Source: a virus
IMG/VR virus record: IMGVR_UViG_3300022879_000002
Span: 57,876-121,875 of that record
DNA length: 64,000 bases
Direction: 5' to 3' (one strand)
Under the pieces are notes generated by a model. The model did no database searches. It saw nothing but the letters and a program-made list of their open reading frames with translations, and had not been told where the DNA came from. The position numbers and the translations under genes are program-made. This document shows, piece after piece, positions 1-64,000 of the stretch (positions are counted from its first letter, which is position 1; every line of letters begins with the position of its first letter).

Positions 1-177
1 TGGCTATCTTTGTGTAAGTGAGCATTCACCAACCTGAACATAATTAAATCCCTAACTTCTTTCTTTTGTTGGAGTGTAGAAAAAGTAATCATATTAGCTA
101 TCTTGGTTGCAAAATCTTCATAATAATTAAGATTGTTCATTATTATCTTCTCTCCTTTCATAAAATGAACATATTAA

Positions 178-405
178 TTAATCTTCATTGTGTATAACAT
201 ATTCTTCTTGGTGAAAGTCATACTCTTCTTCATCGTCATACTCAACCTCTATATCTTCAATCACTACATTCTGATCATCTACATCCCATTGTTTAACACC
301 TTCAATATTAAATAGTTCATGTTCAACAGCATCCAATGCGTTATTGGCGTTAATGTCTTCTTCGTTATAAATAACAGACATTGTAAATGTGATCTTCTTC
401 ATCAT
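178..405 (-). CDS. hypothetical acidic phage protein
   Basis: 75-aa ORF with purine-rich RBS (AAGGGG) upstream; very acidic C-terminus. Confidence 0.6.
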   Translation of the reverse strand: MMKKITFTMSVIYNEEDINANNALDAVEHELFNIEGVKQWDVDDQNVVIEDIEVEYDDEEEYDFHQEEYVIHNED

Positions 406-473
406 ATGTATAACTTGCCCCTTTTTTCTTTTTAGTTATATGTATTTTTATAATATTCAGTTTTTATGTAAAT

Positions 474-959
474 CTACTTTACCTCTCTAAACCATTGTGG
501 ATTCAACATGATATGTATAGCCTTCATTAACATTGGTGTATCAAAATAACCAAAATGACATTGATTCTGTTCGATTCCTAATAAGATGGACATTCTTCGA
601 TAAGCCTCGCTACGTCCTAATAATTTCTTCTTCCACACAATATCAAATAGATCGTGACAAGCAGTTTTTAGTACTTTCATTTCTTTAGTTGCTAATACCC
701 CTAATGGCTTACCATTATCATGACAGCCTACACTTGCTTGGCAGTTCCTACATAAATAGCATTTACCATTACCATATTCTTTCCCATAAATTTCTTTATT
801 TGAAGTAAATACGACTACTTGATTACAGTAAGGACATTGTTTTGGTGCTTCCAATATAATTACTCCTCCCTTTCGATAATATCTATCTTTTATGTAATTT
901 TTAAAATAGATTCCAATTGATTTAAGTAGCGTTAAACTATTTCCTGACACTTTATACAT
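474..959 (-). CDS. zinc-finger protein (DUF3268-like); true start probably internal
   Basis: CPYC...CYLCRNCQASVGCH...PLG.LA...LK.ACH.LFD pattern typical of this phage family; internal RBS-like AAAGGGAGGAG suggests a start near 855. Confidence 0.7.
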   Translation of the reverse strand: MYKVSGNSLTLLKSIGIYFKNYIKDRYYRKGGVIILEAPKQCPYCNQVVVFTSNKEIYGKEYGNGKCYLCRNCQASVGCHDNGKPLGVLATKEMKVLKTACHDLFDIVWKKKLLGRSEAYRRMSILLGIEQNQCHFGYFDTPMLMKAIHIMLNPQWFREVK

Positions 960-1065
960 CTTAATCTTAAAACGCTCTGTAAATTATTTAATCATTGTTA
1001 TAAGAAACATCTAACTTTGATGTTTTGTTTGGTTGAATTGATACCCAAAAAGCCATACTTTTACT

Positions 1066-1160
1066 TAATCGTAATTCATGCAAGGTTTACGGACAGAAAT
1101 GCAACCTTTAGAGACTCAAATGCAAACTTCAAAGGACAAAAATGCAAGCTAACCTTGCAT
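1066..1160. repeat. iteron-like array, four ATGCAA-core repeats at 21-22 bp period
   Basis: ATGCAA at 1078, 1099, 1120 and 1142 with shared flanks (GGACAnAAATGCAA in copies 2 and 4); inverted TTGCAT at 1155. Confidence 0.7.
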
Positions 1161-1289
1161 AAATTACGGTGTATAAAGAACAATATACATAATATACATA
1201 AGATACAATAAGAACCAGTATATACGATTTCATTTTCTATCGAAAAGTGAGAATCGTAGTCCACCTTTTTCTCTCCCTTTACCCTTAGA

Positions 1290-1916
1290 TTAAATATTAG
1301 ATAAATTAACTCTATAGTGGTTATTAAATTTATCGAATTTATTCTCATCAAATGGATTATCAAAATGTACTTGATGTTTAGTTATACTTATTAACTTTTC
1401 CTTTTTTAGTTTGTTATTGTATCTGGTTAACGTTTTATCGCTTATATTTAAATCGTTTATGATCGTTTCATATGCAGGAAAACAGTAATCCTTCATGATA
1501 TCGTTTCTATTTATATATGACTCATAATAAAACACCAGTCTATATCCTAATAAACCAATCGTTTCAATATGAAGGTTTAAATTTAAGGGGATTTGCGTGA
1601 ACCAATCATCACGATATGGATGTAACAATTCTAACTTTAATTTCTTTCTAATAGGAAAATCACTTATTTCGTTTTTAATCATTTTTTGCTCATATAAATT
1701 TTTAAAACAATTCTTCAATGTCCTATTATCGTTAATGCCCAGTGCATTTTTAATTGAAACATGATCAACTTCCAATACGGTATTATTTTTATCGTGCATT
1801 CTGAATTTCTTGTATAGTAAATATACGTATACTGCAAAAGACTTCTCATCAATATTGAATCCTATATTTCTTACAATTTCTGTTGGCACTTGTAACCATA
1901 CCTTAGTTTCTCTCAT
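1290..1916 (-). CDS. double winged-helix DNA-binding protein, replication-initiator-like
   Basis: two wHTH-like segments (IKNALGINDNRTLKNCFKNL; CFPAYETIINDLNISDKTLTRYNNKLKKEKLI); transcribed toward the iteron-like array. Confidence 0.6.
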   Translation of the reverse strand: MRETKVWLQVPTEIVRNIGFNIDEKSFAVYVYLLYKKFRMHDKNNTVLEVDHVSIKNALGINDNRTLKNCFKNLYEQKMIKNEISDFPIRKKLKLELLHPYRDDWFTQIPLNLNLHIETIGLLGYRLVFYYESYINRNDIMKDYCFPAYETIINDLNISDKTLTRYNNKLKKEKLISITKHQVHFDNPFDENKFDKFNNHYRVNLSNI

Positions 1917-2005
1917 TATAATTCAACCTTTATGTATATTATTAACCAAATCCCTCACTAACAAAATTATTCCCTTTGATATATTTTAATAAAATTAAGA
2001 AATAG

Positions 2006-2365
2006 TTACTCCTTTAGATGTTTTATGATCTCCCAAATATCTCTTAAACGTTTAACTGACTCTTCATTTGAAACAATCAATTCTTTATAAAATTCTTCTA
2101 ATTCAGGATTGTTATTAGATACTTGAAAAGAATTAGCACCTTTTTCTACTTGGGAAAGATGAGTAGGTTCAGTTGTGTTACCAAGTAAATAATCAACTGA
2201 TACATTGAAAAAACTCGCCATCTCTTTTAGTAATTTAAAATCAGGTTCTCTTTTTCCTGTTTCATATTTGGATAATGCCGAATAAGTAATGCTCAATGAA
2301 TTAGCTAAATGCTCTCGACTAATATCTTCTTGTTCTCTTAGCTTTTTTAATTGTTTATGAAACAA
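2006..2365 (-). CDS. XRE-family HTH transcriptional regulator
   Basis: LKKLREQEDISREHLANSLSITYSALSKYETGKREPD; TTG start with AGGGGA RBS. Confidence 0.9.
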   Translation of the reverse strand: MFHKQLKKLREQEDISREHLANSLSITYSALSKYETGKREPDFKLLKEMASFFNVSVDYLLGNTTEPTHLSQVEKGANSFQVSNNNPELEEFYKELIVSNEESVKRLRDIWEIIKHLKE

Positions 2366-2408
2366 ATTAATCCCCTCTTTCGATAATAGATGTGTTTTAT
2401 GTAGTAAC

Positions 2409-2645
2409 TCATTCTTTATCCATCAAAATACCATTTACAAAATGCACATCTTCTTTATCATCAATAAGATTATCTAAAGGAACACTACGCATATAATCCA
2501 TATAATGTTCTATAGCACAATCTTGATTACAAAAATATAACCCTAATTCTTGACTGTGCTCAATTTGAGTTTTATCTGTAAGCACCCTATTACATGTACT
2601 GGAAGAACATCTAACCTTTCCATCCATACTATTCATCCTGATCAC
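2409..2645 (-). CDS. hypothetical protein with CxxxxC/CxxxC Zn-binding motif
   Basis: CSSSTC...FCNQDC; RBS AGAGGTG. Confidence 0.6.
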   Translation of the reverse strand: MIRMNSMDGKVRCSSSTCNRVLTDKTQIEHSQELGLYFCNQDCAIEHYMDYMRSVPLDNLIDDKEDVHFVNGILMDKE

Positions 2646-2672
2646 CTCTATTTAATAATAGTTCTATTTCAT

Positions 2673-3386
2673 TTAAAGCTTAATTGTATATTCTTTAGGA
2701 ATACTAAACGATGTGAATTCATGATCTAAGTTATAATGATTTATTATTAGATGTAAAATATCGCTAAATGCCTCCAATGATATATAAACAGCTTCAGAAT
2801 TATCGTATTCCTCATTCTTTCTTATGATCTCTGTCATATTAATAAATTTTGATATTAAGTCATTACTATGAACCTCTCCGCTGTATTTCATATAGTAATA
2901 ACCATATATGTCTTCATTATACTTTTTAAATAATTTAGATATAGAATTTACTCCATCTACTCCGTACCATTTATATTTATCTTTAGAAGTAAATTTCTTA
3001 TTCTTGTATTTTAACTTTATTTCTTTGATTTCATCAGGTGAGTAAATTGGTATGACATCTGGATATAGATTACTTGTCTTTTCATATATGTCTACTTTTA
3101 ATTTAAAGTTTGACAACATGAAATCTCTAGCTCTATTTAAAGAATCTTTTTCCAAAATAAACTTTAGATAAATTAATTTTTCTAATATATTTCTGCATAA
3201 GCTATCAGTACCATGATATTTCTTATTATTAACTAACAGAAACAATGAGTCTAATTCATAAAAAGCATTACTTGACAGAAACACTAAAGATTGGTCTAAG
3301 TCTGATAATTTTTTATTTTCTAACGCAAGCTCATATATTTTATAGTGAACTGCTCTTAAATCTTCTATTATTATTTTGATATCCAC
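2673..3386 (-). CDS. hypothetical protein, DUF5677-like (possible moron)
   Basis: 237-aa ORF; RNILEKLIYLKFI and Y.KYSGEVHS motifs resemble DUF5677/HEPN-like proteins. Confidence 0.5.
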   Translation of the reverse strand: MDIKIIIEDLRAVHYKIYELALENKKLSDLDQSLVFLSSNAFYELDSLFLLVNNKKYHGTDSLCRNILEKLIYLKFILEKDSLNRARDFMLSNFKLKVDIYEKTSNLYPDVIPIYSPDEIKEIKLKYKNKKFTSKDKYKWYGVDGVNSISKLFKKYNEDIYGYYYMKYSGEVHSNDLISKFINMTEIIRKNEEYDNSEAVYISLEAFSDILHLIINHYNLDHEFTSFSIPKEYTIKL

Positions 3387-3443
3387 TAAACTACCATCTT
3401 TCTTTTTTTTAATAATAACTTCCTTTTATATAAAAATTCTATC

Positions 3444-3758
3444 CTAATTTAGTATTGCTTTATATGCATATAAATTGTATTTTCCACAATCTTGTTGTAA
3501 TACATCGTCTGATACAGGATGAATCTGTCTATACTCAATATGTTCAAAAAAGTCATCCTTCTTTAAGTCTAATCTCATAAATATGGATTTTAATGCAAGT
3601 TGTCTTGATTGTGTAGAATTAAAATAACTGGATGCTTTTATATCCTTTTCAATTTTCCTTAGTAAATTTTTAATATCTTGATGAGTAAACCCTAAGATTT
3701 CTGCATTCGGTGCTACTCTTGGATAATCATTATATAGTTTGCTCTCTGAATTTTTCAT
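3444..3758 (-). CDS. hypothetical protein
   Basis: 104-aa ORF with AGGGGA RBS. Confidence 0.6.
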   Translation of the reverse strand: MKNSESKLYNDYPRVAPNAEILGFTHQDIKNLLRKIEKDIKASSYFNSTQSRQLALKSIFMRLDLKKDDFFEHIEYRQIHPVSDDVLQQDCGKYNLYAYKAILN

Positions 3759-3794
3759 TACATATCCCCTATATCTTAAATTTTTTTATTGAAT

Positions 3795-4098
3795 TTACTT
3801 CAACAACTTTTCAATTTTTAAAATAATTGAGTCCAATTTTATTTTACTTTCTTTCAAATTATCCTTGATGATTCTTAACTCATCTTTTGAAAATAATTCG
3901 ATATTAGAAGACCTAATAAAAAAATCTACACTGACATTAAGTTTAGTTGATATTAGTAAAAGCATTTCAATTGAAGGAGTACTGTGTCCATTTTCATAAT
4001 TACTAATAGTTACTTTAGTTGTCATTACTAGATCAGCTAATTCTTCTTGTGTATACATTTTATTCTTACGAGCTGTTTTTAATCTTTTTTTGAAACAT
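3795..4098 (-). pseudogene. XRE-family HTH regulator with a +1 frameshift in an A7 run near the 5' end
   Basis: RBS AGGTGA then ATG at 4098; removing one base from the T7 run (4085-4091) gives MFQKRLKTARKNKMYTQEELADL..., restoring HTH helix 1; otherwise stops after 10 codons. Confidence 0.7.
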
Positions 4099-4132
4099 GA
4101 GTCACCTTTTTATAATTAGTCATCAGTTTAAT

Positions 4133-4354
4133 TTATTCAAATGAAGGAGTATCGAAGAACTCGCTTAATGTTATTCCACATCCATTACAATAAGCCTTAA
4201 CTGTACTTACTTTTGGATGCTTAGAGCGCCCATTCATAACTTCCGAGATAGTAGATTGTTTTATACCTCCTTTCCTCGCAATTTCTGTAACTGTCTTATC
4301 ACGTTCTTCAGCTAGCTGAATCATACGCATAGTTATCGCTTGATGAATATCCAT
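4133..4354 (-). CDS. XRE/Cro-like HTH regulator
   Basis: VTEIARKGGIKQSTISEVMNGRSKHPKVSTV. Confidence 0.85.
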   Translation of the reverse strand: MDIHQAITMRMIQLAEERDKTVTEIARKGGIKQSTISEVMNGRSKHPKVSTVKAYCNGCGITLSEFFDTPSFE

Positions 4355-4432
4355 ATGTACATTACTCCATTCATTATAATAAAAGACTTCTAATATCTAA
4401 TTATCATGCAATATGTAGTAACTAAGCACTAA

Positions 4433-4687
4433 CTAAGATACTAGTTCTGTAAGAAGCTCATCGATGTCATCATGATGGTATGGAGCTACGTCTTTTAGCT
4501 TCACTAGGAAATTTTCCATTTTCGATGGATCAACACAAGTAAATTCAACTTCTTTTTCTTCTGTAACTACATTTAATTCTACTCTGTTTGGCTTTTGAAC
4601 TATATCAAACGCGAGTAAAAATTGAGCTTCATTTAATGTAGTGGAAATCACCTGTAGTGCTTCTTTTATTTGAACATTTGCTTTCAT
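4433..4687 (-). CDS. hypothetical protein
   Basis: 84-aa ORF with AGGAGG RBS. Confidence 0.7.
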   Translation of the reverse strand: MKANVQIKEALQVISTTLNEAQFLLAFDIVQKPNRVELNVVTEEKEVEFTCVDPSKMENFLVKLKDVAPYHHDDIDELLTELVS

Positions 4688-4738
4688 AATTATATTCCTC
4701 CTAAGTTTTATAAAATGCTGATATTACTTAATGTTCAT

Positions 4739-5293
4739 TTATTCCTCAAAATTATCCCAGTAAACACCATTAATATAAGTTCCAACGTTATAACCAAGGT
4801 AATCTTCGACTAGTCTTCCAAAAGAATGATTAACATTGAATAAGTCCATTATTGCCTTTTGTTTATCGTTCAGTTTAAGATTTATTGACATGGTGACACC
4901 TAGTTCTCCTATCGTTGCATCTTCTTCTTTCATTTCTGCTAAGACTTCTTCCTCACTTTTAAAATCATCAATGATATAGTAAATATCAATACTGTCAATC
5001 TTTAAGAAAGAGTTTTCAACTTCATTTCCAATTGTATCACCTACGATTTTCTCTAATAGTTCATATTGTGTTGTATTCTTTATTTGTATTTGTAAATGAG
5101 TTAGTAAGTATTTTAAGACGTAATTCATAATCGAATTGAAATCTTTTTCTACATGTCCTTCTTCTATCATAAATACGATTTCTTGCGTTATATCACTGTG
5201 GAATTCATTTAGTATGTATTTGTGCATTGGATGTGTAATATCTTCTAATACATTTTCCCAAATAACCATGTTTTCTTCATAAGTTTTCATCAT
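4739..5293 (-). CDS. hypothetical acidic protein (start reassigned to MMKTYEE)
   Basis: RBS AGAAGGAA upstream of ATGATG at 5293/5290; the longer call overlaps the next gene. Confidence 0.65.
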   Translation of the reverse strand: MMKTYEENMVIWENVLEDITHPMHKYILNEFHSDITQEIVFMIEEGHVEKDFNSIMNYVLKYLLTHLQIQIKNTTQYELLEKIVGDTIGNEVENSFLKIDSIDIYYIIDDFKSEEEVLAEMKEEDATIGELGVTMSINLKLNDKQKAIMDLFNVNHSFGRLVEDYLGYNVGTYINGVYWDNFEE

Positions 5294-5310
5294 ATATTCC
5301 TTCTTTCTTT

Positions 5311-5616
5311 TTATATTCCATAATCTCCAGATTCTACAATAGTTTGTTCGCCATGCCATTCTTTTAAAAATTCTTGATATGCTATAAAGTTTTTGATATC
5401 AAATTCAAAATTTTCAATATCTGGATATAACTTTCGTATTTCTATTATTTCATTCCAAATTAAATCAGTTAATTTAGATACTAATCTATGCTTAATCTTA
5501 ATAGAAAACATATCTTTTAATAATTTCAAGGATACCCTATCTAGATAAAGAAAAGAATCTAGTGATCGTTCGATATAATATTTGTTAGTTGAAGCTGTCA
5601 CATCCATCTTAATCAC
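5311..5616 (-). CDS. hypothetical protein
   Basis: 101-aa ORF with RBS AAGGGTG. Confidence 0.6.
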   Translation of the reverse strand: MIKMDVTASTNKYYIERSLDSFLYLDRVSLKLLKDMFSIKIKHRLVSKLTDLIWNEIIEIRKLYPDIENFEFDIKNFIAYQEFLKEWHGEQTIVESGDYGI

Positions 5617-5727
5617 CCTTTATCTATTATTTTAATTTTACTTGATGCTCAAATGGTATACAACTTCCAACTACAAATATTAATTTGTACTTATAATTAG
5701 TTGCTGCCTCCATTTAATCTTAACCTG

Positions 5728-5773
5728 ATATTACCATACACTCAAAATTAAAGTCAAACACATTTATGTATTT
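5728..5773 (-). promoter_or_regulatory. sigmaA-like promoter with upstream AAATACATA box
   Basis: minus strand: AAATACATA (5773-5765), 7 nt, TTGACT (5757-5752), 18 nt, TGnTAATAT. Confidence 0.6.
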
Positions 5774-6049
5774 TTATATTTAATTTTAAAGTAGTTAAAG
5801 TAAATCAAAAATTCTATACGATTGAAATTTCAAAATCATACAATTAATAAATCAAGATTTTGTCTATCTCTATATTCGCATTAAAAATTCTACATATTCT
5901 AATTTTCTAAATGTAAAATTCTACGATTTTGATTTTTTAATTCTACAGTTTTGATTTTTCAAATACTGCTATCTTGCATGTCTAACTAAGAATTGGTTCA
6001 CATCGATCAAACAGCTATTGTAATTTAATAAAGAATATTATTTATATAT

Positions 6050-6376
6050 TTAGTTAGCTAACAACTTCATATATCCCTTTTGCAGCTCTTTCATTTGATC
6101 CTTATAGTAATCAACTTCTTCTTTTGTATAGCTTGGCGTAAATAACGCAGGAACATCAACTTCTATATCTGAGTTATTTACTGAGATTTCATAACGAGCA
6201 AAATCATATTTATCCACTAATTCGAACCTATATTCATTATTTATATTGTTAATGCATTCTTCTCTAACTTCTTCACTCATTTGTAACAGTGAATTGTACA
6301 CTTCATATTTATTGTAACTAACTCCATTATTACAATCCGCAGCATTATTAACAACTAATTTTAATTGATTCATCAT
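6050..6376 (-). CDS. hypothetical protein (start MMNQLK)
   Basis: AAGGGGA RBS upstream of internal ATGATG. Confidence 0.6.
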   Translation of the reverse strand: MMNQLKLVVNNAADCNNGVSYNKYEVYNSLLQMSEEVREECINNINNEYRFELVDKYDFARYEISVNNSDIEVDVPALFTPSYTKEEVDYYKDQMKELQKGYMKLLAN

Positions 6377-6946
6377 TTTTATATCCCCTTTATTTTTTAA
6401 GTATTTATTCATATAAATTATATCACAACAACTTAACTTGTTTCTTTGTAAGATTAGCTCATTTCAATATCAATATTCCAATTTTCAATAAATAATTACA
6501 TTATTATGTATTTTATATTTTAGTTAACATAAGAATAATCGAGTTAAAATAGCGTTAACCATACTCTAAGTAGATGATTGGAACTTTGATTAAAATGTAT
6601 CTTACTTGTAAGCTATAAGTAAATTATACATAAGATACTAGTAAGATACAATAGTTTTTTAAATTTATTTTTGTATATTTTGGAAGTATTAATTATTCTT
6701 GTCTACTCCCTTCTTATTTATTCACATGTATTTTAAATAGTTCAATTTTACTTTTGATACTTCCCCTCTAAATTAGTTACAAAAGGATTTAGGGTGATCT
6801 TGCAATGTGATCTCTTGAGAAGTTTAAAAAGACCAATCATTTTTAGCAGCTAACTAATTCGAATAAATTGCTTTTAATAGGAAGAAACTAAATTTCATAA
6901 GAAAATAATCATTGTGGAATTAGATAGCCTTATATTTTATTTATAT

Positions 6947-6991
6947 AAATACATAAATAGTGTTGACTAAGATATTTTTAAGTGATAAGAT
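6947..6991 (+). promoter_or_regulatory. sigmaA-like promoter with upstream AAATACATA box
   Basis: AAATACATA 6947-6955, 7 nt, TTGACT 6963-6968, 17 nt, TGnTAAGAT 6986-6991. Confidence 0.7.
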
Positions 6992-7043
6992 AAACTCAAG
7001 TTAAACAAATAAATACATAGACAAACTTTAGGAGGAATTAAAA

Positions 7044-7501
7044 ATGAAACTACAAAATAAAATCAGCGCTCTATCTAATATGACAGCTAAGGAGTTACAA
7101 GTAGAAACAAACAAAGAAGGTTTAGCATGGTACAACCGTGAGAAAAACGTAAAATGCGTAAAGGCGAGATTCTTACAATGTTAACTGAGTACTATACAAT
7201 CTTATTTGGACAGGAACAAAACTTAGAATTAGAAATCGAAAATTCGACAACTGCTCAATTGGTCAAGTATTTTAAAGAACTAGCTTCCAATGCAGTAACT
7301 ACAGCTAAAGAAGATTACGATCAAGCAACGCAACAATTAAGTACTGTTAAAGAACTACTATCACACGCATTTGTAAAGCTGCATGACAAGCTTACTGATA
7401 AGAAAAACAAGCTACTAGCTCGAAATTGGGCTTTAACAATAAATAACATTAAAGGTATTGTGACTACCGCAGAACGTAAAATTAACGCTGTAACTGCCTA
7501 A
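7044..7501 (+). pseudogene. hypothetical coiled-coil protein split by a -1 frameshift
   Basis: GGAGG RBS at 7031 with ATG at 7044 gives a 46-aa ORF; adding one A in the run at 7151-7154 joins it to the RBS-less 7154-7501 ORF (...REKNVK|MRKGEIL...). Confidence 0.65.
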
Positions 7502-7573
7502 ATAAAAACAGTATTTTATGAGAAAATAATTACTGTACGAAATGTTTTGGATTATAATATTAATAAAATCTAA

Positions 7574-8026
7574 GTGTTGAGAGGAAGTAATGTAATGGAA
7601 TATCCAGTTTTATTTTCATTTGAGTTTTTATTAAAAAATAATTTATTTATAAATGTGGAAACACATAGTGAAAGAAAAGTGATGAGCTATAACTACAATA
7701 ACAATACAATTAAAATAAATTTAGAAATGCTAGAAGAAATAAAAGATGGTTATTTATACTATTTAAGTGAGGATGAAATAATAACTGTTATGCTATGTCA
7801 TGAAATTGGACACTATTTAGAATTTAAGAATAACAAAGAACTACCAAGCCAATTTCAATACTATATGTTTGATAGCACTAGAGAAGAGTATATAGAATTT
7901 ATTCTCGAGCGTGAGAAAGTTGCTTGGGAAAATGGAAAGCAGTATGTTCCAAAAGATTTATTAGAAGAGTATGACAGAGTAAATGAACGCAACATTAATG
8001 ATTATATTTCATATTTCAACAGGTAA
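7574..8026 (+). CDS. putative Zn metallopeptidase-like protein (HExxH)
   Basis: MLCHEIGHYLE followed by a downstream E..AW motif. Confidence 0.6.
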   Translation: MLRGSNVMEYPVLFSFEFLLKNNLFINVETHSERKVMSYNYNNNTIKINLEMLEEIKDGYLYYLSEDEIITVMLCHEIGHYLEFKNNKELPSQFQYYMFDSTREEYIEFILEREKVAWENGKQYVPKDLLEEYDRVNERNINDYISYFNR

Positions 8027-8076
8027 CTAATTTAAATAAAAAGTAAATATTATCAAAAGATTGGAGTGCGTATGAA

Positions 8077-8271
8077 ATGCATCATACTGATGACGTGGCA
8101 ATAGATAGATTTGCGAAAGGTAATTTATTTGATTTTAATTTGGATGGATTCAACTACTATACAACTAAAACTGGTATACGGAAAAAGAAACACATGAATG
8201 AAAAAGCTGTCACTATAACTGAAAACGAATATATGTTAGCTTGGGAAAGATATGACTTCATTTTTAATTAA
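8077..8271 (+). CDS. hypothetical protein
   Basis: 64-aa ORF, GGAG RBS. Confidence 0.5.
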   Translation: MHHTDDVAIDRFAKGNLFDFNLDGFNYYTTKTGIRKKKHMNEKAVTITENEYMLAWERYDFIFN

Positions 8272-8292
8272 TGATTCTGGAAGGACTATAAC

Positions 8293-8565
8293 ATGACGTA
8301 TTCATTTAGAAAAGAATTAGACGACCAAGAAATGAGCGATACTATAAATGAATTATCAAATAAATTTGTAGGAATAATTTTTCAGGATGATAAATATCAC
8401 AAATTCATCATGAACGGTATTTCAATAATCACTAAAGGAAAAACTTATTATTGGTCACTTACTTATTCACCAATGAGCGACAATGGATTAGTTCATACTT
8501 TAGTAAAATACACTAGGCCAATTGACGATTTTATCAATGGCAAATTTAAGTATGAAAAATTATAA
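8293..8565 (+). CDS. hypothetical protein
   Basis: 90-aa ORF, AAGGA RBS. Confidence 0.55.
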   Translation: MTYSFRKELDDQEMSDTINELSNKFVGIIFQDDKYHKFIMNGISIITKGKTYYWSLTYSPMSDNGLVHTLVKYTRPIDDFINGKFKYEKL

Positions 8566-8620
8566 TAAATAATATAAATAAGTCCCCTACCCTATTCATA
8601 AGTGAGGTGAAAAGATCTTG

Positions 8621-8767
8621 ATGCATAAATGTATAGCTGCAATTGACAATTATTTCTGGTGTCCAGAAGATGATCCATATGACAAGGTATCCTTTTATAA
8701 AGTTACTTTATCTGTCAACGCTATATCTATTATAATGCTCCTAACTGTTCTTACGAAAATTAATTAA
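8621..8767 (+). CDS. small 48-aa protein with hydrophobic C-terminus (not in ORF track)
   Basis: GAGGTG RBS; MHKCIAAIDNYFWCPEDDPYDKVSFYKVTLSVNAISIIMLLTVLTKIN. Confidence 0.4.
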   Translation: MHKCIAAIDNYFWCPEDDPYDKVSFYKVTLSVNAISIIMLLTVLTKIN

Positions 8768-8769
8768 AT

Positions 8770-8813
8770 AAATACATAAAAACCATTGTATTTTATATGT
8801 AGTAGTGTATAAT
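8770..8813 (+). promoter_or_regulatory. sigmaA-like promoter with upstream AAATACATA box
   Basis: AAATACATA 8770-8778, 7 nt, TTGTAT 8786-8791, TATAAT 8808-8813. Confidence 0.65.
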
Positions 8814-8973
8814 AAGAATTAAGAATAGGAATTATTAAAATTTAATCAGAGTAAATAAGTCAGTAACAACTTCATACATTGTTTATTGTGATTAAATTTT
8901 AAGTATGGAATTCTTAAATAATATATGCTTTTTATCCAAAGATTTAAATTAAATAAATACATAATATTAAAAG

Positions 8974-10467
8974 GTGGTAATTCAAATGAAGCAAGTAAAC
9001 TTTATAAAAGTAATTAATTCAAATGTAGATTATGCAATTAAAGCAACTGAAAATAGTTACCGTAATAAGTTTTTCATCGTAGTTAATGGTGATCGAATTG
9101 AAAACTTCAGCAAAACAAAACGTGGAGCAGAAGGTTATATCAAAAAGAATACATTCAGTTACTATGATGATTATTCTCATGAAATGATTAATGCTGGAAC
9201 AAATCTTGAGATTATTGAATTATCATCTTTTGATATTATTGACTATTACAACAACCCTAGTATTTGGTTTGATACAATGTTTTCACGTTGGAAAATTAGA
9301 CAAAGTAATGACTATATGCTTACACTAGCTAACAAGTTAGAATGTAGTGAAAACGTAATTAAAGTTATTGAACCAATTTTAGATAATTCAGATGCTAACT
9401 CTTTCCCTTCCCTATCAATGGTTGGATTAGATGAAATTGAGGAAAATGAACTAGTTGAAAGTGTTGTAAATGAAAGTGAAACTCCAGAAGTTGCTACACA
9501 TACTGATACATTTGAAGAAGCAGATAATTCTATTACAATGAAGCTAAATGAAGAGAAAAATGGTGTAGAGCTATACTTCGATGAAATACCTAGTGAAGAA
9601 ATTCGAACGCAATTAAAATCAAATGGTTTCAAGTGGTCTAGATTTAACAAATGTTGGTATGCTAAACAAAATGAAAACACATTAACTTTAGTTGAAATGC
9701 TATCTAGTGGAAATGCTGAAACTTTAGAAGCTACTGAATCATTAGAAATAGAATTAGTTGAATTCGTGGATATTGCACAATTTAAAATTAATGAAGAAAC
9801 TGAAAAGCGTTTGATTGATAATTCATTAATCAATAATGGAAAAGAAGTAGGAAGAGAAACAAAACAACTACACTCCACCTTATCTAACATACTGGAGAAA
9901 ACAAAAGAAGTAATTGAAATAGCTGATAATAATTATAGTAAGAATACACTTATCAATGGTTTTAATGCCTTTTGTGAACGTTATACTAAGGGTTTAAACA
10001 GTTACCTTTATCAACGTTCTGTAAATCCCTCATGGGCTGTTACTGGTCGAGGTGGCTTGAACATATCTCGTTACAACAAGAAGCAAGATCAATTGCGTAA
10101 TAAAATGGTTAAAGTGGTTGAAATGTTAGAAAAACAAAAATCTGTACTAGATAAATATAAAAGTAAATTTAAGAAAAATGAAGCTTACAAAACTAAACAA
10201 GAAATTGAACATACAATTAATAATCTAGATGATACTTCCCTTTCATTCGCAACTAAACAACGTGAAATGGATTATTTCGGTTATAAATATAATACACGCT
10301 CTTATGAATCTCCTAACTACTTCTTTATGAAGATTGCGGCTTGCTACCGAATATTTGAACGTGCTACAGGTAAAGAAGTTCATAGTATGAAAACAAATGA
10401 CAAGTTAACTGATACTAAAAATTATGTAATGTATTTAGAAAATAAGTGTGTTAAAACCGCTATTTAA
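8974..10467 (+). CDS. multidomain phage protein, resembles large-polyvalent-protein-associated domains
   Basis: GVELYFDEIPSEEIRTQLKSNGFKWSRFNKCWY and PSWAVTGRGG motifs recalled from polyvalent phage/plasmid proteins. Confidence 0.5.
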   Translation: MVIQMKQVNFIKVINSNVDYAIKATENSYRNKFFIVVNGDRIENFSKTKRGAEGYIKKNTFSYYDDYSHEMINAGTNLEIIELSSFDIIDYYNNPSIWFDTMFSRWKIRQSNDYMLTLANKLECSENVIKVIEPILDNSDANSFPSLSMVGLDEIEENELVESVVNESETPEVATHTDTFEEADNSITMKLNEEKNGVELYFDEIPSEEIRTQLKSNGFKWSRFNKCWYAKQNENTLTLVEMLSSGNAETLEATESLEIELVEFVDIAQFKINEETEKRLIDNSLINNGKEVGRETKQLHSTLSNILEKTKEVIEIADNNYSKNTLINGFNAFCERYTKGLNSYLYQRSVNPSWAVTGRGGLNISRYNKKQDQLRNKMVKVVEMLEKQKSVLDKYKSKFKKNEAYKTKQEIEHTINNLDDTSLSFATKQREMDYFGYKYNTRSYESPNYFFMKIAACYRIFERATGKEVHSMKTNDKLTDTKNYVMYLENKCVKTAI

Positions 10468-10474
10468 TATAAAT

Positions 10475-10519
10475 AAATACATAAATAGTATTGTGTTTTT
10501 GTCTATTATGGTATATACT
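10475..10519 (+). promoter_or_regulatory. sigmaA-like promoter with upstream AAATACATA box
   Basis: AAATACATA 10475-10483, 7 nt, TTGTGT 10491-10496, 17 nt, TATACT 10514-10519. Confidence 0.6.
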
Positions 10520-10557
10520 AGTATTATATTAAAGGAAAGGAGTTGACACAGTGTAGT

Positions 10558-10716
10558 ATGGATATTGAGCACATTATCATGATAGCAGGCTCAGTCGTAG
10601 CAATCTTAAAAGGAATCACCTCTTCCTTAAAAGACATACACGACATGAGGACAAGCAAAAAACGACCCTCTTCTAAGCCGTCCGCAAAACGCAAGAAGAA
10701 AAGTCGTCAAAAGTAA
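10558..10716 (+). CDS. 52-aa peptide, hydrophobic N-terminus and very basic C-terminus (not in ORF track)
   Basis: MDIEHIIMIAGSVVAILKGITSSLKDIHDMRTSKKRPSSKPSAKRKKKSRQK; AAGGAG RBS. Confidence 0.65.
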   Translation: MDIEHIIMIAGSVVAILKGITSSLKDIHDMRTSKKRPSSKPSAKRKKKSRQK

Positions 10717-10776
10717 GTCGGAGGGGATTTATTCCCCTTCCCTATTGATAATAATATTACCATACTCACTTAAAAT

Positions 10777-10962
10777 ATGCTAAAGAAAATCGGTTATCTA
10801 AATTTATTTTTTATCTTATTCATGCCGTTCTTGATGTATCAGTGGATTGATTTTGTAAACTTATCTGTATTTGATTGGGTAGTAATTGTATTATACGGGA
10901 TACTAGTGATTGTTTTTATAGTTAGAATTGTAATTACGGTGATTGGATCAAAGGGAAATTAA
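10777..10962 (+). CDS. small two-TM membrane protein
   Basis: 61 aa with two long hydrophobic stretches; no obvious adjacent SD. Confidence 0.65.
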   Translation: MLKKIGYLNLFFILFMPFLMYQWIDFVNLSVFDWVVIVLYGILVIVFIVRIVITVIGSKGN

Positions 10963-10982
10963 AATGAAAGTTATATTATTTT

Positions 10983-11019
10983 GAGCAGCTTAAATATAAA
11001 TTAGCTGCTCTCTCTTTTT
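10983..11019 (+). terminator. intrinsic terminator
   Basis: GAGCAGCT...AGCTGCTC stem followed by a T tract. Confidence 0.75.
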
Positions 11020-11039
11020 ACTTTAAATTTTAAATATAT

Positions 11040-11084
11040 AAATACATAAATGTTATTGCATAAATCAAAAATGCATGATATACT
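11040..11084 (+). promoter_or_regulatory. sigmaA-like promoter with upstream AAATACATA box
   Basis: AAATACATA 11040-11048, 7 nt, TTGCAT 11056-11061, 17 nt, TGnTATACT 11079-11084. Confidence 0.7.
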
Positions 11085-11165
11085 ATATTTAAGTTAAAGA
11101 ATTACATAAATCATTTAGAAGGTTGTAGATGCAACAAGGCATCAAACCAAAAGGAGCAAATTAAA

Positions 11166-11576
11166 ATGACAACTCAAACAATCGACTTATCTTGGATCGT
11201 AGAAGGTAAAATTAAAGAATTAAAAACTTTATCTGAAGGTGATAAAATTGAGTTAGTAAATGGTGACATCATGCAATTCGTTCGTTTAAAGCAAAAGAAT
11301 TTTATTGGATCTATGAACGGCAAGCAATATAATGTACCAGTTGGAATGTTCTCAAAGTTGCTAGAAAAAGCTACTGAAAAAGTTGAAGAAATTAAAAATG
11401 AAGAATGGAAAACTTTAAAAGAAGGAGAATTTTTCTACATCTTAGAACAACGTAAATCATATGCACTACTATTCAAGTTTAAAGGAATTAGCAGAAATAA
11501 AATTGTAGGTATTAACCCTATTAATAATACAGAAGTTAAAATTGATCCTGCTTTATTTGTTGGTAAAGTAAATTAG
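11166..11576 (+). CDS. hypothetical protein, two similar beta-rich repeats
   Basis: KTLSEGD... and KTLKEGE... halves; AAGGAG RBS. Confidence 0.7.
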   Translation: MTTQTIDLSWIVEGKIKELKTLSEGDKIELVNGDIMQFVRLKQKNFIGSMNGKQYNVPVGMFSKLLEKATEKVEEIKNEEWKTLKEGEFFYILEQRKSYALLFKFKGISRNKIVGINPINNTEVKIDPALFVGKVN

Positions 11577-11621
11577 TCTTTGGTAGAATTAAACAATGCA
11601 AACTAATTGGAGTGAATAGAA

Positions 11622-11918
11622 ATGACAAGTATAAAAGCTATTGTGTTTGAAACAGAAGGAAATGAACAAAACAACAGTTTAACAATGAATCAAGTTTGGG
11701 ATAAATTAATTGACGGTGGTATGAAGACGGCAATGACTAACGAAAAGTGTAATTACTTTAATGACATCGTTCCTCATAAATCAGCTACATTTATTTGTGA
11801 AAAAGAACAATTGGAAGATGTAAAGTATTGGATTAGTTATTGTGGCTGTTCTATTAGTAAAAAGTTAGTAATGCCTGATGGGAAAATTGTTTTACGTGCA
11901 GATTATCAATGTTGGTAA
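11622..11918 (+). CDS. hypothetical protein
   Basis: 98-aa ORF, GGAG RBS. Confidence 0.65.
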   Translation: MTSIKAIVFETEGNEQNNSLTMNQVWDKLIDGGMKTAMTNEKCNYFNDIVPHKSATFICEKEQLEDVKYWISYCGCSISKKLVMPDGKIVLRADYQCW

Positions 11919-11932
11919 ATAGTTTAATTTTA

Positions 11933-11959
11933 AAACCACTTCCATAGTGGTTTCTTTTT
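11933..11959 (+). terminator. intrinsic terminator
   Basis: AAACCACT-tccat-AGTGGTTT followed by a T tract. Confidence 0.65.
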
Positions 11960-12106
11960 GGTTTACTGTCAGTTATGAATTAGTTACATTATAATTAATA
12001 TATAAAATACATAAGAAAGGAATTATGCTTATTTGAAAATGATTAGAGCTGATACATCGTATATGTTTACCGCTTCCCTACTTCACTTTGAAAAGGAAAT
12101 GATAAG

Positions 12107-12361
12107 ATGAAACTAAAATTAGAAAACGTTCTTCACTTATGTAAAAAGCATGGATTTACAGTTGGTAGAAATAATGATTGGTTATGGTTGAATAGTACTG
12201 ATGGCAGATATAGTGAAGATGAAGAATATAAGATATTAAGGGATATTGGATTTAGATATTCACATAATAAAAGTAAATTTTATTGTATATGCGAGAAAAC
12301 TAATCCATATGAAAGATACAAATCAATAACTGACGCTTACTATAGTAAAGATTATAACTAA
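12107..12361 (+). CDS. hypothetical protein
   Basis: 84 aa; WLW...LRDIGFRYSHNKSKFY is similar to the GF(K/R)WS motif in 8974-10467. Confidence 0.6.
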   Translation: MKLKLENVLHLCKKHGFTVGRNNDWLWLNSTDGRYSEDEEYKILRDIGFRYSHNKSKFYCICEKTNPYERYKSITDAYYSKDYN

Positions 12362-12373
12362 AATAAAAAAAGG

Positions 12374-13531
12374 ATGATAACTATAAAATTAAACAATATC
12401 AAGGTTGGAGATGTATTCAAGAATTATAAGGAACTATGTAAGGTGCTTGATGAAAAGGTAAAAGGAGGAGATGGAAAGAAGTATCAGCTTATTGATTGGG
12501 AAAGATATTTTACTTATGAAAAACAAGGATATAAATTTGTAATTAAAGAAATACATAATAATCCTTTAGATAAGAAAGATGGTAGAAAGATTGGCAACAA
12601 CGTACTTCCCTTTATAGATGAGATGGAATTACTCTTAATAAACTTACTATTAAATAGCGAAGATAAAGAACTAACTATATCAAATAGTAAGTTGTTGCTT
12701 ATGCTTAGTATGATTAATCCTAATTACCTTACATACGTGAATAATAAAGAACAATTATCAAAGTTAGTTGATGTGAATATTAACTTCATTATAGATTTTT
12801 ATGATGTAACTAACTCTACATTTAGATCAGCAATTAATACTGTTACTAAAAGATTGGAGAATAAAAAGTTAGTCATTCATGAACAAGTCACAATGGTTTG
12901 CTTCGTAGATACTCCAGTAAAGAAAACAATAACAGGACATAATAAGATAATAGAAATGTATACATATGATAACAATTCAAACTCTTATACTTATAAAAAT
13001 GTATTACCTAAAGAAATATATCGAGAGGCTACATCTGATGAAAAAGAATTAATTGTTCGCTTAGAGAAATATATCATGAAGAATAATTATGGATATGATA
13101 ACATACAAGACTTATTCTTAGCAGGTAAAGCCACTTCATTCTATGCAGATGTATCAAGGGTACTATTTAAAGAATTAAACATTAAGAAAGCATATAAAGC
13201 ACACAGATACACTTTTAACATAGATAATCTTAATGATGAGATGATTAAGTTATTAGATAAGTATGATATCAATGAGTTGAAGAGACAAATTAATAACAAG
13301 GTAATGATTCGACTGGATGAAACAAGTAACAAAAGGTATATGGATGCATTGAATGAACTGTTTGATACAGAATCTAATAAAGTAAGAGTAAATGTTAGAG
13401 CTGATGATAATTATGTAGATAGTATTAATCACTTGTCATCTAACCTTATTGATAAAGATAATAAGGACGGTATTAAGAATTCAAATAATGAAATTTTAAA
13501 TGAAATAGAAATTGATTTGTTACATTATTAA
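12374..13531 (+). CDS. hypothetical 385-aa phage protein, possibly DNA-binding or replication-related
   Basis: long intact ORF followed by a 12-bp perfect inverted repeat and a repeat-rich 1.5 kb intergenic region; function inferred from context only. Confidence 0.6.
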   Translation: MITIKLNNIKVGDVFKNYKELCKVLDEKVKGGDGKKYQLIDWERYFTYEKQGYKFVIKEIHNNPLDKKDGRKIGNNVLPFIDEMELLLINLLLNSEDKELTISNSKLLLMLSMINPNYLTYVNNKEQLSKLVDVNINFIIDFYDVTNSTFRSAINTVTKRLENKKLVIHEQVTMVCFVDTPVKKTITGHNKIIEMYTYDNNSNSYTYKNVLPKEIYREATSDEKELIVRLEKYIMKNNYGYDNIQDLFLAGKATSFYADVSRVLFKELNIKKAYKAHRYTFNIDNLNDEMIKLLDKYDINELKRQINNKVMIRLDETSNKRYMDALNELFDTESNKVRVNVRADDNYVDSINHLSSNLIDKDNKDGIKNSNNEILNEIEIDLLHY

Positions 13532-13535
13532 AAGT

Positions 13536-13585
13536 TTGACAGTTTAAAATCCTATTATATATTACATAGCATATTAAACTGTCAA
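13536..13585. repeat. 12-bp perfect inverted repeat
   Basis: TTGACAGTTTAA (13536-13547) and TTAAACTGTCAA (13574-13585), 26-nt spacer. Confidence 0.85.
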
Positions 13586-13924
13586 CAAATTAAATTAATC
13601 CAGTAATGGTTGAATAGTGTATTGTGAGTAGTAGTGAGTGGAGTATACTTGCTGCTACTTTTTTAGTTTAAGTTAAATAGGTAAATATATAATGTAAATA
13701 ATTATTAACAGGTTATCAACATATCCACAAGTAAGATTAATGAATATAAACTCTTCGACCATATGTCACCTGTTATATAGCGAATAGAACAGATAAATAA
13801 TATATTTATATTTTAGTTATACATTATTTATTTTAGAACATTTGTTTGCTTTTATTCATCTTATTTAGTGCTGAATATACTGTAAATAAGTGGGTATTAT
13901 AGGTAAAATAATATACATTATATC

Positions 13925-14426
13925 CTTATCACCATTGAATATAGGGGGTATGTTTACATTTTAAAGTTTACTAGCTGCTCCAATATCACCCCTACCTCTT
14001 CCATCCACACAGCATGTATAATTTTATTACTTTATACCTAAATACTACCCTACTCATACTCGTTTTCGTAATCGTACTTAACCTTCAATTCCCTTATAAA
14101 CATTGAATATTCAACTATAGTACTTTTGTCACTTTTCGTTAATTTCCCCTACTTTTACCTTTCCAGTACACATAAAACACTTATAATCACTGGATATTAC
14201 GATTAACTTGTAACGACTAATATTACATTGATCTTACTCATTCATATAAATCTCCCATTAATATTGAATATTACCCTACTTTTTAATTAAATTAACTGAA
14301 CACAAAATAACTCGAAAAACAACGATAACTCATCTTAAATCCCCTTATAAACACTGCATATTAGCAGCAGGATTTTTGTAGTCAATCGACTACTGATGAA
14401 TTTCTCTATTATCGTCTTTTCGAGTT
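13925..14426. repeat. dispersed direct repeats plus flanking inverted repeat
   Basis: consensus CTTATAAWCAYTGNATATT; cores at 13933, 14008 (degenerate), 14101, 14188, 14262 and 14352; imperfect IR 14309-14328 / 14409-14426. Confidence 0.65.
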
Positions 14427-14518
14427 CAAAAACTATCCATTATTCTATTGTTAAGTATTCATACCATATAACTTATGATAATTATTTATCTTTTGAGATA
14501 TGAATTTGATATAATAAA

Positions 14519-14719
14519 TTAACTTAAATACTTATCATTCTCTACTATATTAATTGCATACTTTAATACACTCTGTTTTGGAAGATCATCTTTAGCACAC
14601 ATAGCTAACAATCTCAATGATTCTTCAGGTTGAGTTATAGATAACTTACTAATAATTAATAATAGTGCTGAGTCTACAGAGCCATTTTCATATAATTCAA
14701 CAGTTTTTATTTCTTTCAT
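14519..14719 (-). CDS. hypothetical protein
   Basis: 66-aa ORF, GGAG RBS. Confidence 0.5.
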   Translation of the reverse strand: MKEIKTVELYENGSVDSALLLIISKLSITQPEESLRLLAMCAKDDLPKQSVLKYAINIVENDKYLS

Positions 14720-15066
14720 TTCTTATTACTCCACCCTTCCTTAAATTAAATAGTTGGAAATTATTCAATTAATTACAATAAAAACTACTTCCCTTTCATA
14801 AATTATACATTCAATCATTAATCTTACAATTTAAATAATACACCATAATACCTAGCAAAGCCATTCAGTTTTTACATAATTCTACATGATTCGACAAAAA
14901 ATCAATACAAATTTTGCCAACATATAGATTTTAACGTTTTTAATGGATTAATACTATACATATAGTGGATATTAAAAAATATTTTTCAGTTTGACTGTCA
15001 CTTACTCAAGTTTTACATTATAATATTAATAAATACATAAAAAATAAAATTAAAAGGAGATTTTAT

Positions 15067-15249
15067 ATGACTACAAAATTTAACAAAGAGAATGTTTTAT
15101 TCTATTTAGAGGAAATGGTACAAATGGAGATGGCTAGTTCTATTGAGGAAGATGTCTACTATTCACTTAAACAAGATAAGAAGATCGCAAGAGAACAATT
15201 GGGATTGGTACTGAAACGCATGAAGAAATGGTATAACATAAAATTTTAA
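15067..15249 (+). CDS. small protein upstream of the RNAP gene (position of SPbeta yonP)
   Basis: AAGGAG RBS; 60 aa. Confidence 0.65.
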   Translation: MTTKFNKENVLFYLEEMVQMEMASSIEEDVYYSLKQDKKIAREQLGLVLKRMKKWYNIKF

Positions 15250-15304
15250 TTCAATAAATACATATAACAACAATTAAAAAACATTCTAAAAGGGAGTTGA
15301 TTAT

Positions 15305-17860
15305 TTGGTAAGTGCTTTAGAAAAACAGGTTTATATCTATAGTATTGGTACAGAAAGCTTCTATACCAATAGTGAAAATGAAATACATAAAAAATTAGTT
15401 AGGTTATACATATTAAGAGGTAAATTAGATAAAGCAATCAAGAACAAAAAAGAGATTCGTGTTACTCGAAAAGAACGATTAGTTAAAACAAAAAAGAGTA
15501 TTAACAAGATTGTACATAATTATAAAAAAGAACTGACTTCACAACTTAATGAATTTAAGGGAGTTAGAGATTTACGAGTTGATTCTTTAAGTGATAATAA
15601 AATCATCGGAATGTTTGATTCAGCATTAACTAGGACTGTTGGAATGAAAGTAGATAGTTTATCAACAGATTTATTTATTGTAAGAGCTTTTTACTTTAGT
15701 GTGCTAAATAACATTATGAAAGATGGCTTTACTTACAATGGTGAGAAATATATTTATTTTTCATCTAGTGCAGGTCAAATAAGAACTAAGAAGGTTGTCT
15801 TTATTAAAGAATCATTATGGAATAAATATGAGGGTTCGTTAACATGTGGTTTGAGTATAGGTGAGATTAATAGTAAAGGTGGCTGCAATGTTAATAAATT
15901 ATTAGCATATAAAGCTTTAACTGCTTCTGCAAGCATTAAATGGAATGGTTTTGATATAGATAAAACCATTGTCGTTCCTGATTTAGAAACTAAAGTTAAT
16001 TCCATCTTTGATTACATTGATCGAGATACCTATAAGATTACTTGTAAAGAAATGAATGTGCCAATTGAACACACTGATGGTTGTGGGATGATTCTTCCTA
16101 GAAAATCAAAAAAAGCTTTTATGACTAGGCTACCATATGTAAAAGGTTTACTAGTCCCCTTTCCATTTGACGAGTTTGCTAAATTACATGGTAATACTAA
16201 AGTAAAGGACATATACGGTAAGGAATGGGATGTCATTGAAGATAATATTCAAGTTATTTTCACTAAATCTCAATTTAAAATGAAAGCATATTATGATAAT
16301 TGGAACGATTATAAAAGAAGATTTAAAGAAAACAACTGTCAAGCTGTTAAGTTGAATGAAGAAGATATTGGTGAGAACGCTACTTTGAATTATCAAATGT
16401 TACAGACATTAACTGACATATCCATTCAGGAATTAAAAGAGATATCTCAAGCTACTAGTGAAGACATTTTGAAAGTTGGTAATGATAAAGAAACTATGTT
16501 GAGAATTTTAGGGGCTACTGATGCAAATAAAAGGAAAAATCATTTCCAAATAGCACTCACCCTCTATCCAGAATTATTGAATGATGAGCATTCTAAAAAA
16601 GTTATAAAAGATAAGAAAAAATCTATGGTCAACAATGCAAGAGCAGGTAAATTAAGAATAAATGGACGTTATCTTTATTTAATTCCTGACTTATATGCAT
16701 TTTGTCAAAGATTGTTCTTAGGAACGATCAATCCAACAGGTTTATTATCTAATGGCGATGTGTTTTGCAATGTTTATGACGAAGGCAAGGTAGATATTCT
16801 ACGAAGCCCACATCTATATAAAGAACATTGTGTAAGAAATGTCATTAAAGAAGAGGATTTGAGTAAATGGTTTATTACTAATGGTATTTATACAAGCATT
16901 CATGATCCTATTTCGAAAATTCTACAATTCGATAACGATGGTGATAAAGCTCTGGTAATTCAAGATGACTTATTTGTAAAAGTTGCAGAAAGAAATATGG
17001 AGGACATTTACCCTCTTTATTATGAAATGGGGTTTGCTGACCCAGAAGTAATAGATAATACAAAAATTTATGACAGTTTATTGTTAGCATTTAAAGCTAA
17101 TATCGGAGAAGTTAGTAATAACATCACTAAAATATTTAATACTGATAAAGAAATTGATTTAGATGTTGTCAAATGGCTTACTGCTGAAAACAATTATATA
17201 ATCGATTACGCTAAAACATTGTATATGCCAAAGCGACCAGAGGATGTAGAAGAGAAAATTAAAGCTAGTATTAAAGGTAAAGTACCCTATTTCTTTATTG
17301 AAGCTAAAAATAAAGATAAGGACAATGTTTCTGATATTACAAAAAGTACAGTTAACAGACTAAGGAAAATTATTCCTAATAGAAATATCAAGTTTGAGAC
17401 AATTGCAGGTAATTTCGATTATAGGATGTTAATGAGTGAAGACATTATCTATGCGAATCGAAAAATCATTGAAGCATATCGTAAATTAGATCGTTCTAAG
17501 AAATTTCTAATTAGGAATTCAAATATTAAAGATAGAAATGAGGGCTTATTATATGTAAACAAATACATCATAAATGAACTATCAAAAATAGAATCAAATA
17601 AAGAAAAAATTGTCAATGTATTAGTTAAGGAACTATTCGGTAATTCTAAATCACCTAACAAATCAACATTATGGGATTGTTATGGCGACATCTTGGTTTC
17701 AAACCTTCGACAAAATTTAAAAGGTACTAAGCAATGTAAATGTTGTGGGGTAAGAATTGAAGCAGTTAATAACAGAGTTAAGTTTTGTGCTGAATGTGCT
17801 AAAAATATAAATAGAGAAAAAACAAAAGAAAGAATGCGAAGTTCTAGGGCGAATGTTTGA
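15305..17860 (+). CDS. yonO: YonO-like single-subunit DNA-dependent RNA polymerase
   Basis: catalytic QFDNDGD (DxDGD), plus SAGQIRTKK, HTDGCGM, RLPYVKG and LRSPHL motifs; 851 aa; C-terminal CxxC..CxxC; followed by HU as in SPbeta. Confidence 0.9.
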   Translation: MVSALEKQVYIYSIGTESFYTNSENEIHKKLVRLYILRGKLDKAIKNKKEIRVTRKERLVKTKKSINKIVHNYKKELTSQLNEFKGVRDLRVDSLSDNKIIGMFDSALTRTVGMKVDSLSTDLFIVRAFYFSVLNNIMKDGFTYNGEKYIYFSSSAGQIRTKKVVFIKESLWNKYEGSLTCGLSIGEINSKGGCNVNKLLAYKALTASASIKWNGFDIDKTIVVPDLETKVNSIFDYIDRDTYKITCKEMNVPIEHTDGCGMILPRKSKKAFMTRLPYVKGLLVPFPFDEFAKLHGNTKVKDIYGKEWDVIEDNIQVIFTKSQFKMKAYYDNWNDYKRRFKENNCQAVKLNEEDIGENATLNYQMLQTLTDISIQELKEISQATSEDILKVGNDKETMLRILGATDANKRKNHFQIALTLYPELLNDEHSKKVIKDKKKSMVNNARAGKLRINGRYLYLIPDLYAFCQRLFLGTINPTGLLSNGDVFCNVYDEGKVDILRSPHLYKEHCVRNVIKEEDLSKWFITNGIYTSIHDPISKILQFDNDGDKALVIQDDLFVKVAERNMEDIYPLYYEMGFADPEVIDNTKIYDSLLLAFKANIGEVSNNITKIFNTDKEIDLDVVKWLTAENNYIIDYAKTLYMPKRPEDVEEKIKASIKGKVPYFFIEAKNKDKDNVSDITKSTVNRLRKIIPNRNIKFETIAGNFDYRMLMSEDIIYANRKIIEAYRKLDRSKKFLIRNSNIKDRNEGLLYVNKYIINELSKIESNKEKIVNVLVKELFGNSKSPNKSTLWDCYGDILVSNLRQNLKGTKQCKCCGVRIEAVNNRVKFCAECAKNINREKTKERMRSSRANV

Positions 17861-18077
17861 GATAGAAACTAAGTTAAACATTGAAATAGTAACAAGTTCG
17901 TCTAATTTAAAAGTGGGTAATACCTTTAAAACAGCGACATATCAACGTTTATAGGTACTTTTTAAGAATACTCTCTAAAGGAATAAAAAACTAAAGTACA
18001 AAGAAAAATGGTTCACTCCCCCCTTTTTAACATTAAAAATACATAAAATACAAATAGATAAAAGGAGAAATATTATT

Positions 18078-18377
18078 ATGACTAAATTAAATGTAACAGA
18101 CTTAGGTAAATTAACAAAGGAAGCTTTTGAAGCTAAAGGTTTCGAAATGGATTCAAAACAATCTAAGGTTTATGTGGAAACAGTGTTTGAAGTTATTCGT
18201 GAACAATTAATTATAGGAAATGATATTGATGTCTTTGGCTTCGGAAAATTAGAAAATAAAATACGTAAAGCTCGTAAAGGTCGTAACCCTGCTTCAGGTA
18301 TTGAAATCGAAATCCCTGAAAAACGAGCAGTAGGATTTAAACCTGCTAAAAAACTTAAAGATGGATTAAATAATTAA
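18078..18377 (+). CDS. HU/IHF-family DNA-binding protein (YonN-like)
   Basis: GFGKLENKIRKARKGRNPASGIEIEIPEKRAVGFKPAKKLKD. Confidence 0.95.
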   Translation: MTKLNVTDLGKLTKEAFEAKGFEMDSKQSKVYVETVFEVIREQLIIGNDIDVFGFGKLENKIRKARKGRNPASGIEIEIPEKRAVGFKPAKKLKDGLNN

Positions 18378-18411
18378 AAACATAATAAAAAGTGGTTACG
18401 AATGAGGGGGT

Positions 18412-19395
18412 GTGCTCCCCTCACCACTCCTTAAAGGGGTGTTGATAATATTACTGACAGATAAACTTGAATTAGTAAATCTAAGTTTTGGTTCAAAGAA
18501 GTTGATTACCATCAAGTGTGATTATTGTGACAATATATTTAATAAAGAATATCGTAGATACTTAGAACATGGTCATTTCAATAAAGATTATTGTAAAAAG
18601 TGTATAAAAATCAAAAACGTTGAAGAATTTTTGATTAAATTAAATTCTAGTCAAACAAATGAAATTACTAAATATATGAATGACATTAATGACACCTCAT
18701 TAAGTGGAGTTTATTCAGTAGTAAATAAAGTTAATAATAAATCATACATAGGTTCATCTAAAAACATAATAAGTAGATGGAAGAACCACATAGAAGAAAT
18801 TAATAAAGGAACTCATTATTGTAATGAATTGAATTACATAGAATTAAATCAATTAGACTTCATTGTATTACACTATCCAGTAGACGTTAAAGATTTGATT
18901 GAATTAGAATACAACTATATAAATTTATTCAATACTAAAAATCCTGAGTTCGGATACAACATAATGAGTAAACGTAAAAAGAGCACTATTAAGACAGGAA
19001 GAAGATTTGAGTTAATAGAAAAACTACAAAAATCTAAACTCAATTTATCTGAGGTAGAATCTATAAAAAGAGAATTATACAAAGGTACTTCAATGAAGGT
19101 ATTATCAAAGCAGTATGGTATAAATTACTCTACAGTACAGTCAATAAAGCGTTGTTCAATTTGGAAAGAGGTATTGCCCGAATTAAATGATCAATTAAAA
19201 AGTCTAGTATATAAAGATAGTTATAAAGGCGAATCAAATGGTTGTTCAAAATTAACTGAAGTACAAGTAAAAGAAATAAAAAGTTTGTTAAGCATTAAAA
19301 ACATGACAATGACTGATATTGGTAAAAAGTACGGTGTCAGTAGGACATTAATAGGACATATAAAGAGTGGTAAGTTGTGGAGTCATGTAGTTTGA
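18412..19395 (+). CDS. free-standing GIY-YIG homing endonuclease with C-terminal HTH repeats (start uncertain, probably 18442 or later)
   Basis: SGVYSVVNKVNNKSYIGSSKNIISRWKNH; two KL(N/T)..V..IK...YG......I..IK..K.W repeats. Confidence 0.88.
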   Translation: MLPSPLLKGVLIILLTDKLELVNLSFGSKKLITIKCDYCDNIFNKEYRRYLEHGHFNKDYCKKCIKIKNVEEFLIKLNSSQTNEITKYMNDINDTSLSGVYSVVNKVNNKSYIGSSKNIISRWKNHIEEINKGTHYCNELNYIELNQLDFIVLHYPVDVKDLIELEYNYINLFNTKNPEFGYNIMSKRKKSTIKTGRRFELIEKLQKSKLNLSEVESIKRELYKGTSMKVLSKQYGINYSTVQSIKRCSIWKEVLPELNDQLKSLVYKDSYKGESNGCSKLTEVQVKEIKSLLSIKNMTMTDIGKKYGVSRTLIGHIKSGKLWSHVV

Positions 19396-19461
19396 ATTAA
19401 AGAAACAACTTAATCCTTAATTCCAAATACATAGCAAATTAATACAGACGATTTAACATTC

Positions 19462-19504
19462 GGATAGAGTTAGAGGTAGGGTTCTCCCCTTCTCTGCTCT
19501 ATCC
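19462..19504 (+). other. long GC-rich hairpin upstream of the yonK-like gene
   Basis: GGATAGAG...CTCTATCC closing an AGAGG.AGGG/CCCCTTCTCT stem. Confidence 0.7.
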
Positions 19505-19552
19505 TTTTAATTTTAATTAAAAATTAGATGAGGATATAAGGAGGATATAAAT

Positions 19553-19750
19553 ATGGCTAAGAAGACTAATCAAGTAGGATTCAAGGGTATTTTAGATGTA
19601 AATTTTGACGAAGGACTATCAACTATTACAGAAGTAACGAAAGAGGCAGAATACGTATATGACTTCTTCAAAGAACTTGCTAATTTTAATGGTAAAAGTG
19701 TAACTATTTCAATTAAAGAAGATAACGAAATTGCACCAATTGAAGAGTAA
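19553..19750 (+). CDS. yonK: YonK-family protein
   Basis: 65 aa, FKGILD...ITEVTKE...YDF...L..FNGKSVTISIKE; SPbeta synteny. Confidence 0.75.
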   Translation: MAKKTNQVGFKGILDVNFDEGLSTITEVTKEAEYVYDFFKELANFNGKSVTISIKEDNEIAPIEE

Positions 19751-19761
19751 GGAGTGATTAA

Positions 19762-20979
19762 ATGAGTTCTTATTCTTTAAAACGTAAAGTTGATGAGTCA
19801 TTTGAAGATTATCATGTGCGCTTATTTGAAGATGTACCAATCCATGAATTAAGTCCAGATGATATAACTGTACTGTTGAATCAGGAATCTGGTTTAAATT
19901 TTTCTGAATCTAAATGGCGTAAAGATTATGCTCAATATGCAAAATGGAAGCCTTATATCTTATCAAAACAGTCTTCTGGTTCTGAGTTAGATAAGTTAAC
20001 AATTAAAAAGTTAGAACTGCAAAAAGAACGCAGTAAGTTGTCTTCAGAAAAGAGTGAGTTGAATAAGTGGATTCGTGAACAAGCCCGTACTGAAAATATT
20101 TATGAGAAGATTGAACAAGCTATTAATAATCTATCCCCTATTCAAGTACCAAAGTTTGAGATCCAAGAAAGCAACCATAAACGTACAGCTATTATTGACA
20201 TTGCAGACTCACATTTTGGTAGTGAAGGTAGAATTTTAGGGTTTAATAATGAAGTATTAGCAGAATACAGCGTGGATATTTTCAAACGTAGAATGTGGGA
20301 ATTGTTAGAGCATACAATTGCTATCATTGAAAAAGAAAAGCTTACACATGTTACAGTACTAAACTTATCGGATTCAATTGATGGGTTAATTCATATGAAT
20401 CAATTACAGTTTCAACAATTGGGTGTGGCAGATCAGGTGATGCAATTCGCAGAATTTATGAGTGAATGGTTAAATACTCTATCTGAATATGTGACTATTG
20501 ATTATCGTTCTGTGTTAGGCAATCATAGCGAGAATAGATATTTGAATAGCTCTCGTGGTGAATTTGCTCAAGAAAATATGGAACGCTTAATTGTTTGGTA
20601 TTTGAAAACACGATTATGTGAAAACAAGCGAATACAAGTATATGATGCAAAATCAATCATATATTTCGATGTATTAGGTACTAAAATTTTAGCTACACAT
20701 GGGCAAGATGAGAAAAATTTAGAATCATCTATTAAAGATTACATGATGATTTATGACGTTAATGTACACCTATTTAAGACTGGACACCTACATCATTTAA
20801 ACAATAAGGTAATTGGAATGAATGGCTTACAGAATATCGAGTATATGCAATCCCCTTCTATGTGCGGAATCAATGAATATAGTATGAAGCTTAAAAAGAC
20901 AGCAAATGCAGGTACTCTGATTACAATTTTTGAAGAGAATTATGGAAAATATAATACATATGACATTCGATTTAAATAG
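19762..20979 (+). CDS. calcineurin-like metallophosphoesterase/nuclease (YonJ-like)
   Basis: DxH (IADSHFG), D (LSDSIDG), GNH (LGNHSE), THG and GHLHH motifs. Confidence 0.85.
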   Translation: MSSYSLKRKVDESFEDYHVRLFEDVPIHELSPDDITVLLNQESGLNFSESKWRKDYAQYAKWKPYILSKQSSGSELDKLTIKKLELQKERSKLSSEKSELNKWIREQARTENIYEKIEQAINNLSPIQVPKFEIQESNHKRTAIIDIADSHFGSEGRILGFNNEVLAEYSVDIFKRRMWELLEHTIAIIEKEKLTHVTVLNLSDSIDGLIHMNQLQFQQLGVADQVMQFAEFMSEWLNTLSEYVTIDYRSVLGNHSENRYLNSSRGEFAQENMERLIVWYLKTRLCENKRIQVYDAKSIIYFDVLGTKILATHGQDEKNLESSIKDYMMIYDVNVHLFKTGHLHHLNNKVIGMNGLQNIEYMQSPSMCGINEYSMKLKKTANAGTLITIFEENYGKYNTYDIRFK

Positions 20980-21128
20980 GTACTACATATGAGAATTCTA
21001 ATATTCGAAGTTAGAATTAAAGTTTATTTTTACATACTTAATTTTAAGAACTACTTAATACGGTTATTTTATTTAAATTAATACATAATAAACATGATAT
21101 TTATCTAAAGAAATGAGGTGGATGATGA

Positions 21129-21947
21129 TTGTCTACTAATAAAATAATATGTAGTGCTTGCGGAAAGCTAAATAAACAGGAGGATTATTATTCTTCGTTA
21201 TCACATTTCATGAGGTATTTTGGGAAAGTTCACACTTGCAAAAAGTGTGTTTGGGAATATGTAGAACCCACCGCAAAGAATCAATATGACATGGAAAAAG
21301 TAAAAAAAGCTTTACGAATGATAGATAAACCTTTTATTAAGGATTTATGGGAAGCATCAATTGAAGAAACAAAGTCAAAAACAAACTCTTGGACATATTT
21401 TAAAACATATATGAAGAATATAGCTCTCCCCCAAAATATTAACTTATCATGGGATGATTCAGAATTCAACTCTACAAATAATAACATAACCCATGATGAA
21501 AATTCTAATGATTTTAATGATAAAGAAAATAAATACTATAATAAAAAGTGGATGGGAGAATACTCTCCTTCTGAAATAGAATACTTAGAAGGTTATATTA
21601 ACGGATTACATAAAGATTTTAAAATTGTCACTGAAAATCATAAAGATTATGCCAAAAAGATAGCTAAAGCTAGTTTGCATATGGATAACTGTTTCAGAGA
21701 TGTATTAGAAGGTGTTAGTGGTGCAGATAAACGGTATAAAGATGCCAAAGATGTATTTGATACCCTATCAAAATCAGCGCAATTCTCTGAATCGCAACGT
21801 GGACAAAACGAAGTTGGACTTGGATGTTTCGGTCGAGTATTTGAATTAGTTGAAAATAAGACTTATATTCCTCAACATACACCGTTAAATAAAGATGATA
21901 TTGATAAAATTTTAGATGATTTTAGTCATATTTCTAAGTCTTTGTGA
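21129..21947 (+). CDS. Zn-finger protein upstream of terminase (possible small terminase)
   Basis: CSAC and CKKC motifs; position immediately before the large terminase. Confidence 0.55.
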   Translation: MSTNKIICSACGKLNKQEDYYSSLSHFMRYFGKVHTCKKCVWEYVEPTAKNQYDMEKVKKALRMIDKPFIKDLWEASIEETKSKTNSWTYFKTYMKNIALPQNINLSWDDSEFNSTNNNITHDENSNDFNDKENKYYNKKWMGEYSPSEIEYLEGYINGLHKDFKIVTENHKDYAKKIAKASLHMDNCFRDVLEGVSGADKRYKDAKDVFDTLSKSAQFSESQRGQNEVGLGCFGRVFELVENKTYIPQHTPLNKDDIDKILDDFSHISKSL

Positions 21948-21960
21948 GGTGTTGTAATAC

Positions 21961-23712
21961 ATGACATCTTACAGCAATTTCAGTCATAAAAGTAGAAAGA
22001 ATAACGATAATGCCTATAATGACTTTGATAACTCTAATAGTTATGACCCTGCAAAAATGGAAGAGATAGATGTTGAAGAGTGGGTAAAATTCATATCTTA
22101 TTATAGATACTATATTGATGAATTCGCTATCGACATCTTAGGATTGAAATTATATCCATTTCAAAGAGTAATACTTAGAGCAATGGCAAGACATGAGGAA
22201 TCAATGTTCATTGCTTCTCGTGGATTAGGAAAAAGTTATCTTTCCGCAGTATTTTTCATTTGTGTAGCAATTCTGTACCCATCAATTAAACTTGGAATAG
22301 CATCAGGTAAAGGTCAACAGAGTCGTAATGTAATTGTTCAAAAAGTAAAAGGTGAATTATATAAAAACGAAAATGTTAAGCGAGAAATAGAGAATATTAA
22401 GACTGGTTCAGATGATTGTTCTGTAATTTTTAAAAACGGTGCAGAAATACGTGCTATTGTATTAGGTCATGATGGTGAAAATGCCCGTTCATGGCGTTTC
22501 TCACAAATACTAATAGACGAAGCACGCTTGGTTTCTGATGACATCATATCTGAAATTTTAGTGCCAATGACTAAGACTAGGAGAAATACAGTTATTAATT
22601 TATCTATGATTTATGGAGATAAAATGCCTGTAGAAAAAGGAAAAATAATCTATATATCATCTGCATATTTAAAAACTTGTAATTTATATGATAGATTTGT
22701 AACTCACTACAAAAGTATGATGGGCGGAAGTAAAGAATATTTTGTATGTACTTTACCTTATCAAGTGGGAGTAAACGCAGGTATTTACTACGAAGACGAT
22801 ATTCTTAAAGAAAAATCCAAACCAAGTATGACCTCTGATAAATTTGCTTATGAATATGAGGCAGTATTTGTTGGTAATAGTAATGATAGCTACTACCCTT
22901 ATGACTTAACAGAAAATGTTAGATCGTTAGACAAAGTAGAAATAAGACAACCAAAAAAGGCTATTAATTCATATGTTATTTCACATGATGTTGCCATCTC
23001 AGATAAAGCAGGTAGTGATAATGCTTGTACAACTGTTATTAAATTAAAAGAAAAACCTAATGGGTCAATTATTAAAGAATTAGTGTACATAAAAACTCAC
23101 AATGGATTATCTTTACCTGATCAAGCTAAATATTTGAGAGAATTACTATTAAAGTTCGATAATACTAAAAAACTGGTAATAGATGTACGAGGAAATGGTG
23201 AAGCATTGCCTTCTCTTTTGGCTGAATCATGGGAGCATCCAAATGCTAATGGTGAAATGGTTGAATACCCTCCTCTAATTCCCGATGATGGAAATAGTAA
23301 GTATTCTAATATCAAGAATGCCAATCCTTTAATTAGAGAAATAGCAGCAACCAATCAATTAAATAATACAATGTATACATATATGAAAACATGCTTTGAA
23401 GATAAAAGTCTGAGGCTACCAATAAGCTCTGCTGAAGTTGATGCCGACAATAAACAAGGTAAAATTTCTAATGAGGAGTTCTTGATACATGTTAATTCTG
23501 ACTTATTAGTGCAAGAACTGAGTAATATTAAGCAAGAAATAAGTGGACATGGCAATATTTTATATAATCGAATTGCTAAAGCTACTAAACGAGATCGAGT
23601 TACAAGTTTGGGATATGCCTTGTATTACATAAAAGAATTGGAGATGGATAATAAGAATAATGTAAATTCCTCTATTGATGACTATTTATTCTTCATGCAA
23701 TCAGGATTCTAA
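21961..23712 (+). CDS. terminase large subunit
   Basis: Walker A ASRGLGKS, Walker B ILIDEAR, YISSA motif, nuclease HDVA...D and KRDRVTSL. Confidence 0.93.
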   Translation: MTSYSNFSHKSRKNNDNAYNDFDNSNSYDPAKMEEIDVEEWVKFISYYRYYIDEFAIDILGLKLYPFQRVILRAMARHEESMFIASRGLGKSYLSAVFFICVAILYPSIKLGIASGKGQQSRNVIVQKVKGELYKNENVKREIENIKTGSDDCSVIFKNGAEIRAIVLGHDGENARSWRFSQILIDEARLVSDDIISEILVPMTKTRRNTVINLSMIYGDKMPVEKGKIIYISSAYLKTCNLYDRFVTHYKSMMGGSKEYFVCTLPYQVGVNAGIYYEDDILKEKSKPSMTSDKFAYEYEAVFVGNSNDSYYPYDLTENVRSLDKVEIRQPKKAINSYVISHDVAISDKAGSDNACTTVIKLKEKPNGSIIKELVYIKTHNGLSLPDQAKYLRELLLKFDNTKKLVIDVRGNGEALPSLLAESWEHPNANGEMVEYPPLIPDDGNSKYSNIKNANPLIREIAATNQLNNTMYTYMKTCFEDKSLRLPISSAEVDADNKQGKISNEEFLIHVNSDLLVQELSNIKQEISGHGNILYNRIAKATKRDRVTSLGYALYYIKELEMDNKNNVNSSIDDYLFFMQSGF

Positions 23713-23742
23713 ATTAATAAATACATAAAGAAAGGAGGATAA

Positions 23743-25245
23743 TTGAAAATGGTTGAAGATCATGATTACAAAGAATGGATTGAAGTTGCAGGATTAACTG
23801 ATTATATAACTCAATATGGCTCTGGTTCATCATTATACGATTTAAAACTGTCAGACCTGTATAAATACTTGCAAAACCCTTATTCCAACATATCACAAAT
23901 TCAAAAATCCTCTAAGTACCTAACTAATAAGCATGGAATAATAAAAGAAGTGTTAAGGACATTTAAATCACTTCCCTCTTTAGATTACATTATTTCTTGG
24001 TCAGATGTTGATGATGAAAAGAAAATTAAAAAGTACGAACGAAGAGTAAATGATTTTCTTAAACAGATTGATATTAGAACTTTTGTAAGAGATGGATTGT
24101 TTGAAGTTGGGGAAATGGGAACTGTAGTATCTTGCTTTAGAAATAAAAAATACATACAATTCTTAGATTTAGATGATTTACGTATTAACAAACAACGCAA
24201 TGGAAGATGGATTGTTGAATATGATTTAAGCTCTATTAATAAACATAAAACAGTGAATGACAAATTAACAGTCATTGAGTCGTTACCTGAAGAAATAACA
24301 CTTGAAAAATATAATCTTTATAAAAAGAAAGGTAAAGATTATCAATACATTGAGTTAAAGAATGCTGATGTTATTAACATTGATGCAAATCGAAATGTTC
24401 CATTTGGTCTACCTTTAACTTTGGGAGCATGGTCTTCGTTATTACAGAAAGAGATCATAGATAGAGTAGAACGATCTGTTGCAGATAGATTGTTAAAAAC
24501 AATTGTTATTCTTTCAGCAGGTCACTTAGATAAAAATGGGGAAAAACCAGTTCCAAAGGAAGTTATTACGGCTTATTTTAAAGAAGTAAGTAAATTGTTT
24601 CAAAAAAAAAATGGTGGAAGTTTATCTAATCAAGATGACACTTCTGGAACAGGAACTATAGCCCTACCCCACTTCTTTAAGCTCGATACATTGAAAGTTG
24701 ATACTGAACTTTTTAAAAAAGAACTTTATGAAAAAATTGAAAATGATATTTACGCTAATTTAGGTCTGAGTCCTGCTGTTATTTGGGGCGGAGGATCGAG
24801 TGGGAATTATAGTGCAGCAACATTAAATGGTCAAAAGTTCTACCAATACATATACACTGTTTTAGAGAAATTTGAAATCATTATCAATCGATACATCAAT
24901 CAAATATTACCTAATAATGTGTCATGTCAATTTATTTTCTCAAGAACAACTATTTTTGATAAAGATAAGCATGTTGATAAATATAAGGAATTATATTTGC
25001 AAACTGGCATATCTAAATTTTGGTTAGAGTCACTTACAGGATTGCCATATGAAAATGTCATTGGCCAAGCTGAGTATGAACGTAAGATATTGAAAACTGA
25101 ACAATTCATGTACCCACCGTCAAATGCTTATACGCAAAGTGGAAACGCAAATGGTAGACCTCCAGATGATAATCCAACAAATGAGAGTACTATTAAATCA
25201 AAATCTTCAAATGGAAACAGCAATCCAAGACCTTCCACAACATAA
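23743..25245 (+). CDS. portal protein
   Basis: 500 aa directly after terminase; SPbeta yonE position. Confidence 0.75.
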   Translation: MKMVEDHDYKEWIEVAGLTDYITQYGSGSSLYDLKLSDLYKYLQNPYSNISQIQKSSKYLTNKHGIIKEVLRTFKSLPSLDYIISWSDVDDEKKIKKYERRVNDFLKQIDIRTFVRDGLFEVGEMGTVVSCFRNKKYIQFLDLDDLRINKQRNGRWIVEYDLSSINKHKTVNDKLTVIESLPEEITLEKYNLYKKKGKDYQYIELKNADVINIDANRNVPFGLPLTLGAWSSLLQKEIIDRVERSVADRLLKTIVILSAGHLDKNGEKPVPKEVITAYFKEVSKLFQKKNGGSLSNQDDTSGTGTIALPHFFKLDTLKVDTELFKKELYEKIENDIYANLGLSPAVIWGGGSSGNYSAATLNGQKFYQYIYTVLEKFEIIINRYINQILPNNVSCQFIFSRTTIFDKDKHVDKYKELYLQTGISKFWLESLTGLPYENVIGQAEYERKILKTEQFMYPPSNAYTQSGNANGRPPDDNPTNESTIKSKSSNGNSNPRPSTT

Positions 25246-25258
25246 AGGAAGTGATAAA

Positions 25259-25414
25259 ATGAAAGGTTACTCCCCCAATTTAACCAATAAAGAGAAAACT
25301 AAAGAAATATCTTCAAAAATTAAACAAGAGTTCATTGAATTAGGTACTGTGAATACAACACAAAATGAAGATATTTATCTTGAAAAATATATAAAAATAA
25401 AGATAGATAATTAA
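25259..25414 (+). CDS. small hypothetical protein (51 aa)
   Basis: AAGGAAGTG RBS then ATG at 25259. Confidence 0.45.
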   Translation: MKGYSPNLTNKEKTKEISSKIKQEFIELGTVNTTQNEDIYLEKYIKIKIDN

Positions 25415-25456
25415 TAATAAATAGTTCACTCTTTAAAAGGAGGTGAGAATTATTAA

Positions 25457-26956
25457 GTGAAAAATGTACAAGTATTAAGTACAAATATTATCGAAATCTC
25501 ACAAGCAAAAACTGATACAACTGCAAAAGAAATTATTATGCTTGTTCATAAAGTCAATAGTGTAAATGAGAACGGTTTAGATTTCCTAAAAGAATATACT
25601 GAGACTGCTATGAAATCATTAATCAATAAACCTATCGTCTGCAAATATAAAGACAACATTGATGATTTAGGTGGTCACGAGCATGTTGTGGATAATAAAA
25701 CAGGTAAAATTATTGAATTAAATACTATTCCAATAGGAACTATTACTGATGTTTGGATTGAGAAAATTAGTGAAGATGATGACACTGAAGCATTATTTGC
25801 GAAAGCTACATTATGGTCATATAAATACCCAAAAATATTAGAAGTAATTGAGCGAAATTTCAAAGTTGGTATTTGTACATCTTCTGTTGAAGTTGAGGTA
25901 CATAAATACAATGACGAAGCTTCTCAAGAATATAGATATGGGATTGACTTTACTTACTTATCCAATTGTTTACTTGGTCAATCAACATCACCTGCGGATA
26001 ACGATGCTGGAGTAATGAGTATTTCTGATAAGGAGATTGCACAAGCCATTAAACATGATTTAGAAATTAATAATGACAAGGAAGGAGGCGTTATTGTGCC
26101 TGAAGTTTTTAATAAAGGTATTGATATTAATTATCATGGAATAGAAGTAAGTGCCCTAAAACTATCCAATGTATCAACACAGATATACAACATCTTAAAT
26201 CCTCTAAATCCACAAAATAATAGTCGTCAATATAATTACTACATTAGGGATGTTTACGTTGGATATGTAATTTGTGAAAGCGAAAGAGATTATACGGAAT
26301 TATGGAAAATTCCATATTCAATTACGAATGATCAAGTCGTAATTTCATCTCAAGACAAATGGATTAAAGGTTCAATTGGATTTATTCCTGATGGTGTAAG
26401 TTTGGATGACCTACAATCCCAAGTAATTGAGCTAAATAATGAAATTACAAAATTACAAGAGGAGGTAAAGTCAAATATGAATAACGAAGAGCTACAAGCT
26501 GAGTTATCAACTAAAGAAGCTGAGATTGCTGAATTCATAATTAAAGTTGATGACTTAGAGAAGAAAGTTAAAGAACTAAGTGAGACAATCGTTTCTCAAG
26601 AATCTACAAAAAAAGAATTAGAGGTAAAAGTTACAGAACTTAATTCATCTATTGACGAATTAAGTAAGTACAAAGAACAAGTAGAAACTGCTGAAAAAGA
26701 AGCTAAAGTAAAAGAGATTAACGAAAAATACTCTAAATTGCTTCCTGATGAAGTTATGAATGCTGAAACTACGCAATCCTTAATTAATGAATTAAATGTT
26801 ACTGAATTGAATGAATTAGTAGTTAATGAAGTAGCAAAACAAAAGAATGAAATTGAAGTAAATCAAAAAGGTGATTCTGATGTTTTAATTTCATCTAAAC
26901 AACCCGAAAATTTACTTCCAAGCGATATCGTATCTAAATACGAATTATCTATTTAA
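25457..26956 (+). CDS. prohead protease/scaffold protein (YonD-like)
   Basis: GGHE...PIGTI...TSSVEV...CLLG N-terminal domain plus long coiled-coil C-terminus. Confidence 0.7.
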   Translation: MKNVQVLSTNIIEISQAKTDTTAKEIIMLVHKVNSVNENGLDFLKEYTETAMKSLINKPIVCKYKDNIDDLGGHEHVVDNKTGKIIELNTIPIGTITDVWIEKISEDDDTEALFAKATLWSYKYPKILEVIERNFKVGICTSSVEVEVHKYNDEASQEYRYGIDFTYLSNCLLGQSTSPADNDAGVMSISDKEIAQAIKHDLEINNDKEGGVIVPEVFNKGIDINYHGIEVSALKLSNVSTQIYNILNPLNPQNNSRQYNYYIRDVYVGYVICESERDYTELWKIPYSITNDQVVISSQDKWIKGSIGFIPDGVSLDDLQSQVIELNNEITKLQEEVKSNMNNEELQAELSTKEAEIAEFIIKVDDLEKKVKELSETIVSQESTKKELEVKVTELNSSIDELSKYKEQVETAEKEAKVKEINEKYSKLLPDEVMNAETTQSLINELNVTELNELVVNEVAKQKNEIEVNQKGDSDVLISSKQPENLLPSDIVSKYELSI

Positions 26957-26998
26957 TCAATTTTAAATAAGTATATACATATTAGGAGGAAATAATTA

Positions 26999-27487
26999 AT
27001 GGCTATCGATAAAACAAAAAAAGTACACGCTGTAGGTAACTTAAATTCTTCTCAAGTTCGTACAGTACCCTATGTATTCGCAAGTGAGGATTTAGAAAAC
27101 TACTCTGCTGTAGAATTATTCTACCAAGATGGAGTTCGTAAAGCAAAATACGCAACTGCTGATGCTACTGAAATTTATTTAGTACCTGCTGTAGAAGTAA
27201 CTTATGATGGTGAGGCATTCACACAGTTCTATATTGGTAAGGACGAAGGAACTCGAATCGTACAATTTGATAAAGGTGTTCGTTTTTCAACATCAAATTT
27301 TGTTCAAATTAGTGGAACTGCACCTAGCAAAGGTCAGTATGCTTCTTGGGATGCTGCTACCAAGAAATATCAACTTTCTGCAACTGTACCTGCTACTCCA
27401 GTTGGCAATAAAGTATATGAAGTTGTAGATATTGTTTCAGGTGCTTATGGTTTCGGACAAAATATGATTCGTTTGGAAACTAAGTAA
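26999..27487 (+). CDS. head decoration/minor capsid protein (yonC position)
   Basis: lies between scaffold and capsid; strong RBS. Confidence 0.55.
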   Translation: MAIDKTKKVHAVGNLNSSQVRTVPYVFASEDLENYSAVELFYQDGVRKAKYATADATEIYLVPAVEVTYDGEAFTQFYIGKDEGTRIVQFDKGVRFSTSNFVQISGTAPSKGQYASWDAATKKYQLSATVPATPVGNKVYEVVDIVSGAYGFGQNMIRLETK

Positions 27488-27525
27488 TATTAAATCAAAT
27501 TACACATAATGGAGGAAATACATAA

Positions 27526-28503
27526 ATGGCTAATAAACAATTAATCGAATTATCATCTAAAATTGCAACAAATAAAGCGAATCGTGAGGAAAAACACGAA
27601 TTCCTACAAGTAATTGATGCATTACGTCAAAAGGGAGCTACCAATCCTGTAGTACTTTGGGAAATTAATGAAATCATTACTCGTACAGCAGATGAAATTT
27701 TACGTCCTCGTGTAGATTTCTTAGACTACATTGCTGACGTAGAGCGTGTTGAACATGGTCAAAAAATCGAATTTAACGTACCTGTAAAAACTAAGTTCGC
27801 TATGAATTGGGCTTCTCGCGGAGCTACAGTTGACTATGCTCGTGTAGGAAATAAACCAAAAATCACTGCTGAACCAGAAGTACTTACTGGTGGAGCATAT
27901 TATGAGATTGACCAATTACTATCAGGTAATGTAGATGCATTTGTTGGTGTAGTAGACGCATTAGTAACAGAGATGGAAGAAAAGATCACTGGACGTATCA
28001 TCTCATTACTTGCAAATGTGATGGCTTCTGCCCCTTCTGCTAATAAATGGTCAGGCGCAGGAATTACTACTAACAATTTCAGTTCAGTAGCAAGTACTGT
28101 TCAACGATATGATCGCAATACATCGGTTATTTGTGATATTGATTTTGCTAAGAAGCTAAATGCATTAGTAGGTGCGGATTTCTTGTCGGATCGTATGAAA
28201 GAAGAGTTAAATGCTAATGGTTTATTTGGAGTAATTGACGGGTCTAAAATTGTGACATTTACAAATACATTTACTGATGACACTAACACTACTTTAGTAG
28301 CCCCTCGTAAATATGGATTTGTTGTTCCTTCAAGCAATAACGGTAAAATCGTTAAAGTTGGATTTGAAGGTGGACTGGAACAATATACTCACACAGATAT
28401 TGATTCTGAACGTGTATTCTTAAAAGTTACGCAAAAAGCATCTACCAACATTGTAAGTCCTATCCATAACATCGGTTTCTTAGAAGATACAACTTTAGCA
28501 TAA
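27526..28503 (+). CDS. major capsid protein
   Basis: 325 aa, position after scaffold/decoration genes, strong GGAGG RBS, followed by a terminator. Confidence 0.8.
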   Translation: MANKQLIELSSKIATNKANREEKHEFLQVIDALRQKGATNPVVLWEINEIITRTADEILRPRVDFLDYIADVERVEHGQKIEFNVPVKTKFAMNWASRGATVDYARVGNKPKITAEPEVLTGGAYYEIDQLLSGNVDAFVGVVDALVTEMEEKITGRIISLLANVMASAPSANKWSGAGITTNNFSSVASTVQRYDRNTSVICDIDFAKKLNALVGADFLSDRMKEELNANGLFGVIDGSKIVTFTNTFTDDTNTTLVAPRKYGFVVPSSNNGKIVKVGFEGGLEQYTHTDIDSERVFLKVTQKASTNIVSPIHNIGFLEDTTLA

Positions 28504-28521
28504 TAATAAAATAGTACATAT

Positions 28522-28550
28522 GAGTACGGTGATAAAACATCGTACTCTTT
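28522..28550 (+). terminator. intrinsic terminator after capsid gene
   Basis: GAGTACG...CGTACTC followed by TTT. Confidence 0.65.
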
Positions 28551-28583
28551 CTAATTTCGGAATATAAGGAGGATATATTTAAA

Positions 28584-29054
28584 ATGGCATTAGATAATAA
28601 GTCACTAGTCAAAATTGTAAATAAGCGTAGTACGGGATATACAGTATCACTTCCTTCAGGGGAATACTATGAATGGTTACCTGCTACAAATGACATATAT
28701 GATGAGCAAGAATTAGAATTTAAACAAGTTCAAATATTACATATGCGAAGCTCTACATTTAAAGAAGGTTATTTATTTATTGACAACGAGGAAGCTAGAA
28801 AACGCCTAGGTTTAGAAAAAGAAGAAATTAAAATCTTCACCATGTCTAGAGAAGAAATCGAAAAAATGTTAAAAGGTAATTTAACATCAATTAAAAAACT
28901 TGATAACTACAAAGAAAACAAGAGTTTAATCAGTGAAGTTATTAATGTCGCTAAAGAGTTAGGAATTGATAATCATAACAAACTAAACTATCTATCAGAA
29001 TTATCTGGAGTTCCAGTTGAAATTATCACTCAATCAAACGATAAAGAACAGTAG
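28584..29054 (+). CDS. virion morphogenesis protein (yonA position)
   Basis: SPbeta synteny. Confidence 0.55.
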   Translation: MALDNKSLVKIVNKRSTGYTVSLPSGEYYEWLPATNDIYDEQELEFKQVQILHMRSSTFKEGYLFIDNEEARKRLGLEKEEIKIFTMSREEIEKMLKGNLTSIKKLDNYKENKSLISEVINVAKELGIDNHNKLNYLSELSGVPVEIITQSNDKEQ

Positions 29055-29489
29055 GTGTATAATATGGCATCTACCTCCTATGATGAAATCTTTGATTTGT
29101 TTTTAAATAAAATCAATGACTACTATATAAAAAATCAAATCGAGATTAATATCACTTTCGCTAACGAAATTCTATTAGGATACTTGAAATCAGCTATCCC
29201 AAAATTCACTTATTCAACAAAAGAATTATCCAAAAGAGATGATGTTCTATTTCAGTTTAATATAGAACTAAATGATCTTGAGAAAGAGATTTTATCTATT
29301 CTAATGGTTGTAGAGTACCTATCTCCAAAAATGATTCGTGAAGAATTTGTTCAAAATAGACTTGGCTCAAAGGATTACACTAACTCCTCCCCTACAAATC
29401 AACTTAAACAATTACGTGAATTAAAGAAGGATGTAATAGGCGATGCAAATCTACTGATGATCGAATATTATTACAGACAAGGTGTTTAA
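29055..29489 (+). CDS. head-tail adaptor-like protein (yomZ position)
   Basis: helical ~144-aa protein after capsid genes; synteny. Confidence 0.55.
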   Translation: MYNMASTSYDEIFDLFLNKINDYYIKNQIEINITFANEILLGYLKSAIPKFTYSTKELSKRDDVLFQFNIELNDLEKEILSILMVVEYLSPKMIREEFVQNRLGSKDYTNSSPTNQLKQLRELKKDVIGDANLLMIEYYYRQGV

Positions 29490-29790
29490 GATGGATATTC
29501 CTAAAGAGTATATTGAATATTTAAAGGGTGGATTCTATAAATGTCTATGTCTATTTGAAGAAGCTAATGAGGGATTAACTTCTTATATAAATTCTTTCAG
29601 CTATGAACTTTATGGTCTTCAATATTTGGTTAATGAAAAGAAAGAAATAGTGATTACTCTATTAAGTGTATTAGAGCATTTCTATGATGACAGTCTTGAA
29701 CCAAAACCTAATATTAAAGTTATTCGAAGTGAAGTATTCCGATGTATCAGTTTAATAAATAACTTATCTAAGGTTGGTGATGAGAATTGA
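29482..29790 (+). CDS. hypothetical virion-module protein
   Basis: overlapping operon gene. Confidence 0.55.
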   Translation: MFKMDIPKEYIEYLKGGFYKCLCLFEEANEGLTSYINSFSYELYGLQYLVNEKKEIVITLLSVLEHFYDDSLEPKPNIKVIRSEVFRCISLINNLSKVGDEN

Positions 29791-30464
29791 ATTTCATGGA
29801 AAAGTATATAAAACGATTGAATCAGGAAGGCGTCAATTCGAAAGATGCTTATCTTAATCAATCAAAAATTATAGCTAAACAACAGATTCTAAACTCTCCT
29901 AACCTATATAACATTTATTTAAATCTTGACGAAACTGTATCACATTATTGTATTGCAAGGGATAAAGGTAGTTATGAAAAGCGTAAATTTATATTTTTAC
30001 CTGATACTAAAGTGAATCTAGGAGATTATGTTACACAAGATAATTTGGTTTACTTATTGACAGGAAAGGATACAAATGAAGTTACACCTCAATTTACAGG
30101 TGACTTTTGCAGTGCGGAATTTCCTGTAAAATATGCTGACCAAAAAGTTGAAATCGACAAAGATGACTTAGGAAGACCTGTATATGACACCATTGAAGGT
30201 GAAGTAAAAATGTTACCATGTGTTCCTAAGATGAATGATGCTTCTACTTCTATTGCTGATACAAATAACCCAATTAATCTACTGGACAATCAAGTAATGA
30301 TTACTATCCCCTACACTGAAGCTCCATCGATTAAATACAACGAGAAATTTAAACTGTTCAATGATACATATAGAATTATACGTATTGACCCTTCTAAATC
30401 AATTAATAAAGTTGGCGTTCTTAGAATTACTGGAGAACGAGTTGAAAGTGTAGGTGATAGTTAA
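29787..30464 (+). CDS. head-closure-like protein (yomX position)
   Basis: beta-rich; synteny. Confidence 0.5.
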   Translation: MNFMEKYIKRLNQEGVNSKDAYLNQSKIIAKQQILNSPNLYNIYLNLDETVSHYCIARDKGSYEKRKFIFLPDTKVNLGDYVTQDNLVYLLTGKDTNEVTPQFTGDFCSAEFPVKYADQKVEIDKDDLGRPVYDTIEGEVKMLPCVPKMNDASTSIADTNNPINLLDNQVMITIPYTEAPSIKYNEKFKLFNDTYRIIRIDPSKSINKVGVLRITGERVESVGDS

Positions 30465-30985
30465 TGGATTTAAGAGGAAGTTTAAAAAAATTATTCATCA
30501 CGTTATCATCTCATGAAAAATTATTACGTTTGCTTCATTACATACCTGTAAATGCAAAGGATAATCCGTTAGATACAAAGAAGCCTGATATTAATTCACT
30601 ACCAAACAAGTATGATATTGTTGAAAAAGTGTTAATGCCTTCTGATAAAAAATATGATTTAGATTTAAAATCTGAATTATGTAGGATTTGTTTCTATACA
30701 GGAACAAGAGAGCTTCAGGATACATATAATATTGCTGCAAGAAGATTACAAGATAATGTATATGTTGCTAATCAAAAATATAATTTTGATGTTTATGTAC
30801 ATGTTGACATTGATATAAAAGATTTTCGTATGACTTGGATTTGTAATACTTTGAATGAAATTTTAGATAAACAACATATTTCTGATATAGGTAAGTTGAG
30901 ATTATCTTTTTCCTCCCCTATTAATAATACTCCTGATGGATTTATTGGTTATAAAATGGTATATGTCACAAGTTCATCACAGTGA
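30464..30985 (+). CDS. tail terminator-like protein
   Basis: RICFY...FDVYVH pattern; synteny. Confidence 0.5.
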   Translation: MDLRGSLKKLFITLSSHEKLLRLLHYIPVNAKDNPLDTKKPDINSLPNKYDIVEKVLMPSDKKYDLDLKSELCRICFYTGTRELQDTYNIAARRLQDNVYVANQKYNFDVYVHVDIDIKDFRMTWICNTLNEILDKQHISDIGKLRLSFSSPINNTPDGFIGYKMVYVTSSSQ

Positions 30986-31752
30986 GGCGACAAATAATGA
31001 ATGATATAAATGATGTTTTTGGAAGACCTAGGGAATATAAAGGATTAAATATTTACCCTATTACAATGAAAGACTGTGATAAGTTTTATGATTCTGTCCA
31101 ATGTTTAATGCTTTCAAAAAACTCATTAGAAGATGTTCAGTTTCTTAAAATGTCTTATCTTCGTTTTCTGTTATTGGTGTCAAATTCTGAATTAAAGGGT
31201 TTCCAAGATAAATTGGTGACATTATTACAATTGATTCTTCAAACTGATAATTTTGAAATAACCTTAACTGATAAAAATCGAATAGAAATTATTGTCGAAG
31301 ATAAATTTATTATCAGAGAAAGAGATTTCGATAAAATAAAGACTTTAATAAGTGAACAAAACTTAGTAGATTTAGATGATGAATTTATAAATCCAGAAGT
31401 AAAGGCAAAGATTGACGAAGCAAGAGCGTTTATTAATAAGAGAGGTAGTAAAGTAGCAGGCTTGGATCAACAGATTATTTCGTATCACTGTATTAGTGGA
31501 ATTTCTTATAACGAAATTGAAAGATTAACAATTTATCAATTTCAAAAAGGATTGGCTAGATTTGATCATATATTAGGTGCTGAAGCCATTATGAATGCAC
31601 GTTATTCAGGAATGGTCGAATTTAAGGATGATTCAAAATTACCTCATTGGTTAGGACATATTGAAGATTCTAAGAAAAATGAAGGATTAATACTGAACGC
31701 CGATAAGTTCAAAAATGAAGCTTCAAACAAATTAGGTATGGTTAACAATTAG
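30982..31752 (+). CDS. virion-module protein (yomV position)
   Basis: 256 aa, synteny. Confidence 0.5.
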   Translation: MRRQIMNDINDVFGRPREYKGLNIYPITMKDCDKFYDSVQCLMLSKNSLEDVQFLKMSYLRFLLLVSNSELKGFQDKLVTLLQLILQTDNFEITLTDKNRIEIIVEDKFIIRERDFDKIKTLISEQNLVDLDDEFINPEVKAKIDEARAFINKRGSKVAGLDQQIISYHCISGISYNEIERLTIYQFQKGLARFDHILGAEAIMNARYSGMVEFKDDSKLPHWLGHIEDSKKNEGLILNADKFKNEASNKLGMVNN

Positions 31753-31784
31753 AAAATACATAAACTATCGGAGGAATTAATTTT

Positions 31785-32780
31785 ATGGCAGAAAATAAAT
31801 TTTTAACATCGGTTGCGGATGTTAAATTATACGATGACAAGACTGGTGATTTAATTTTAAATGGTAAAACATTAATTAACTCATCTATGACTCAAGCAAT
31901 TCAATCTCAAGCTATTTATGCAGGTAAAGGATCAAAGAAACTTTTTGAATACAACTACCAAAAAGAACTCTCATTCTCGATTGAGGATGCTACCTTCAAT
32001 ACGAGTTATATTTGCTTACAAAATAACACAAAGGTCTTAAGAGAGCTTTCTGATTACTACACAAACGAGTATGTGACTCTAGATGGTTCTGGTAAAGGTA
32101 CCCTCTCTCAAAAGCCAGTAGGAAACATCCATATAGAAAATGAAAATGGTACTTTTACTCAAATTATTTCTAATGGTAAAGAATTTACATATCCTACTTT
32201 GTCAGGTCAAGAGGTTCAAGTTTCATATGCATACAAAGAAATGATGGATAACATTACACTTTCTGCGGATTCATTCCCTAGGGCTGTTCGTATGGTTTTA
32301 AATGGCGATATTATGACTAACAATGGTAAAGAAGAAGAAATGCAAATTGTAGTTCCTAAATTTAAACCAGATGGAGCAATGGAATTATCAATGACTCATG
32401 ATGGAGTTTCTTCATCTTCTTTAGCAGGTACATCTTTGGCAGACAATAAAGGTAATTATGCTTACATTTCATTCAAGGCAGTTAATGATGAAGATGTACC
32501 TGTAATTAAAATTGCAGCATCCCCTTCTGAAATCGATTTAGATTCTACGGTAAGTGGAGATACGGAACAGATTACGGTTTATGGTATTCGTGGAGGCACT
32601 TATGGAGTAGTTTTGTTAGATAATAAAACACTTACTTTTACTTCTGATGAACCTACTATTGCTACTGTAGATGCTAGTGGTTTAGTTGCATTGGGAGCTT
32701 CTGCTAATGCAGGTGATACTACTGTTATTCGTATCACCGATGGTAAAGCAAAAGACATTGTAGAAGTTACAATTCTATAA
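31785..32780 (+). CDS. major tail tube protein with C-terminal Ig-like domain
   Basis: C-terminal TFTSDEPTIATVDASGLV Big_2-like motif; strong RBS; terminator follows. Confidence 0.8.
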   Translation: MAENKFLTSVADVKLYDDKTGDLILNGKTLINSSMTQAIQSQAIYAGKGSKKLFEYNYQKELSFSIEDATFNTSYICLQNNTKVLRELSDYYTNEYVTLDGSGKGTLSQKPVGNIHIENENGTFTQIISNGKEFTYPTLSGQEVQVSYAYKEMMDNITLSADSFPRAVRMVLNGDIMTNNGKEEEMQIVVPKFKPDGAMELSMTHDGVSSSSLAGTSLADNKGNYAYISFKAVNDEDVPVIKIAASPSEIDLDSTVSGDTEQITVYGIRGGTYGVVLLDNKTLTFTSDEPTIATVDASGLVALGASANAGDTTVIRITDGKAKDIVEVTIL

Positions 32781-32801
32781 AAACAATAAATATATATATA
32801 C

Positions 32802-32830
32802 GAGTAGGGATTATTCCCTACTCCATTTTT
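32802..32830 (+). terminator. intrinsic terminator
   Basis: GAGTAGGGA-ttat-TCCCTACTC followed by a T tract. Confidence 0.8.
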
Positions 32831-32846
32831 ATATTGGAGAAAAGAT

Positions 32847-33347
32847 ATGGTTCAGTTCAATAATATAGATCAAATACAAAGGTACTTTGAACGCAATTCT
32901 CATCTGGTTTTCAAAGATAGAAACATTGAAAAAGTGTTAGCTTCCACAATGTCTCAAGCTGTATATGATGTTGTTTATAGAAGATATGTACCTGTTGAAT
33001 ATAAACGTAGACGTAATGATGGTGGTTTATCTGACGTTCGTAACATGAAGATTACAAAGGTTGAAGTGAAGAATGGAAAAGTTATTGTGTTATTCGAAAA
33101 CTTAACATTAGGTCAAGGTCACTTCTCCCCTATTTATGAGCAAAGTCAAGACTCCATGTATGGGCAATTCATCACAGATGTAATTAATGATGGAGAAACT
33201 GATGGTAACAGTTGGTATAGGCATGGTAAGTGGTCAAATGCTAGACCGTTTATACAAGAAACCATAGCTAGAATTGAAGCTAATCCTACATATTTAGTAA
33301 ATGCAATAAAGAGTGCATATAGAAAATTAGGATTTGAAGTGAGATAA
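32847..33347 (+). CDS. tail-completion-like protein (HK97 gp10-like)
   Basis: C-terminal ARPFIQET motif; synteny. Confidence 0.5.
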   Translation: MVQFNNIDQIQRYFERNSHLVFKDRNIEKVLASTMSQAVYDVVYRRYVPVEYKRRRNDGGLSDVRNMKITKVEVKNGKVIVLFENLTLGQGHFSPIYEQSQDSMYGQFITDVINDGETDGNSWYRHGKWSNARPFIQETIARIEANPTYLVNAIKSAYRKLGFEVR

Positions 33348-33388
33348 CTTCAAGTCTTTTTTCATTCTTTTGAAAGGAGAATGATGAA

Positions 33389-34427
33389 TTGATTGAAAAA
33401 GAATTAGATATTAATAAACATATGTTACGTGAAAGAGCAAAGAAACTACCTGATGTAACCGATGAAATGTGGAAAAATGTAAATAAAGAGTATAGGAATT
33501 TAATTGACGAGTATATTTCTTCTCAATCACACTCCCCTCAAACTAAAAAGCAATACAGATCGATGTTACGTCAATTTGGTTGGTTTATTTATGAGTCGCT
33601 TAACAATAAGCCTATCTATAAAATTAAAAAACGTGACATAATTCGTTATTTATCTTACCTTCGAGATGATAGAAAAATGTCTCCTTCAGCTATTGGAACA
33701 CGTAAAGCAGTTATTTCAAGTTTGTGCAATTATATTGAAAATGTTGTAATGGATGATTTTGATGAAGAAGAGTTCAATCCATATAAAAACTTCAGAAACT
33801 TTACTCGTGGACTACCTGCTATTCCTAAAAGCTCTGTTTATGAAAAGGTTAAAGTAACAAAAGACGAGTATCTTGAGATGATGAAAGTATTAGAAGATGA
33901 TGAGAATTATTTAGGTATGGCATGGTTAGCTGTTGCATTTAATGTTGGAGCTAGACGTAACGAAATTATCCAGTTTAAATCAGAAATTGTAGATTACAAA
34001 ATTAATGAAGAAGCTACATACATTATGAGTCATAACGTTCGGTTAAAAGGTCGTGGAGAAGATGGTAAAATTGAACCTTACATGATTAATTATGAAGCTT
34101 TAAAATACATAAAGTTATGGCTTGAAAAACGTGGCTATGAGCATGAATACATCTTCACAAAAAAAATATGGTAATGAAATTAAAGTTGTTGAAGAAGGAT
34201 GGGCTAATTACTTTTGTTCAAGTGTACTTTCTCATGTTCTTGAGAGACGCATTAACCCCCACTTATTCAAGGCAAGTGCAGTTACATACTTATTAGAACA
34301 AGGTGTACCTTTAGAATTAGTAAGTAAGTTCGTTGCTCATCATGAGAATGTAGCCACAACAATTGCTCATTATGACCTTAGAGATCATGCTGAAGAAAAG
34401 AATAATATCTTCGGTAACATGTCGTAA
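33389..34427 (+). pseudogene. tyrosine recombinase (YomM-like) split by a +1 frameshift in an A8 run
   Basis: SAM-like N-terminal domain, GARRNE (Arg), HLFKAS, HHENV..T..HY (His/Tyr); removing one A from 34159-34166 fuses the two ORFs (...YIFTKKYGNEIKVV...). Confidence 0.85.
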
Positions 34428-34502
34428 ATAATTGAAATACTCCCCTACTTTAATTTAGGGGACTACTTGAGTTATTTAATCAAATAAGAATTTTATTTAA
34501 AT

Positions 34503-34548
34503 AAATACATAACAAATACTTGAATCAGTAGTCTCTTCGTGTTAGTAT
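34503..34548 (+). promoter_or_regulatory. sigmaA-like promoter with upstream AAATACATA box
   Basis: AAATACATA 34503-34511, 8 nt, TTGAAT 34520-34525, 17 nt, TGnTAGTAT 34543-34548; second box at 34594. Confidence 0.6.
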
Positions 34549-34625
34549 TTAGACATAGAGATAAATCAGTTGTGGTTTTATCTTTAAATAAATAAATACA
34601 TAAAATCACATTAAGGAGAGATTTA

Positions 34626-35663
34626 ATGAACAGCATTGAAAAATTTACAGAAGGTAGCAAAACATTATTTTTATTTCAGCTTGACGGTAAGGTAGCTACA
34701 ATTGCTCCAGAGTTGATGGCATTTGAAGGATATGCAAGCCCTAAGAAATCATGGAATGACATTAAAGAACGAGAAGACTTTGAAGAAGGTTATGAATACA
34801 AGACCTTACAAGGTAATGATCTAAAAGTATTCAAAGAAATTTTAAAAGGAAGTGACGACCTGTCCTTAGTCGTAACTGAAATGGTGACGACCTTATATGA
34901 ACAGTATAAATCAGTTCCACGTCTAGATATTGTATTTGAAGAAGGTATTTTCGGTACTATGTACTCTTCTAACTCAGGACATGCTAATAAATTTAAAAAG
35001 TTTATGCGTAGAGAAGTTAATCCTAAATTAAATTCTGAAGGTAAGTTTGATCTTGTAGAAAACGAAATATCTAAAATTGAAGATGAAAAAGAAAAGCAGT
35101 TACGATTAAGGATCTCAAAATGTCAAAGTCTTTTTGATTTAGCTCCTGATGACAATTTTACTGTTATTCAGTTGAACAATTTAAAGAATGAGCTACAACA
35201 ATATCTACACTCTAAACAGATTGAAGAAGTTCAAAACAAAGTTGACGCTCTAGAATTTAAGGTGAACCGATCAGTGGTTGTTCGAGAAGGAGATAAGACT
35301 GCTGAAGCTGTAGCAAGACATTTCAGTATCTTCTCATCAACCAATAAACCACATGGTAACTTCGCAGAGCATATGGCTAAAAAGTTAGGGTTTTACATTT
35401 CTCCAGATGGTAACATTGGTTATCAAGATGAGTATGTTACAGTAAATATAATACAACGTGGTGGAACTGAAGTTCCTACTATAAAATTCAGTAAGGAAGC
35501 TGTAAAACTGATGAATGACTGTATCGAAAATGAAGGCTTGGAATTTACAGATGTTGATTATGTTAAACGTGGTATGGATAAAGGTAAATTCAAACGAGCT
35601 AAGATTGAATTTGATACAGGAAACATTTGGGTAAATGAAACAACTTATAATTTGTATAATTAA
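34626..35663 (+). CDS. Bro-N-like antirepressor/DNA-binding protein
   Basis: EEGIFGTMYSSNSGHANKFKKFMRREVNPKL resembles the Bro-N C-terminal signature. Confidence 0.6.
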   Translation: MNSIEKFTEGSKTLFLFQLDGKVATIAPELMAFEGYASPKKSWNDIKEREDFEEGYEYKTLQGNDLKVFKEILKGSDDLSLVVTEMVTTLYEQYKSVPRLDIVFEEGIFGTMYSSNSGHANKFKKFMRREVNPKLNSEGKFDLVENEISKIEDEKEKQLRLRISKCQSLFDLAPDDNFTVIQLNNLKNELQQYLHSKQIEEVQNKVDALEFKVNRSVVVREGDKTAEAVARHFSIFSSTNKPHGNFAEHMAKKLGFYISPDGNIGYQDEYVTVNIIQRGGTEVPTIKFSKEAVKLMNDCIENEGLEFTDVDYVKRGMDKGKFKRAKIEFDTGNIWVNETTYNLYN

Positions 35664-35709
35664 ATACATAATAAAAGGTGAGAAAATGCCACTCTCACCT
35701 TCCTTATTA

Positions 35710-36156
35710 TTAATAAACATCAATGATTTCTACACCTACAATTTCAATAACTGACATGCACGAATCGAATAAATAGCAATCATCCTTGAAGATGAATTTA
35801 TCAATTATGATATTAGATGGTGTTACTAATGAGTCGATATTGCTGATTAGATCATCAGGTACATTTTCAATTAATATACAGAGATCAAATTCTACTTTAC
35901 CATTAGAGATTACATTGAATTTAAAGTAGTTGGTGAATTTGTATGTACAATCTGGAAGACTACTCACAGACATGTTGAAGTTTTCTATGCTCCAATCTAA
36001 CCTGTTTTCTTCAACATAATTGTACTCTTGATAAATTGTTTCGAATGATTTTAATTTACCATTTTCGTAAATGGGTTTACCTAGTAATTCAACTTGTGAT
36101 GGGATGTCCCCTTTTGCAATAAGTTTGATTGATGTGATTAGTGTATTCATGTTCAT
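35710..36156 (-). CDS. hypothetical protein (moron), divergent from an HTH gene
   Basis: 148-aa ORF with AAGGGGAG RBS, against the late-operon direction. Confidence 0.65.
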   Translation of the reverse strand: MNMNTLITSIKLIAKGDIPSQVELLGKPIYENGKLKSFETIYQEYNYVEENRLDWSIENFNMSVSSLPDCTYKFTNYFKFNVISNGKVEFDLCILIENVPDDLISNIDSLVTPSNIIIDKFIFKDDCYLFDSCMSVIEIVGVEIIDVY

Positions 36157-36193
36157 TCTCCCCTTCTTTATTTGTAAAAATCTCCATACATAA

Positions 36194-36247
36194 TTACGTT
36201 ATACGTAACTTACGTTTAGTGTAAATTACTTTTAACGTAATTGTCAA
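36194..36247. promoter_or_regulatory. three tandem 15-bp operator-like palindromes overlapping a leftward promoter
   Basis: TTACGT-TAT-ACGTAA (36194), TTACGT-TTA-GTGTAA (36210), TTACTT-TTA-ACGTAA (36226) at 16-bp period; minus-strand TTGACA 36247-36242, 18 nt, TACACT. Confidence 0.75.
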
Positions 36248-36293
36248 CATGTTATTTTATTTATAATTTGAAACTTGTATAATAAATAAAGAG

Positions 36294-36515
36294 GTGTATG
36301 GGATGAATATTGAAATTAAATTAAAAGAACTTTTGAAAGAAATAAATATGGAACAAAAAGAACTAGCTGAATTAACAGGCTTATCTTCTAGGACTATATC
36401 TGAATTAGTAAATAATAAAACAGAGAGAATTCCTAAGACTGCTTTAGTAAAAATAGCAATCGCATTAAAAGTGAATGATATTAGAGAGCTTATTGATTTT
36501 GTAGAAGACAAATAA
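36294..36515 (+). CDS. Cro/XRE-like HTH regulator
   Basis: LKELLKEINMEQKELAELTGLSSRTISELVNNKTERI. Confidence 0.9.
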   Translation: MYGMNIEIKLKELLKEINMEQKELAELTGLSSRTISELVNNKTERIPKTALVKIAIALKVNDIRELIDFVEDK

Positions 36516-36794
36516 TTTAAAACTAGTCTTGAATTTCATAATTATTCCCCTAATTTATGTATATTTGTTTTAATCATCATATTGGAATAATTATGAAATT
36601 TAGTAAAACAGAACTACTTTTATAAGGTTAAAATTGAATATAAACACCCTCTTTTTTCATCAAAATAAATAATTTCGCATCAAAAATATAACATAATTAC
36701 AGAAATACGTAAATATGTAATAAATTGAAATCCAATCCTCTTGTGCATATAATGATTTTTAGTAGATTTTTATATACATTAGAGGTGTAGAATA

Positions 36795-37022
36795 TTGATA
36801 AAATTGACAATAGATAAAGCAGCTAGTTCTAAGGGAATTAGTTCTCAAAAAGAGTTGAGGGAATTGATCATAGAGAAAACTGGTGTGGAATTACGAGCAG
36901 CTACAATTTCAGATTTATACAGAAATAATAAAAATCAAATCAACAGAGAACACCTTTTTGCTGTAATGGAAGCATTAGAAATTACGGATTTTAATGAAGT
37001 TCTTACAATAAAGAGGAGATAA
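36795..37022 (+). CDS. Cro/XRE-like HTH regulator
   Basis: SSQKELRELI..KTGVELRAATISDLYRNNKNQINREHL. Confidence 0.8.
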   Translation: MIKLTIDKAASSKGISSQKELRELIIEKTGVELRAATISDLYRNNKNQINREHLFAVMEALEITDFNEVLTIKRR

Positions 37023-37159
37023 TTTCTAAAATCTTTCATTAATTACATAATCATGTTATCCTATAGTAAATATGTATTTGGAGGAATGAACATGAAATCT
37101 AAAGTATTTCCAAACATTCTAAACCATTTACCTCTTTTAGATGAGGAGGTATTTACTGT

Positions 37160-37849
37160 ATGAGTGATAACAAAACTCTGAACAAAATTGTAGCTTCTGT
37201 AGTCCTTATATTAGGCGTACTTCTATTAGTGTTTGCATTTTTATTTATTAATAAATCAGTAGAAATTGGAACTACATTAGGGATTATAGGCTTAATAATA
37301 GGAGCAGTAGCGATAGGATTATTTTTGAGATTTAATGAGAATAAACCACTATTAATAAAAAGACTTAAAGATGAAATAAAATTTAAATACCAATTAGACG
37401 ATCTTTTTGTTTCTAATGATTTGAGTGGAGTTGTTGGGTTTTCAAAAGAAAGAAATACTCTGTACTTAATGACTAGAGCTGATATTTCAACAGGGATAGA
37501 AATTTTAGATAATTATTATTTGATTGACGCTTTTCCATTAGAAAGTATAAATAATGTAAATATTATTGAAAACGATATTGTCATAGTAAACTCAACTGAT
37601 AAAAATTCAATAGGTAAATCTGTTAGTGGTGGATTCGGTAATGAAGGAATCCAAAACAAAAAAGTAATATTTAAAGTTCGAATCCAAGCGATAACAAAAG
37701 ATGTTGTAAAGCCTTCTTCTGATGTCTTTTTATATAGCAGTAACATTGGACTTAAACGTAATTCAAGTGAACATTTGGAGTTATATAAAACAATAAATGA
37801 TTTCTTTGATAAAATGAAATTGGTTATAAAGAAACAGATGTCTTATTAG
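37160..37849 (+). CDS. membrane protein with two N-terminal TM helices (moron)
   Basis: hydrophobic residues ~9-57, soluble C-terminal domain; GAGGAGG RBS. Confidence 0.75.
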   Translation: MSDNKTLNKIVASVVLILGVLLLVFAFLFINKSVEIGTTLGIIGLIIGAVAIGLFLRFNENKPLLIKRLKDEIKFKYQLDDLFVSNDLSGVVGFSKERNTLYLMTRADISTGIEILDNYYLIDAFPLESINNVNIIENDIVIVNSTDKNSIGKSVSGGFGNEGIQNKKVIFKVRIQAITKDVVKPSSDVFLYSSNIGLKRNSSEHLELYKTINDFFDKMKLVIKKQMSY

Positions 37850-37934
37850 TCATCTCCCCTACTTACCCACTTCTATGTGGGTTTGTTTTGAACATTAACA
37901 TAATAAATACATATTTTTTAAAGGAGAATTATAT

Positions 37935-38462
37935 ATGCCAAATAAAATTAATACAGTTGATGCTTCATTCTTTACTCAACGTGCTGAAAACGTTAATCGA
38001 AAAGAGTTTTATCATTTTGACAAAGAAAAAGGACATAGTATTACTTACTATCCTGCATTCTCTAAGTCGAAGAAAGATGAATTGATTGTAGAGTTAATTA
38101 ATACAATTCAATATTGTAAGATCAACAATATTGATTATCTTAATAATGATGCTGACATGGAGCAATATACAGGTTACCTTATCATTAAACATTTCACATC
38201 TCTATACGAGACTTTATCCAAATGGACAGTAGAAGAAAACATTACATACTTAAAAGAATTATATGATAGTGGTGATTTTGAATTATTTTTTGATGAAATA
38301 TTTAGCAATGATGAAGTGATTAAAGTTTTTGATCAACTAAAAGCAACAAATGAAATTGCTAGTATTTATAAAAAAGAATTAGATAAGCAAAAACAATTAA
38401 TTGAGTCTAATGTAAAGAATGATAAGTTAAAAGAAAAGGTGTTAAATCAATTATCTAATTAA
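37935..38462 (+). CDS. putative tail assembly chaperone
   Basis: AAGGAG RBS; position between the recombinase and tape measure in SPbeta-like phages. Confidence 0.5.
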   Translation: MPNKINTVDASFFTQRAENVNRKEFYHFDKEKGHSITYYPAFSKSKKDELIVELINTIQYCKINNIDYLNNDADMEQYTGYLIIKHFTSLYETLSKWTVEENITYLKELYDSGDFELFFDEIFSNDEVIKVFDQLKATNEIASIYKKELDKQKQLIESNVKNDKLKEKVLNQLSN

Positions 38463-38514
38463 TATTCAATATAGAATTAAAATAATTATTAATAAATACA
38501 TAATAAATAGTAGT

Positions 38515-38542
38515 TTGACATCTAACTAATTTATGTTAATAT
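38515..38542 (+). promoter_or_regulatory. sigmaA-like promoter of the endonuclease gene
   Basis: TTGACA 38515-38520, 16 nt, TGnTAATAT 38537-38542; predicted +1 near 38549. Confidence 0.7.
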
Positions 38543-38548
38543 TTAACT

Positions 38549-38645
38549 ATAGGGATAGAAAAGGAAGTCATGAGCCTTCTCGACAAGTAGGATATCCCAA
38601 ACCTACTTCCCTATTTAATTATATTTGGATATTACTTTTTGGGAG
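38549..38645 (+). ncRNA. structured 5' leader (three-way junction) with a loop complementary to the downstream RBS
   Basis: P1 ATAGGGA/TCCCTAT, P2 AGAAAAGG/CCTTCT, P3 AAGTAGG/CCTACTT with loop ATATCCCAAA able to pair TTTGGGA(GG) at 38638-38646. Confidence 0.6.
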
Positions 38646-38656
38646 GTAATTGAGAT

Positions 38657-40726
38657 ATGTGTGAAAATACATATGCAAGACCTAAGTTTGATTTATCAAT
38701 GATATTAGAAAATAATGCTATGTTAAAAGTTAGACCAGAGCTATTTGACGAATGGGATTTTAGAAAGAATAATGAACTAGGTTTAAATATTTATAAAGCG
38801 ACTAAAGGTAGTCATAAAGTGGTATGGTGGATTTGCTCAAAATGTAGTAGTAGTTTTAATTCTCAAATAACCGATAGGACAAGAGGAAATAATTGTCCGT
38901 TTTGTGCAAGTCAAAGAGTTAATCACACTAATTCTTTAGCAACATTAAGACCTGATTTAGCCAATGAATGGCATCCTCTTAAGAACGGTGAATTAACCCC
39001 CAATGACGTACTGTGCGGTAGTGGAAAGAAAGTTTGGTGGAAATGCCAATTAGGTCATGAATGGGAAGCCGTTGTAAATAACAGAATAAAAGGTCAAGGA
39101 TGCCCATATTGTTCAGGACGCAGAGTAATTAAAGGTTATAGTGACTTATATACAACTAATCCTGAAATGGAATATTACTGGAATAAAGAAAAAAATACAG
39201 AAATAAAAATGTCAGATGTTACCAAGGGTAGTCATATAGAAGCTTGGTGGAAATGTGATAAATGTAAAAGTGATTTTAAAACAGAAATAATCCTGATGGT
39301 AAAGTACTTTAACTGTCCATACTGTTCAGGAAAAAGAGTTAATTCTACTAATTCACTAGCATCTCTCAACCCTTCTCTGGCATCTGAATGGCATCCTACG
39401 AAGAATGATGATTTAACTCCACATAATGTTACATGTAATAATGGCAATAAAGTTTGGTGGTTAGGTGAATGTGGGCATGAGTGGGATGCAAAGATCACTA
39501 GTAGACATAACGGAATAGGTTGTCCATATTGTAGTCGTAATCCGAAAGCTCTAAATGGTTACAATGACATGTGGACTACAAATCCAGAACTAGCTTCTCT
39601 GCTTGCTAATCCTGAAGATGGTTACAAATATACTCAATCTAGTGGTAAGAAAGTTAATTGGAAGTGCTCTGACTGTGGAACTACTATTAAAAGTAAATCT
39701 ATTGATTCAATAAAAAAACAAGGTTTGTCGTGTTTTAGATGTTCAGATGGAAGATCATTTGGAGAACGTTATATGTATAGTTTACTAACAGAAATTGGAG
39801 TAGACTTTGAATGTGAAAAAGTATTCAAATGGAATAAAAACCGTAGATATGATTTTATAATAAAGTATGATGGTCAATTGATTATATCTGAAATTCATGG
39901 GTTACAACACTATGAAACATGTTATTTTCATGAAGTATCTGGAATGACGTTAGAAGAACAAATTAAAATAGATGAAGAAAAGAAATATAAAGCACTTTCT
40001 AATGGTATAGATTATTATTTTGAAATAGATGCTAAAGTATCAAATGATGAGTATTTAAAATCCTCCATAATTAATAGTGGTATATTTAACAAGTTGAAAA
40101 TAGAAGATAGAAATATTAATTGGCTTAAAGTTTCTGAAGGCACTAGTTTAAGTTTTATAAAAAGGACAAGTGATTTATGGAATAAAGGAATGAGCATTAA
40201 AAATATATCAGAAAAATTAAAATTAAACAGGAATACCATATCCGAATATTTGATAAAAGGAAATAAATTAGGTTTATGTTCTTATCAAAAAAAACCTCTA
40301 AAAGCTAAAATAGTTCAATTAAATAAAGAGAATGTTTATATAAAAGAATGGGATTCTATAATTGAAGCTAGTAAAGTATTGAATATAACTAGTTCAATGA
40401 TAAGTTCTTGTTGCAACAATAGACAAAAAACTGCTGGAGGATATAAATGGTTATTTAGTGAAGTCTATGAAGATTATTTATCTGGTAATATGGCTTCCAA
40501 AACATTAAGTAACAATCATGGATGTTCTGTAGAAGTGGTAAGAATAGATGCTACAACCGATAAAATTGAAATTTACGAATCAATTAAGTTAGCAGCCAAA
40601 TATAATGATTTAAAAAGCTCTGCACATATTTCATCTTGTTGTAGAGGAAAACGAAAATCTGCTTACGGTTATCGCTGGATGTACCTCGAAGATTATGAAA
40701 AACAGTACGGTAAAATAGATGAATAG
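38657..40726 (+). CDS. free-standing endonuclease-like protein: repeated Zn-ribbons, nuclease domain and NUMOD1-like repeats
   Basis: repeated W.C..GHEW.......G.GCPYC units; RYDF...SEIHGLQHY nuclease-like core; two E..SI..A......I..CC..K.K.A.GY.W NUMOD1-like repeats. Confidence 0.8.
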   Translation: MCENTYARPKFDLSMILENNAMLKVRPELFDEWDFRKNNELGLNIYKATKGSHKVVWWICSKCSSSFNSQITDRTRGNNCPFCASQRVNHTNSLATLRPDLANEWHPLKNGELTPNDVLCGSGKKVWWKCQLGHEWEAVVNNRIKGQGCPYCSGRRVIKGYSDLYTTNPEMEYYWNKEKNTEIKMSDVTKGSHIEAWWKCDKCKSDFKTEIILMVKYFNCPYCSGKRVNSTNSLASLNPSLASEWHPTKNDDLTPHNVTCNNGNKVWWLGECGHEWDAKITSRHNGIGCPYCSRNPKALNGYNDMWTTNPELASLLANPEDGYKYTQSSGKKVNWKCSDCGTTIKSKSIDSIKKQGLSCFRCSDGRSFGERYMYSLLTEIGVDFECEKVFKWNKNRRYDFIIKYDGQLIISEIHGLQHYETCYFHEVSGMTLEEQIKIDEEKKYKALSNGIDYYFEIDAKVSNDEYLKSSIINSGIFNKLKIEDRNINWLKVSEGTSLSFIKRTSDLWNKGMSIKNISEKLKLNRNTISEYLIKGNKLGLCSYQKKPLKAKIVQLNKENVYIKEWDSIIEASKVLNITSSMISSCCNNRQKTAGGYKWLFSEVYEDYLSGNMASKTLSNNHGCSVEVVRIDATTDKIEIYESIKLAAKYNDLKSSAHISSCCRGKRKSAYGYRWMYLEDYEKQYGKIDE

Positions 40727-40789
40727 TTTTCACATATATTTCCCCTACTCTATTTTTATTTAGGAATGAAAATACAAATAGTATAACAT

Positions 40790-40879
40790 ACACAGCCTAC
40801 AGGGCGTGAAATTGCAATACTTACATCGAAAACCAAAACCTACGGGTTCCCTCCTAGTTAATATAGCTAGGGGGTTTTT
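40790..40879 (+). ncRNA. candidate small structured RNA ending in a terminator
   Basis: hairpins GCC-UACAG-GGC and AACC-UACG-GGUU (UNCG loop), then CUCCUAG/CUAGGGG and a U tract. Confidence 0.3.
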
Positions 40880-40991
40880 ACATTTTAAATTAAATTTATA
40901 TAAATACAAAAATAAAAAGAAGAAGTTGAGTGAATGTATTTCGCTTACCTTCTTCTTTTTATTTTTTCAAACTAAATAAGGAGGATAAAAA

Positions 40992-43900
40992 TTGGCTACT
41001 AAAAATCCTATTACTTTACTAATGTCACTAGACATAAACGGTTCTACTTCTCAACAAAATGTTAATCAATATGTAAAATCATTAAAAAAATATTATGATA
41101 GAAATCCACTACTTATTACCCTTGGAATAAATAAAGGTAATATAGAAAAAGATTTAAATGAGATTTCTAAAGTAATTAGTAAAAAGCAAAATGAATTAAA
41201 AGTAAATATTGGCTCAAGTAATGCTGTCAAAGATATGAAAGAATTAGAGAGTCAAATTAATAAGGTAATAGCAAAATTAACTGAGTTAGATAGAAAGATG
41301 AGATCAATCGGTTCAAGTTCTAATGGTTCAATCAATCTTGGAAATATATCTTCATCCTCTATAGCTAATTCCATAGCGCAATTACAAGCATTAAATAGTA
41401 ATTCTGCAAACAATTTAAATGGATTACAAAGATCAGTAAATGATACTTCACGAGGATTAACTAGTTTAAGTAACAATATTAACCAGACTTCTAGGTCAAC
41501 AAATGAACTAGGTAATGCTTTTTCTGAAGCATTCACAAAATTCCCTATTTGGCTAATCGCATCTTCATCCGTATTTTTACCATTACAAGGTATAAAAGAT
41601 TTAACTGAACGAGTAATTGAGCTTGATACAGCTATGACTAACTTAAAACGGGTCATGGATCTTCCTGACTATAAGTTTAATGAAATGTTAGAAAAATCAA
41701 TTGAAAATACTGAACTTTTGTCTGGAAAAGTTGAAGATTACTTAAAGTTAGTTGGTGAATTCGGTAGAACTGGTAGGAATGATAAGGAATCACTTGAGTT
41801 GGCTAATGTTTCTACTATCTTACAAAACATATCAGAATTAACTGCAGATGAAGCTGTAAATAGCTTAACTGCTGCTATGATTTCGTTTGGAATTGCTGCT
41901 GAAGACAGTTTAACTATTGCTGATAAATTAAACGAAGTAGATAACAATTATTCTATTACTACTCGTGATTTGAGTTTATCCATGAATAAAGCAGCGAGTA
42001 CTGCACGAACTTTTGGAGTAAGTCTTGATGAATTATTAGGTTACACCACTGCTAAAATATGGCATTCATAATAGCGATATTATGTCTAAACTTCCCTAAA
42101 CAGGGAAACCCCTAACGCATTAAGACGAGGGCAATCCTGTACTAAAGCGTATAACGTAAATGTGCAACGACTAGTAAGTCCTATAAAAATAGGCATACAT
42201 TCAAGTGAATGGAAACGGGAAGGCTCTCAGTGAGAGCTTGATATAGTCTGATCTTATAGGAAACTATAAGCTGTATGAGAAATTGTCGAGAGATAATCAA
42301 ATACGACATAGATGTAACGAACCTATGTGAACATAATGATTGGTGCAGCTACAAGAGAATCTGGAAACATTGTTGGTTGACATACTAGCCCCTTATAACA
42401 GTGATGTTATATTGAACACCGAATATCGGGGGAACTCCTAACAAGTTAAGTTGAGGACAATCACCGAAGCGTAAAACATAAGTACTACGCTCGAACGACT
42501 GACAAGGTGCAACTCTACGAGTTGATGATACAGTCTACTCCCCTACTTAAATATCGGGAAACCGAGGGTATAAAGGAACAGTTTAAAAACTATTTTCTCA
42601 CGAATTACTACTAACAGTTCTGCCATTGGAGCTTTAGAAGACATCAATATTTCTATTGAAGATATGGAAGGAAACGTTAAGCCAGTATCTTCTATAATCA
42701 GTGAAATAGCAAACAAATGGGATCATCTCACAGACGCAGAGAGACAAAACACTGCAGTAAAAGTCGCAGGAGTTTATCAACTTTCCAGATTTAATGCATT
42801 AATGCTCAATTATAAGATGGCTCAAGATGCTACTGCAACTTCTACCAATTCTTTCAACTCAGCTATGCGTGAACAAGAGGAATATGGTAAAAGCTTACAG
42901 GCTAGAATTAATCGTTTAGATACTGCTTGGACTGATTTTGCAAACACTGCAGGTGATAAAGTTCTCTATGATGGCATTGTAGTTGTAACAGAAGCACTTA
43001 AAGGTGCGACTGACGCTTCAAATGGAATTGCTAGCAATATAGGAGTCCTAGCTCCTGTATTTGGAATACTAGGAATGGCAGCTTATGGATTAAGTAATAA
43101 CTTGCGAATATTAGTTGCTTCTACTTACGCTCAAAGTGCTGCTTCAATTTCGGCTTCAGGTACAACTGGAATATTTGCAGGTGCTTTAACAGGATTAAGA
43201 ACTGTAGCCTCTTTGACTACTGTAGCTCTAAGAGGATTGTTAATCGCTTCTGGAATAGGAATTGCCTTTGCAGGTGTAGGGTTCATAATAGAAAAATTAA
43301 CTAATGTCATGTCTGAAAATATTCAGAAACAAGAAGAGTTAGATAATTATAATAAAAAAAATATAGAAGCCATTACTCTCAATAAGAACTCAGTAGAAAG
43401 TTTAATCTCTACATATAAAGAACTAAGTGACCAAAAAGAAAGTGGTTCTCAGTGGGACGCTGATAATGAAGAAGAATATTTAAAAATTCAACAGCAACTT
43501 AGCGAAGTATTCCCTGCACTAATTGGTCATATCGATTCAACTGGTCAAGCACACATAAAAAATACTGATGCTATAGATAAAGAAATTGAATCAACAAATA
43601 AATTAATTGATGCACAAAACAAAGTAACTGTTAACAAAGCTATTGAAGAATTTAAGAAGTTAAATAATGAATTAAATGGATCTTGGTATGAATCTTTTTC
43701 AAATTACATTTTCGGTAGCTTAGAGTCTAGAATAAAGCAACAAAAGCAAATAATTGAATCAATGCAGAAAAACGGCTCTGATACTTCTGCTCAAGAATTA
43801 GAATTATTGCAATTTGAACAGCAATACCAACAAACAAGTGAAAAAATAAAAGGCTATATTTTCGAAGTAACTAGAGCAATGGCAGAAATGAATGGCGTTG

Positions 43901-46900
43901 AAATTAACTCAGCACTTATAAACTCTCTGCAGAATTTCGTTTATAATTTGGATTTAACTAATCTTGATGAAGGAAAATTAAAAACATTTTCATATGAGCT
44001 TGGAAAGCTTCAAGAGAAAATGCAAAAGGCTATTGATACTAATAATGAGAAAATGTTCAATGAAGCAGTTGAAAGTCTCAACAAACTTGCTTCTCAAACA
44101 ACTGGATTTGACTCTAAGTTAGGTAAATTTAATGATACTTTTGCAAAACTAACAGGTACTATCAAAGACGGTAGTGGGATAATAAATGTAGCAACAGACG
44201 AATTTTCTGAACTTGGTGACGGTATAGATAGTGTAGGAGTAGCAATAGATGATGCTGCAGATGCACTTGATAAACAAGTTGAAAAGTTAAAAGATCTCTC
44301 ATCAGCTCAAGAACAAATTGTAGGCGTATCTGAAGCTCAAATCAAAGCAGTTACTGATTCAGTTACTGTTATTGAGTTTTTAGGTAATGTATCTGAACGT
44401 ACTGAACAACAAGAATTATCATTAGCAAATTCAATTAAATTATTATCTGCTCTATATCCTCAATTAACAAACCTGTTAAAAGGTACATCCAAACAACGTG
44501 AGCAAGCGATTGCGATTATTGAGTCTGAAAATAAAGCCAACAAGGCATTACTTAAAGGTTACGAACTATCTGCTAATGGCAAGATGAACGCTGAAGGTAA
44601 AGCTACAATCGTTCATCTTGAAGAAACAAATAAACGTATCAAAAATATCAATGCTGAAATCAGAGCTTTAGACACTCTTCAAGCAAACTACAATAATATT
44701 ATCAATGCAATGAGCAAAAGTAAGAGTGCAACTAATGATATTGATCTATTACGACAAGAAAAATTATCTTCACAAGCATACGATAAAATTACACTTAAAC
44801 AAGCTGAACTTGCTACCCTATCAGGAACTCAATCAACATATTCTGATTCTCTATTAAATACAGTTAGTGCGATTGAAGAATACGACAAATCATCTAAAAG
44901 CTCAAATAAATCTCAAAAAGATAAAAATACTACAACTAAAGATTCAATATACATAACAGATAAGTATAAACAAGCCCTTGAAGCTTTAAATCTTGAAATT
45001 GAGAAACAACAAAAATTACAAGCCAAATACCCTGAACATTCCAATGAATATCGCAAACATCTAGAAGTGCAGATTAAACTTGAAAAAGAAAAATTAGCAC
45101 TGCAAGAAAAGCAAGCTAAAGCTATCCAATCTCAAATTGCATCAGGTAAAATTCAGCAAACTGGTAATGTTTCAAGTAAGTCTTCTACTGCTACTGCTTC
45201 TACTACAAATGCTAATGTCAATGGTTTTAATGGAAGAATCTCTAGTAACTATGGTCAACGTGGTGCAGAATTCCATCGTGGTGTGGATATTGCCTCCCCT
45301 CTTGGTAGTCGTCTGGATGCTCCAGTGTCAGGTAAGGTAATTAAAGCAGGTGATGCAAAGGCTAATGGTATGTCTTGGACTTATGGAAACTTAGTTGTTG
45401 TACAGGATGATTCAGGCGTTAAACATATCATGGCTCATATGGATAAAGTGGTTGCCAAAATTGGAGATTATGTTCAAGCAGGTACGCAAATTGGTACAGT
45501 AGGTAGTACTGGAAACTCAACAGGTCCCCATGTACACTATGAACAAAATACAGCTAATGGTAAATTAATTGATCCAACGTCATATGTAAATCAAGTTCGT
45601 TCTGGTAAAGTTTCTGTCTCTCCTTCTTCTGGAGTTTCTACTGTTGATAATGGTCAACAAGCAATTGATCAAGCTAAATCTGATTTATTAGGTTTACAGA
45701 AAGATGTACTCAACACTAAAGATACAATTGATAATTTGAATGAACTACTAGTTAAATCTAATGTCGCTTACTACAATCATCTAATTGATGGTGTAGATCG
45801 TTCTATTAAGAAATCTAATATTCTAGCTAATCAACAATTAGAGCATTCTCAAGCTTATCGTGATGAATTAGAAAAAGAAACTAAACACTTAGAATACAAG
45901 CAATCTTTATTACATAAAGAAGCAAACTTCATTCGTGAGCAACTTAAACGTACTGACCTCTCCCCTGCTTTCAAAGATGAATTAACAACTCAATTAAGCG
46001 AACTATCTCTTTCTTGGTGGGATGTTGAAGAAAGTATCAAAAGTGTAAATGAACAAATTGAAAATAGTAAAATAGCCGAATTTGACAAGAAAATTGAAAG
46101 TCTAAATGATGCAATCTCTAAATCCAATAAATTAATGGATATACATGCTAAAGGCTCTAAGGAATATAATAACGAGCAGAAAAATATTGTCTCTACATTA
46201 TATGAAAAACAAAAAGCATACGAAACAGAAGCTGATGCGTTACGTAAGTCAATTCAACTGGAAAAACTATCAATTAAAGAAATTGAACGTAAGAAGGAAC
46301 GACTTAAAGAATTATCTTCTACTTGGTTAGAACTTCAATCAGAAATTATACGTATCAATTCTGATATTGCAGATGAGTTAATCAGCACAATGAAAGATGC
46401 TTATGGTCAACAACGTGATTACGAATTAGCTTTAAAAGATAAGCAAATTGAAGACTTAGAAGAATTACGTGATGCTAAATTAAATGCTCTTGAAGAAGAA
46501 GGTAAAGCTTACGAAGAATCCATAAAACAACAAATGGATGCGCTCGATAAGGCTCATAAAGACAAGTTGTCTAAGTTAGATGAAGAATCTAAGGCTTTTG
46601 AAGATGCCATTAATCGCCAACTCGAATTAATGAGAAAGCAACGAGATGAAGAGGATTTCAATAAGGATATAGGAAAACTTCAAAAAGAAGAAGCTACTAT
46701 TGTTGCTAAAATCAATGAATTGTCTATGGATGATTCTAGAGAAGCTAAGTTACAACGTAAAAAGCTTGAAGAAGAATTAGCAAATGTTCGTGAACAGATT
46801 GCTGATAAACAAAACGATAGACAGTATGAATTACGTGAACAAAATCTTCAAGATGAACTAGATGCTTATAAATCACAACAGGACGCAAAGAAAGAAACGG

Positions 46901-47850
46901 AAGATAATAATTACAATACGTCCAAAGAAGCTTTAGATAATCAGTTGGAGTTATACAAAAAGGAATTAGAAGCTAAGAAAAAGTTAGAAGAAGAAAAGTT
47001 TAAAGCATCTAAGGCTCAATTAGAGAGAGAACGTAAAGATATAGTCAATCACTACGATCAATTAATTAATAATGAACAAGAATATGCTAATTTACGTGCA
47101 CAGATTATTAATGGTAGCGTTGATGGAATGAATGAAAAACTTTCTACCTTCTTAGGTAATTTCAAAAACATGAATAAAGAGTTAATTAATGAATTAGGTA
47201 TTAGTTGGCAAGAGTTAGAGAATAAGATTTATAGAATTACACAAGCACAAGGAAGTCTAGGTAATATCTCTACTCCGAATCAAAATGTAGACTTGAATAA
47301 TGGTTCTATTATTGGCTCTGGTTCTAATTCTAACAATTCATCTTCTAACACTTCTGCGAGAGATAACGCATGGCAACAATACTTATCTAATAAAAAAGCA
47401 TGGGATTCCGCATCGGCAGCAGAAAAAGCACGTTTAAATAAAGAAAATGAAAAGTTACGCAATCAATGGGGATTCCAAGATGGTTCATATGCTTCACTAA
47501 AGAACCTCAAGAAGTACCATAGTGGTGGTATTGTTGGTGGTAAAGGTAATCGATTGACGGAGCTAACTAACAAATTATTCAATACTAAACCTAATGAAGA
47601 AACTGTACTTGCCCTTAAACGTGAATTATATGTCCCAGAGAATAATGTAGATAATATGTTTACAAATATTCGTGCTGCCATGCCTAATTTCAAAGTAAAC
47701 AGTCCTCAAGGTGGATCGATAAAAATTGATAGTTTACTTTCTATAGATAGCGTTTCTCAGAATGCTAATTTAGACATAGCTAGATTGACTGATCAAGTTA
47801 TGGATACATTAATTGATAAAATGAGACCTTATGGATTTAATATACGATAA
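40992..47850 (+). CDS. tape measure protein with M23 peptidase domain; three exons 40992-42053, 42339-42377 and 42577-47850 (~2124 aa spliced)
   Basis: splicing restores the conserved TMP motif GYTTA-IGAATRESGNIVG-NSLKTIFSRI in frame; M23 motifs HRGVDI...H...HVHYE near 45.3-45.5 kb. Confidence 0.9.
42054..42338 (+). mobile_element. group I intron 1 (285 nt, no ORF)
   Basis: 5' exon ends in U (GCU) with P1 UGCU/GGCA; intron ends in G; P3 CTTCCC/GGGAAG, P4 ACAGGGAAAC / GGCAATCCTGT, P7 GACTA(42169)/TAGTC(42244) within GTGCAACGACTA and GATATAGTC. Confidence 0.9.
42378..42576 (+). mobile_element. group I intron 2 (199 nt, no ORF)
   Basis: exon ends GGU with P1 GGU/GCC; terminal G at 42576; P4 TCGGGG/CACCGA, P7 GACTG(42497)/CAGTC(42531), P8 CAACTC/GAGTTG, P9 TCGG-GAAA-CCGA. 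Confidence 0.88.
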
Positions 47851-47856
47851 CAAATT

Positions 47857-47885
47857 AGAGGTGGAGCTTAGTCTCCCCTCTTTTT
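47857..47885 (+). terminator. intrinsic terminator after tape measure
   Basis: AGAGGTGGAG...CTCCCCTCT followed by a T tract. Confidence 0.6.
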
Positions 47886-47908
47886 ATATTTAGGAGGTGT
47901 AAATATAA

Positions 47909-48676
47909 TTGAGTTCAATTGATTTTTATTATAATGGTAGGCATTCTTCTGAAATGGGAGTATGTATGGTTAACCTTAATAGTGGATTAACTAAGTCAAA
48001 CTATTTATCTAATAAGAAAATAATATCCGAAAAAATAGCAGGAAATCCAATACCCTATATATATGGATCTGAATACGAGCCATTAGAATATACTCTTATT
48101 TTGGCTTGTGTAGATGGTGAAAGATGGACTGATGCAAAACGTAGAGAGATTGCTAGATGGTTGGATACAAATAGTTTTGAAGAATTCTATACAGATGATG
48201 AACCAGATAGATATTATTATCTGCAGTATCAAGGTTTAGTCGAGTTATCACATAACGATGCTTGGGATGGTTATATAGAAGTTTCAATGTTAAATGACTC
48301 CCCTTTCATCTACTCTCCTTTTCAAGAAAGGCGATACGAATTAACTACCATTACAGCTCCTACAATTATTGAATTTGATAATGTTGGTGACAATGTAGTT
48401 TATCCTGAAATGTGGATTTACCTTATGAATGATGGCGATTTTCAAATTAGAAATCTATCTAATGGTGGTAAGGATTTTAAGTTTACTAATCTAGCATATG
48501 CTGAAACTATTTATGTAGATAATAAACATCATGATATAGAGTCTGATATTACTCTTACCTATCGCTATGATAATTTTAACAACAATTACCTTGAGTTAGT
48601 AAGAGGAATTAATAGATTAGAAGTAACAGGTGCTTGTAGTTTGTTATTTAGATATCAAGTCCAATTAAAAGGATAA
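47909..48676 (+). CDS. distal tail protein (Dit)
   Basis: follows tape measure; FDNVGDNVVYP...LELVRGINRLEVTG Dit-like motifs. Confidence 0.8.
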   Translation: MSSIDFYYNGRHSSEMGVCMVNLNSGLTKSNYLSNKKIISEKIAGNPIPYIYGSEYEPLEYTLILACVDGERWTDAKRREIARWLDTNSFEEFYTDDEPDRYYYLQYQGLVELSHNDAWDGYIEVSMLNDSPFIYSPFQERRYELTTITAPTIIEFDNVGDNVVYPEMWIYLMNDGDFQIRNLSNGGKDFKFTNLAYAETIYVDNKHHDIESDITLTYRYDNFNNNYLELVRGINRLEVTGACSLLFRYQVQLKG

Positions 48677-48681
48677 AGGAG

Positions 48682-51498
48682 GTGCCTATTCTGTTAGGAA
48701 TAATTGATAGGTATAAAAAGCCTGAGAAATCTAGATTATATTTATGTAAGCCAGATAGAACAACGATTGCAGAATTAACTGAAGCATATAATAAGAACTT
48801 ATCAACTAACTACAATGGAATTCATGAATTAAGTTTTGACATCCCCTACTTGGTAAATCGTAATCATAAGTATGTGAGAAATAAAAATGTCGATTTAATT
48901 CGTGGACATTATTTAATTCGATATGAACGTGGATATGAAAAAGAATATTTTATTATTATTAATCCTAAGAACACAACCAATAATGGTGTAGAAGTCAAAA
49001 ATATTCAATGCTTCTTACTCCCCTATGAATTAAATAAAAAGATCATTCGTGAATTCAGTGGTACAAAACCTCTATATTTGGATGTAGGATCAGAAGGTGT
49101 TTTAAATGAAACTTTACTTGTAAAATCTGATTGGTCAGTTGGTTATATTGATGTAGATATTGCTCAAAAGCATCGAACATTTGATGTTAGCGAACAAGGG
49201 TTGATAGAGTTTATTGGTGAATTATCTGATTTGTATGATGCTGTAATCATATGGGATACCATTAATAAGAAAATTAACTTCTACAAAAATGAAGATATTG
49301 GTACAAATAAGGGATTATCTATTGAACATGGAAAGTATTTAAAATCGTTAGAAGAAAATCCTGATTTTGATTCAGTAGTCACAAGATTATATGTATATGG
49401 TAATGAAGGAATTTCTTTTGCAAGCGTTAATCCAACAGGTGTTCCATTTATAGAATCCTTTGATTTCTATATGTACCCTTTTGAACGTGATGATATTACC
49501 CGAGAAATAATATCCCATTCAAATTATATGACTGATTCACTATGTCATGCCATTCTTGATTACAATGCTTTACTTGATAGCAAACAAGGTGAATTTACAA
49601 ATATGCTTGAACGAAAAAAGCCCATTTTGGAAAATTTACAAACGAAGCAAAATGAATTATTTGTGTTACAGACTCAATTAGATACTATAGAGGATGAGTT
49701 AGCAGTAGCAAATGCGACAATGAAGCCTACAGATGCTCTCATAACACAGAAAATAAATAAACTAGCTGAGATTGCAAGTAAGAATACTGAAATAGATAGC
49801 GTTAAAAACTCTTTACAGAGTATTGATAATGAAATTACAGTATTAAAAAATACAATAGCGATTGAAAATAACTTTACCCGTGATCAAATTATTGAGCGTG
49901 AAAAATTTGCAAATGAATTAGTTTGGTCAAATACAAGTATTTTTGAAGTTGATGACTTATATGAAGAAGGTAAAAAAGAGCTTATTAAAGTCAGTCAACC
50001 ACGTATTTCCTACACTGTAGATATTATAGATTTTCTTAATGTAATCAAATGTCAAAGAGATTGGGATAAGTTAGTGCTAGGTGATTTAGTCACAATCAAA
50101 TATCCTAATTTTGGAGTAGATGTTTTAGCTAAAATTATTTCAATTAAACATGCTGAAGACACTAATAGTTTAAGTATTGAAATAGCAAATGCTCATGACA
50201 TCAAGAATGGATTTATGACTCTTAAAGAGTTATTTAATCGTACTGTATCTAGCTCAACTACACTCGATATGTCTAAGTTTAAATGGGATGAAACGACTAA
50301 AAATACTCATGAAATTGGTGAAATACTCAACAATACATGGTCAGCTATTGATCGAGAAATAAAAGCAGGCGTTAATGAAAGCGTAGATATATCTAGAAAA
50401 GGAATTGTAATTACTAATCCTAATGATCCAAAACGTTTATTAGTTATGCAGCATGGAGTAGTTGGATTATCTAATGATGGAGGTAATACATTTAAACATG
50501 CTATAACACCAGAAGGCATTATTGGTGAACGCATAATTGGTAAACTCCTTCTTGGTGAAAAATTAATTATTGGTGATAGTAATGGCACATTCACAATCAA
50601 TGGTAACTTATTGACCATTCAAGATTTAAACCAAAAGCCACGAGTTAAACTAGGCGAATATACAAAAGGCGTTTACGGTCTTCAGTTATTTGATAAAACT
50701 GGAAATCAAACTATTTTAGATGAAAATGGAATGTTACAAACTTGGCAACAAAATTCAGTTGACAATGTAGATGGTTACAATCCACTTACTTTGGAAGTCT
50801 TCATCCCACAAGAAACACTATCTATAAAAAAGGTAATGTTACGCTTCAAACTACTGCAATTTAGGTCTTATAGTCAAGCTACCACTGGAGGAGGAGGTAC
50901 ATTTTCTTCTACTAGCTCAGGCGGTGGTACATATGGTTCAACAGGCTCAGGCGGTGGTACATATGGTTCAACTGAATATGGAGGAGGTTATTCATCCACC
51001 ACTCCGAGCGGAGGAGGTCAGGTTAAACCAACTAGAGATAGTGGGGATAATGTAGTTTATGATTATGGTCAAACCGAATCAGCATCAGGACATAGTCACT
51101 TATTTAGATATGTTCTTAAGCATAATCACTTAATAGATTTACCAGATCATACTCACAGCTTTTCAATTCCATCACACAGTCATTCAGTTATCATTCCATC
51201 ACATTATCACGACATTACTATAAATGATCACTCTCATTCATTTTCAATACCTGACCACACCCACGCTATATCTCATGGTATCTACAAAAGTACATATGCT
51301 AGACAACTATCTGTACATATTAACGGTGTGAATCGAGATTATGAATTAGGTGGTAAATTTAATGTTGATAGACATGACTTAAATATTACACCTTACTTAA
51401 TTAAAGGTCAGTGGAATACTATTGATTTGTATAGCAGTCAACTAGGGAGAATAGATGCAACTGTATTTGTACAAGCATTAATGGGGTACAACAACTAA
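48682..51498 (+). CDS. tail spike/hub protein (Tal, prophage tail endopeptidase-like)
   Basis: VVTRLYVYGNEG, LGDLVTIK; Gly-rich SGGGTYGST repeats and HSHS/HTH repeats at the C-terminus. Confidence 0.8.
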   Translation: MPILLGIIDRYKKPEKSRLYLCKPDRTTIAELTEAYNKNLSTNYNGIHELSFDIPYLVNRNHKYVRNKNVDLIRGHYLIRYERGYEKEYFIIINPKNTTNNGVEVKNIQCFLLPYELNKKIIREFSGTKPLYLDVGSEGVLNETLLVKSDWSVGYIDVDIAQKHRTFDVSEQGLIEFIGELSDLYDAVIIWDTINKKINFYKNEDIGTNKGLSIEHGKYLKSLEENPDFDSVVTRLYVYGNEGISFASVNPTGVPFIESFDFYMYPFERDDITREIISHSNYMTDSLCHAILDYNALLDSKQGEFTNMLERKKPILENLQTKQNELFVLQTQLDTIEDELAVANATMKPTDALITQKINKLAEIASKNTEIDSVKNSLQSIDNEITVLKNTIAIENNFTRDQIIEREKFANELVWSNTSIFEVDDLYEEGKKELIKVSQPRISYTVDIIDFLNVIKCQRDWDKLVLGDLVTIKYPNFGVDVLAKIISIKHAEDTNSLSIEIANAHDIKNGFMTLKELFNRTVSSSTTLDMSKFKWDETTKNTHEIGEILNNTWSAIDREIKAGVNESVDISRKGIVITNPNDPKRLLVMQHGVVGLSNDGGNTFKHAITPEGIIGERIIGKLLLGEKLIIGDSNGTFTINGNLLTIQDLNQKPRVKLGEYTKGVYGLQLFDKTGNQTILDENGMLQTWQQNSVDNVDGYNPLTLEVFIPQETLSIKKVMLRFKLLQFRSYSQATTGGGGTFSSTSSGGGTYGSTGSGGGTYGSTEYGGGYSSTTPSGGGQVKPTRDSGDNVVYDYGQTESASGHSHLFRYVLKHNHLIDLPDHTHSFSIPSHSHSVIIPSHYHDITINDHSHSFSIPDHTHAISHGIYKSTYARQLSVHINGVNRDYELGGKFNVDRHDLNITPYLIKGQWNTIDLYSSQLGRIDATVFVQALMGYNN

Positions 51499-51539
51499 TT
51501 ATTACATAAAATACAAATATTATTTAAATGGAGGAAGTT

Positions 51540-51719
51540 ATGGACACAATCAAAATTATTTTACAAAATAATAAAGATTTTGAAACCCAAGTAGAATCTT
51601 ACAATGCATTAGAATTAGCAAAATCAATCAGTGAATCAGAAAGTGTCATTGTTCAAATTGGGGACATTATCGTTAATAAACATCATATTGAATGCATTCA
51701 CAAAGTATCTAATCAGTAG
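51540..51719 (+). CDS. small hypothetical protein
   Basis: GGAGG RBS before ATG at 51540. Confidence 0.55.
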   Translation: MDTIKIILQNNKDFETQVESYNALELAKSISESESVIVQIGDIIVNKHHIECIHKVSNQ

Positions 51720-51758
51720 AAAATTAGGTACTTTTTTATTTTATATAGGAGGTAAATT

Positions 51759-54056
51759 ATGAAGAGATACGAAGGTAGTCCTGCTGTAGTTATTGAACGA
51801 AGAAAAGGTACACCTGACTCCCCTTTCAGCAATATGAATGAGTCACTTGTAGTTACAGGTGATGGAAAAGTTTTATTATCTGAAATTCCTAATGAATTAA
51901 ATCGAATTATTGTTACCTCTGAAGATAACATTACTTGGTATGAAACTACAGAAGGAAAAATCCCAGAGAATGGATTTAAAGTTGATTACATTAATAAACT
52001 AGTGACCTTCAATACAATTCATGTAGGAAAGCAATTGCATTTTAAATATCTAGGAGAAGGAAATCATTATTATAGCCCCCACTCTATTTACACGAAATTA
52101 GATGAAAATGATTCAGTTGTAGAAACATTAGGTGGTTTAATTGAAAATGGGCTTGGTGCTTTAGATGCTTTAGAAAAATTAGATGAAAAGCTAAATGAGG
52201 TAACTCAGGCTACAAACAATGCAATCAGTGCAACTAATGATACTAGAGAGGTAATCACAGAAGGCAACCAAGTTATCAATACTGCCAACGAAAAGATTGT
52301 AGAAGTTGATGGCAAAATTAATGAAGCAACAACAAAGATTTCTGAACTAAACACTAAGTTAGACGAAGCAACATCTACTATAAATGATGTTAAAGAACAG
52401 TCAGCTAGTGTGGAAAATATCATTACCAATGGTCAAAATGTAATTGATAACGCACAACTACTCATCAATGAAGTTAAATCAGTAGGTAAATTTAATCTAA
52501 CAACACCTTATAAAAAAAATAATACTGTGTTAGATAATGGTTCAACTTGGATTGCACTAAAAGACACTCTGAACAACCCCCTCCCTGTTTTACCTATTGT
52601 AGAAAATACATATTGGAGATTGACAGCAATACATGGTTCTAAAGGAGACAAAGGTGATACTGGTGCTGCATTAAGCATCTTAGGAAGATTGACTGATGCT
52701 TCTGAGTTACCTCCTACTGGTCAAGCAGGAGATGCCTACACAGTTAATGGTGAATTATATGTATGGTCAGAGAATACATATGCATGGGAAAATGTAGGTA
52801 ACATCAAAGGTGAAAAAGGAGACAAAGGTGATACTGGAGAAAATGGTGAATCAGCTTATGAAGTTGCAGTAGATAATGGATTTGTTGGTACATCGGAAGA
52901 ATGGTTGACTTCTCTCAAGGGTGAACGTGGAGAAATTGGTAAAATGACAAAGTACGAATACACTATTCCTGCAACAAGTGAAGGTCAAACCACTTTAGAA
53001 ATTCCTCTATCAACCTTATCAGTAGACGATGATTTGCTTTTAGTATTGAATGGGACAGTCTTATATTCAGATACTGACTACACTATCTCAGGAAGTATGG
53101 TTAGTCTAAAGCAACCTGTTCTAGATTATACTAACTCTACATTTTTTGTTAGAGTTCTTAAAAACGTACCAAAAGGTAGTGAAATACCAACTGGTGATGG
53201 CAGCTTATTAACTGATGGTAGTGTAACTAAACAGAAATTAGAATCATCTTTACAACAGGATATCAATACTACTACTGAGCATTTGGCACAAATTGCAACT
53301 ACTACTAAATTAGGACATATGATGGTCGGTGAGAACCTAGAAATCACACCAGAAGGTGTTTTAAATGCCTTAGGTAGTTCTGCTGAGATTAAACCGTACA
53401 ACACTGGACATTTAAATGACTTAAAAGAATTCGGAGCTTACTCTTCGTTAGGTGGTACAGTCGCAAGAGGTTTTCCTAACGAAGTATCTGACCTACATAA
53501 AACGCTGATTGAGGTTTTTCCTACTGGCGATGGTTGGTTACTACAACGCTTTACGTGGTGGAGTAATTCGAAAGTAAACAGGTATGAGCGAGGATTCTAC
53601 ATGAACATTTGGGGTGATTGGCATACTATGCCTACTTCTGTAATCAATACATTCAATAATGCACAAGCAACAGATGCCGCATCAGCACATCTAGTTATGC
53701 AAGTTAACAATAAAATTGATGCTCAGACAGTATTAATGCCTATACTATCTCCTTTTGGAAGTTTCGCTGCTAGTCTTGACCCTAGATTCAAGGTTATCGG
53801 TGGTGCTGGAGGAGTAAAAGGATATGTAAAAGTTGCAAATACTTTAACATCTAATCATATATGTTCGATACCATACGAATATGCACCATCTACTGATGTC
53901 CCATTTACCATAAGAAGAGTAAGAGGTAATGCTACTGTGGTGCTTAATGGACTTGTGAATAATGGTGGAGCTATTCTAGTTGATTCTTCTCAAACGAACC
54001 AACTAGCTATCGGAGATTTTGTAATGTTCAATTTTATGTATCTGTACCAAAACTAG
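51759..54056 (+). CDS. tail fibre/receptor-binding protein with coiled coil, collagen-like repeats and knob domain
   Basis: G-X-Y repeats (GDKGDTG, GEKGDKGDTGENG); heptad region; C-terminal knob/beta-sandwich. Confidence 0.8.
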   Translation: MKRYEGSPAVVIERRKGTPDSPFSNMNESLVVTGDGKVLLSEIPNELNRIIVTSEDNITWYETTEGKIPENGFKVDYINKLVTFNTIHVGKQLHFKYLGEGNHYYSPHSIYTKLDENDSVVETLGGLIENGLGALDALEKLDEKLNEVTQATNNAISATNDTREVITEGNQVINTANEKIVEVDGKINEATTKISELNTKLDEATSTINDVKEQSASVENIITNGQNVIDNAQLLINEVKSVGKFNLTTPYKKNNTVLDNGSTWIALKDTLNNPLPVLPIVENTYWRLTAIHGSKGDKGDTGAALSILGRLTDASELPPTGQAGDAYTVNGELYVWSENTYAWENVGNIKGEKGDKGDTGENGESAYEVAVDNGFVGTSEEWLTSLKGERGEIGKMTKYEYTIPATSEGQTTLEIPLSTLSVDDDLLLVLNGTVLYSDTDYTISGSMVSLKQPVLDYTNSTFFVRVLKNVPKGSEIPTGDGSLLTDGSVTKQKLESSLQQDINTTTEHLAQIATTTKLGHMMVGENLEITPEGVLNALGSSAEIKPYNTGHLNDLKEFGAYSSLGGTVARGFPNEVSDLHKTLIEVFPTGDGWLLQRFTWWSNSKVNRYERGFYMNIWGDWHTMPTSVINTFNNAQATDAASAHLVMQVNNKIDAQTVLMPILSPFGSFAASLDPRFKVIGGAGGVKGYVKVANTLTSNHICSIPYEYAPSTDVPFTIRRVRGNATVVLNGLVNNGGAILVDSSQTNQLAIGDFVMFNFMYLYQN

Positions 54057-54071
54057 ATAGGAGATGGCGAT

Positions 54072-54377
54072 ATGGAGCAAGGAGCAACACAAGATTTAAC
54101 TTATGCATTTATAGTAGATGAAAATGGATTTATTTTAAAGGCAACTATAAATCCAGAAAATCATGAAAATGTAGTTACTGATTTAAATATCACAGATTTT
54201 GATAAACCTAAATGGAACGGTACAGAATGGGTTGAAGGGTTAACAGAAGAAGAAAGAGCTGAACGTGAGGAACAGCAATTACTAGAGTCCTTAAAACCCT
54301 CACCCTCTCAAATTGCTGACGCAGAACTAGAAATTAAGATACTAACCACTCTTGCAGAATTGGGGGTTAAACAATGA
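54072..54377 (+). CDS. tail-fibre assembly chaperone-like protein, copy 1
   Basis: PKWNGTEWVEG...LLESLKPSPSQIADAELEIK. Confidence 0.7.
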   Translation: MEQGATQDLTYAFIVDENGFILKATINPENHENVVTDLNITDFDKPKWNGTEWVEGLTEEERAEREEQQLLESLKPSPSQIADAELEIKILTTLAELGVKQ

Positions 54378-54553
54378 CAGAAGAAAAACATCTTGAAGGA
54401 TTAACAGAATTGCAAAAAAGACTAACTAAAGCCTATGCGACAAGTGTTTTGGGCGAAGTACGAACGATTGAGGATGTAAAACCCATTGAACTTCAACGTT
54501 ATGTAGAATTAGAAATTGCAGAACGTGAAATTGATGCATTAGCTAATGAATAA
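54374..54553 (+). CDS. small CD1375-like tail-associated protein, copy 1 (not in ORF track)
   Basis: 59 aa MTEEKHLEGL...KAYATSVLGEVRTIEDVKP; ATGA overlap with the upstream gene. Confidence 0.75.
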   Translation: MTEEKHLEGLTELQKRLTKAYATSVLGEVRTIEDVKPIELQRYVELEIAEREIDALANE

Positions 54554-54737
54554 ACGTTCCATATTGTTCTGTAAGTAGTTTACATAGTCAGTATTACATC
54601 ATAGCAACCATAATAATTATATAAAACAAGAATTTTATTTAAATATCGTTATAATAATCCCCTACTTCTTAATTGATTTAGGGGATTAATTTATTTGAAG
54701 AATTATCAAACAGAGTAACAGAAAGAAGGAGATACAA

Positions 54738-55208
54738 TTGGCAAGAAATCGTATTTCTAAAAATGAATTAAATGCGGATTTACAATTAGAATTTGAAGAA
54801 TTTACTGAGCATACATCTGATAATGCGAGGCACGTCACACAAGTAGAAAAAGACGGATGGAATAGTAAAGCAGGCAAAACAATAGAATCACCAATGACAG
54901 TTCCTCTAAGTGCACCATGGAGCAATGCGGAGCCAATAACTGCCTATGCGCCACTGACATATTACAAAGATAATTTTGGGATAGTTCACATGCAAGGGTC
55001 TGTCAAAAGTTCAGGCGGTTCACTGACAATATTTACATTGCCTGTAGGATACAGACCATCGACAATTGTGAACGGATTAGCTTTTGACACAAAAGGCAGT
55101 GCTACAGTACCTGTGGCTTTGGTCTATATTAATACAAACGGACAAGTACGACTTGACGGAAACACTGCCAATAACCCAATTTCTTTAATTGTTTCGTTTC
55201 AAACCTAA
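54738..55208 (+). CDS. stand-alone alternative tail-fibre tip domain
   Basis: YYKDNFGIVHMQGSVK...IFTLPVGYRP fibre-tip motif; N-terminus aligns with the constant/variable junction of the main fibre. Confidence 0.7.
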   Translation: MARNRISKNELNADLQLEFEEFTEHTSDNARHVTQVEKDGWNSKAGKTIESPMTVPLSAPWSNAEPITAYAPLTYYKDNFGIVHMQGSVKSSGGSLTIFTLPVGYRPSTIVNGLAFDTKGSATVPVALVYINTNGQVRLDGNTANNPISLIVSFQT

Positions 55209-55223
55209 TGAGAGGGGGATTAC

Positions 55224-55532
55224 ATGAGAAAACATATTTATAAAATAGACGACAAAGGGTTTGTTTCTGATATTGAGGTAGGAACTTTTGATACCGACGG
55301 TAATTTAATCAGCCATACTGTTGAATATATAACAATGGACTATCCTCCAGAATATTATAAGCCAAGATGGACAGGTATCAAATGGGTTGAAGGTGAAACT
55401 AAAGAGGAAAAAGATGGACGTGAAGCACAACGATTACTTGAATCCTTAAAACCTTCTCCATCGGAAATAGCTGATGCAGAATTAGAAATAAAGATGATTA
55501 CAATGCTTACAGAAATGGGGGTTATCCAATGA
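55224..55532 (+). CDS. tail-fibre assembly chaperone-like protein, copy 2
   Basis: PRWTGIKWVEG...LLESLKPSPSEIADAELEIK; paralog of 54072-54377. Confidence 0.75.
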   Translation: MRKHIYKIDDKGFVSDIEVGTFDTDGNLISHTVEYITMDYPPEYYKPRWTGIKWVEGETKEEKDGREAQRLLESLKPSPSEIADAELEIKMITMLTEMGVIQ

Positions 55533-55705
55533 CAGAGATACATTTAGAAGGACTGACATTGGTGCAAAAACGATTAGTTAAAGCGTATGCAACTAGCGTA
55601 ATGGGAGAAGTAAGGACTGTTGAGGACGTTAAACCAACAGAGCTACAAAGTTATGTGAAATTAGAAATTGCTGAACGTGAAATTGCTGTTTTGGCAGGTG
55701 AATAA
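55529..55705 (+). CDS. small CD1375-like tail-associated protein, copy 2 (not in ORF track)
   Basis: 58 aa MTEIHLEGL...KAYATSVMGEVRTVEDVKP; paralog of 54374-54553. Confidence 0.75.
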   Translation: MTEIHLEGLTLVQKRLVKAYATSVMGEVRTVEDVKPTELQSYVKLEIAEREIAVLAGE

Positions 55706-55794
55706 TAGTTCCATATTGCCTAGAAGTACTACTCTTTATGAGTAGTTATTTATGAATTTTTATAATAGACATATATTATTTAGGAGGTGTTTAA

Positions 55795-56085
55795 GTGACA
55801 GTACAAGTAGAATATGTAAATTATAATGAAACAATTCAATCTGCAAAATTACCGATTGAAAAAGATATTTATCAAGTTATTACTCCTGTCGTAAATAAAG
55901 TTGAAACAAATGGTCAAACAGTAATTGAACGTTACGTTGAAATTGCTTTACATGATGAACGTCTAAGTAACACTATTACAAAGAAATATTCTCAAAAGGA
56001 AATGCTAGAGTACATCAGGCTTTTACAACGAATGGTTAAAGAAATAATGATTGAAGATATTGCCAGTAATACTAATTGTAAATAA
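55795..56085 (+). CDS. hypothetical protein
   Basis: AGGAGGTG RBS with GTG start. Confidence 0.65.
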   Translation: MTVQVEYVNYNETIQSAKLPIEKDIYQVITPVVNKVETNGQTVIERYVEIALHDERLSNTITKKYSQKEMLEYIRLLQRMVKEIMIEDIASNTNCK

Positions 56086-56118
56086 TAAAATACATAATCA
56101 TTGGAGGAAGTAAAATTT

Positions 56119-56586
56119 ATGAAGTTAAACTTAGTACGTGATTTAGAAAAAGGTATTTATTCTGTAGATGTGAAATCTGTAGTGTTGGATGAAACAGAAA
56201 AAGAACTAATTAAAGATGCCGAAGCTCAAAAATTAGATATTGCAGGTGATATTGTTAAAACAACAATTGAGAATGTTATTACTAAAGTTCCTATTGTAGA
56301 CTCAGACAACAAACCAATTTTAGACGAAAATAATAATCCTACATATAATGAAGTTGTAGTTCCTACTGAAAAAGAGGAAGTGTTATTACGTCTAGGTTCA
56401 AAGTATAAAGTCTTCCCTTCTGATATTCCTTTCTCACGTAGTTTCAGTTCTGCTGAATTTGGTGATAAAACACAAACTATCGCTGAAGCGTATGCAGAAA
56501 CAATTGAGAAACGCATTGAAAAAATTATGACTAATCTACGTGCTAAACCAGATACATTCAGTAAAGACGAAGAGATTATAATTTAA
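56119..56586 (+). CDS. hypothetical protein
   Basis: GGAGG RBS before ATG at 56119. Confidence 0.65.
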   Translation: MKLNLVRDLEKGIYSVDVKSVVLDETEKELIKDAEAQKLDIAGDIVKTTIENVITKVPIVDSDNKPILDENNNPTYNEVVVPTEKEEVLLRLGSKYKVFPSDIPFSRSFSSAEFGDKTQTIAEAYAETIEKRIEKIMTNLRAKPDTFSKDEEIII

Positions 56587-56759
56587 TAAAATACACATTA
56601 TATTTAAAGATAAGTGTACAAAAATTCATATAGTACGAATGTACGAATGATAAATGTATAAACATATTATATCCGTATTAAAATACAATACTTTTTAGAG
56701 TAGGCGTGAGTTTTATCTCCCCTACTCTTTTTATTATTTTAAAGAAGTCGGTGATTAAA

Positions 56760-57173
56760 TTGGATAACGAAAAGCTTGGTGAACGATTGGCAAGCGTGGA
56801 AACTGAGTTAAAAAATCAAGGCAGTAGAATCTCTAATTTTGAAAAAGACAAAGAGCTACTATATCGTTTAACAGTTGTTTCAGAACAGCAGCAGGAAATG
56901 AATAAAAATCAACAAATACAACTAAACAAAATGGACGAAACTTTTAACAATATAAATGTAAATTTAACTAAGCTAAATATGTCACAAGATGAATTACAGA
57001 ACGATGTTAAAAGTATTGGAAAACGTGTAGATGGTATTGAAGAAGATCTAAAGTCTGAATCAAGTAAGGATAATATTTCTATAAGTGAAACAATTAAAAA
57101 ATACATACATTGGTGGTTACTACTCCCCCTCGCAATCATCGGGGCGTATTTCATGAAATGGCTAGGGCTATAA
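56760..57173 (+). CDS. coiled-coil protein with C-terminal TM helix (lysis-accessory/holin-like)
   Basis: heptad N-terminus, WWLLLPLAIIGAYFMKWLGL C-terminus; upstream of the holin; TTG start after CGGTGA. Confidence 0.6.
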   Translation: MDNEKLGERLASVETELKNQGSRISNFEKDKELLYRLTVVSEQQQEMNKNQQIQLNKMDETFNNINVNLTKLNMSQDELQNDVKSIGKRVDGIEEDLKSESSKDNISISETIKKYIHWWLLLPLAIIGAYFMKWLGL

Positions 57174-57190
57174 GAAAGGAATTGATAAAT

Positions 57191-57475
57191 ATGAAAATTA
57201 ACTGGAAAGTACGTATCTATAACCCACAGTTCTGGATTGCTATTGGAATTATATTCTTCACTAACTTATTTGCAATGGCAGATGTGTCTTTTGAAGATGT
57301 AACAAGTTGGAGTAAATTAGGTGGTTTAATTTTAGATGCTTTGAAGAACCCATACACATTTATTAATTTAGGGGCATTCATTTATTTAGCAGTTGTAGAT
57401 TTCACAACAAAAGGTATTAATGATAGTGACTTAGTTATGAATCGTTTGCGATCTAAAAGTAATGTTAAGAAATAA
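57191..57475 (+). CDS. phage holin (phiLC3-like)
   Basis: MKINWKVRIYNPQFW... with two TM segments, V.DFTTKGINDS. Confidence 0.85.
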   Translation: MKINWKVRIYNPQFWIAIGIIFFTNLFAMADVSFEDVTSWSKLGGLILDALKNPYTFINLGAFIYLAVVDFTTKGINDSDLVMNRLRSKSNVKK

Positions 57476-57559
57476 ATCATTTATTGGATTGGTACTACTT
57501 TGTATCTCTTATTATTTATTGAAAGTTCCAAGAAAAAGAAAGGAATAAATCAACAAATG

Positions 57560-57733
57560 AAAAAAGATTATATTGTACTTTCTCAACGTCTTGCAGGTGC
57601 ATTGATGCAAAATGGGTTTGTTCTTCAAAAAATGAAGCCTAGTAATAAAAATAGAGTCAAACGTAATGTTTTTATTTTTAATGAATCTAATGAATTAATT
57701 AACTTCATTCATAATTATAACTCAAACAAATAA
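57560..57733 (+). CDS. small DUF5659-like protein
   Basis: IVLSQRLAGALMQNGFVL...NVFIFNES; AAGGA RBS. Confidence 0.55.
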   Translation, partial: KKDYIVLSQRLAGALMQNGFVLQKMKPSNKNRVKRNVFIFNESNELINFIHNYNSNK

Positions 57734-57745
57734 ACAAGAATATTT

Positions 57746-57777
57746 AGACTTCACGCTTCATTGTGTGGGGTCTTTTT
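57746..57777 (+). terminator. intrinsic terminator
   Basis: AGACTTCAC...GTGGGGTCT followed by a T tract. Confidence 0.6.
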
Positions 57778-57822
57778 CTTTTGTTTAAAAATCAAACTAA
57801 CGAAAGTAGGATTTAAATTTAA

Positions 57823-58812
57823 ATGTGCAAAGACAATGAATACGTAAATATTAAAAACAGCGAAGCCTTAGACGAATCAGTACCATTAGTAGACAACGCA
57901 ATGCTAAAACACTCCCCTCACCTATTTGAAGAATGGGATTTTGGAAAGAATGATGAGTTAGGTTTAGATGTTTATAAGGTCACTAAAGGGAGTAAGAAAA
58001 AGGCATGGTGGAGATGTGGATTAGGACATGAATGGGAAACTACTATACAAACAAGAACTAGGGGTAGTGGATGTCCGTATTGTGCAAATTATAAGCCTAA
58101 AATATTAAGAGGATATAATGACTTGTGGACTACTGACCCAGAGACTGCAAAGTTATTACTAAATCCTAATGATGGTTACGTTTATTCAAAAGGTAGTGGA
58201 AAGAAAGTTGATTGGAAATGTGCTTGCGGAAATTTAATTTTAAATAAAGCAATATATACTATTAAAGAAAATAAGTTGCCTTGTCCAAGGTGTTCTGATG
58301 GATCTTCGTACGCAGAAAAATTTATTTTTAATGTACTAAAAATGTATACTAATGATTTTGTATGGGAAAAAACTTTTGATTGGTCAAATAATAAGAGATA
58401 TGATTTTTATTTACCAGAGTACAATATTATTATTGAAGTTCACGGTAAGCAACACTATGAAGAATCAATATCTTCTTTGTCTGGAGTTTCATTAAAGCAA
58501 GAACAAGAAAATGACACTTACAAGAGAGAATTGGCTTTAAAAAACGGAATAAATGAATATATTGTCATAGATGCTAGAAGAGCAGATTCTACTTTTATAT
58601 TAAAATCTATCTACAATAGTAATTTATCTAAATTTTTTGATTTGTCAAGACTAGATATAAAGACTTTAAAAAATAAAGTTAAATCTAATATACATAAACG
58701 AATAATGGAACTACATATTGAAGGATTAAACAAGTTTCAGATCTCTGATATCGTAAAATTCAAACCAGACACCATTAGAAAAATAATTAGAAAATATAGG
58801 AAGGTGATATGA
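57823..58812 (+). CDS. second free-standing Zn-ribbon endonuclease-like protein (paralog of 38657-40726)
   Basis: NAMLK.....F.EWDF.KN.ELGL..YK.TKGS.K..WW shared N-terminus; RYDFYLP...IEVHGKQHYE. Confidence 0.8.
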   Translation: MCKDNEYVNIKNSEALDESVPLVDNAMLKHSPHLFEEWDFGKNDELGLDVYKVTKGSKKKAWWRCGLGHEWETTIQTRTRGSGCPYCANYKPKILRGYNDLWTTDPETAKLLLNPNDGYVYSKGSGKKVDWKCACGNLILNKAIYTIKENKLPCPRCSDGSSYAEKFIFNVLKMYTNDFVWEKTFDWSNNKRYDFYLPEYNIIIEVHGKQHYEESISSLSGVSLKQEQENDTYKRELALKNGINEYIVIDARRADSTFILKSIYNSNLSKFFDLSRLDIKTLKNKVKSNIHKRIMELHIEGLNKFQISDIVKFKPDTIRKIIRKYRKVI

Positions 58813-59540
58813 TGGGTATTTTTATTTGTCCTTTAAAGGGAAACAATATTAGATTGACCTCACCTTTTGGATGGCGTATCAACCCATTTGGTTCTAATAA
58901 GGTTTTTCACCAAGGAGTAGATTTAGCGAGAATGCCAAATACTAATGTAGAAGTAATAGCAAGTGCAGATGGTGAAGTAATTCGTACAGGAAAATTAGGT
59001 ACTTATGGTTATGTTGTGATGATTAGACATACTATAAATGGCAAGCTTATGGATACTAACTATGCTCATTTAAAAAAGGATTCAATTAAAGTGAAAGTTG
59101 GACAAAAAATTAAACAAGGTCAGCCGATTGCTATTATGGGGTCAACAGGTTCGTCTACAGCCCCACATTTGCATTTTGAAATTCATAATGGAATATGGGC
59201 TACTGGTCAACCAAATGCGGTAGACCCTATGAAATACATATCATTGTTAAATTCAATTCAAGAAAATGGAGATGAACTTACTATGTCACAGTACAACGAA
59301 TTGAAGGAAATCATTACTAATCTTCAAAAAGAAAACGTAGAGTTAAAGAAACAATTAGACAACAAATTAGATAAACAAAAAGTAAGACAACCATTAGACT
59401 GTCATAAAGACGATTGGAAATGGTTAAATGCCAATGGCATTACAGATGGCTCAAACCCACAAAATTATATAACTCGTGAGCAAGTTTCTACCATGCTTCA
59501 TAATATGGATAAATTTAATACTAAAAAGTTTAAGAAGTAG
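58809..59540 (+). CDS. endolysin, M23 peptidase
   Basis: HQGVDL, YAHL, STAPHLHFE; located in the lysis module. Confidence 0.85.
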   Translation: MMGIFICPLKGNNIRLTSPFGWRINPFGSNKVFHQGVDLARMPNTNVEVIASADGEVIRTGKLGTYGYVVMIRHTINGKLMDTNYAHLKKDSIKVKVGQKIKQGQPIAIMGSTGSSTAPHLHFEIHNGIWATGQPNAVDPMKYISLLNSIQENGDELTMSQYNELKEIITNLQKENVELKKQLDNKLDKQKVRQPLDCHKDDWKWLNANGITDGSNPQNYITREQVSTMLHNMDKFNTKKFKK

Positions 59541-59610
59541 TAATAATCGTTCATATCCATACGGTGTACAAACAGCATTTTAATCAAATATATATTAGAA
59601 ATATCACATA

Positions 59611-59640
59611 AAGACTATCTTAATTAAGGTAGTCTTTTTT
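59611..59640 (+). terminator. intrinsic terminator ending the lysis module
   Basis: AAGACTATCTT/AAGGTAGTCTT followed by a T tract. Confidence 0.75.
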
Positions 59641-59692
59641 TGTTTGGAGAAACCTTACCCTATTTTTCACTAAAATTAGCATATGAAATACA

Positions 59693-59761
59693 TAAACCAG
59701 ACTTGAACTAATAACGTATATACTCCCCTTTTGTACTAGTTATTGATTCAAGTCTGGTTTA
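59693..59761. repeat. long inverted repeat (15-bp perfect stem plus extension)
   Basis: TAAACCAGACTTGAA (59693-59707) / TTCAAGTCTGGTTTA (59747-59761). Confidence 0.85.
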
Positions 59762-59771
59762 TACAGATTAT

Positions 59772-59882
59772 TTACTTCTTCTTTACATTTTTCTTCTTTT
59801 CCATTACAGGGAATCCACATTTCTCAGATTGCTTTTTTACTCCTTCTATAACCTTACGCTTCTTTTCGTTTATTTTACCCAT
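59772..59882 (-). CDS. 36-aa lysine-rich peptide (not in ORF track)
   Basis: GAGGTG RBS; MGKINEKKRKVIEGVKKQSEKCGFPVMEKKKNVKKK. Confidence 0.55.
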   Translation of the reverse strand: MGKINEKKRKVIEGVKKQSEKCGFPVMEKKKNVKKK

Positions 59883-60037
59883 AATTAATCACCTCATATT
59901 ATTTTAATAAAAGCATAACCATTTTTAATTAAATTAAACGTTCTAGGACAAGTTCACCCGATAATAAAGTTAAGTACGGTCTTGAAGAGGACTAAGGACA
60001 GCAAGTCACTGTCCTAAAATTATTTTGCTATTGGGGG

Positions 60038-60667
60038 TTGAGGGAAGTGAAAAAAATAGGCGAGAGTGGTCAACGCTCAGATAAGAAACGCGATGTTAAG
60101 CCTACGATTAAATTAGATTTAAAAGATACTATATACAGGTTATCTAGTCTTACTTTTACTCCAGTTAAGGATGTTTGTCCTGAATTGTGTATGTATGTAA
60201 TCAATGATAGGGAATCAATCAAAAGCTTGTCCTCAATGTTTAAGCGTGATCTACGATTCGATAACACAATGTTTATTGGTCATAATTCTAACAAGACAAT
60301 AACAAAGAAATTAAATGGATATGGTGAAAGAATAACAATGAGACTTACCTATAATCAATATCAAAAGGTCGCATTATTGGCATTTGCATTAGACTGTACT
60401 GTTTCTAGAACTACTGCTGTATTGTTGGAGATGAGTATGAATGAAGTAAGATTCGTTAATAAGTACGTAAAGAATTACTTGAAGAGCGAATTAACTGAGT
60501 CGCAGCTTAGACAATTTAAAGAAATACTTAAATATGTAAATAAATATGGAGAATCGCAGTACTCTTGGGCTTCCCTACTCGCTCATGTCGTAGATGAGGT
60601 TGGTACTCCAGTCACTAGAATAAGGGAATTTATAAGTGATTTCACTGAATTAAAATGGAGAGAATAA
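60038..60667 (+). CDS. hypothetical DNA-binding-like protein upstream of parM
   Basis: 209-aa ORF with two ribbon-helix-like segments (KRDVKPTI..., RITMRLT...). Confidence 0.6.
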   Translation: MREVKKIGESGQRSDKKRDVKPTIKLDLKDTIYRLSSLTFTPVKDVCPELCMYVINDRESIKSLSSMFKRDLRFDNTMFIGHNSNKTITKKLNGYGERITMRLTYNQYQKVALLAFALDCTVSRTTAVLLEMSMNEVRFVNKYVKNYLKSELTESQLRQFKEILKYVNKYGESQYSWASLLAHVVDEVGTPVTRIREFISDFTELKWRE

Positions 60668-60826
60668 AATGGATGTTTTAAACTGATTTAAATTACTTTA
60701 TTTTTCATAAATATTAATGAATTTGATATTTAAATTATTTAAATAAATACAAAATAATTTAAAACTTGGTTATTTAAATAAAATTTAAACCATATAGTTG
60801 TGTAAAGATGAAATGGAGGTAATTGA

Positions 60827-61663
60827 ATGAAGAATGATGTTACGGGATTAGTGGTTATTGATGATGGTGGTTCAAATACAGTTGTAGTGACAAAAAACGG
60901 AACAGAGGTGTTCCCAAGTGTTAAAGGTATTTATGGAAATAGAACACTAACTCAAGTTACTTCTAAATACGACTTTATAGTGGATTATCGTGGTGAGCGC
61001 TTTGTATTAGGTTCTTTAGCTAAATTTGATTGTGACTACCCTATTCAACTTTTCAGCAAATCTAAACAACATGATTTCTTCGACTTATCAGTTTTAACAG
61101 CAATCCATCAATATGGGTATGCTTCAAATTACATTGTAGTTTCTGTGCCTGTACGTATGCATACTGATGATGAGAAGAATGGAAGAATAAATCGACTTAA
61201 AGGTTCTCATACAATATCTGTAAATGGAGTAATGAAAACTTTCCTCATAACAGATGTGAAAGTAACTGCAGAAAGTACAACTGCGTATTGGGTAAAGCAA
61301 CCAAAAAATGAATCTTTCTATTTAGATATTGGATCAAGAACAGTGAATTACTCTAAAGTGATAAATACAGATGGTCATTGTAGGATGATTGATACAGCAT
61401 CAGGTACATTTTTTGATAAAGGATTAGAGGCTCTAGGTGAAGATTTCAATACTAAAGCATTGGCAGACTATCTTTGTGGTCAATTATTAGCTAAATGGAA
61501 TCCAGATAGTAAGGTTTATTTACTTGGTGGTGGTGCATTAAATGTCGAATTAGTGAATAGAATACAGTACTATTTTAAAAATGCTGAAGTGATGGAAAAT
61601 GCATTAACTGCAAATGCAGAAGGAATGTACGTGCTTGGAGGTATTGGATATGGCATGGATTAG
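60827..61663 (+). CDS. ParM/StbA-family actin-like ATPase
   Basis: phosphate-1 IDDGGSNT, phosphate-2 LDIGSRTVN, adenosine LLGGGA, connect-2 ANAEG. Confidence 0.88.
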   Translation: MKNDVTGLVVIDDGGSNTVVVTKNGTEVFPSVKGIYGNRTLTQVTSKYDFIVDYRGERFVLGSLAKFDCDYPIQLFSKSKQHDFFDLSVLTAIHQYGYASNYIVVSVPVRMHTDDEKNGRINRLKGSHTISVNGVMKTFLITDVKVTAESTTAYWVKQPKNESFYLDIGSRTVNYSKVINTDGHCRMIDTASGTFFDKGLEALGEDFNTKALADYLCGQLLAKWNPDSKVYLLGGGALNVELVNRIQYYFKNAEVMENALTANAEGMYVLGGIGYGMD

Positions 61664-61985
61664 ATCAGAGGAAGAGGTAAATAAAATTATTGAAGATATG
61701 AAGAATAAGAATAAAAATAAATACATTACTCAAGGGGTAACATTTTCTAAAGACAGTGATACTCATATGCAACTTCTTAAATATTGCTTAATGTATTCAG
61801 GTTCATTCAGTGGATTAGTTAAAGAACTAATAGCAAATAGATTTAATGAAATACCCACCAATACAACTAATATTCCAATTATTCATAACAGTAATACGGT
61901 TGCGACATTTAATCATAATGAAGAAGATTTAAATAGTTTTAAAGAAGAAAATACACAAAAAGTGAATACAGGAAATTTCTTTTAA
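61650..61985 (+). CDS. ParR-like ribbon-helix-helix adaptor
   Basis: overlaps the parM stop; GGAGG RBS; QGVTFSKD...LLKYCL...FSGLVKELI RHH-like, disordered tail. Confidence 0.65.
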   Translation: MAWIRSEEEVNKIIEDMKNKNKNKYITQGVTFSKDSDTHMQLLKYCLMYSGSFSGLVKELIANRFNEIPTNTTNIPIIHNSNTVATFNHNEEDLNSFKEENTQKVNTGNFF

Positions 61986-62020
61986 ACGAAAATTAAATTT
62001 TTTAAAGTGTTTAAATCTAA

Positions 62021-62074
62021 TTAAGAAATCATGCAATATCTTTAAATTAATGAAGATAGCACATGATTTCTTAA
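62021..62074. terminator. bidirectional hairpin terminator between convergent genes
   Basis: TTAAGAAATCATG...CATGATTTCTTAA. Confidence 0.7.
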
Positions 62075-62083
62075 TGTCATAGA

Positions 62084-63187
62084 TTATTTAACTGATCCAC
62101 TAACAAAAGTTTTGTTTGGATAGTACATGTTTTTAACAATTATATTCGAACCTAAACATTTAACAGCAGGACAGTGGCAGTTGATACTGTTTGAAATGTT
62201 AGTGTTTAACCACTTGTCGTAGATATTGATTAATGAATCCTCTTTGATATTACCTAGTGCTGCTCCATCGTCAGTAAAATCTGATACTGAAATATCTCCA
62301 GTAAATATGTTTAAGTTCATTCTAGAACGCCCATCTACATCATTTCTGATTGTAGTATTTGATGTATTGTTAATTCTTTGTAGTAAGTCTAAGTCATGTT
62401 TGTCTGAACTACAAGCATAGAACGGTAATGTACCAAAAAGTATCCAAATATCTTCATTTCTGAAGTCTAGAATCTTATTAACAGTATCTCTATATTCATC
62501 TAAATCTATAGTTTCTAAGTTTTCAGCGAAGTCACTGGCATACATTGGATGAATTTCGTGTCGCTTACATAACATTTCGTTAGCGACTTCATTATGAATC
62601 TTTTCGAGATAAGGAACAGTATTGCGATTTAACATCGTTTCTGCAGATACAAACATACCTCCCTTTGAAAGCTCTCTAGCATTATCTAAAATATTTCTAT
62701 ACAACTCTACTCTTTTTTGTATTGAAGGTTTTCTTTCCATCATAGCAAACCCTGTTTCAACAAATTCTTCTTCATTACACCAGTTATGAGAAATATGCAT
62801 AACGTCAAGATATGGAGCAACCAATTCATAATAATCCATTGGTAAAGTTAAATTGGAGTTAATTTGTGTTTTAATATTTCTGCTTTTAGCATACTTAAGA
62901 AGTGGTAATAAATTATCTCTAATTCCCTTTTTAGTTAATAATGGCTCTCCACCAGTAAAACTCATTGTACGAAGAGTATCCACTTCATCTAATTGTCTTA
63001 GGATATCGTCTATTGGAAGTGTGTTATCTTCTTTAGTTGTTAAGGCATATCCAACAGCGCAGTGTGCGCAACGCATATTACAAAGTGTTGTTGTTGTAAA
63101 TTCAATGTTTGATAAAGTTAGCTTTCCATATTCTTCAATGTCATGGTAACTCTCCCATGTGTCGTATGGTTTAGATATAGTGTTCAT
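62084..63187 (-). CDS. yfkA: radical SAM protein YfkAB family
   Basis: EFTTTTLCNMRCAHCAVGY (CxxxCxxC), TGGEP, HISHNW, RHEIHPMYASDFA, C-terminal NCHCPAVKCLG; start MNTISK after AAGGAG RBS. Confidence 0.92.
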   Translation of the reverse strand: MNTISKPYDTWESYHDIEEYGKLTLSNIEFTTTTLCNMRCAHCAVGYALTTKEDNTLPIDDILRQLDEVDTLRTMSFTGGEPLLTKKGIRDNLLPLLKYAKSRNIKTQINSNLTLPMDYYELVAPYLDVMHISHNWCNEEEFVETGFAMMERKPSIQKRVELYRNILDNARELSKGGMFVSAETMLNRNTVPYLEKIHNEVANEMLCKRHEIHPMYASDFAENLETIDLDEYRDTVNKILDFRNEDIWILFGTLPFYACSSDKHDLDLLQRINNTSNTTIRNDVDGRSRMNLNIFTGDISVSDFTDDGAALGNIKEDSLINIYDKWLNTNISNSINCHCPAVKCLGSNIIVKNMYYPNKTFVSGSVK

Positions 63188-63248
63188 GTATAAAAAATCT
63201 CCTTTTCTGCTATACAATTTTCGCATAGTTAAAGGAGAATTTAAAGGA

Positions 63249-64000
63249 TTAGTTACTATATATTATCTTAAACGTAGTATCTTCATAAATTTCAATGTGA
63301 TCAATTAGTACTGCAATTGATTTTTCAGTAAAATCAGTAATTCCAACATCATTAGTAATTTTTCTCAGTAAATCACTTTCGAGTATAGTGGAGACATTGG
63401 TATCACAAAACTCTTTTGATTTTAACCTTCCTGAACAAATATACCTTACATTTTTACCTCCCTTCCTATTGTAAATTTTACCGCATTTAGAACATATAAT
63501 TTTACTTCTGAATAACATTTCCGTATTTGTTTTATCCCTCTTATCTAGCTTTCCAACTCTTTTCTTCAAAATAAATTCAATCAAATCTTCATCATAATCT
63601 AAACCATAATTACTTACTAAATAATCTGTAAAGTCTTCATATTGTAGATTATGTTTTTTCAAAAATGTACACATTGCTGCATAACTATATCCAACCTCGA
63701 TAATATTTTTGGCAATGTAAAACGAGCTATTATAGCTATTGATAAAGTATGTCTTAAACATTGTTTCTGCTTTTTTCCTTTTATTGTCTACTCTCTTCAG
63801 TTGTTTCTGAGTAAGTGACTCCAGAAACATTGAACTATTGATTGGATTTGCCATTTTATCAAATTGCTCTGCGAATTCTGCAAATGCTTCAGATACTATT
63901 TTCGCCTGTTTGCTGATCTCATCAAAGTAGTTAATTTTAATATCAAATTCTTGTTTTACTTTTATTAAACCATTTATATCTTCCGTAACTACAGGAGAAC
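63249..64000 (-). CDS. protein with recombinase-type Zn beta-ribbon at the C-terminus; 5' end beyond the window
   Basis: LFRSKIICSKCGKIY...YICSGR....C motif of serine-recombinase Zn ribbons; reading frame stays open from 63854 to the window edge. Confidence 0.65.
   Translation of the reverse strand, partial: SPVVTEDINGLIKVKQEFDIKINYFDEISKQAKIVSEAFAEFAEQFDKMANPINSSMFLESLTQKQLKRVDNKRKKAETMFKTYFINSYNSSFYIAKNIIEVGYSYAAMCTFLKKHNLQYEDFTDYLVSNYGLDYDEDLIEFILKKRVGKLDKRDKTNTEMLFRSKIICSKCGKIYNRKGGKNVRYICSGRLKSKEFCDTNVSTILESDLLRKITNDVGITDFTEKSIAVLIDHIEIYEDTTFKIIYSN

What the first reader, a model, noticed from the sequence alone, without database searches (positions are those of the whole stretch)
42054..42576. 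Tape-measure gene split by two tandem ORF-less group I introns around a 39-nt micro-exon
Seen: the TMP frame stops at 42071, but removing 42054-42338 and 42378-42576 gives an in-frame GYTTA|IGAATRESGNIVG|NSLKTIFSRI, a conserved motif of SPbeta-like tape measures. Both inserts follow the group I rules (exon ends in U, intron ends in G, P1 U-G pair, P3/P4/P7 cores). They are minimal (285 and 199 nt) and differ in sequence, suggesting independent invasions 39 nt apart. Known: phage group I introns are mostly in nucleotide-metabolism and replication genes, with some in late or structural genes such as those of staphylococcal phage Twort. Inference: tail assembly needs two splicing events, and skipping the micro-exon would keep the frame (13 codons), so splice isoforms are possible. 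Standard annotation would call this gene broken.
Basis: partly seen in the sequence, partly recalled or inferred. Interest (0 to 1): 0.85.

Follow-up and report, generated by a model that had tools for sequence, protein, structure and literature searches.

The report
Two group I introns split tape-measure gene
The tail tape-measure gene of this 122-kb soil phage is cut into three pieces by two small self-splicing (group I) RNA introns only 39 bases apart; this is real and neatly documented, but it is a new example of something already known from Bacillus prophages rather than a new kind of element.

Summary
Removing 42054-42338 (285 nt) and 42378-42576 (199 nt) joins three open frames into a 2,124-aa tape-measure protein. 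Its junction, LLGYTTA|IGAATRESGNIVG|NSLKTIFSRI, aligns without gaps to 78 uninterrupted homologues.

Intron 1 scores 69 bits on Rfam RF00028 and its helices covary. Intron 2 gets no Rfam hit. It nevertheless has a complete P1-P9 fold, with a U·G pair at the splice site, a P7 pseudoknot and a terminal G. That fold is supported by covariation in 11 relatives: 95% of cells pair, and 12 pairs carry double changes.

In three soil metatranscriptome runs, but not in the DNA run, contigs join the last G of intron 2 (42576) to its second base (42379). This is the circle that group I ribozymes make after splicing. Ligated exons were not seen, so exon ligation remains inferred.

Relatives carry intron 1 only, a site-2 intron only, both, or three introns with 22- and 17-nt micro-exons, so the motif is an intron hotspot. 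Group I introns in prophage tape-measure genes were described in 2008 (PMC2504315). I rate this a new member of a known kind. The splice-isoform idea has no support.

The parts
40992..42053 (+). Tape-measure gene exon 1 (354 codons, ends ...LLGYTTA; last base U42053)
   Evidence: ORF and translation. PF10145 profile positions 14-121. Gapless alignment to intron-less homologues.
42054..42338 (+). Intron 1: 285-nt ORF-less group I intron. P1 is UGCU 42050-42053 with GGCA 42061-42064, giving the U42053·G42061 pair. P7 is GACUA 42169-42173 with UAGUC 42244-42248. P7.1/P7.2-like hairpins lie between P7 and P3'. Two extra 3' hairpins (P9.1/P9.2) follow. The terminal G is 42338.
   Evidence: Rfam RF00028 69 bits, E 2.8e-17, full model. 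RNAalifold on five site-1 introns: 74 pairs, 15 with compensatory changes, U·G in 5/5. Present at the same codon boundary in L002, L003, L004 and L055.
42339..42377 (+). Micro-exon, 39 nt, encoding IGAATRESGNIVG
   Evidence: Translation. Identical peptide, continuous with both neighbours, in intron-less homologues. Fills PF10145 profile positions 122-135.
42378..42576 (+). Intron 2: 199-nt ORF-less group I intron of a compact lineage that Rfam does not detect. P1 is GGU|UG 42375-42379 with CUAGCC, giving the U42377·G42388 pair. The fold also has P2, P3 (CACC/GGUG), P4, P5 and P6. P7 is GACUG 42497-42501 with CAGUC 42531-42535. P8 and a P9 with a GAAA loop follow. The terminal G is 42576. There is no P7.1/P7.2.
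   Evidence: Covariation on 11 relatives: 95% of cells paired, 12 pairs with double changes against 5.7±1.6 in shuffles (0/500), slid controls 33-40%. The MFE fold recovers P1, P2, P5, P6, P7, P8 and P9. Circle junction 42576->42379 in RNA runs X3, X4 and X6 but not in DNA run X1. 92% identity of nt 53-197 to introns of Twortvirinae terminase genes. No RF00028 hit at E<=10.
42577..47850 (+). Tape-measure gene exon 3 (1,757 codons plus stop), starting NSLKTIFSRI, with an M23 peptidase domain
   Evidence: Translation. PF10145 profile positions 136-201 and PF01551. Homologues.
38657..40726 (+). Free-standing 689-aa endonuclease-like gene just upstream of the tape-measure gene. It may supply homing in trans. 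Its link to the introns is inferred, not shown.
   Evidence: Pfam: four DUF4379 treble-clef zinc fingers, an I-HmuI NUMOD-like domain and an HTH. tblastn finds 29-41% identity (piece E-values 1e-35 to 1e-61) to ORFs lying inside the P8 insertion of intron-2-type introns at the same tape-measure site in L055, L012 and L063.

Best explanation
The tape-measure gene of this complete 121.9-kb phage genome (direct terminal repeats; relatives are Lysinibacillus prophages) is interrupted by two unrelated ORF-less group I introns. They sit at adjacent homing sites inside the most conserved motif of the PhageMin_Tail domain.

Each intron folds on its own. Intron 1 binds ...UGCU through its guide sequence, with the pair U42053·G42061. 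Intron 2 binds ...GGU, with the pair U42377·G42388. In the standard pathway an external guanosine cuts after the U, and the freed exon end then attacks after the terminal G (42338 or 42576). Two such splicing events give an mRNA for a 2,124-aa tape measure.

After excision, the terminal G of intron 2 attacks the bond after its own first base, U42378. This releases a dinucleotide (added G plus U) and leaves a 198-nt circle.

Shown here: the exact in-frame boundaries, the folds with covariation, presence/absence polymorphism among relatives, and accumulation and circularisation of intron RNA in soil metatranscriptomes. Inferred: exon ligation in vivo, self-sufficiency without protein helpers, and spread by homing. 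The homing may be helped by the DUF4379/NUMOD endonuclease gene just upstream.
For: - **Boundaries and restored protein:**
- **Intron 1:** RF00028 69 bits against a 50-bit cut-off; 15 compensatory pairs in P2, P3, P4, P5, P9 and P9.2.
- **Intron 2 fold:** all of P1-P9, with 12 doubly changed pairs and slid controls collapsing to 33-40% pairing. The splice-site U·G is kept in 10/10 relatives at six different host sites, all ending GGT.
- **RNA evidence:** a 60-nt contig in X3 joins 42547-42576 to 42379-42408. A 181-nt contig in X6, depth 81.6, joins 42426-42576 to 42379-42408. An X4 contig runs from 42576 into GACATACTAGCC. X3 holds a contig of exactly 198 nt (42379-42576). DNA run X1 has linear pieces only. 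In X6 the intron contigs have depth about 80 and the exon contigs 2-5.
- **Circularisation precedent:** closure after a U close to the 5' end is the established behaviour of the 205-nt Azoarcus intron (PMC13168695).
- **Polymorphism:** L002 has both introns. L003 and L004 have intron 1 only. L005 and L012 have a site-2 intron without intron 1. L055 has three introns.
- **Conservation:** the introns are 99% identical between the window and L002, while the exons are 83-90% identical.
Against: - No contig with ligated exons was found in any RNA run. Unspliced linear contigs across all four boundaries exist. They could be precursor RNA or DNA carried in the libraries.
- Intron 2 has no RF00028 hit even at E<=10.
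- P4 of intron 2 has a conserved G·A mismatch, and P3, P6 and P7 never vary, so covariation says nothing about them.
- The contig depths are per-contig means. The three RNA runs may come from one sampling campaign.
- The identity peak over the introns partly coincides with the most conserved protein segment.
Confidence: 0.9

Rival explanations
1. The gene is a pseudogene. One or both inserts are decayed intron remnants that no longer splice, so the phage makes no full-length tape measure and is defective.
For: No ligated-exon contig was seen. Intron 2 is invisible to Rfam. A tyrosine recombinase elsewhere in the window is split at an A8 run, so some decay or sequencing error exists in this genome.
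Against: All 2,124 codons stay open across three exons. The genome is complete with terminal repeats. Both introns are 99% conserved between two phages whose exons differ by 10-17%. Both folds are kept by compensatory changes. Intron 2 carries out a ribozyme reaction in nature, seen as a circle junction exactly at its terminal G.
Confidence: 0.04
2. The introns are genuine but do not self-splice. Efficient splicing in vivo needs a protein helper, either a phage or host RNA chaperone or maturase, or the upstream endonuclease-like protein acting as a maturase.
For: Intron 2 is very small (199 nt), has a short 5-bp P1 and few peripheral elements. Unspliced contigs are readily seen in RNA runs. 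Many compact group I introns depend on proteins (general knowledge, for example the yeast bI3 intron, PMC2813881).
Against: Circles form in situ. Phage group I introns of this broad type, such as those of T4, SPO1 and Twort, self-splice in vitro (general knowledge). Neither point excludes a helper.
Confidence: 0.15
3. Alternative splicing: exon 1 is sometimes joined directly to exon 3, skipping the 39-nt exon. This gives a second tape-measure isoform lacking 13 residues.
For: Skipping keeps the frame (39 = 13 x 3). [quoted passage not shown]
Against: No such joint appears in four runs. The two introns are unrelated in sequence, unlike the three similar Twort introns. The skipped peptide IGAATRESGNIVG is the most conserved stretch of the motif and is present in all 78 uninterrupted homologues.
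Confidence: 0.05

Closest known systems
Group I introns TMP-IVS1/2/3 in tape-measure genes of Bacillus cereus-group prophages (Tourasse & Kolstø 2008, PMC2504315). That paper also lists a TMP intron in Lactobacillus phage JCL1032.
   Same: ORF-less or HEG-bearing subgroup IA introns sit in conserved parts of siphophage or prophage tape-measure genes. There are up to two per gene. Different introns occupy one site, related introns occupy neighbouring sites, and the guide sequences are adapted to each site.
   Different: The host clade differs (Lysinibacillus-type, SPbeta-like 122-kb phage). Here the two introns are only 39 nt apart. One belongs to a 191-222-nt lineage without P7.1/P7.2 that Rfam misses. 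I could not test whether sites 1 and 2 equal IVS1 and IVS2, because the figures are not held.
Multi-intron genes of Herelleviridae: Twort orf142 with three introns, and terminase genes of Twortvirinae
   Same: Several self-splicing group I introns lie in tandem in one late gene with short exons between them. In Staphylococcus virus vB_SurM-PSU6 the terminase gene is annotated as pieces of 240, 147 and 186 nt separated by roughly 230-290-nt gaps. Intron 2 shares its P4-P5 and P7'-P9 modules (92% identity) with the first of these gaps.
   Different: Those exons are 147 nt or longer, against 39 nt here and 22 and 17 nt in L055. The Twortvirinae intron has P7.1/P7.2-type insertions and lacks the P2 of intron 2.
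Azoarcus pre-tRNA-Ile group I intron (205 nt), the standard minimal self-splicing and circularising model (PMC13168695)
   Same: It is a compact intron of about 200 nt. After splicing, the terminal G attacks a bond just after a U within the first few bases and forms a slightly shortened circle.
   Different: It belongs to subgroup IC3 and lies in a tRNA anticodon loop. Circle closure is after U2 or U4, not U1. Intron 2 lies in a protein-coding phage gene and its activity is known only from metatranscriptome contigs.
Collaborative or trans homing by free-standing endonucleases (for example T4 mobE with the defunct I-TevIII intron, PMC2790892)
   Same: ORF-less introns lie next to a free-standing homing-endonuclease-like gene.
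   Different: The cleavage specificity of the 689-aa protein is unknown. Only its homology to intron-borne ORFs of the intron-2 family is shown. L004 keeps such a gene but lacks intron 2.

Membership tests
Group I intron (intron 1, 42054-42338) | Match to the curated covariance model RF00028 above its gathering score | tested here: met
   69 bits against a 50-bit cut-off, E 2.8e-17, model positions 1-253. The whole-genome search gave the same result. The whole-window run with gathering filters missed it.
Group I intron (intron 1, 42054-42338) | 5' exon ends in U paired to G in P1; intron ends in G | tested here: met
   U42053·G42061 is kept in 5/5 site-1 introns. G42338 is read from the sequence.
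Group I intron (intron 1, 42054-42338) | Conserved P3-P9 core supported by compensatory changes | tested here: met
   15 of 74 predicted pairs have double changes, in P2, P3, P4, P5, P9 and P9.2. The P7 pseudoknot GACUA/UAGUC is read from the sequence and never varies.
Group I intron (intron 2, 42378-42576) | Match to the curated covariance model RF00028 | tested here: not met
   No hit at E<=10 in an 851-nt or a 226-nt search. A relative 90% identical over nt 9-164 scores 23.5 bits, E 0.004 (L041). A different intron at the same site scores 36 bits (L005).
Group I intron (intron 2, 42378-42576) | 5' exon ends in U paired to G in P1; intron ends in G | tested here: met
   The U·G pair at alignment columns 8-19 is kept in 10/10 rows. 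All host exons end GGT and the guide sequence AGCC is conserved. Every full-length family member ends in G.
Group I intron (intron 2, 42378-42576) | P3-P8 core with P3/P7 pseudoknot, supported by covariation | tested here: met
   48 pairs, 95% of cells paired, 12 pairs with double changes (0/500 shuffles reach this), slid controls 33-40%. The double changes lie in P2, P5, P8 and P9. P3, P6 and P7 are invariant, so for them only presence is shown.
Group I intron (both introns) | Ribozyme chemistry: guanosine-initiated excision, reactions by the terminal G | tested here: inconclusive
   For intron 2 an RNA-only circle junction G42576->G42379 appears in three runs, as expected from attack by the terminal G after U1. 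No circle was seen for intron 1. GTP dependence cannot be tested with these tools.
Group I intron (both introns) | Ligated exons exist as RNA | tested here: inconclusive
   No contig joins 42053 to 42339 or 42377 to 42577 in X3, X4 or X6. Exon cover is thin (depth 2-12), and contigs drop rare forms.
Group I intron (both introns) | Precise removal restores a conserved host gene; intron-less alleles exist | tested here: met
   Gapless junction alignment, 78 uninterrupted homologues, and relatives with one, the other, both or three introns.
Mobile intron with homing endonuclease | Endonuclease ORF inside the intron | tested here: not met
   No ORF of 40 aa or more lies on the sense strand in either intron. 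Relatives of intron 2 carry a DUF4379-type ORF in P8 (L012, L055). A homologue lies free-standing at 38657-40726.

The most novel reading that the evidence does not exclude
The GYTTA-IGxATRESGxIVG-NSLKT motif of tape-measure proteins is a stacking hotspot for group I introns of several lineages. At least four insertion points lie within about 190 nt. Up to three introns fall inside 39 coding bases in L055, leaving micro-exons of 22 and 17 nt.

One of the lineages, the intron-2 type, is 191-222 nt long and is not detected by Rfam. It uses a fixed GGU-binding guide sequence to hop between GGT sites in tape-measure and lytic-transglycosylase motifs. Its DUF4379/NUMOD endonuclease either sits in P8 or has moved out to a free-standing gene beside the target gene.

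Such dense stacking would force an order of splicing, because neighbouring ribozymes share micro-exons barely longer than their P1 and P10 pairings.
Probability: 0.55. Interest if true: 0.6.

Novelty: new member of a known kind. Interest (0 to 1): 0.5.

Why it matters
- **Annotation.** Gene callers split this tape measure into a 359-aa and a 1,728-aa protein. They do the same in at least 20 of 113 homologues. Tail-length and host-range predictions built on such calls are therefore wrong. A rule that joins PF10145 halves across 190-300-nt gaps would repair many phage annotations.
- **RNA biology.** The intron-2 lineage is a natural ribozyme of about 190-200 nt, slightly smaller than the Azoarcus model, with evidence of activity in the environment. 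RF00028 does not see it, so it is a useful seed for a better model.
- **Intron ecology.** The hotspot offers a natural system to study how neighbouring ribozymes cope with micro-exons of 17-39 nt. The endonuclease found both inside introns and free-standing beside the target gene bears on how endonuclease genes move in and out of introns.

None of this changes the known picture of group I introns.

Tried and rejected
- **Rfam, whole window, gathering mode:** no hit at all. This was a filter artefact, since the same model scores 69 bits on a short stretch.
- **Rfam on intron 2 alone:** only a chance DUF3800-II match at E 1.6.
- **The search for related loci with a single exon-3 piece:** nothing in viral or genome collections. 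P0042 was not on record.
- **17-mer scans:** most of the loci found by the 17-mer scans of the three collections were bare 17-mer matches with no further homology.
- **Other copies in the same genome:** BLAST gave only weak hits. The hit at window 34438-34460 is a terminator-like hairpin after a split recombinase gene, not an intron. Rfam on 31800-34900 found nothing.
- **RNA runs, ligated exons:** no spliced-exon contig and no exon-skipped contig. Absence in contigs is not evidence of absence.
- **RNA runs, intron 1 circle:** none seen.
- **Other readings rejected:** inteins, because both inserts contain stops in frame. Translational bypass, because the inserts are far too long and are folded ribozymes. 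Assembly artefact, because the same arrangement occurs in an independent assembly, L002, and in several runs.
- **Literature:** Landthaler & Shub 1999 (PMC22036) is not held, so I could not read the Twort exon sizes. A search for a 'smallest group I intron' claim found nothing usable, so I make no size-record claim.
Full report
**Setting**

The window is the right-hand 64 kb of a 121,875-bp IMG/VR virus record with direct terminal repeats, estimated complete. The nearest relatives of its tape-measure protein (TMP) are SPbeta-like prophages of Lysinibacillus. DNA runs that hold it are soil metagenomes.

**The observation**

- The ORF 40992-42071 (359 aa) carries the first half of Pfam PF10145 (PhageMin_Tail, profile positions 14-121). 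It stops 18 nt after position 42053.
- The segment 42339-42377 reads IGAATRESGNIVG.
- The frame from 42577 to 47850 is open. It begins NSLKTIFSRI, carries PF10145 profile positions 136-201 and has an M23 peptidase domain. The 14 missing profile positions correspond to the 13-codon piece.
- Joining the three pieces in a script gives a 2,124-aa protein with one terminal stop.
- A 133-residue stretch centred on the junctions aligns without a gap to dozens of homologues. It is 100% identical over LLGYTTAIGAATRESGNIVGNSLKTIFSRITTN in P0006, P0007 and P0009.
- Of 113 homologues with a hit, 78 run through both sites uninterrupted.

The boundaries are therefore exact to the base. The group I rules (U before the 5' cut, G before the 3' cut) remove the one-base ambiguity at site 1.

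**Intron 1 (42054-42338, 285 nt)**

- Rfam RF00028 matches 42043-42270 over the full model at 69 bits (cut-off 50), E 2.8e-17 (the same).
- The whole-window run with gathering filters missed it. This is a caveat for any scan that relies on that mode.
- The alignment puts the splice-site U42053 opposite G42061 in P1.
- Between P7 (GACUA 42169-42173 with UAGUC 42244-42248) and P3' lie two hairpins of the P7.1/P7.2 kind typical of subgroup IA. Two further hairpins follow P9.
- RNAalifold on five introns at this site (window, L002, L003, L004, L055) predicts 74 pairs. Fifteen have compensatory double changes, in P2, P3, P4, P5, P9 and P9.2. The U·G pair is kept in all five.

**Intron 2 (42378-42576, 199 nt)**

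RF00028 gives no hit even at E<=10 on 851-nt or 226-nt stretches. By hand the sequence folds as follows:

| Helix | Pairing |
|---|---|
| P1 | GGU\|UG with CUAGCC (U42377·G42388) |
| P2 | UAUAAC / GUUAUA |
| P3 | CACC / GGUG |
| P4 | UCGGGG / CACCGA, with one G·A mismatch |
| P5 | UCCU / AGGA plus an extension |
| P6 | AGCGU / ACGCU |
| P7 | GACUG 42497-42501 / CAGUC 42531-42535 |
| P8 | CAACUC / GAGUUG |
| P9 | CCC...UCGG-GAAA-CCGA-GGG |

The terminal G is 42576. The free-energy fold recovers P1, P2, P5, P6, P7, P8 and P9.

Its nt 53-197 are 92% identical to a gap in the terminase gene of Twortvirinae phages. Shorter parts match Listeria, Enterococcus and SPO1-like Bacillus phages.

Scanning three collections for a 17-mer spanning J6/7-P7-P3' brought in relatives at six host sites:

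- TMP site 2: L012, L053, L063, L055.
- Two points in a lytic-transglycosylase motif: KGLMQV|IDPTF in L010 and L011, and KG|LMQ in L046.
- ...AETFG| in a distant TMP: L021 and L041.
- AGV(E/D)TG|TWNID in two Lysinibacillus genomes: L079 and L087.

Every host exon ends in GGT and every intron keeps the guide sequence AGCC. Full-length ORF-less members are 191-222 nt long and all end in G.

On an 11-row alignment, my structure has 95% of cells paired and 12 pairs with changes on both sides. Shuffles give 5.7±1.6 and none of 500 reaches 12. Sliding the 3' partners by 1-3 columns drops pairing to 33-40%. The double changes lie in P2, P5, P8 and P9. P3, P6 and P7 never vary, so covariation is silent on them.

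A relative 90% identical over nt 9-164 (L041) scores 23.5 bits on RF00028, E 0.004. A different intron at the same TMP site (L005) scores 36 bits. The miss is a sensitivity limit of the model and does not count against the intron.

**RNA evidence (one call allowed, Logan contigs)**

- Soil metatranscriptome run X3 holds a contig of exactly 198 nt covering 42379-42576. It also holds a 60-nt contig whose halves lie on 42547-42576 and 42379-42408.
- Run X6 has a 181-nt contig, depth 81.6, that runs 42426-42576 and continues at 42379-42408.
- In run X4 a contig runs to 42576 and continues GACA-TACTAGCC, which is 42379-42390. The tool laid the first four letters on 42577-42580 with one mismatch.
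- The DNA run X1 shows only linear pieces.

The junction G42576->G42379 cannot be shifted, because the neighbouring bases differ. It is what attack of the terminal G on the bond after the first intron base would give, releasing the added G plus U42378. The added-G-plus-U end mimics the GU end of the 5' exon on the guide sequence. That last point is my inference.

Circle closure after a U within the first few bases is established for the 205-nt Azoarcus intron (PMC13168695). An RT jump from the 5' end of a full-length linear intron would have kept the U, so it does not explain the junction.

In X6 the intron contigs have depth about 80 and the exon contigs 2-5. In the DNA run the depth is flat at about 7. 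These are per-contig means, and the three RNA runs may belong to one campaign.

No contig shows ligated exons. Unspliced contigs cross all four boundaries. Exon ligation therefore remains inferred.

One detail is unexplained. The abundant intron-1 contigs begin at 42083 in X6, just after P2, and at 42071 in X4, not at 42054.

**Independent insertion and a hotspot**

| Locus | Origin | Introns in the TMP motif |
|---|---|---|
| L002 | 95% relative | Both introns, 285 and 198 nt |
| L003 | Logan assembly of a public sequencing run | Intron 1 only |
| L004 | Lysinibacillus sp. FSL K6-0057 | Intron 1 only |
| L005 | metagenome | A different intron at site 2, plus one at NEVD\|NNY, 150 nt upstream |
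| L012 | viral (IMG/VR) contig | An intron-2-type intron at site 2, with an ORF in P8 |
| L055 | metagenome | Three introns (see below) |

L055 has the following layout:

- The exon ...LGYTTA ends at 4517.
- Intron A spans 4518-4805 (63 bits).
- A 22-nt exon follows.
- Intron B spans 4828-5124 (56.8 bits).
- A 17-nt exon follows.
- An intron-2-type intron with an ORF of about 1.2 kb spans 5142-6685.
- The exon NSLKT... follows.

Among called homologues, seven start one residue before exon 3 and two start one residue before the micro-exon. Several others start inside the motif.

Between the window and L002 the introns are 99% identical and the exons 83-90% identical. The identity peak is centred on the introns. 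This fits recent homing with co-conversion, but the flanks are also the most conserved protein segment.

**Endonuclease**

Neither intron has an ORF. Directly upstream of the TMP gene lies a 689-aa gene with four DUF4379 zinc fingers, an I-HmuI NUMOD-like domain and an HTH. It is 29-41% identical, with piece E-values of 1e-35 to 1e-61, to the ORFs inside the P8 insertion of intron-2-type introns in L055, L012 and L063. It is also similar to free-standing genes upstream of the TMP gene in L002 and L021.

The homology adds support. The cleavage target is untested, and L004 keeps such a gene without intron 2.

**Comparison with what is known**

- Group I introns in prophage TMP genes were described for the Bacillus cereus group. 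They occupy three sites, with up to two per gene, and belong to subgroups IA1 and IA2. That paper shows both one site holding different introns and related introns holding neighbouring sites. It also lists a TMP intron in Lactobacillus phage JCL1032 (PMC2504315).
- Several tandem introns in one late gene are known from Twort, including exon skipping (cited in PMC3073962). They are also visible in a Twortvirinae terminase gene.

The kind is therefore known. New here are the 39-nt spacing (17 and 22 nt in L055), a compact lineage that Rfam does not detect, the environmental circle evidence, and the endonuclease that occurs both inside and outside the intron.

**Verdict**

Confidence that both inserts are genuine group I introns whose removal restores the gene is 0.9. 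Novelty: new member of a known kind. Interest: 0.5.

Noticed in passing
L055:4518-6685: A metagenomic tape-measure homologue carries three tandem group I introns inside the same 39 coding bases, leaving micro-exons of 22 nt (4806-4827) and 17 nt (5125-5141). Introns A and B score 63 and 56.8 bits on RF00028. The third is an intron-2-type core with an endonuclease ORF of about 1.2 kb in P8.
   Followed up: partly
window 38657-40726: A free-standing 689-aa gene (four DUF4379 zinc fingers, an I-HmuI NUMOD-like domain and an HTH) lies just upstream of the tape-measure gene. It is homologous to ORFs embedded in intron-2-type introns of other phages. It may be a homing endonuclease that left the intron.
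   Followed up: partly
L021 (reverse strand, oriented 5400-7300) and L041: A distant tape-measure-like gene has an intron-2-type intron, an intron-1-like intron about 300 nt later (39.8 bits, cut by the contig end), and two more gaps of about 300 nt between tblastn exon pieces. It may hold four or five introns in one gene.
   Followed up: no
L079:6934-7124 and L087 (oriented 3745-3952): Two Lysinibacillus genomes carry intron-2-type introns of 191 and 208 nt in another conserved motif, AGV(E/D)TG|TWNID. The 191-nt copy is the shortest full-length member seen.
   Followed up: partly
L010:5926-6119, L011:510-649, L046 (oriented 958-1152): The same intron lineage interrupts the catalytic motif region of a lytic transglycosylase (SLT) domain at two points 9 nt apart (KG|LMQV and KGLMQV|IDPTF), always after GGT.
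   Followed up: partly
window 42054-42408, RNA runs X4 and X6: The abundant intron-1 RNA contigs start 17-29 nt inside the intron (42071 and 42083, the latter just after P2) and continue through the micro-exon into intron 2. This may be 5' trimming of the excised intron. It is unexplained.
   Followed up: no
window 33389-34427: A tyrosine-recombinase gene is split into two overlapping ORFs at a run of eight A's (about 34161-34168). The N-terminal SAM-like domain lies in one ORF and the catalytic domain in the other.
   Followed up: partly
L006:1257-2700 (Staphylococcus virus vB_SurM-PSU6): The terminase large-subunit gene is annotated as separate CDS pieces of 240, 147 and 186 nt, with intron-like gaps of about 230-290 nt between them. 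RF00028 at E<=1 found none of these gaps.
   Followed up: no
window 1-64000 (method): The Rfam run on the whole window with gathering thresholds returned nothing, although intron 1 scores 19 bits above the cut-off when 851 nt are searched. Speed filters can hide clear group I introns in long inputs.
   Followed up: yes
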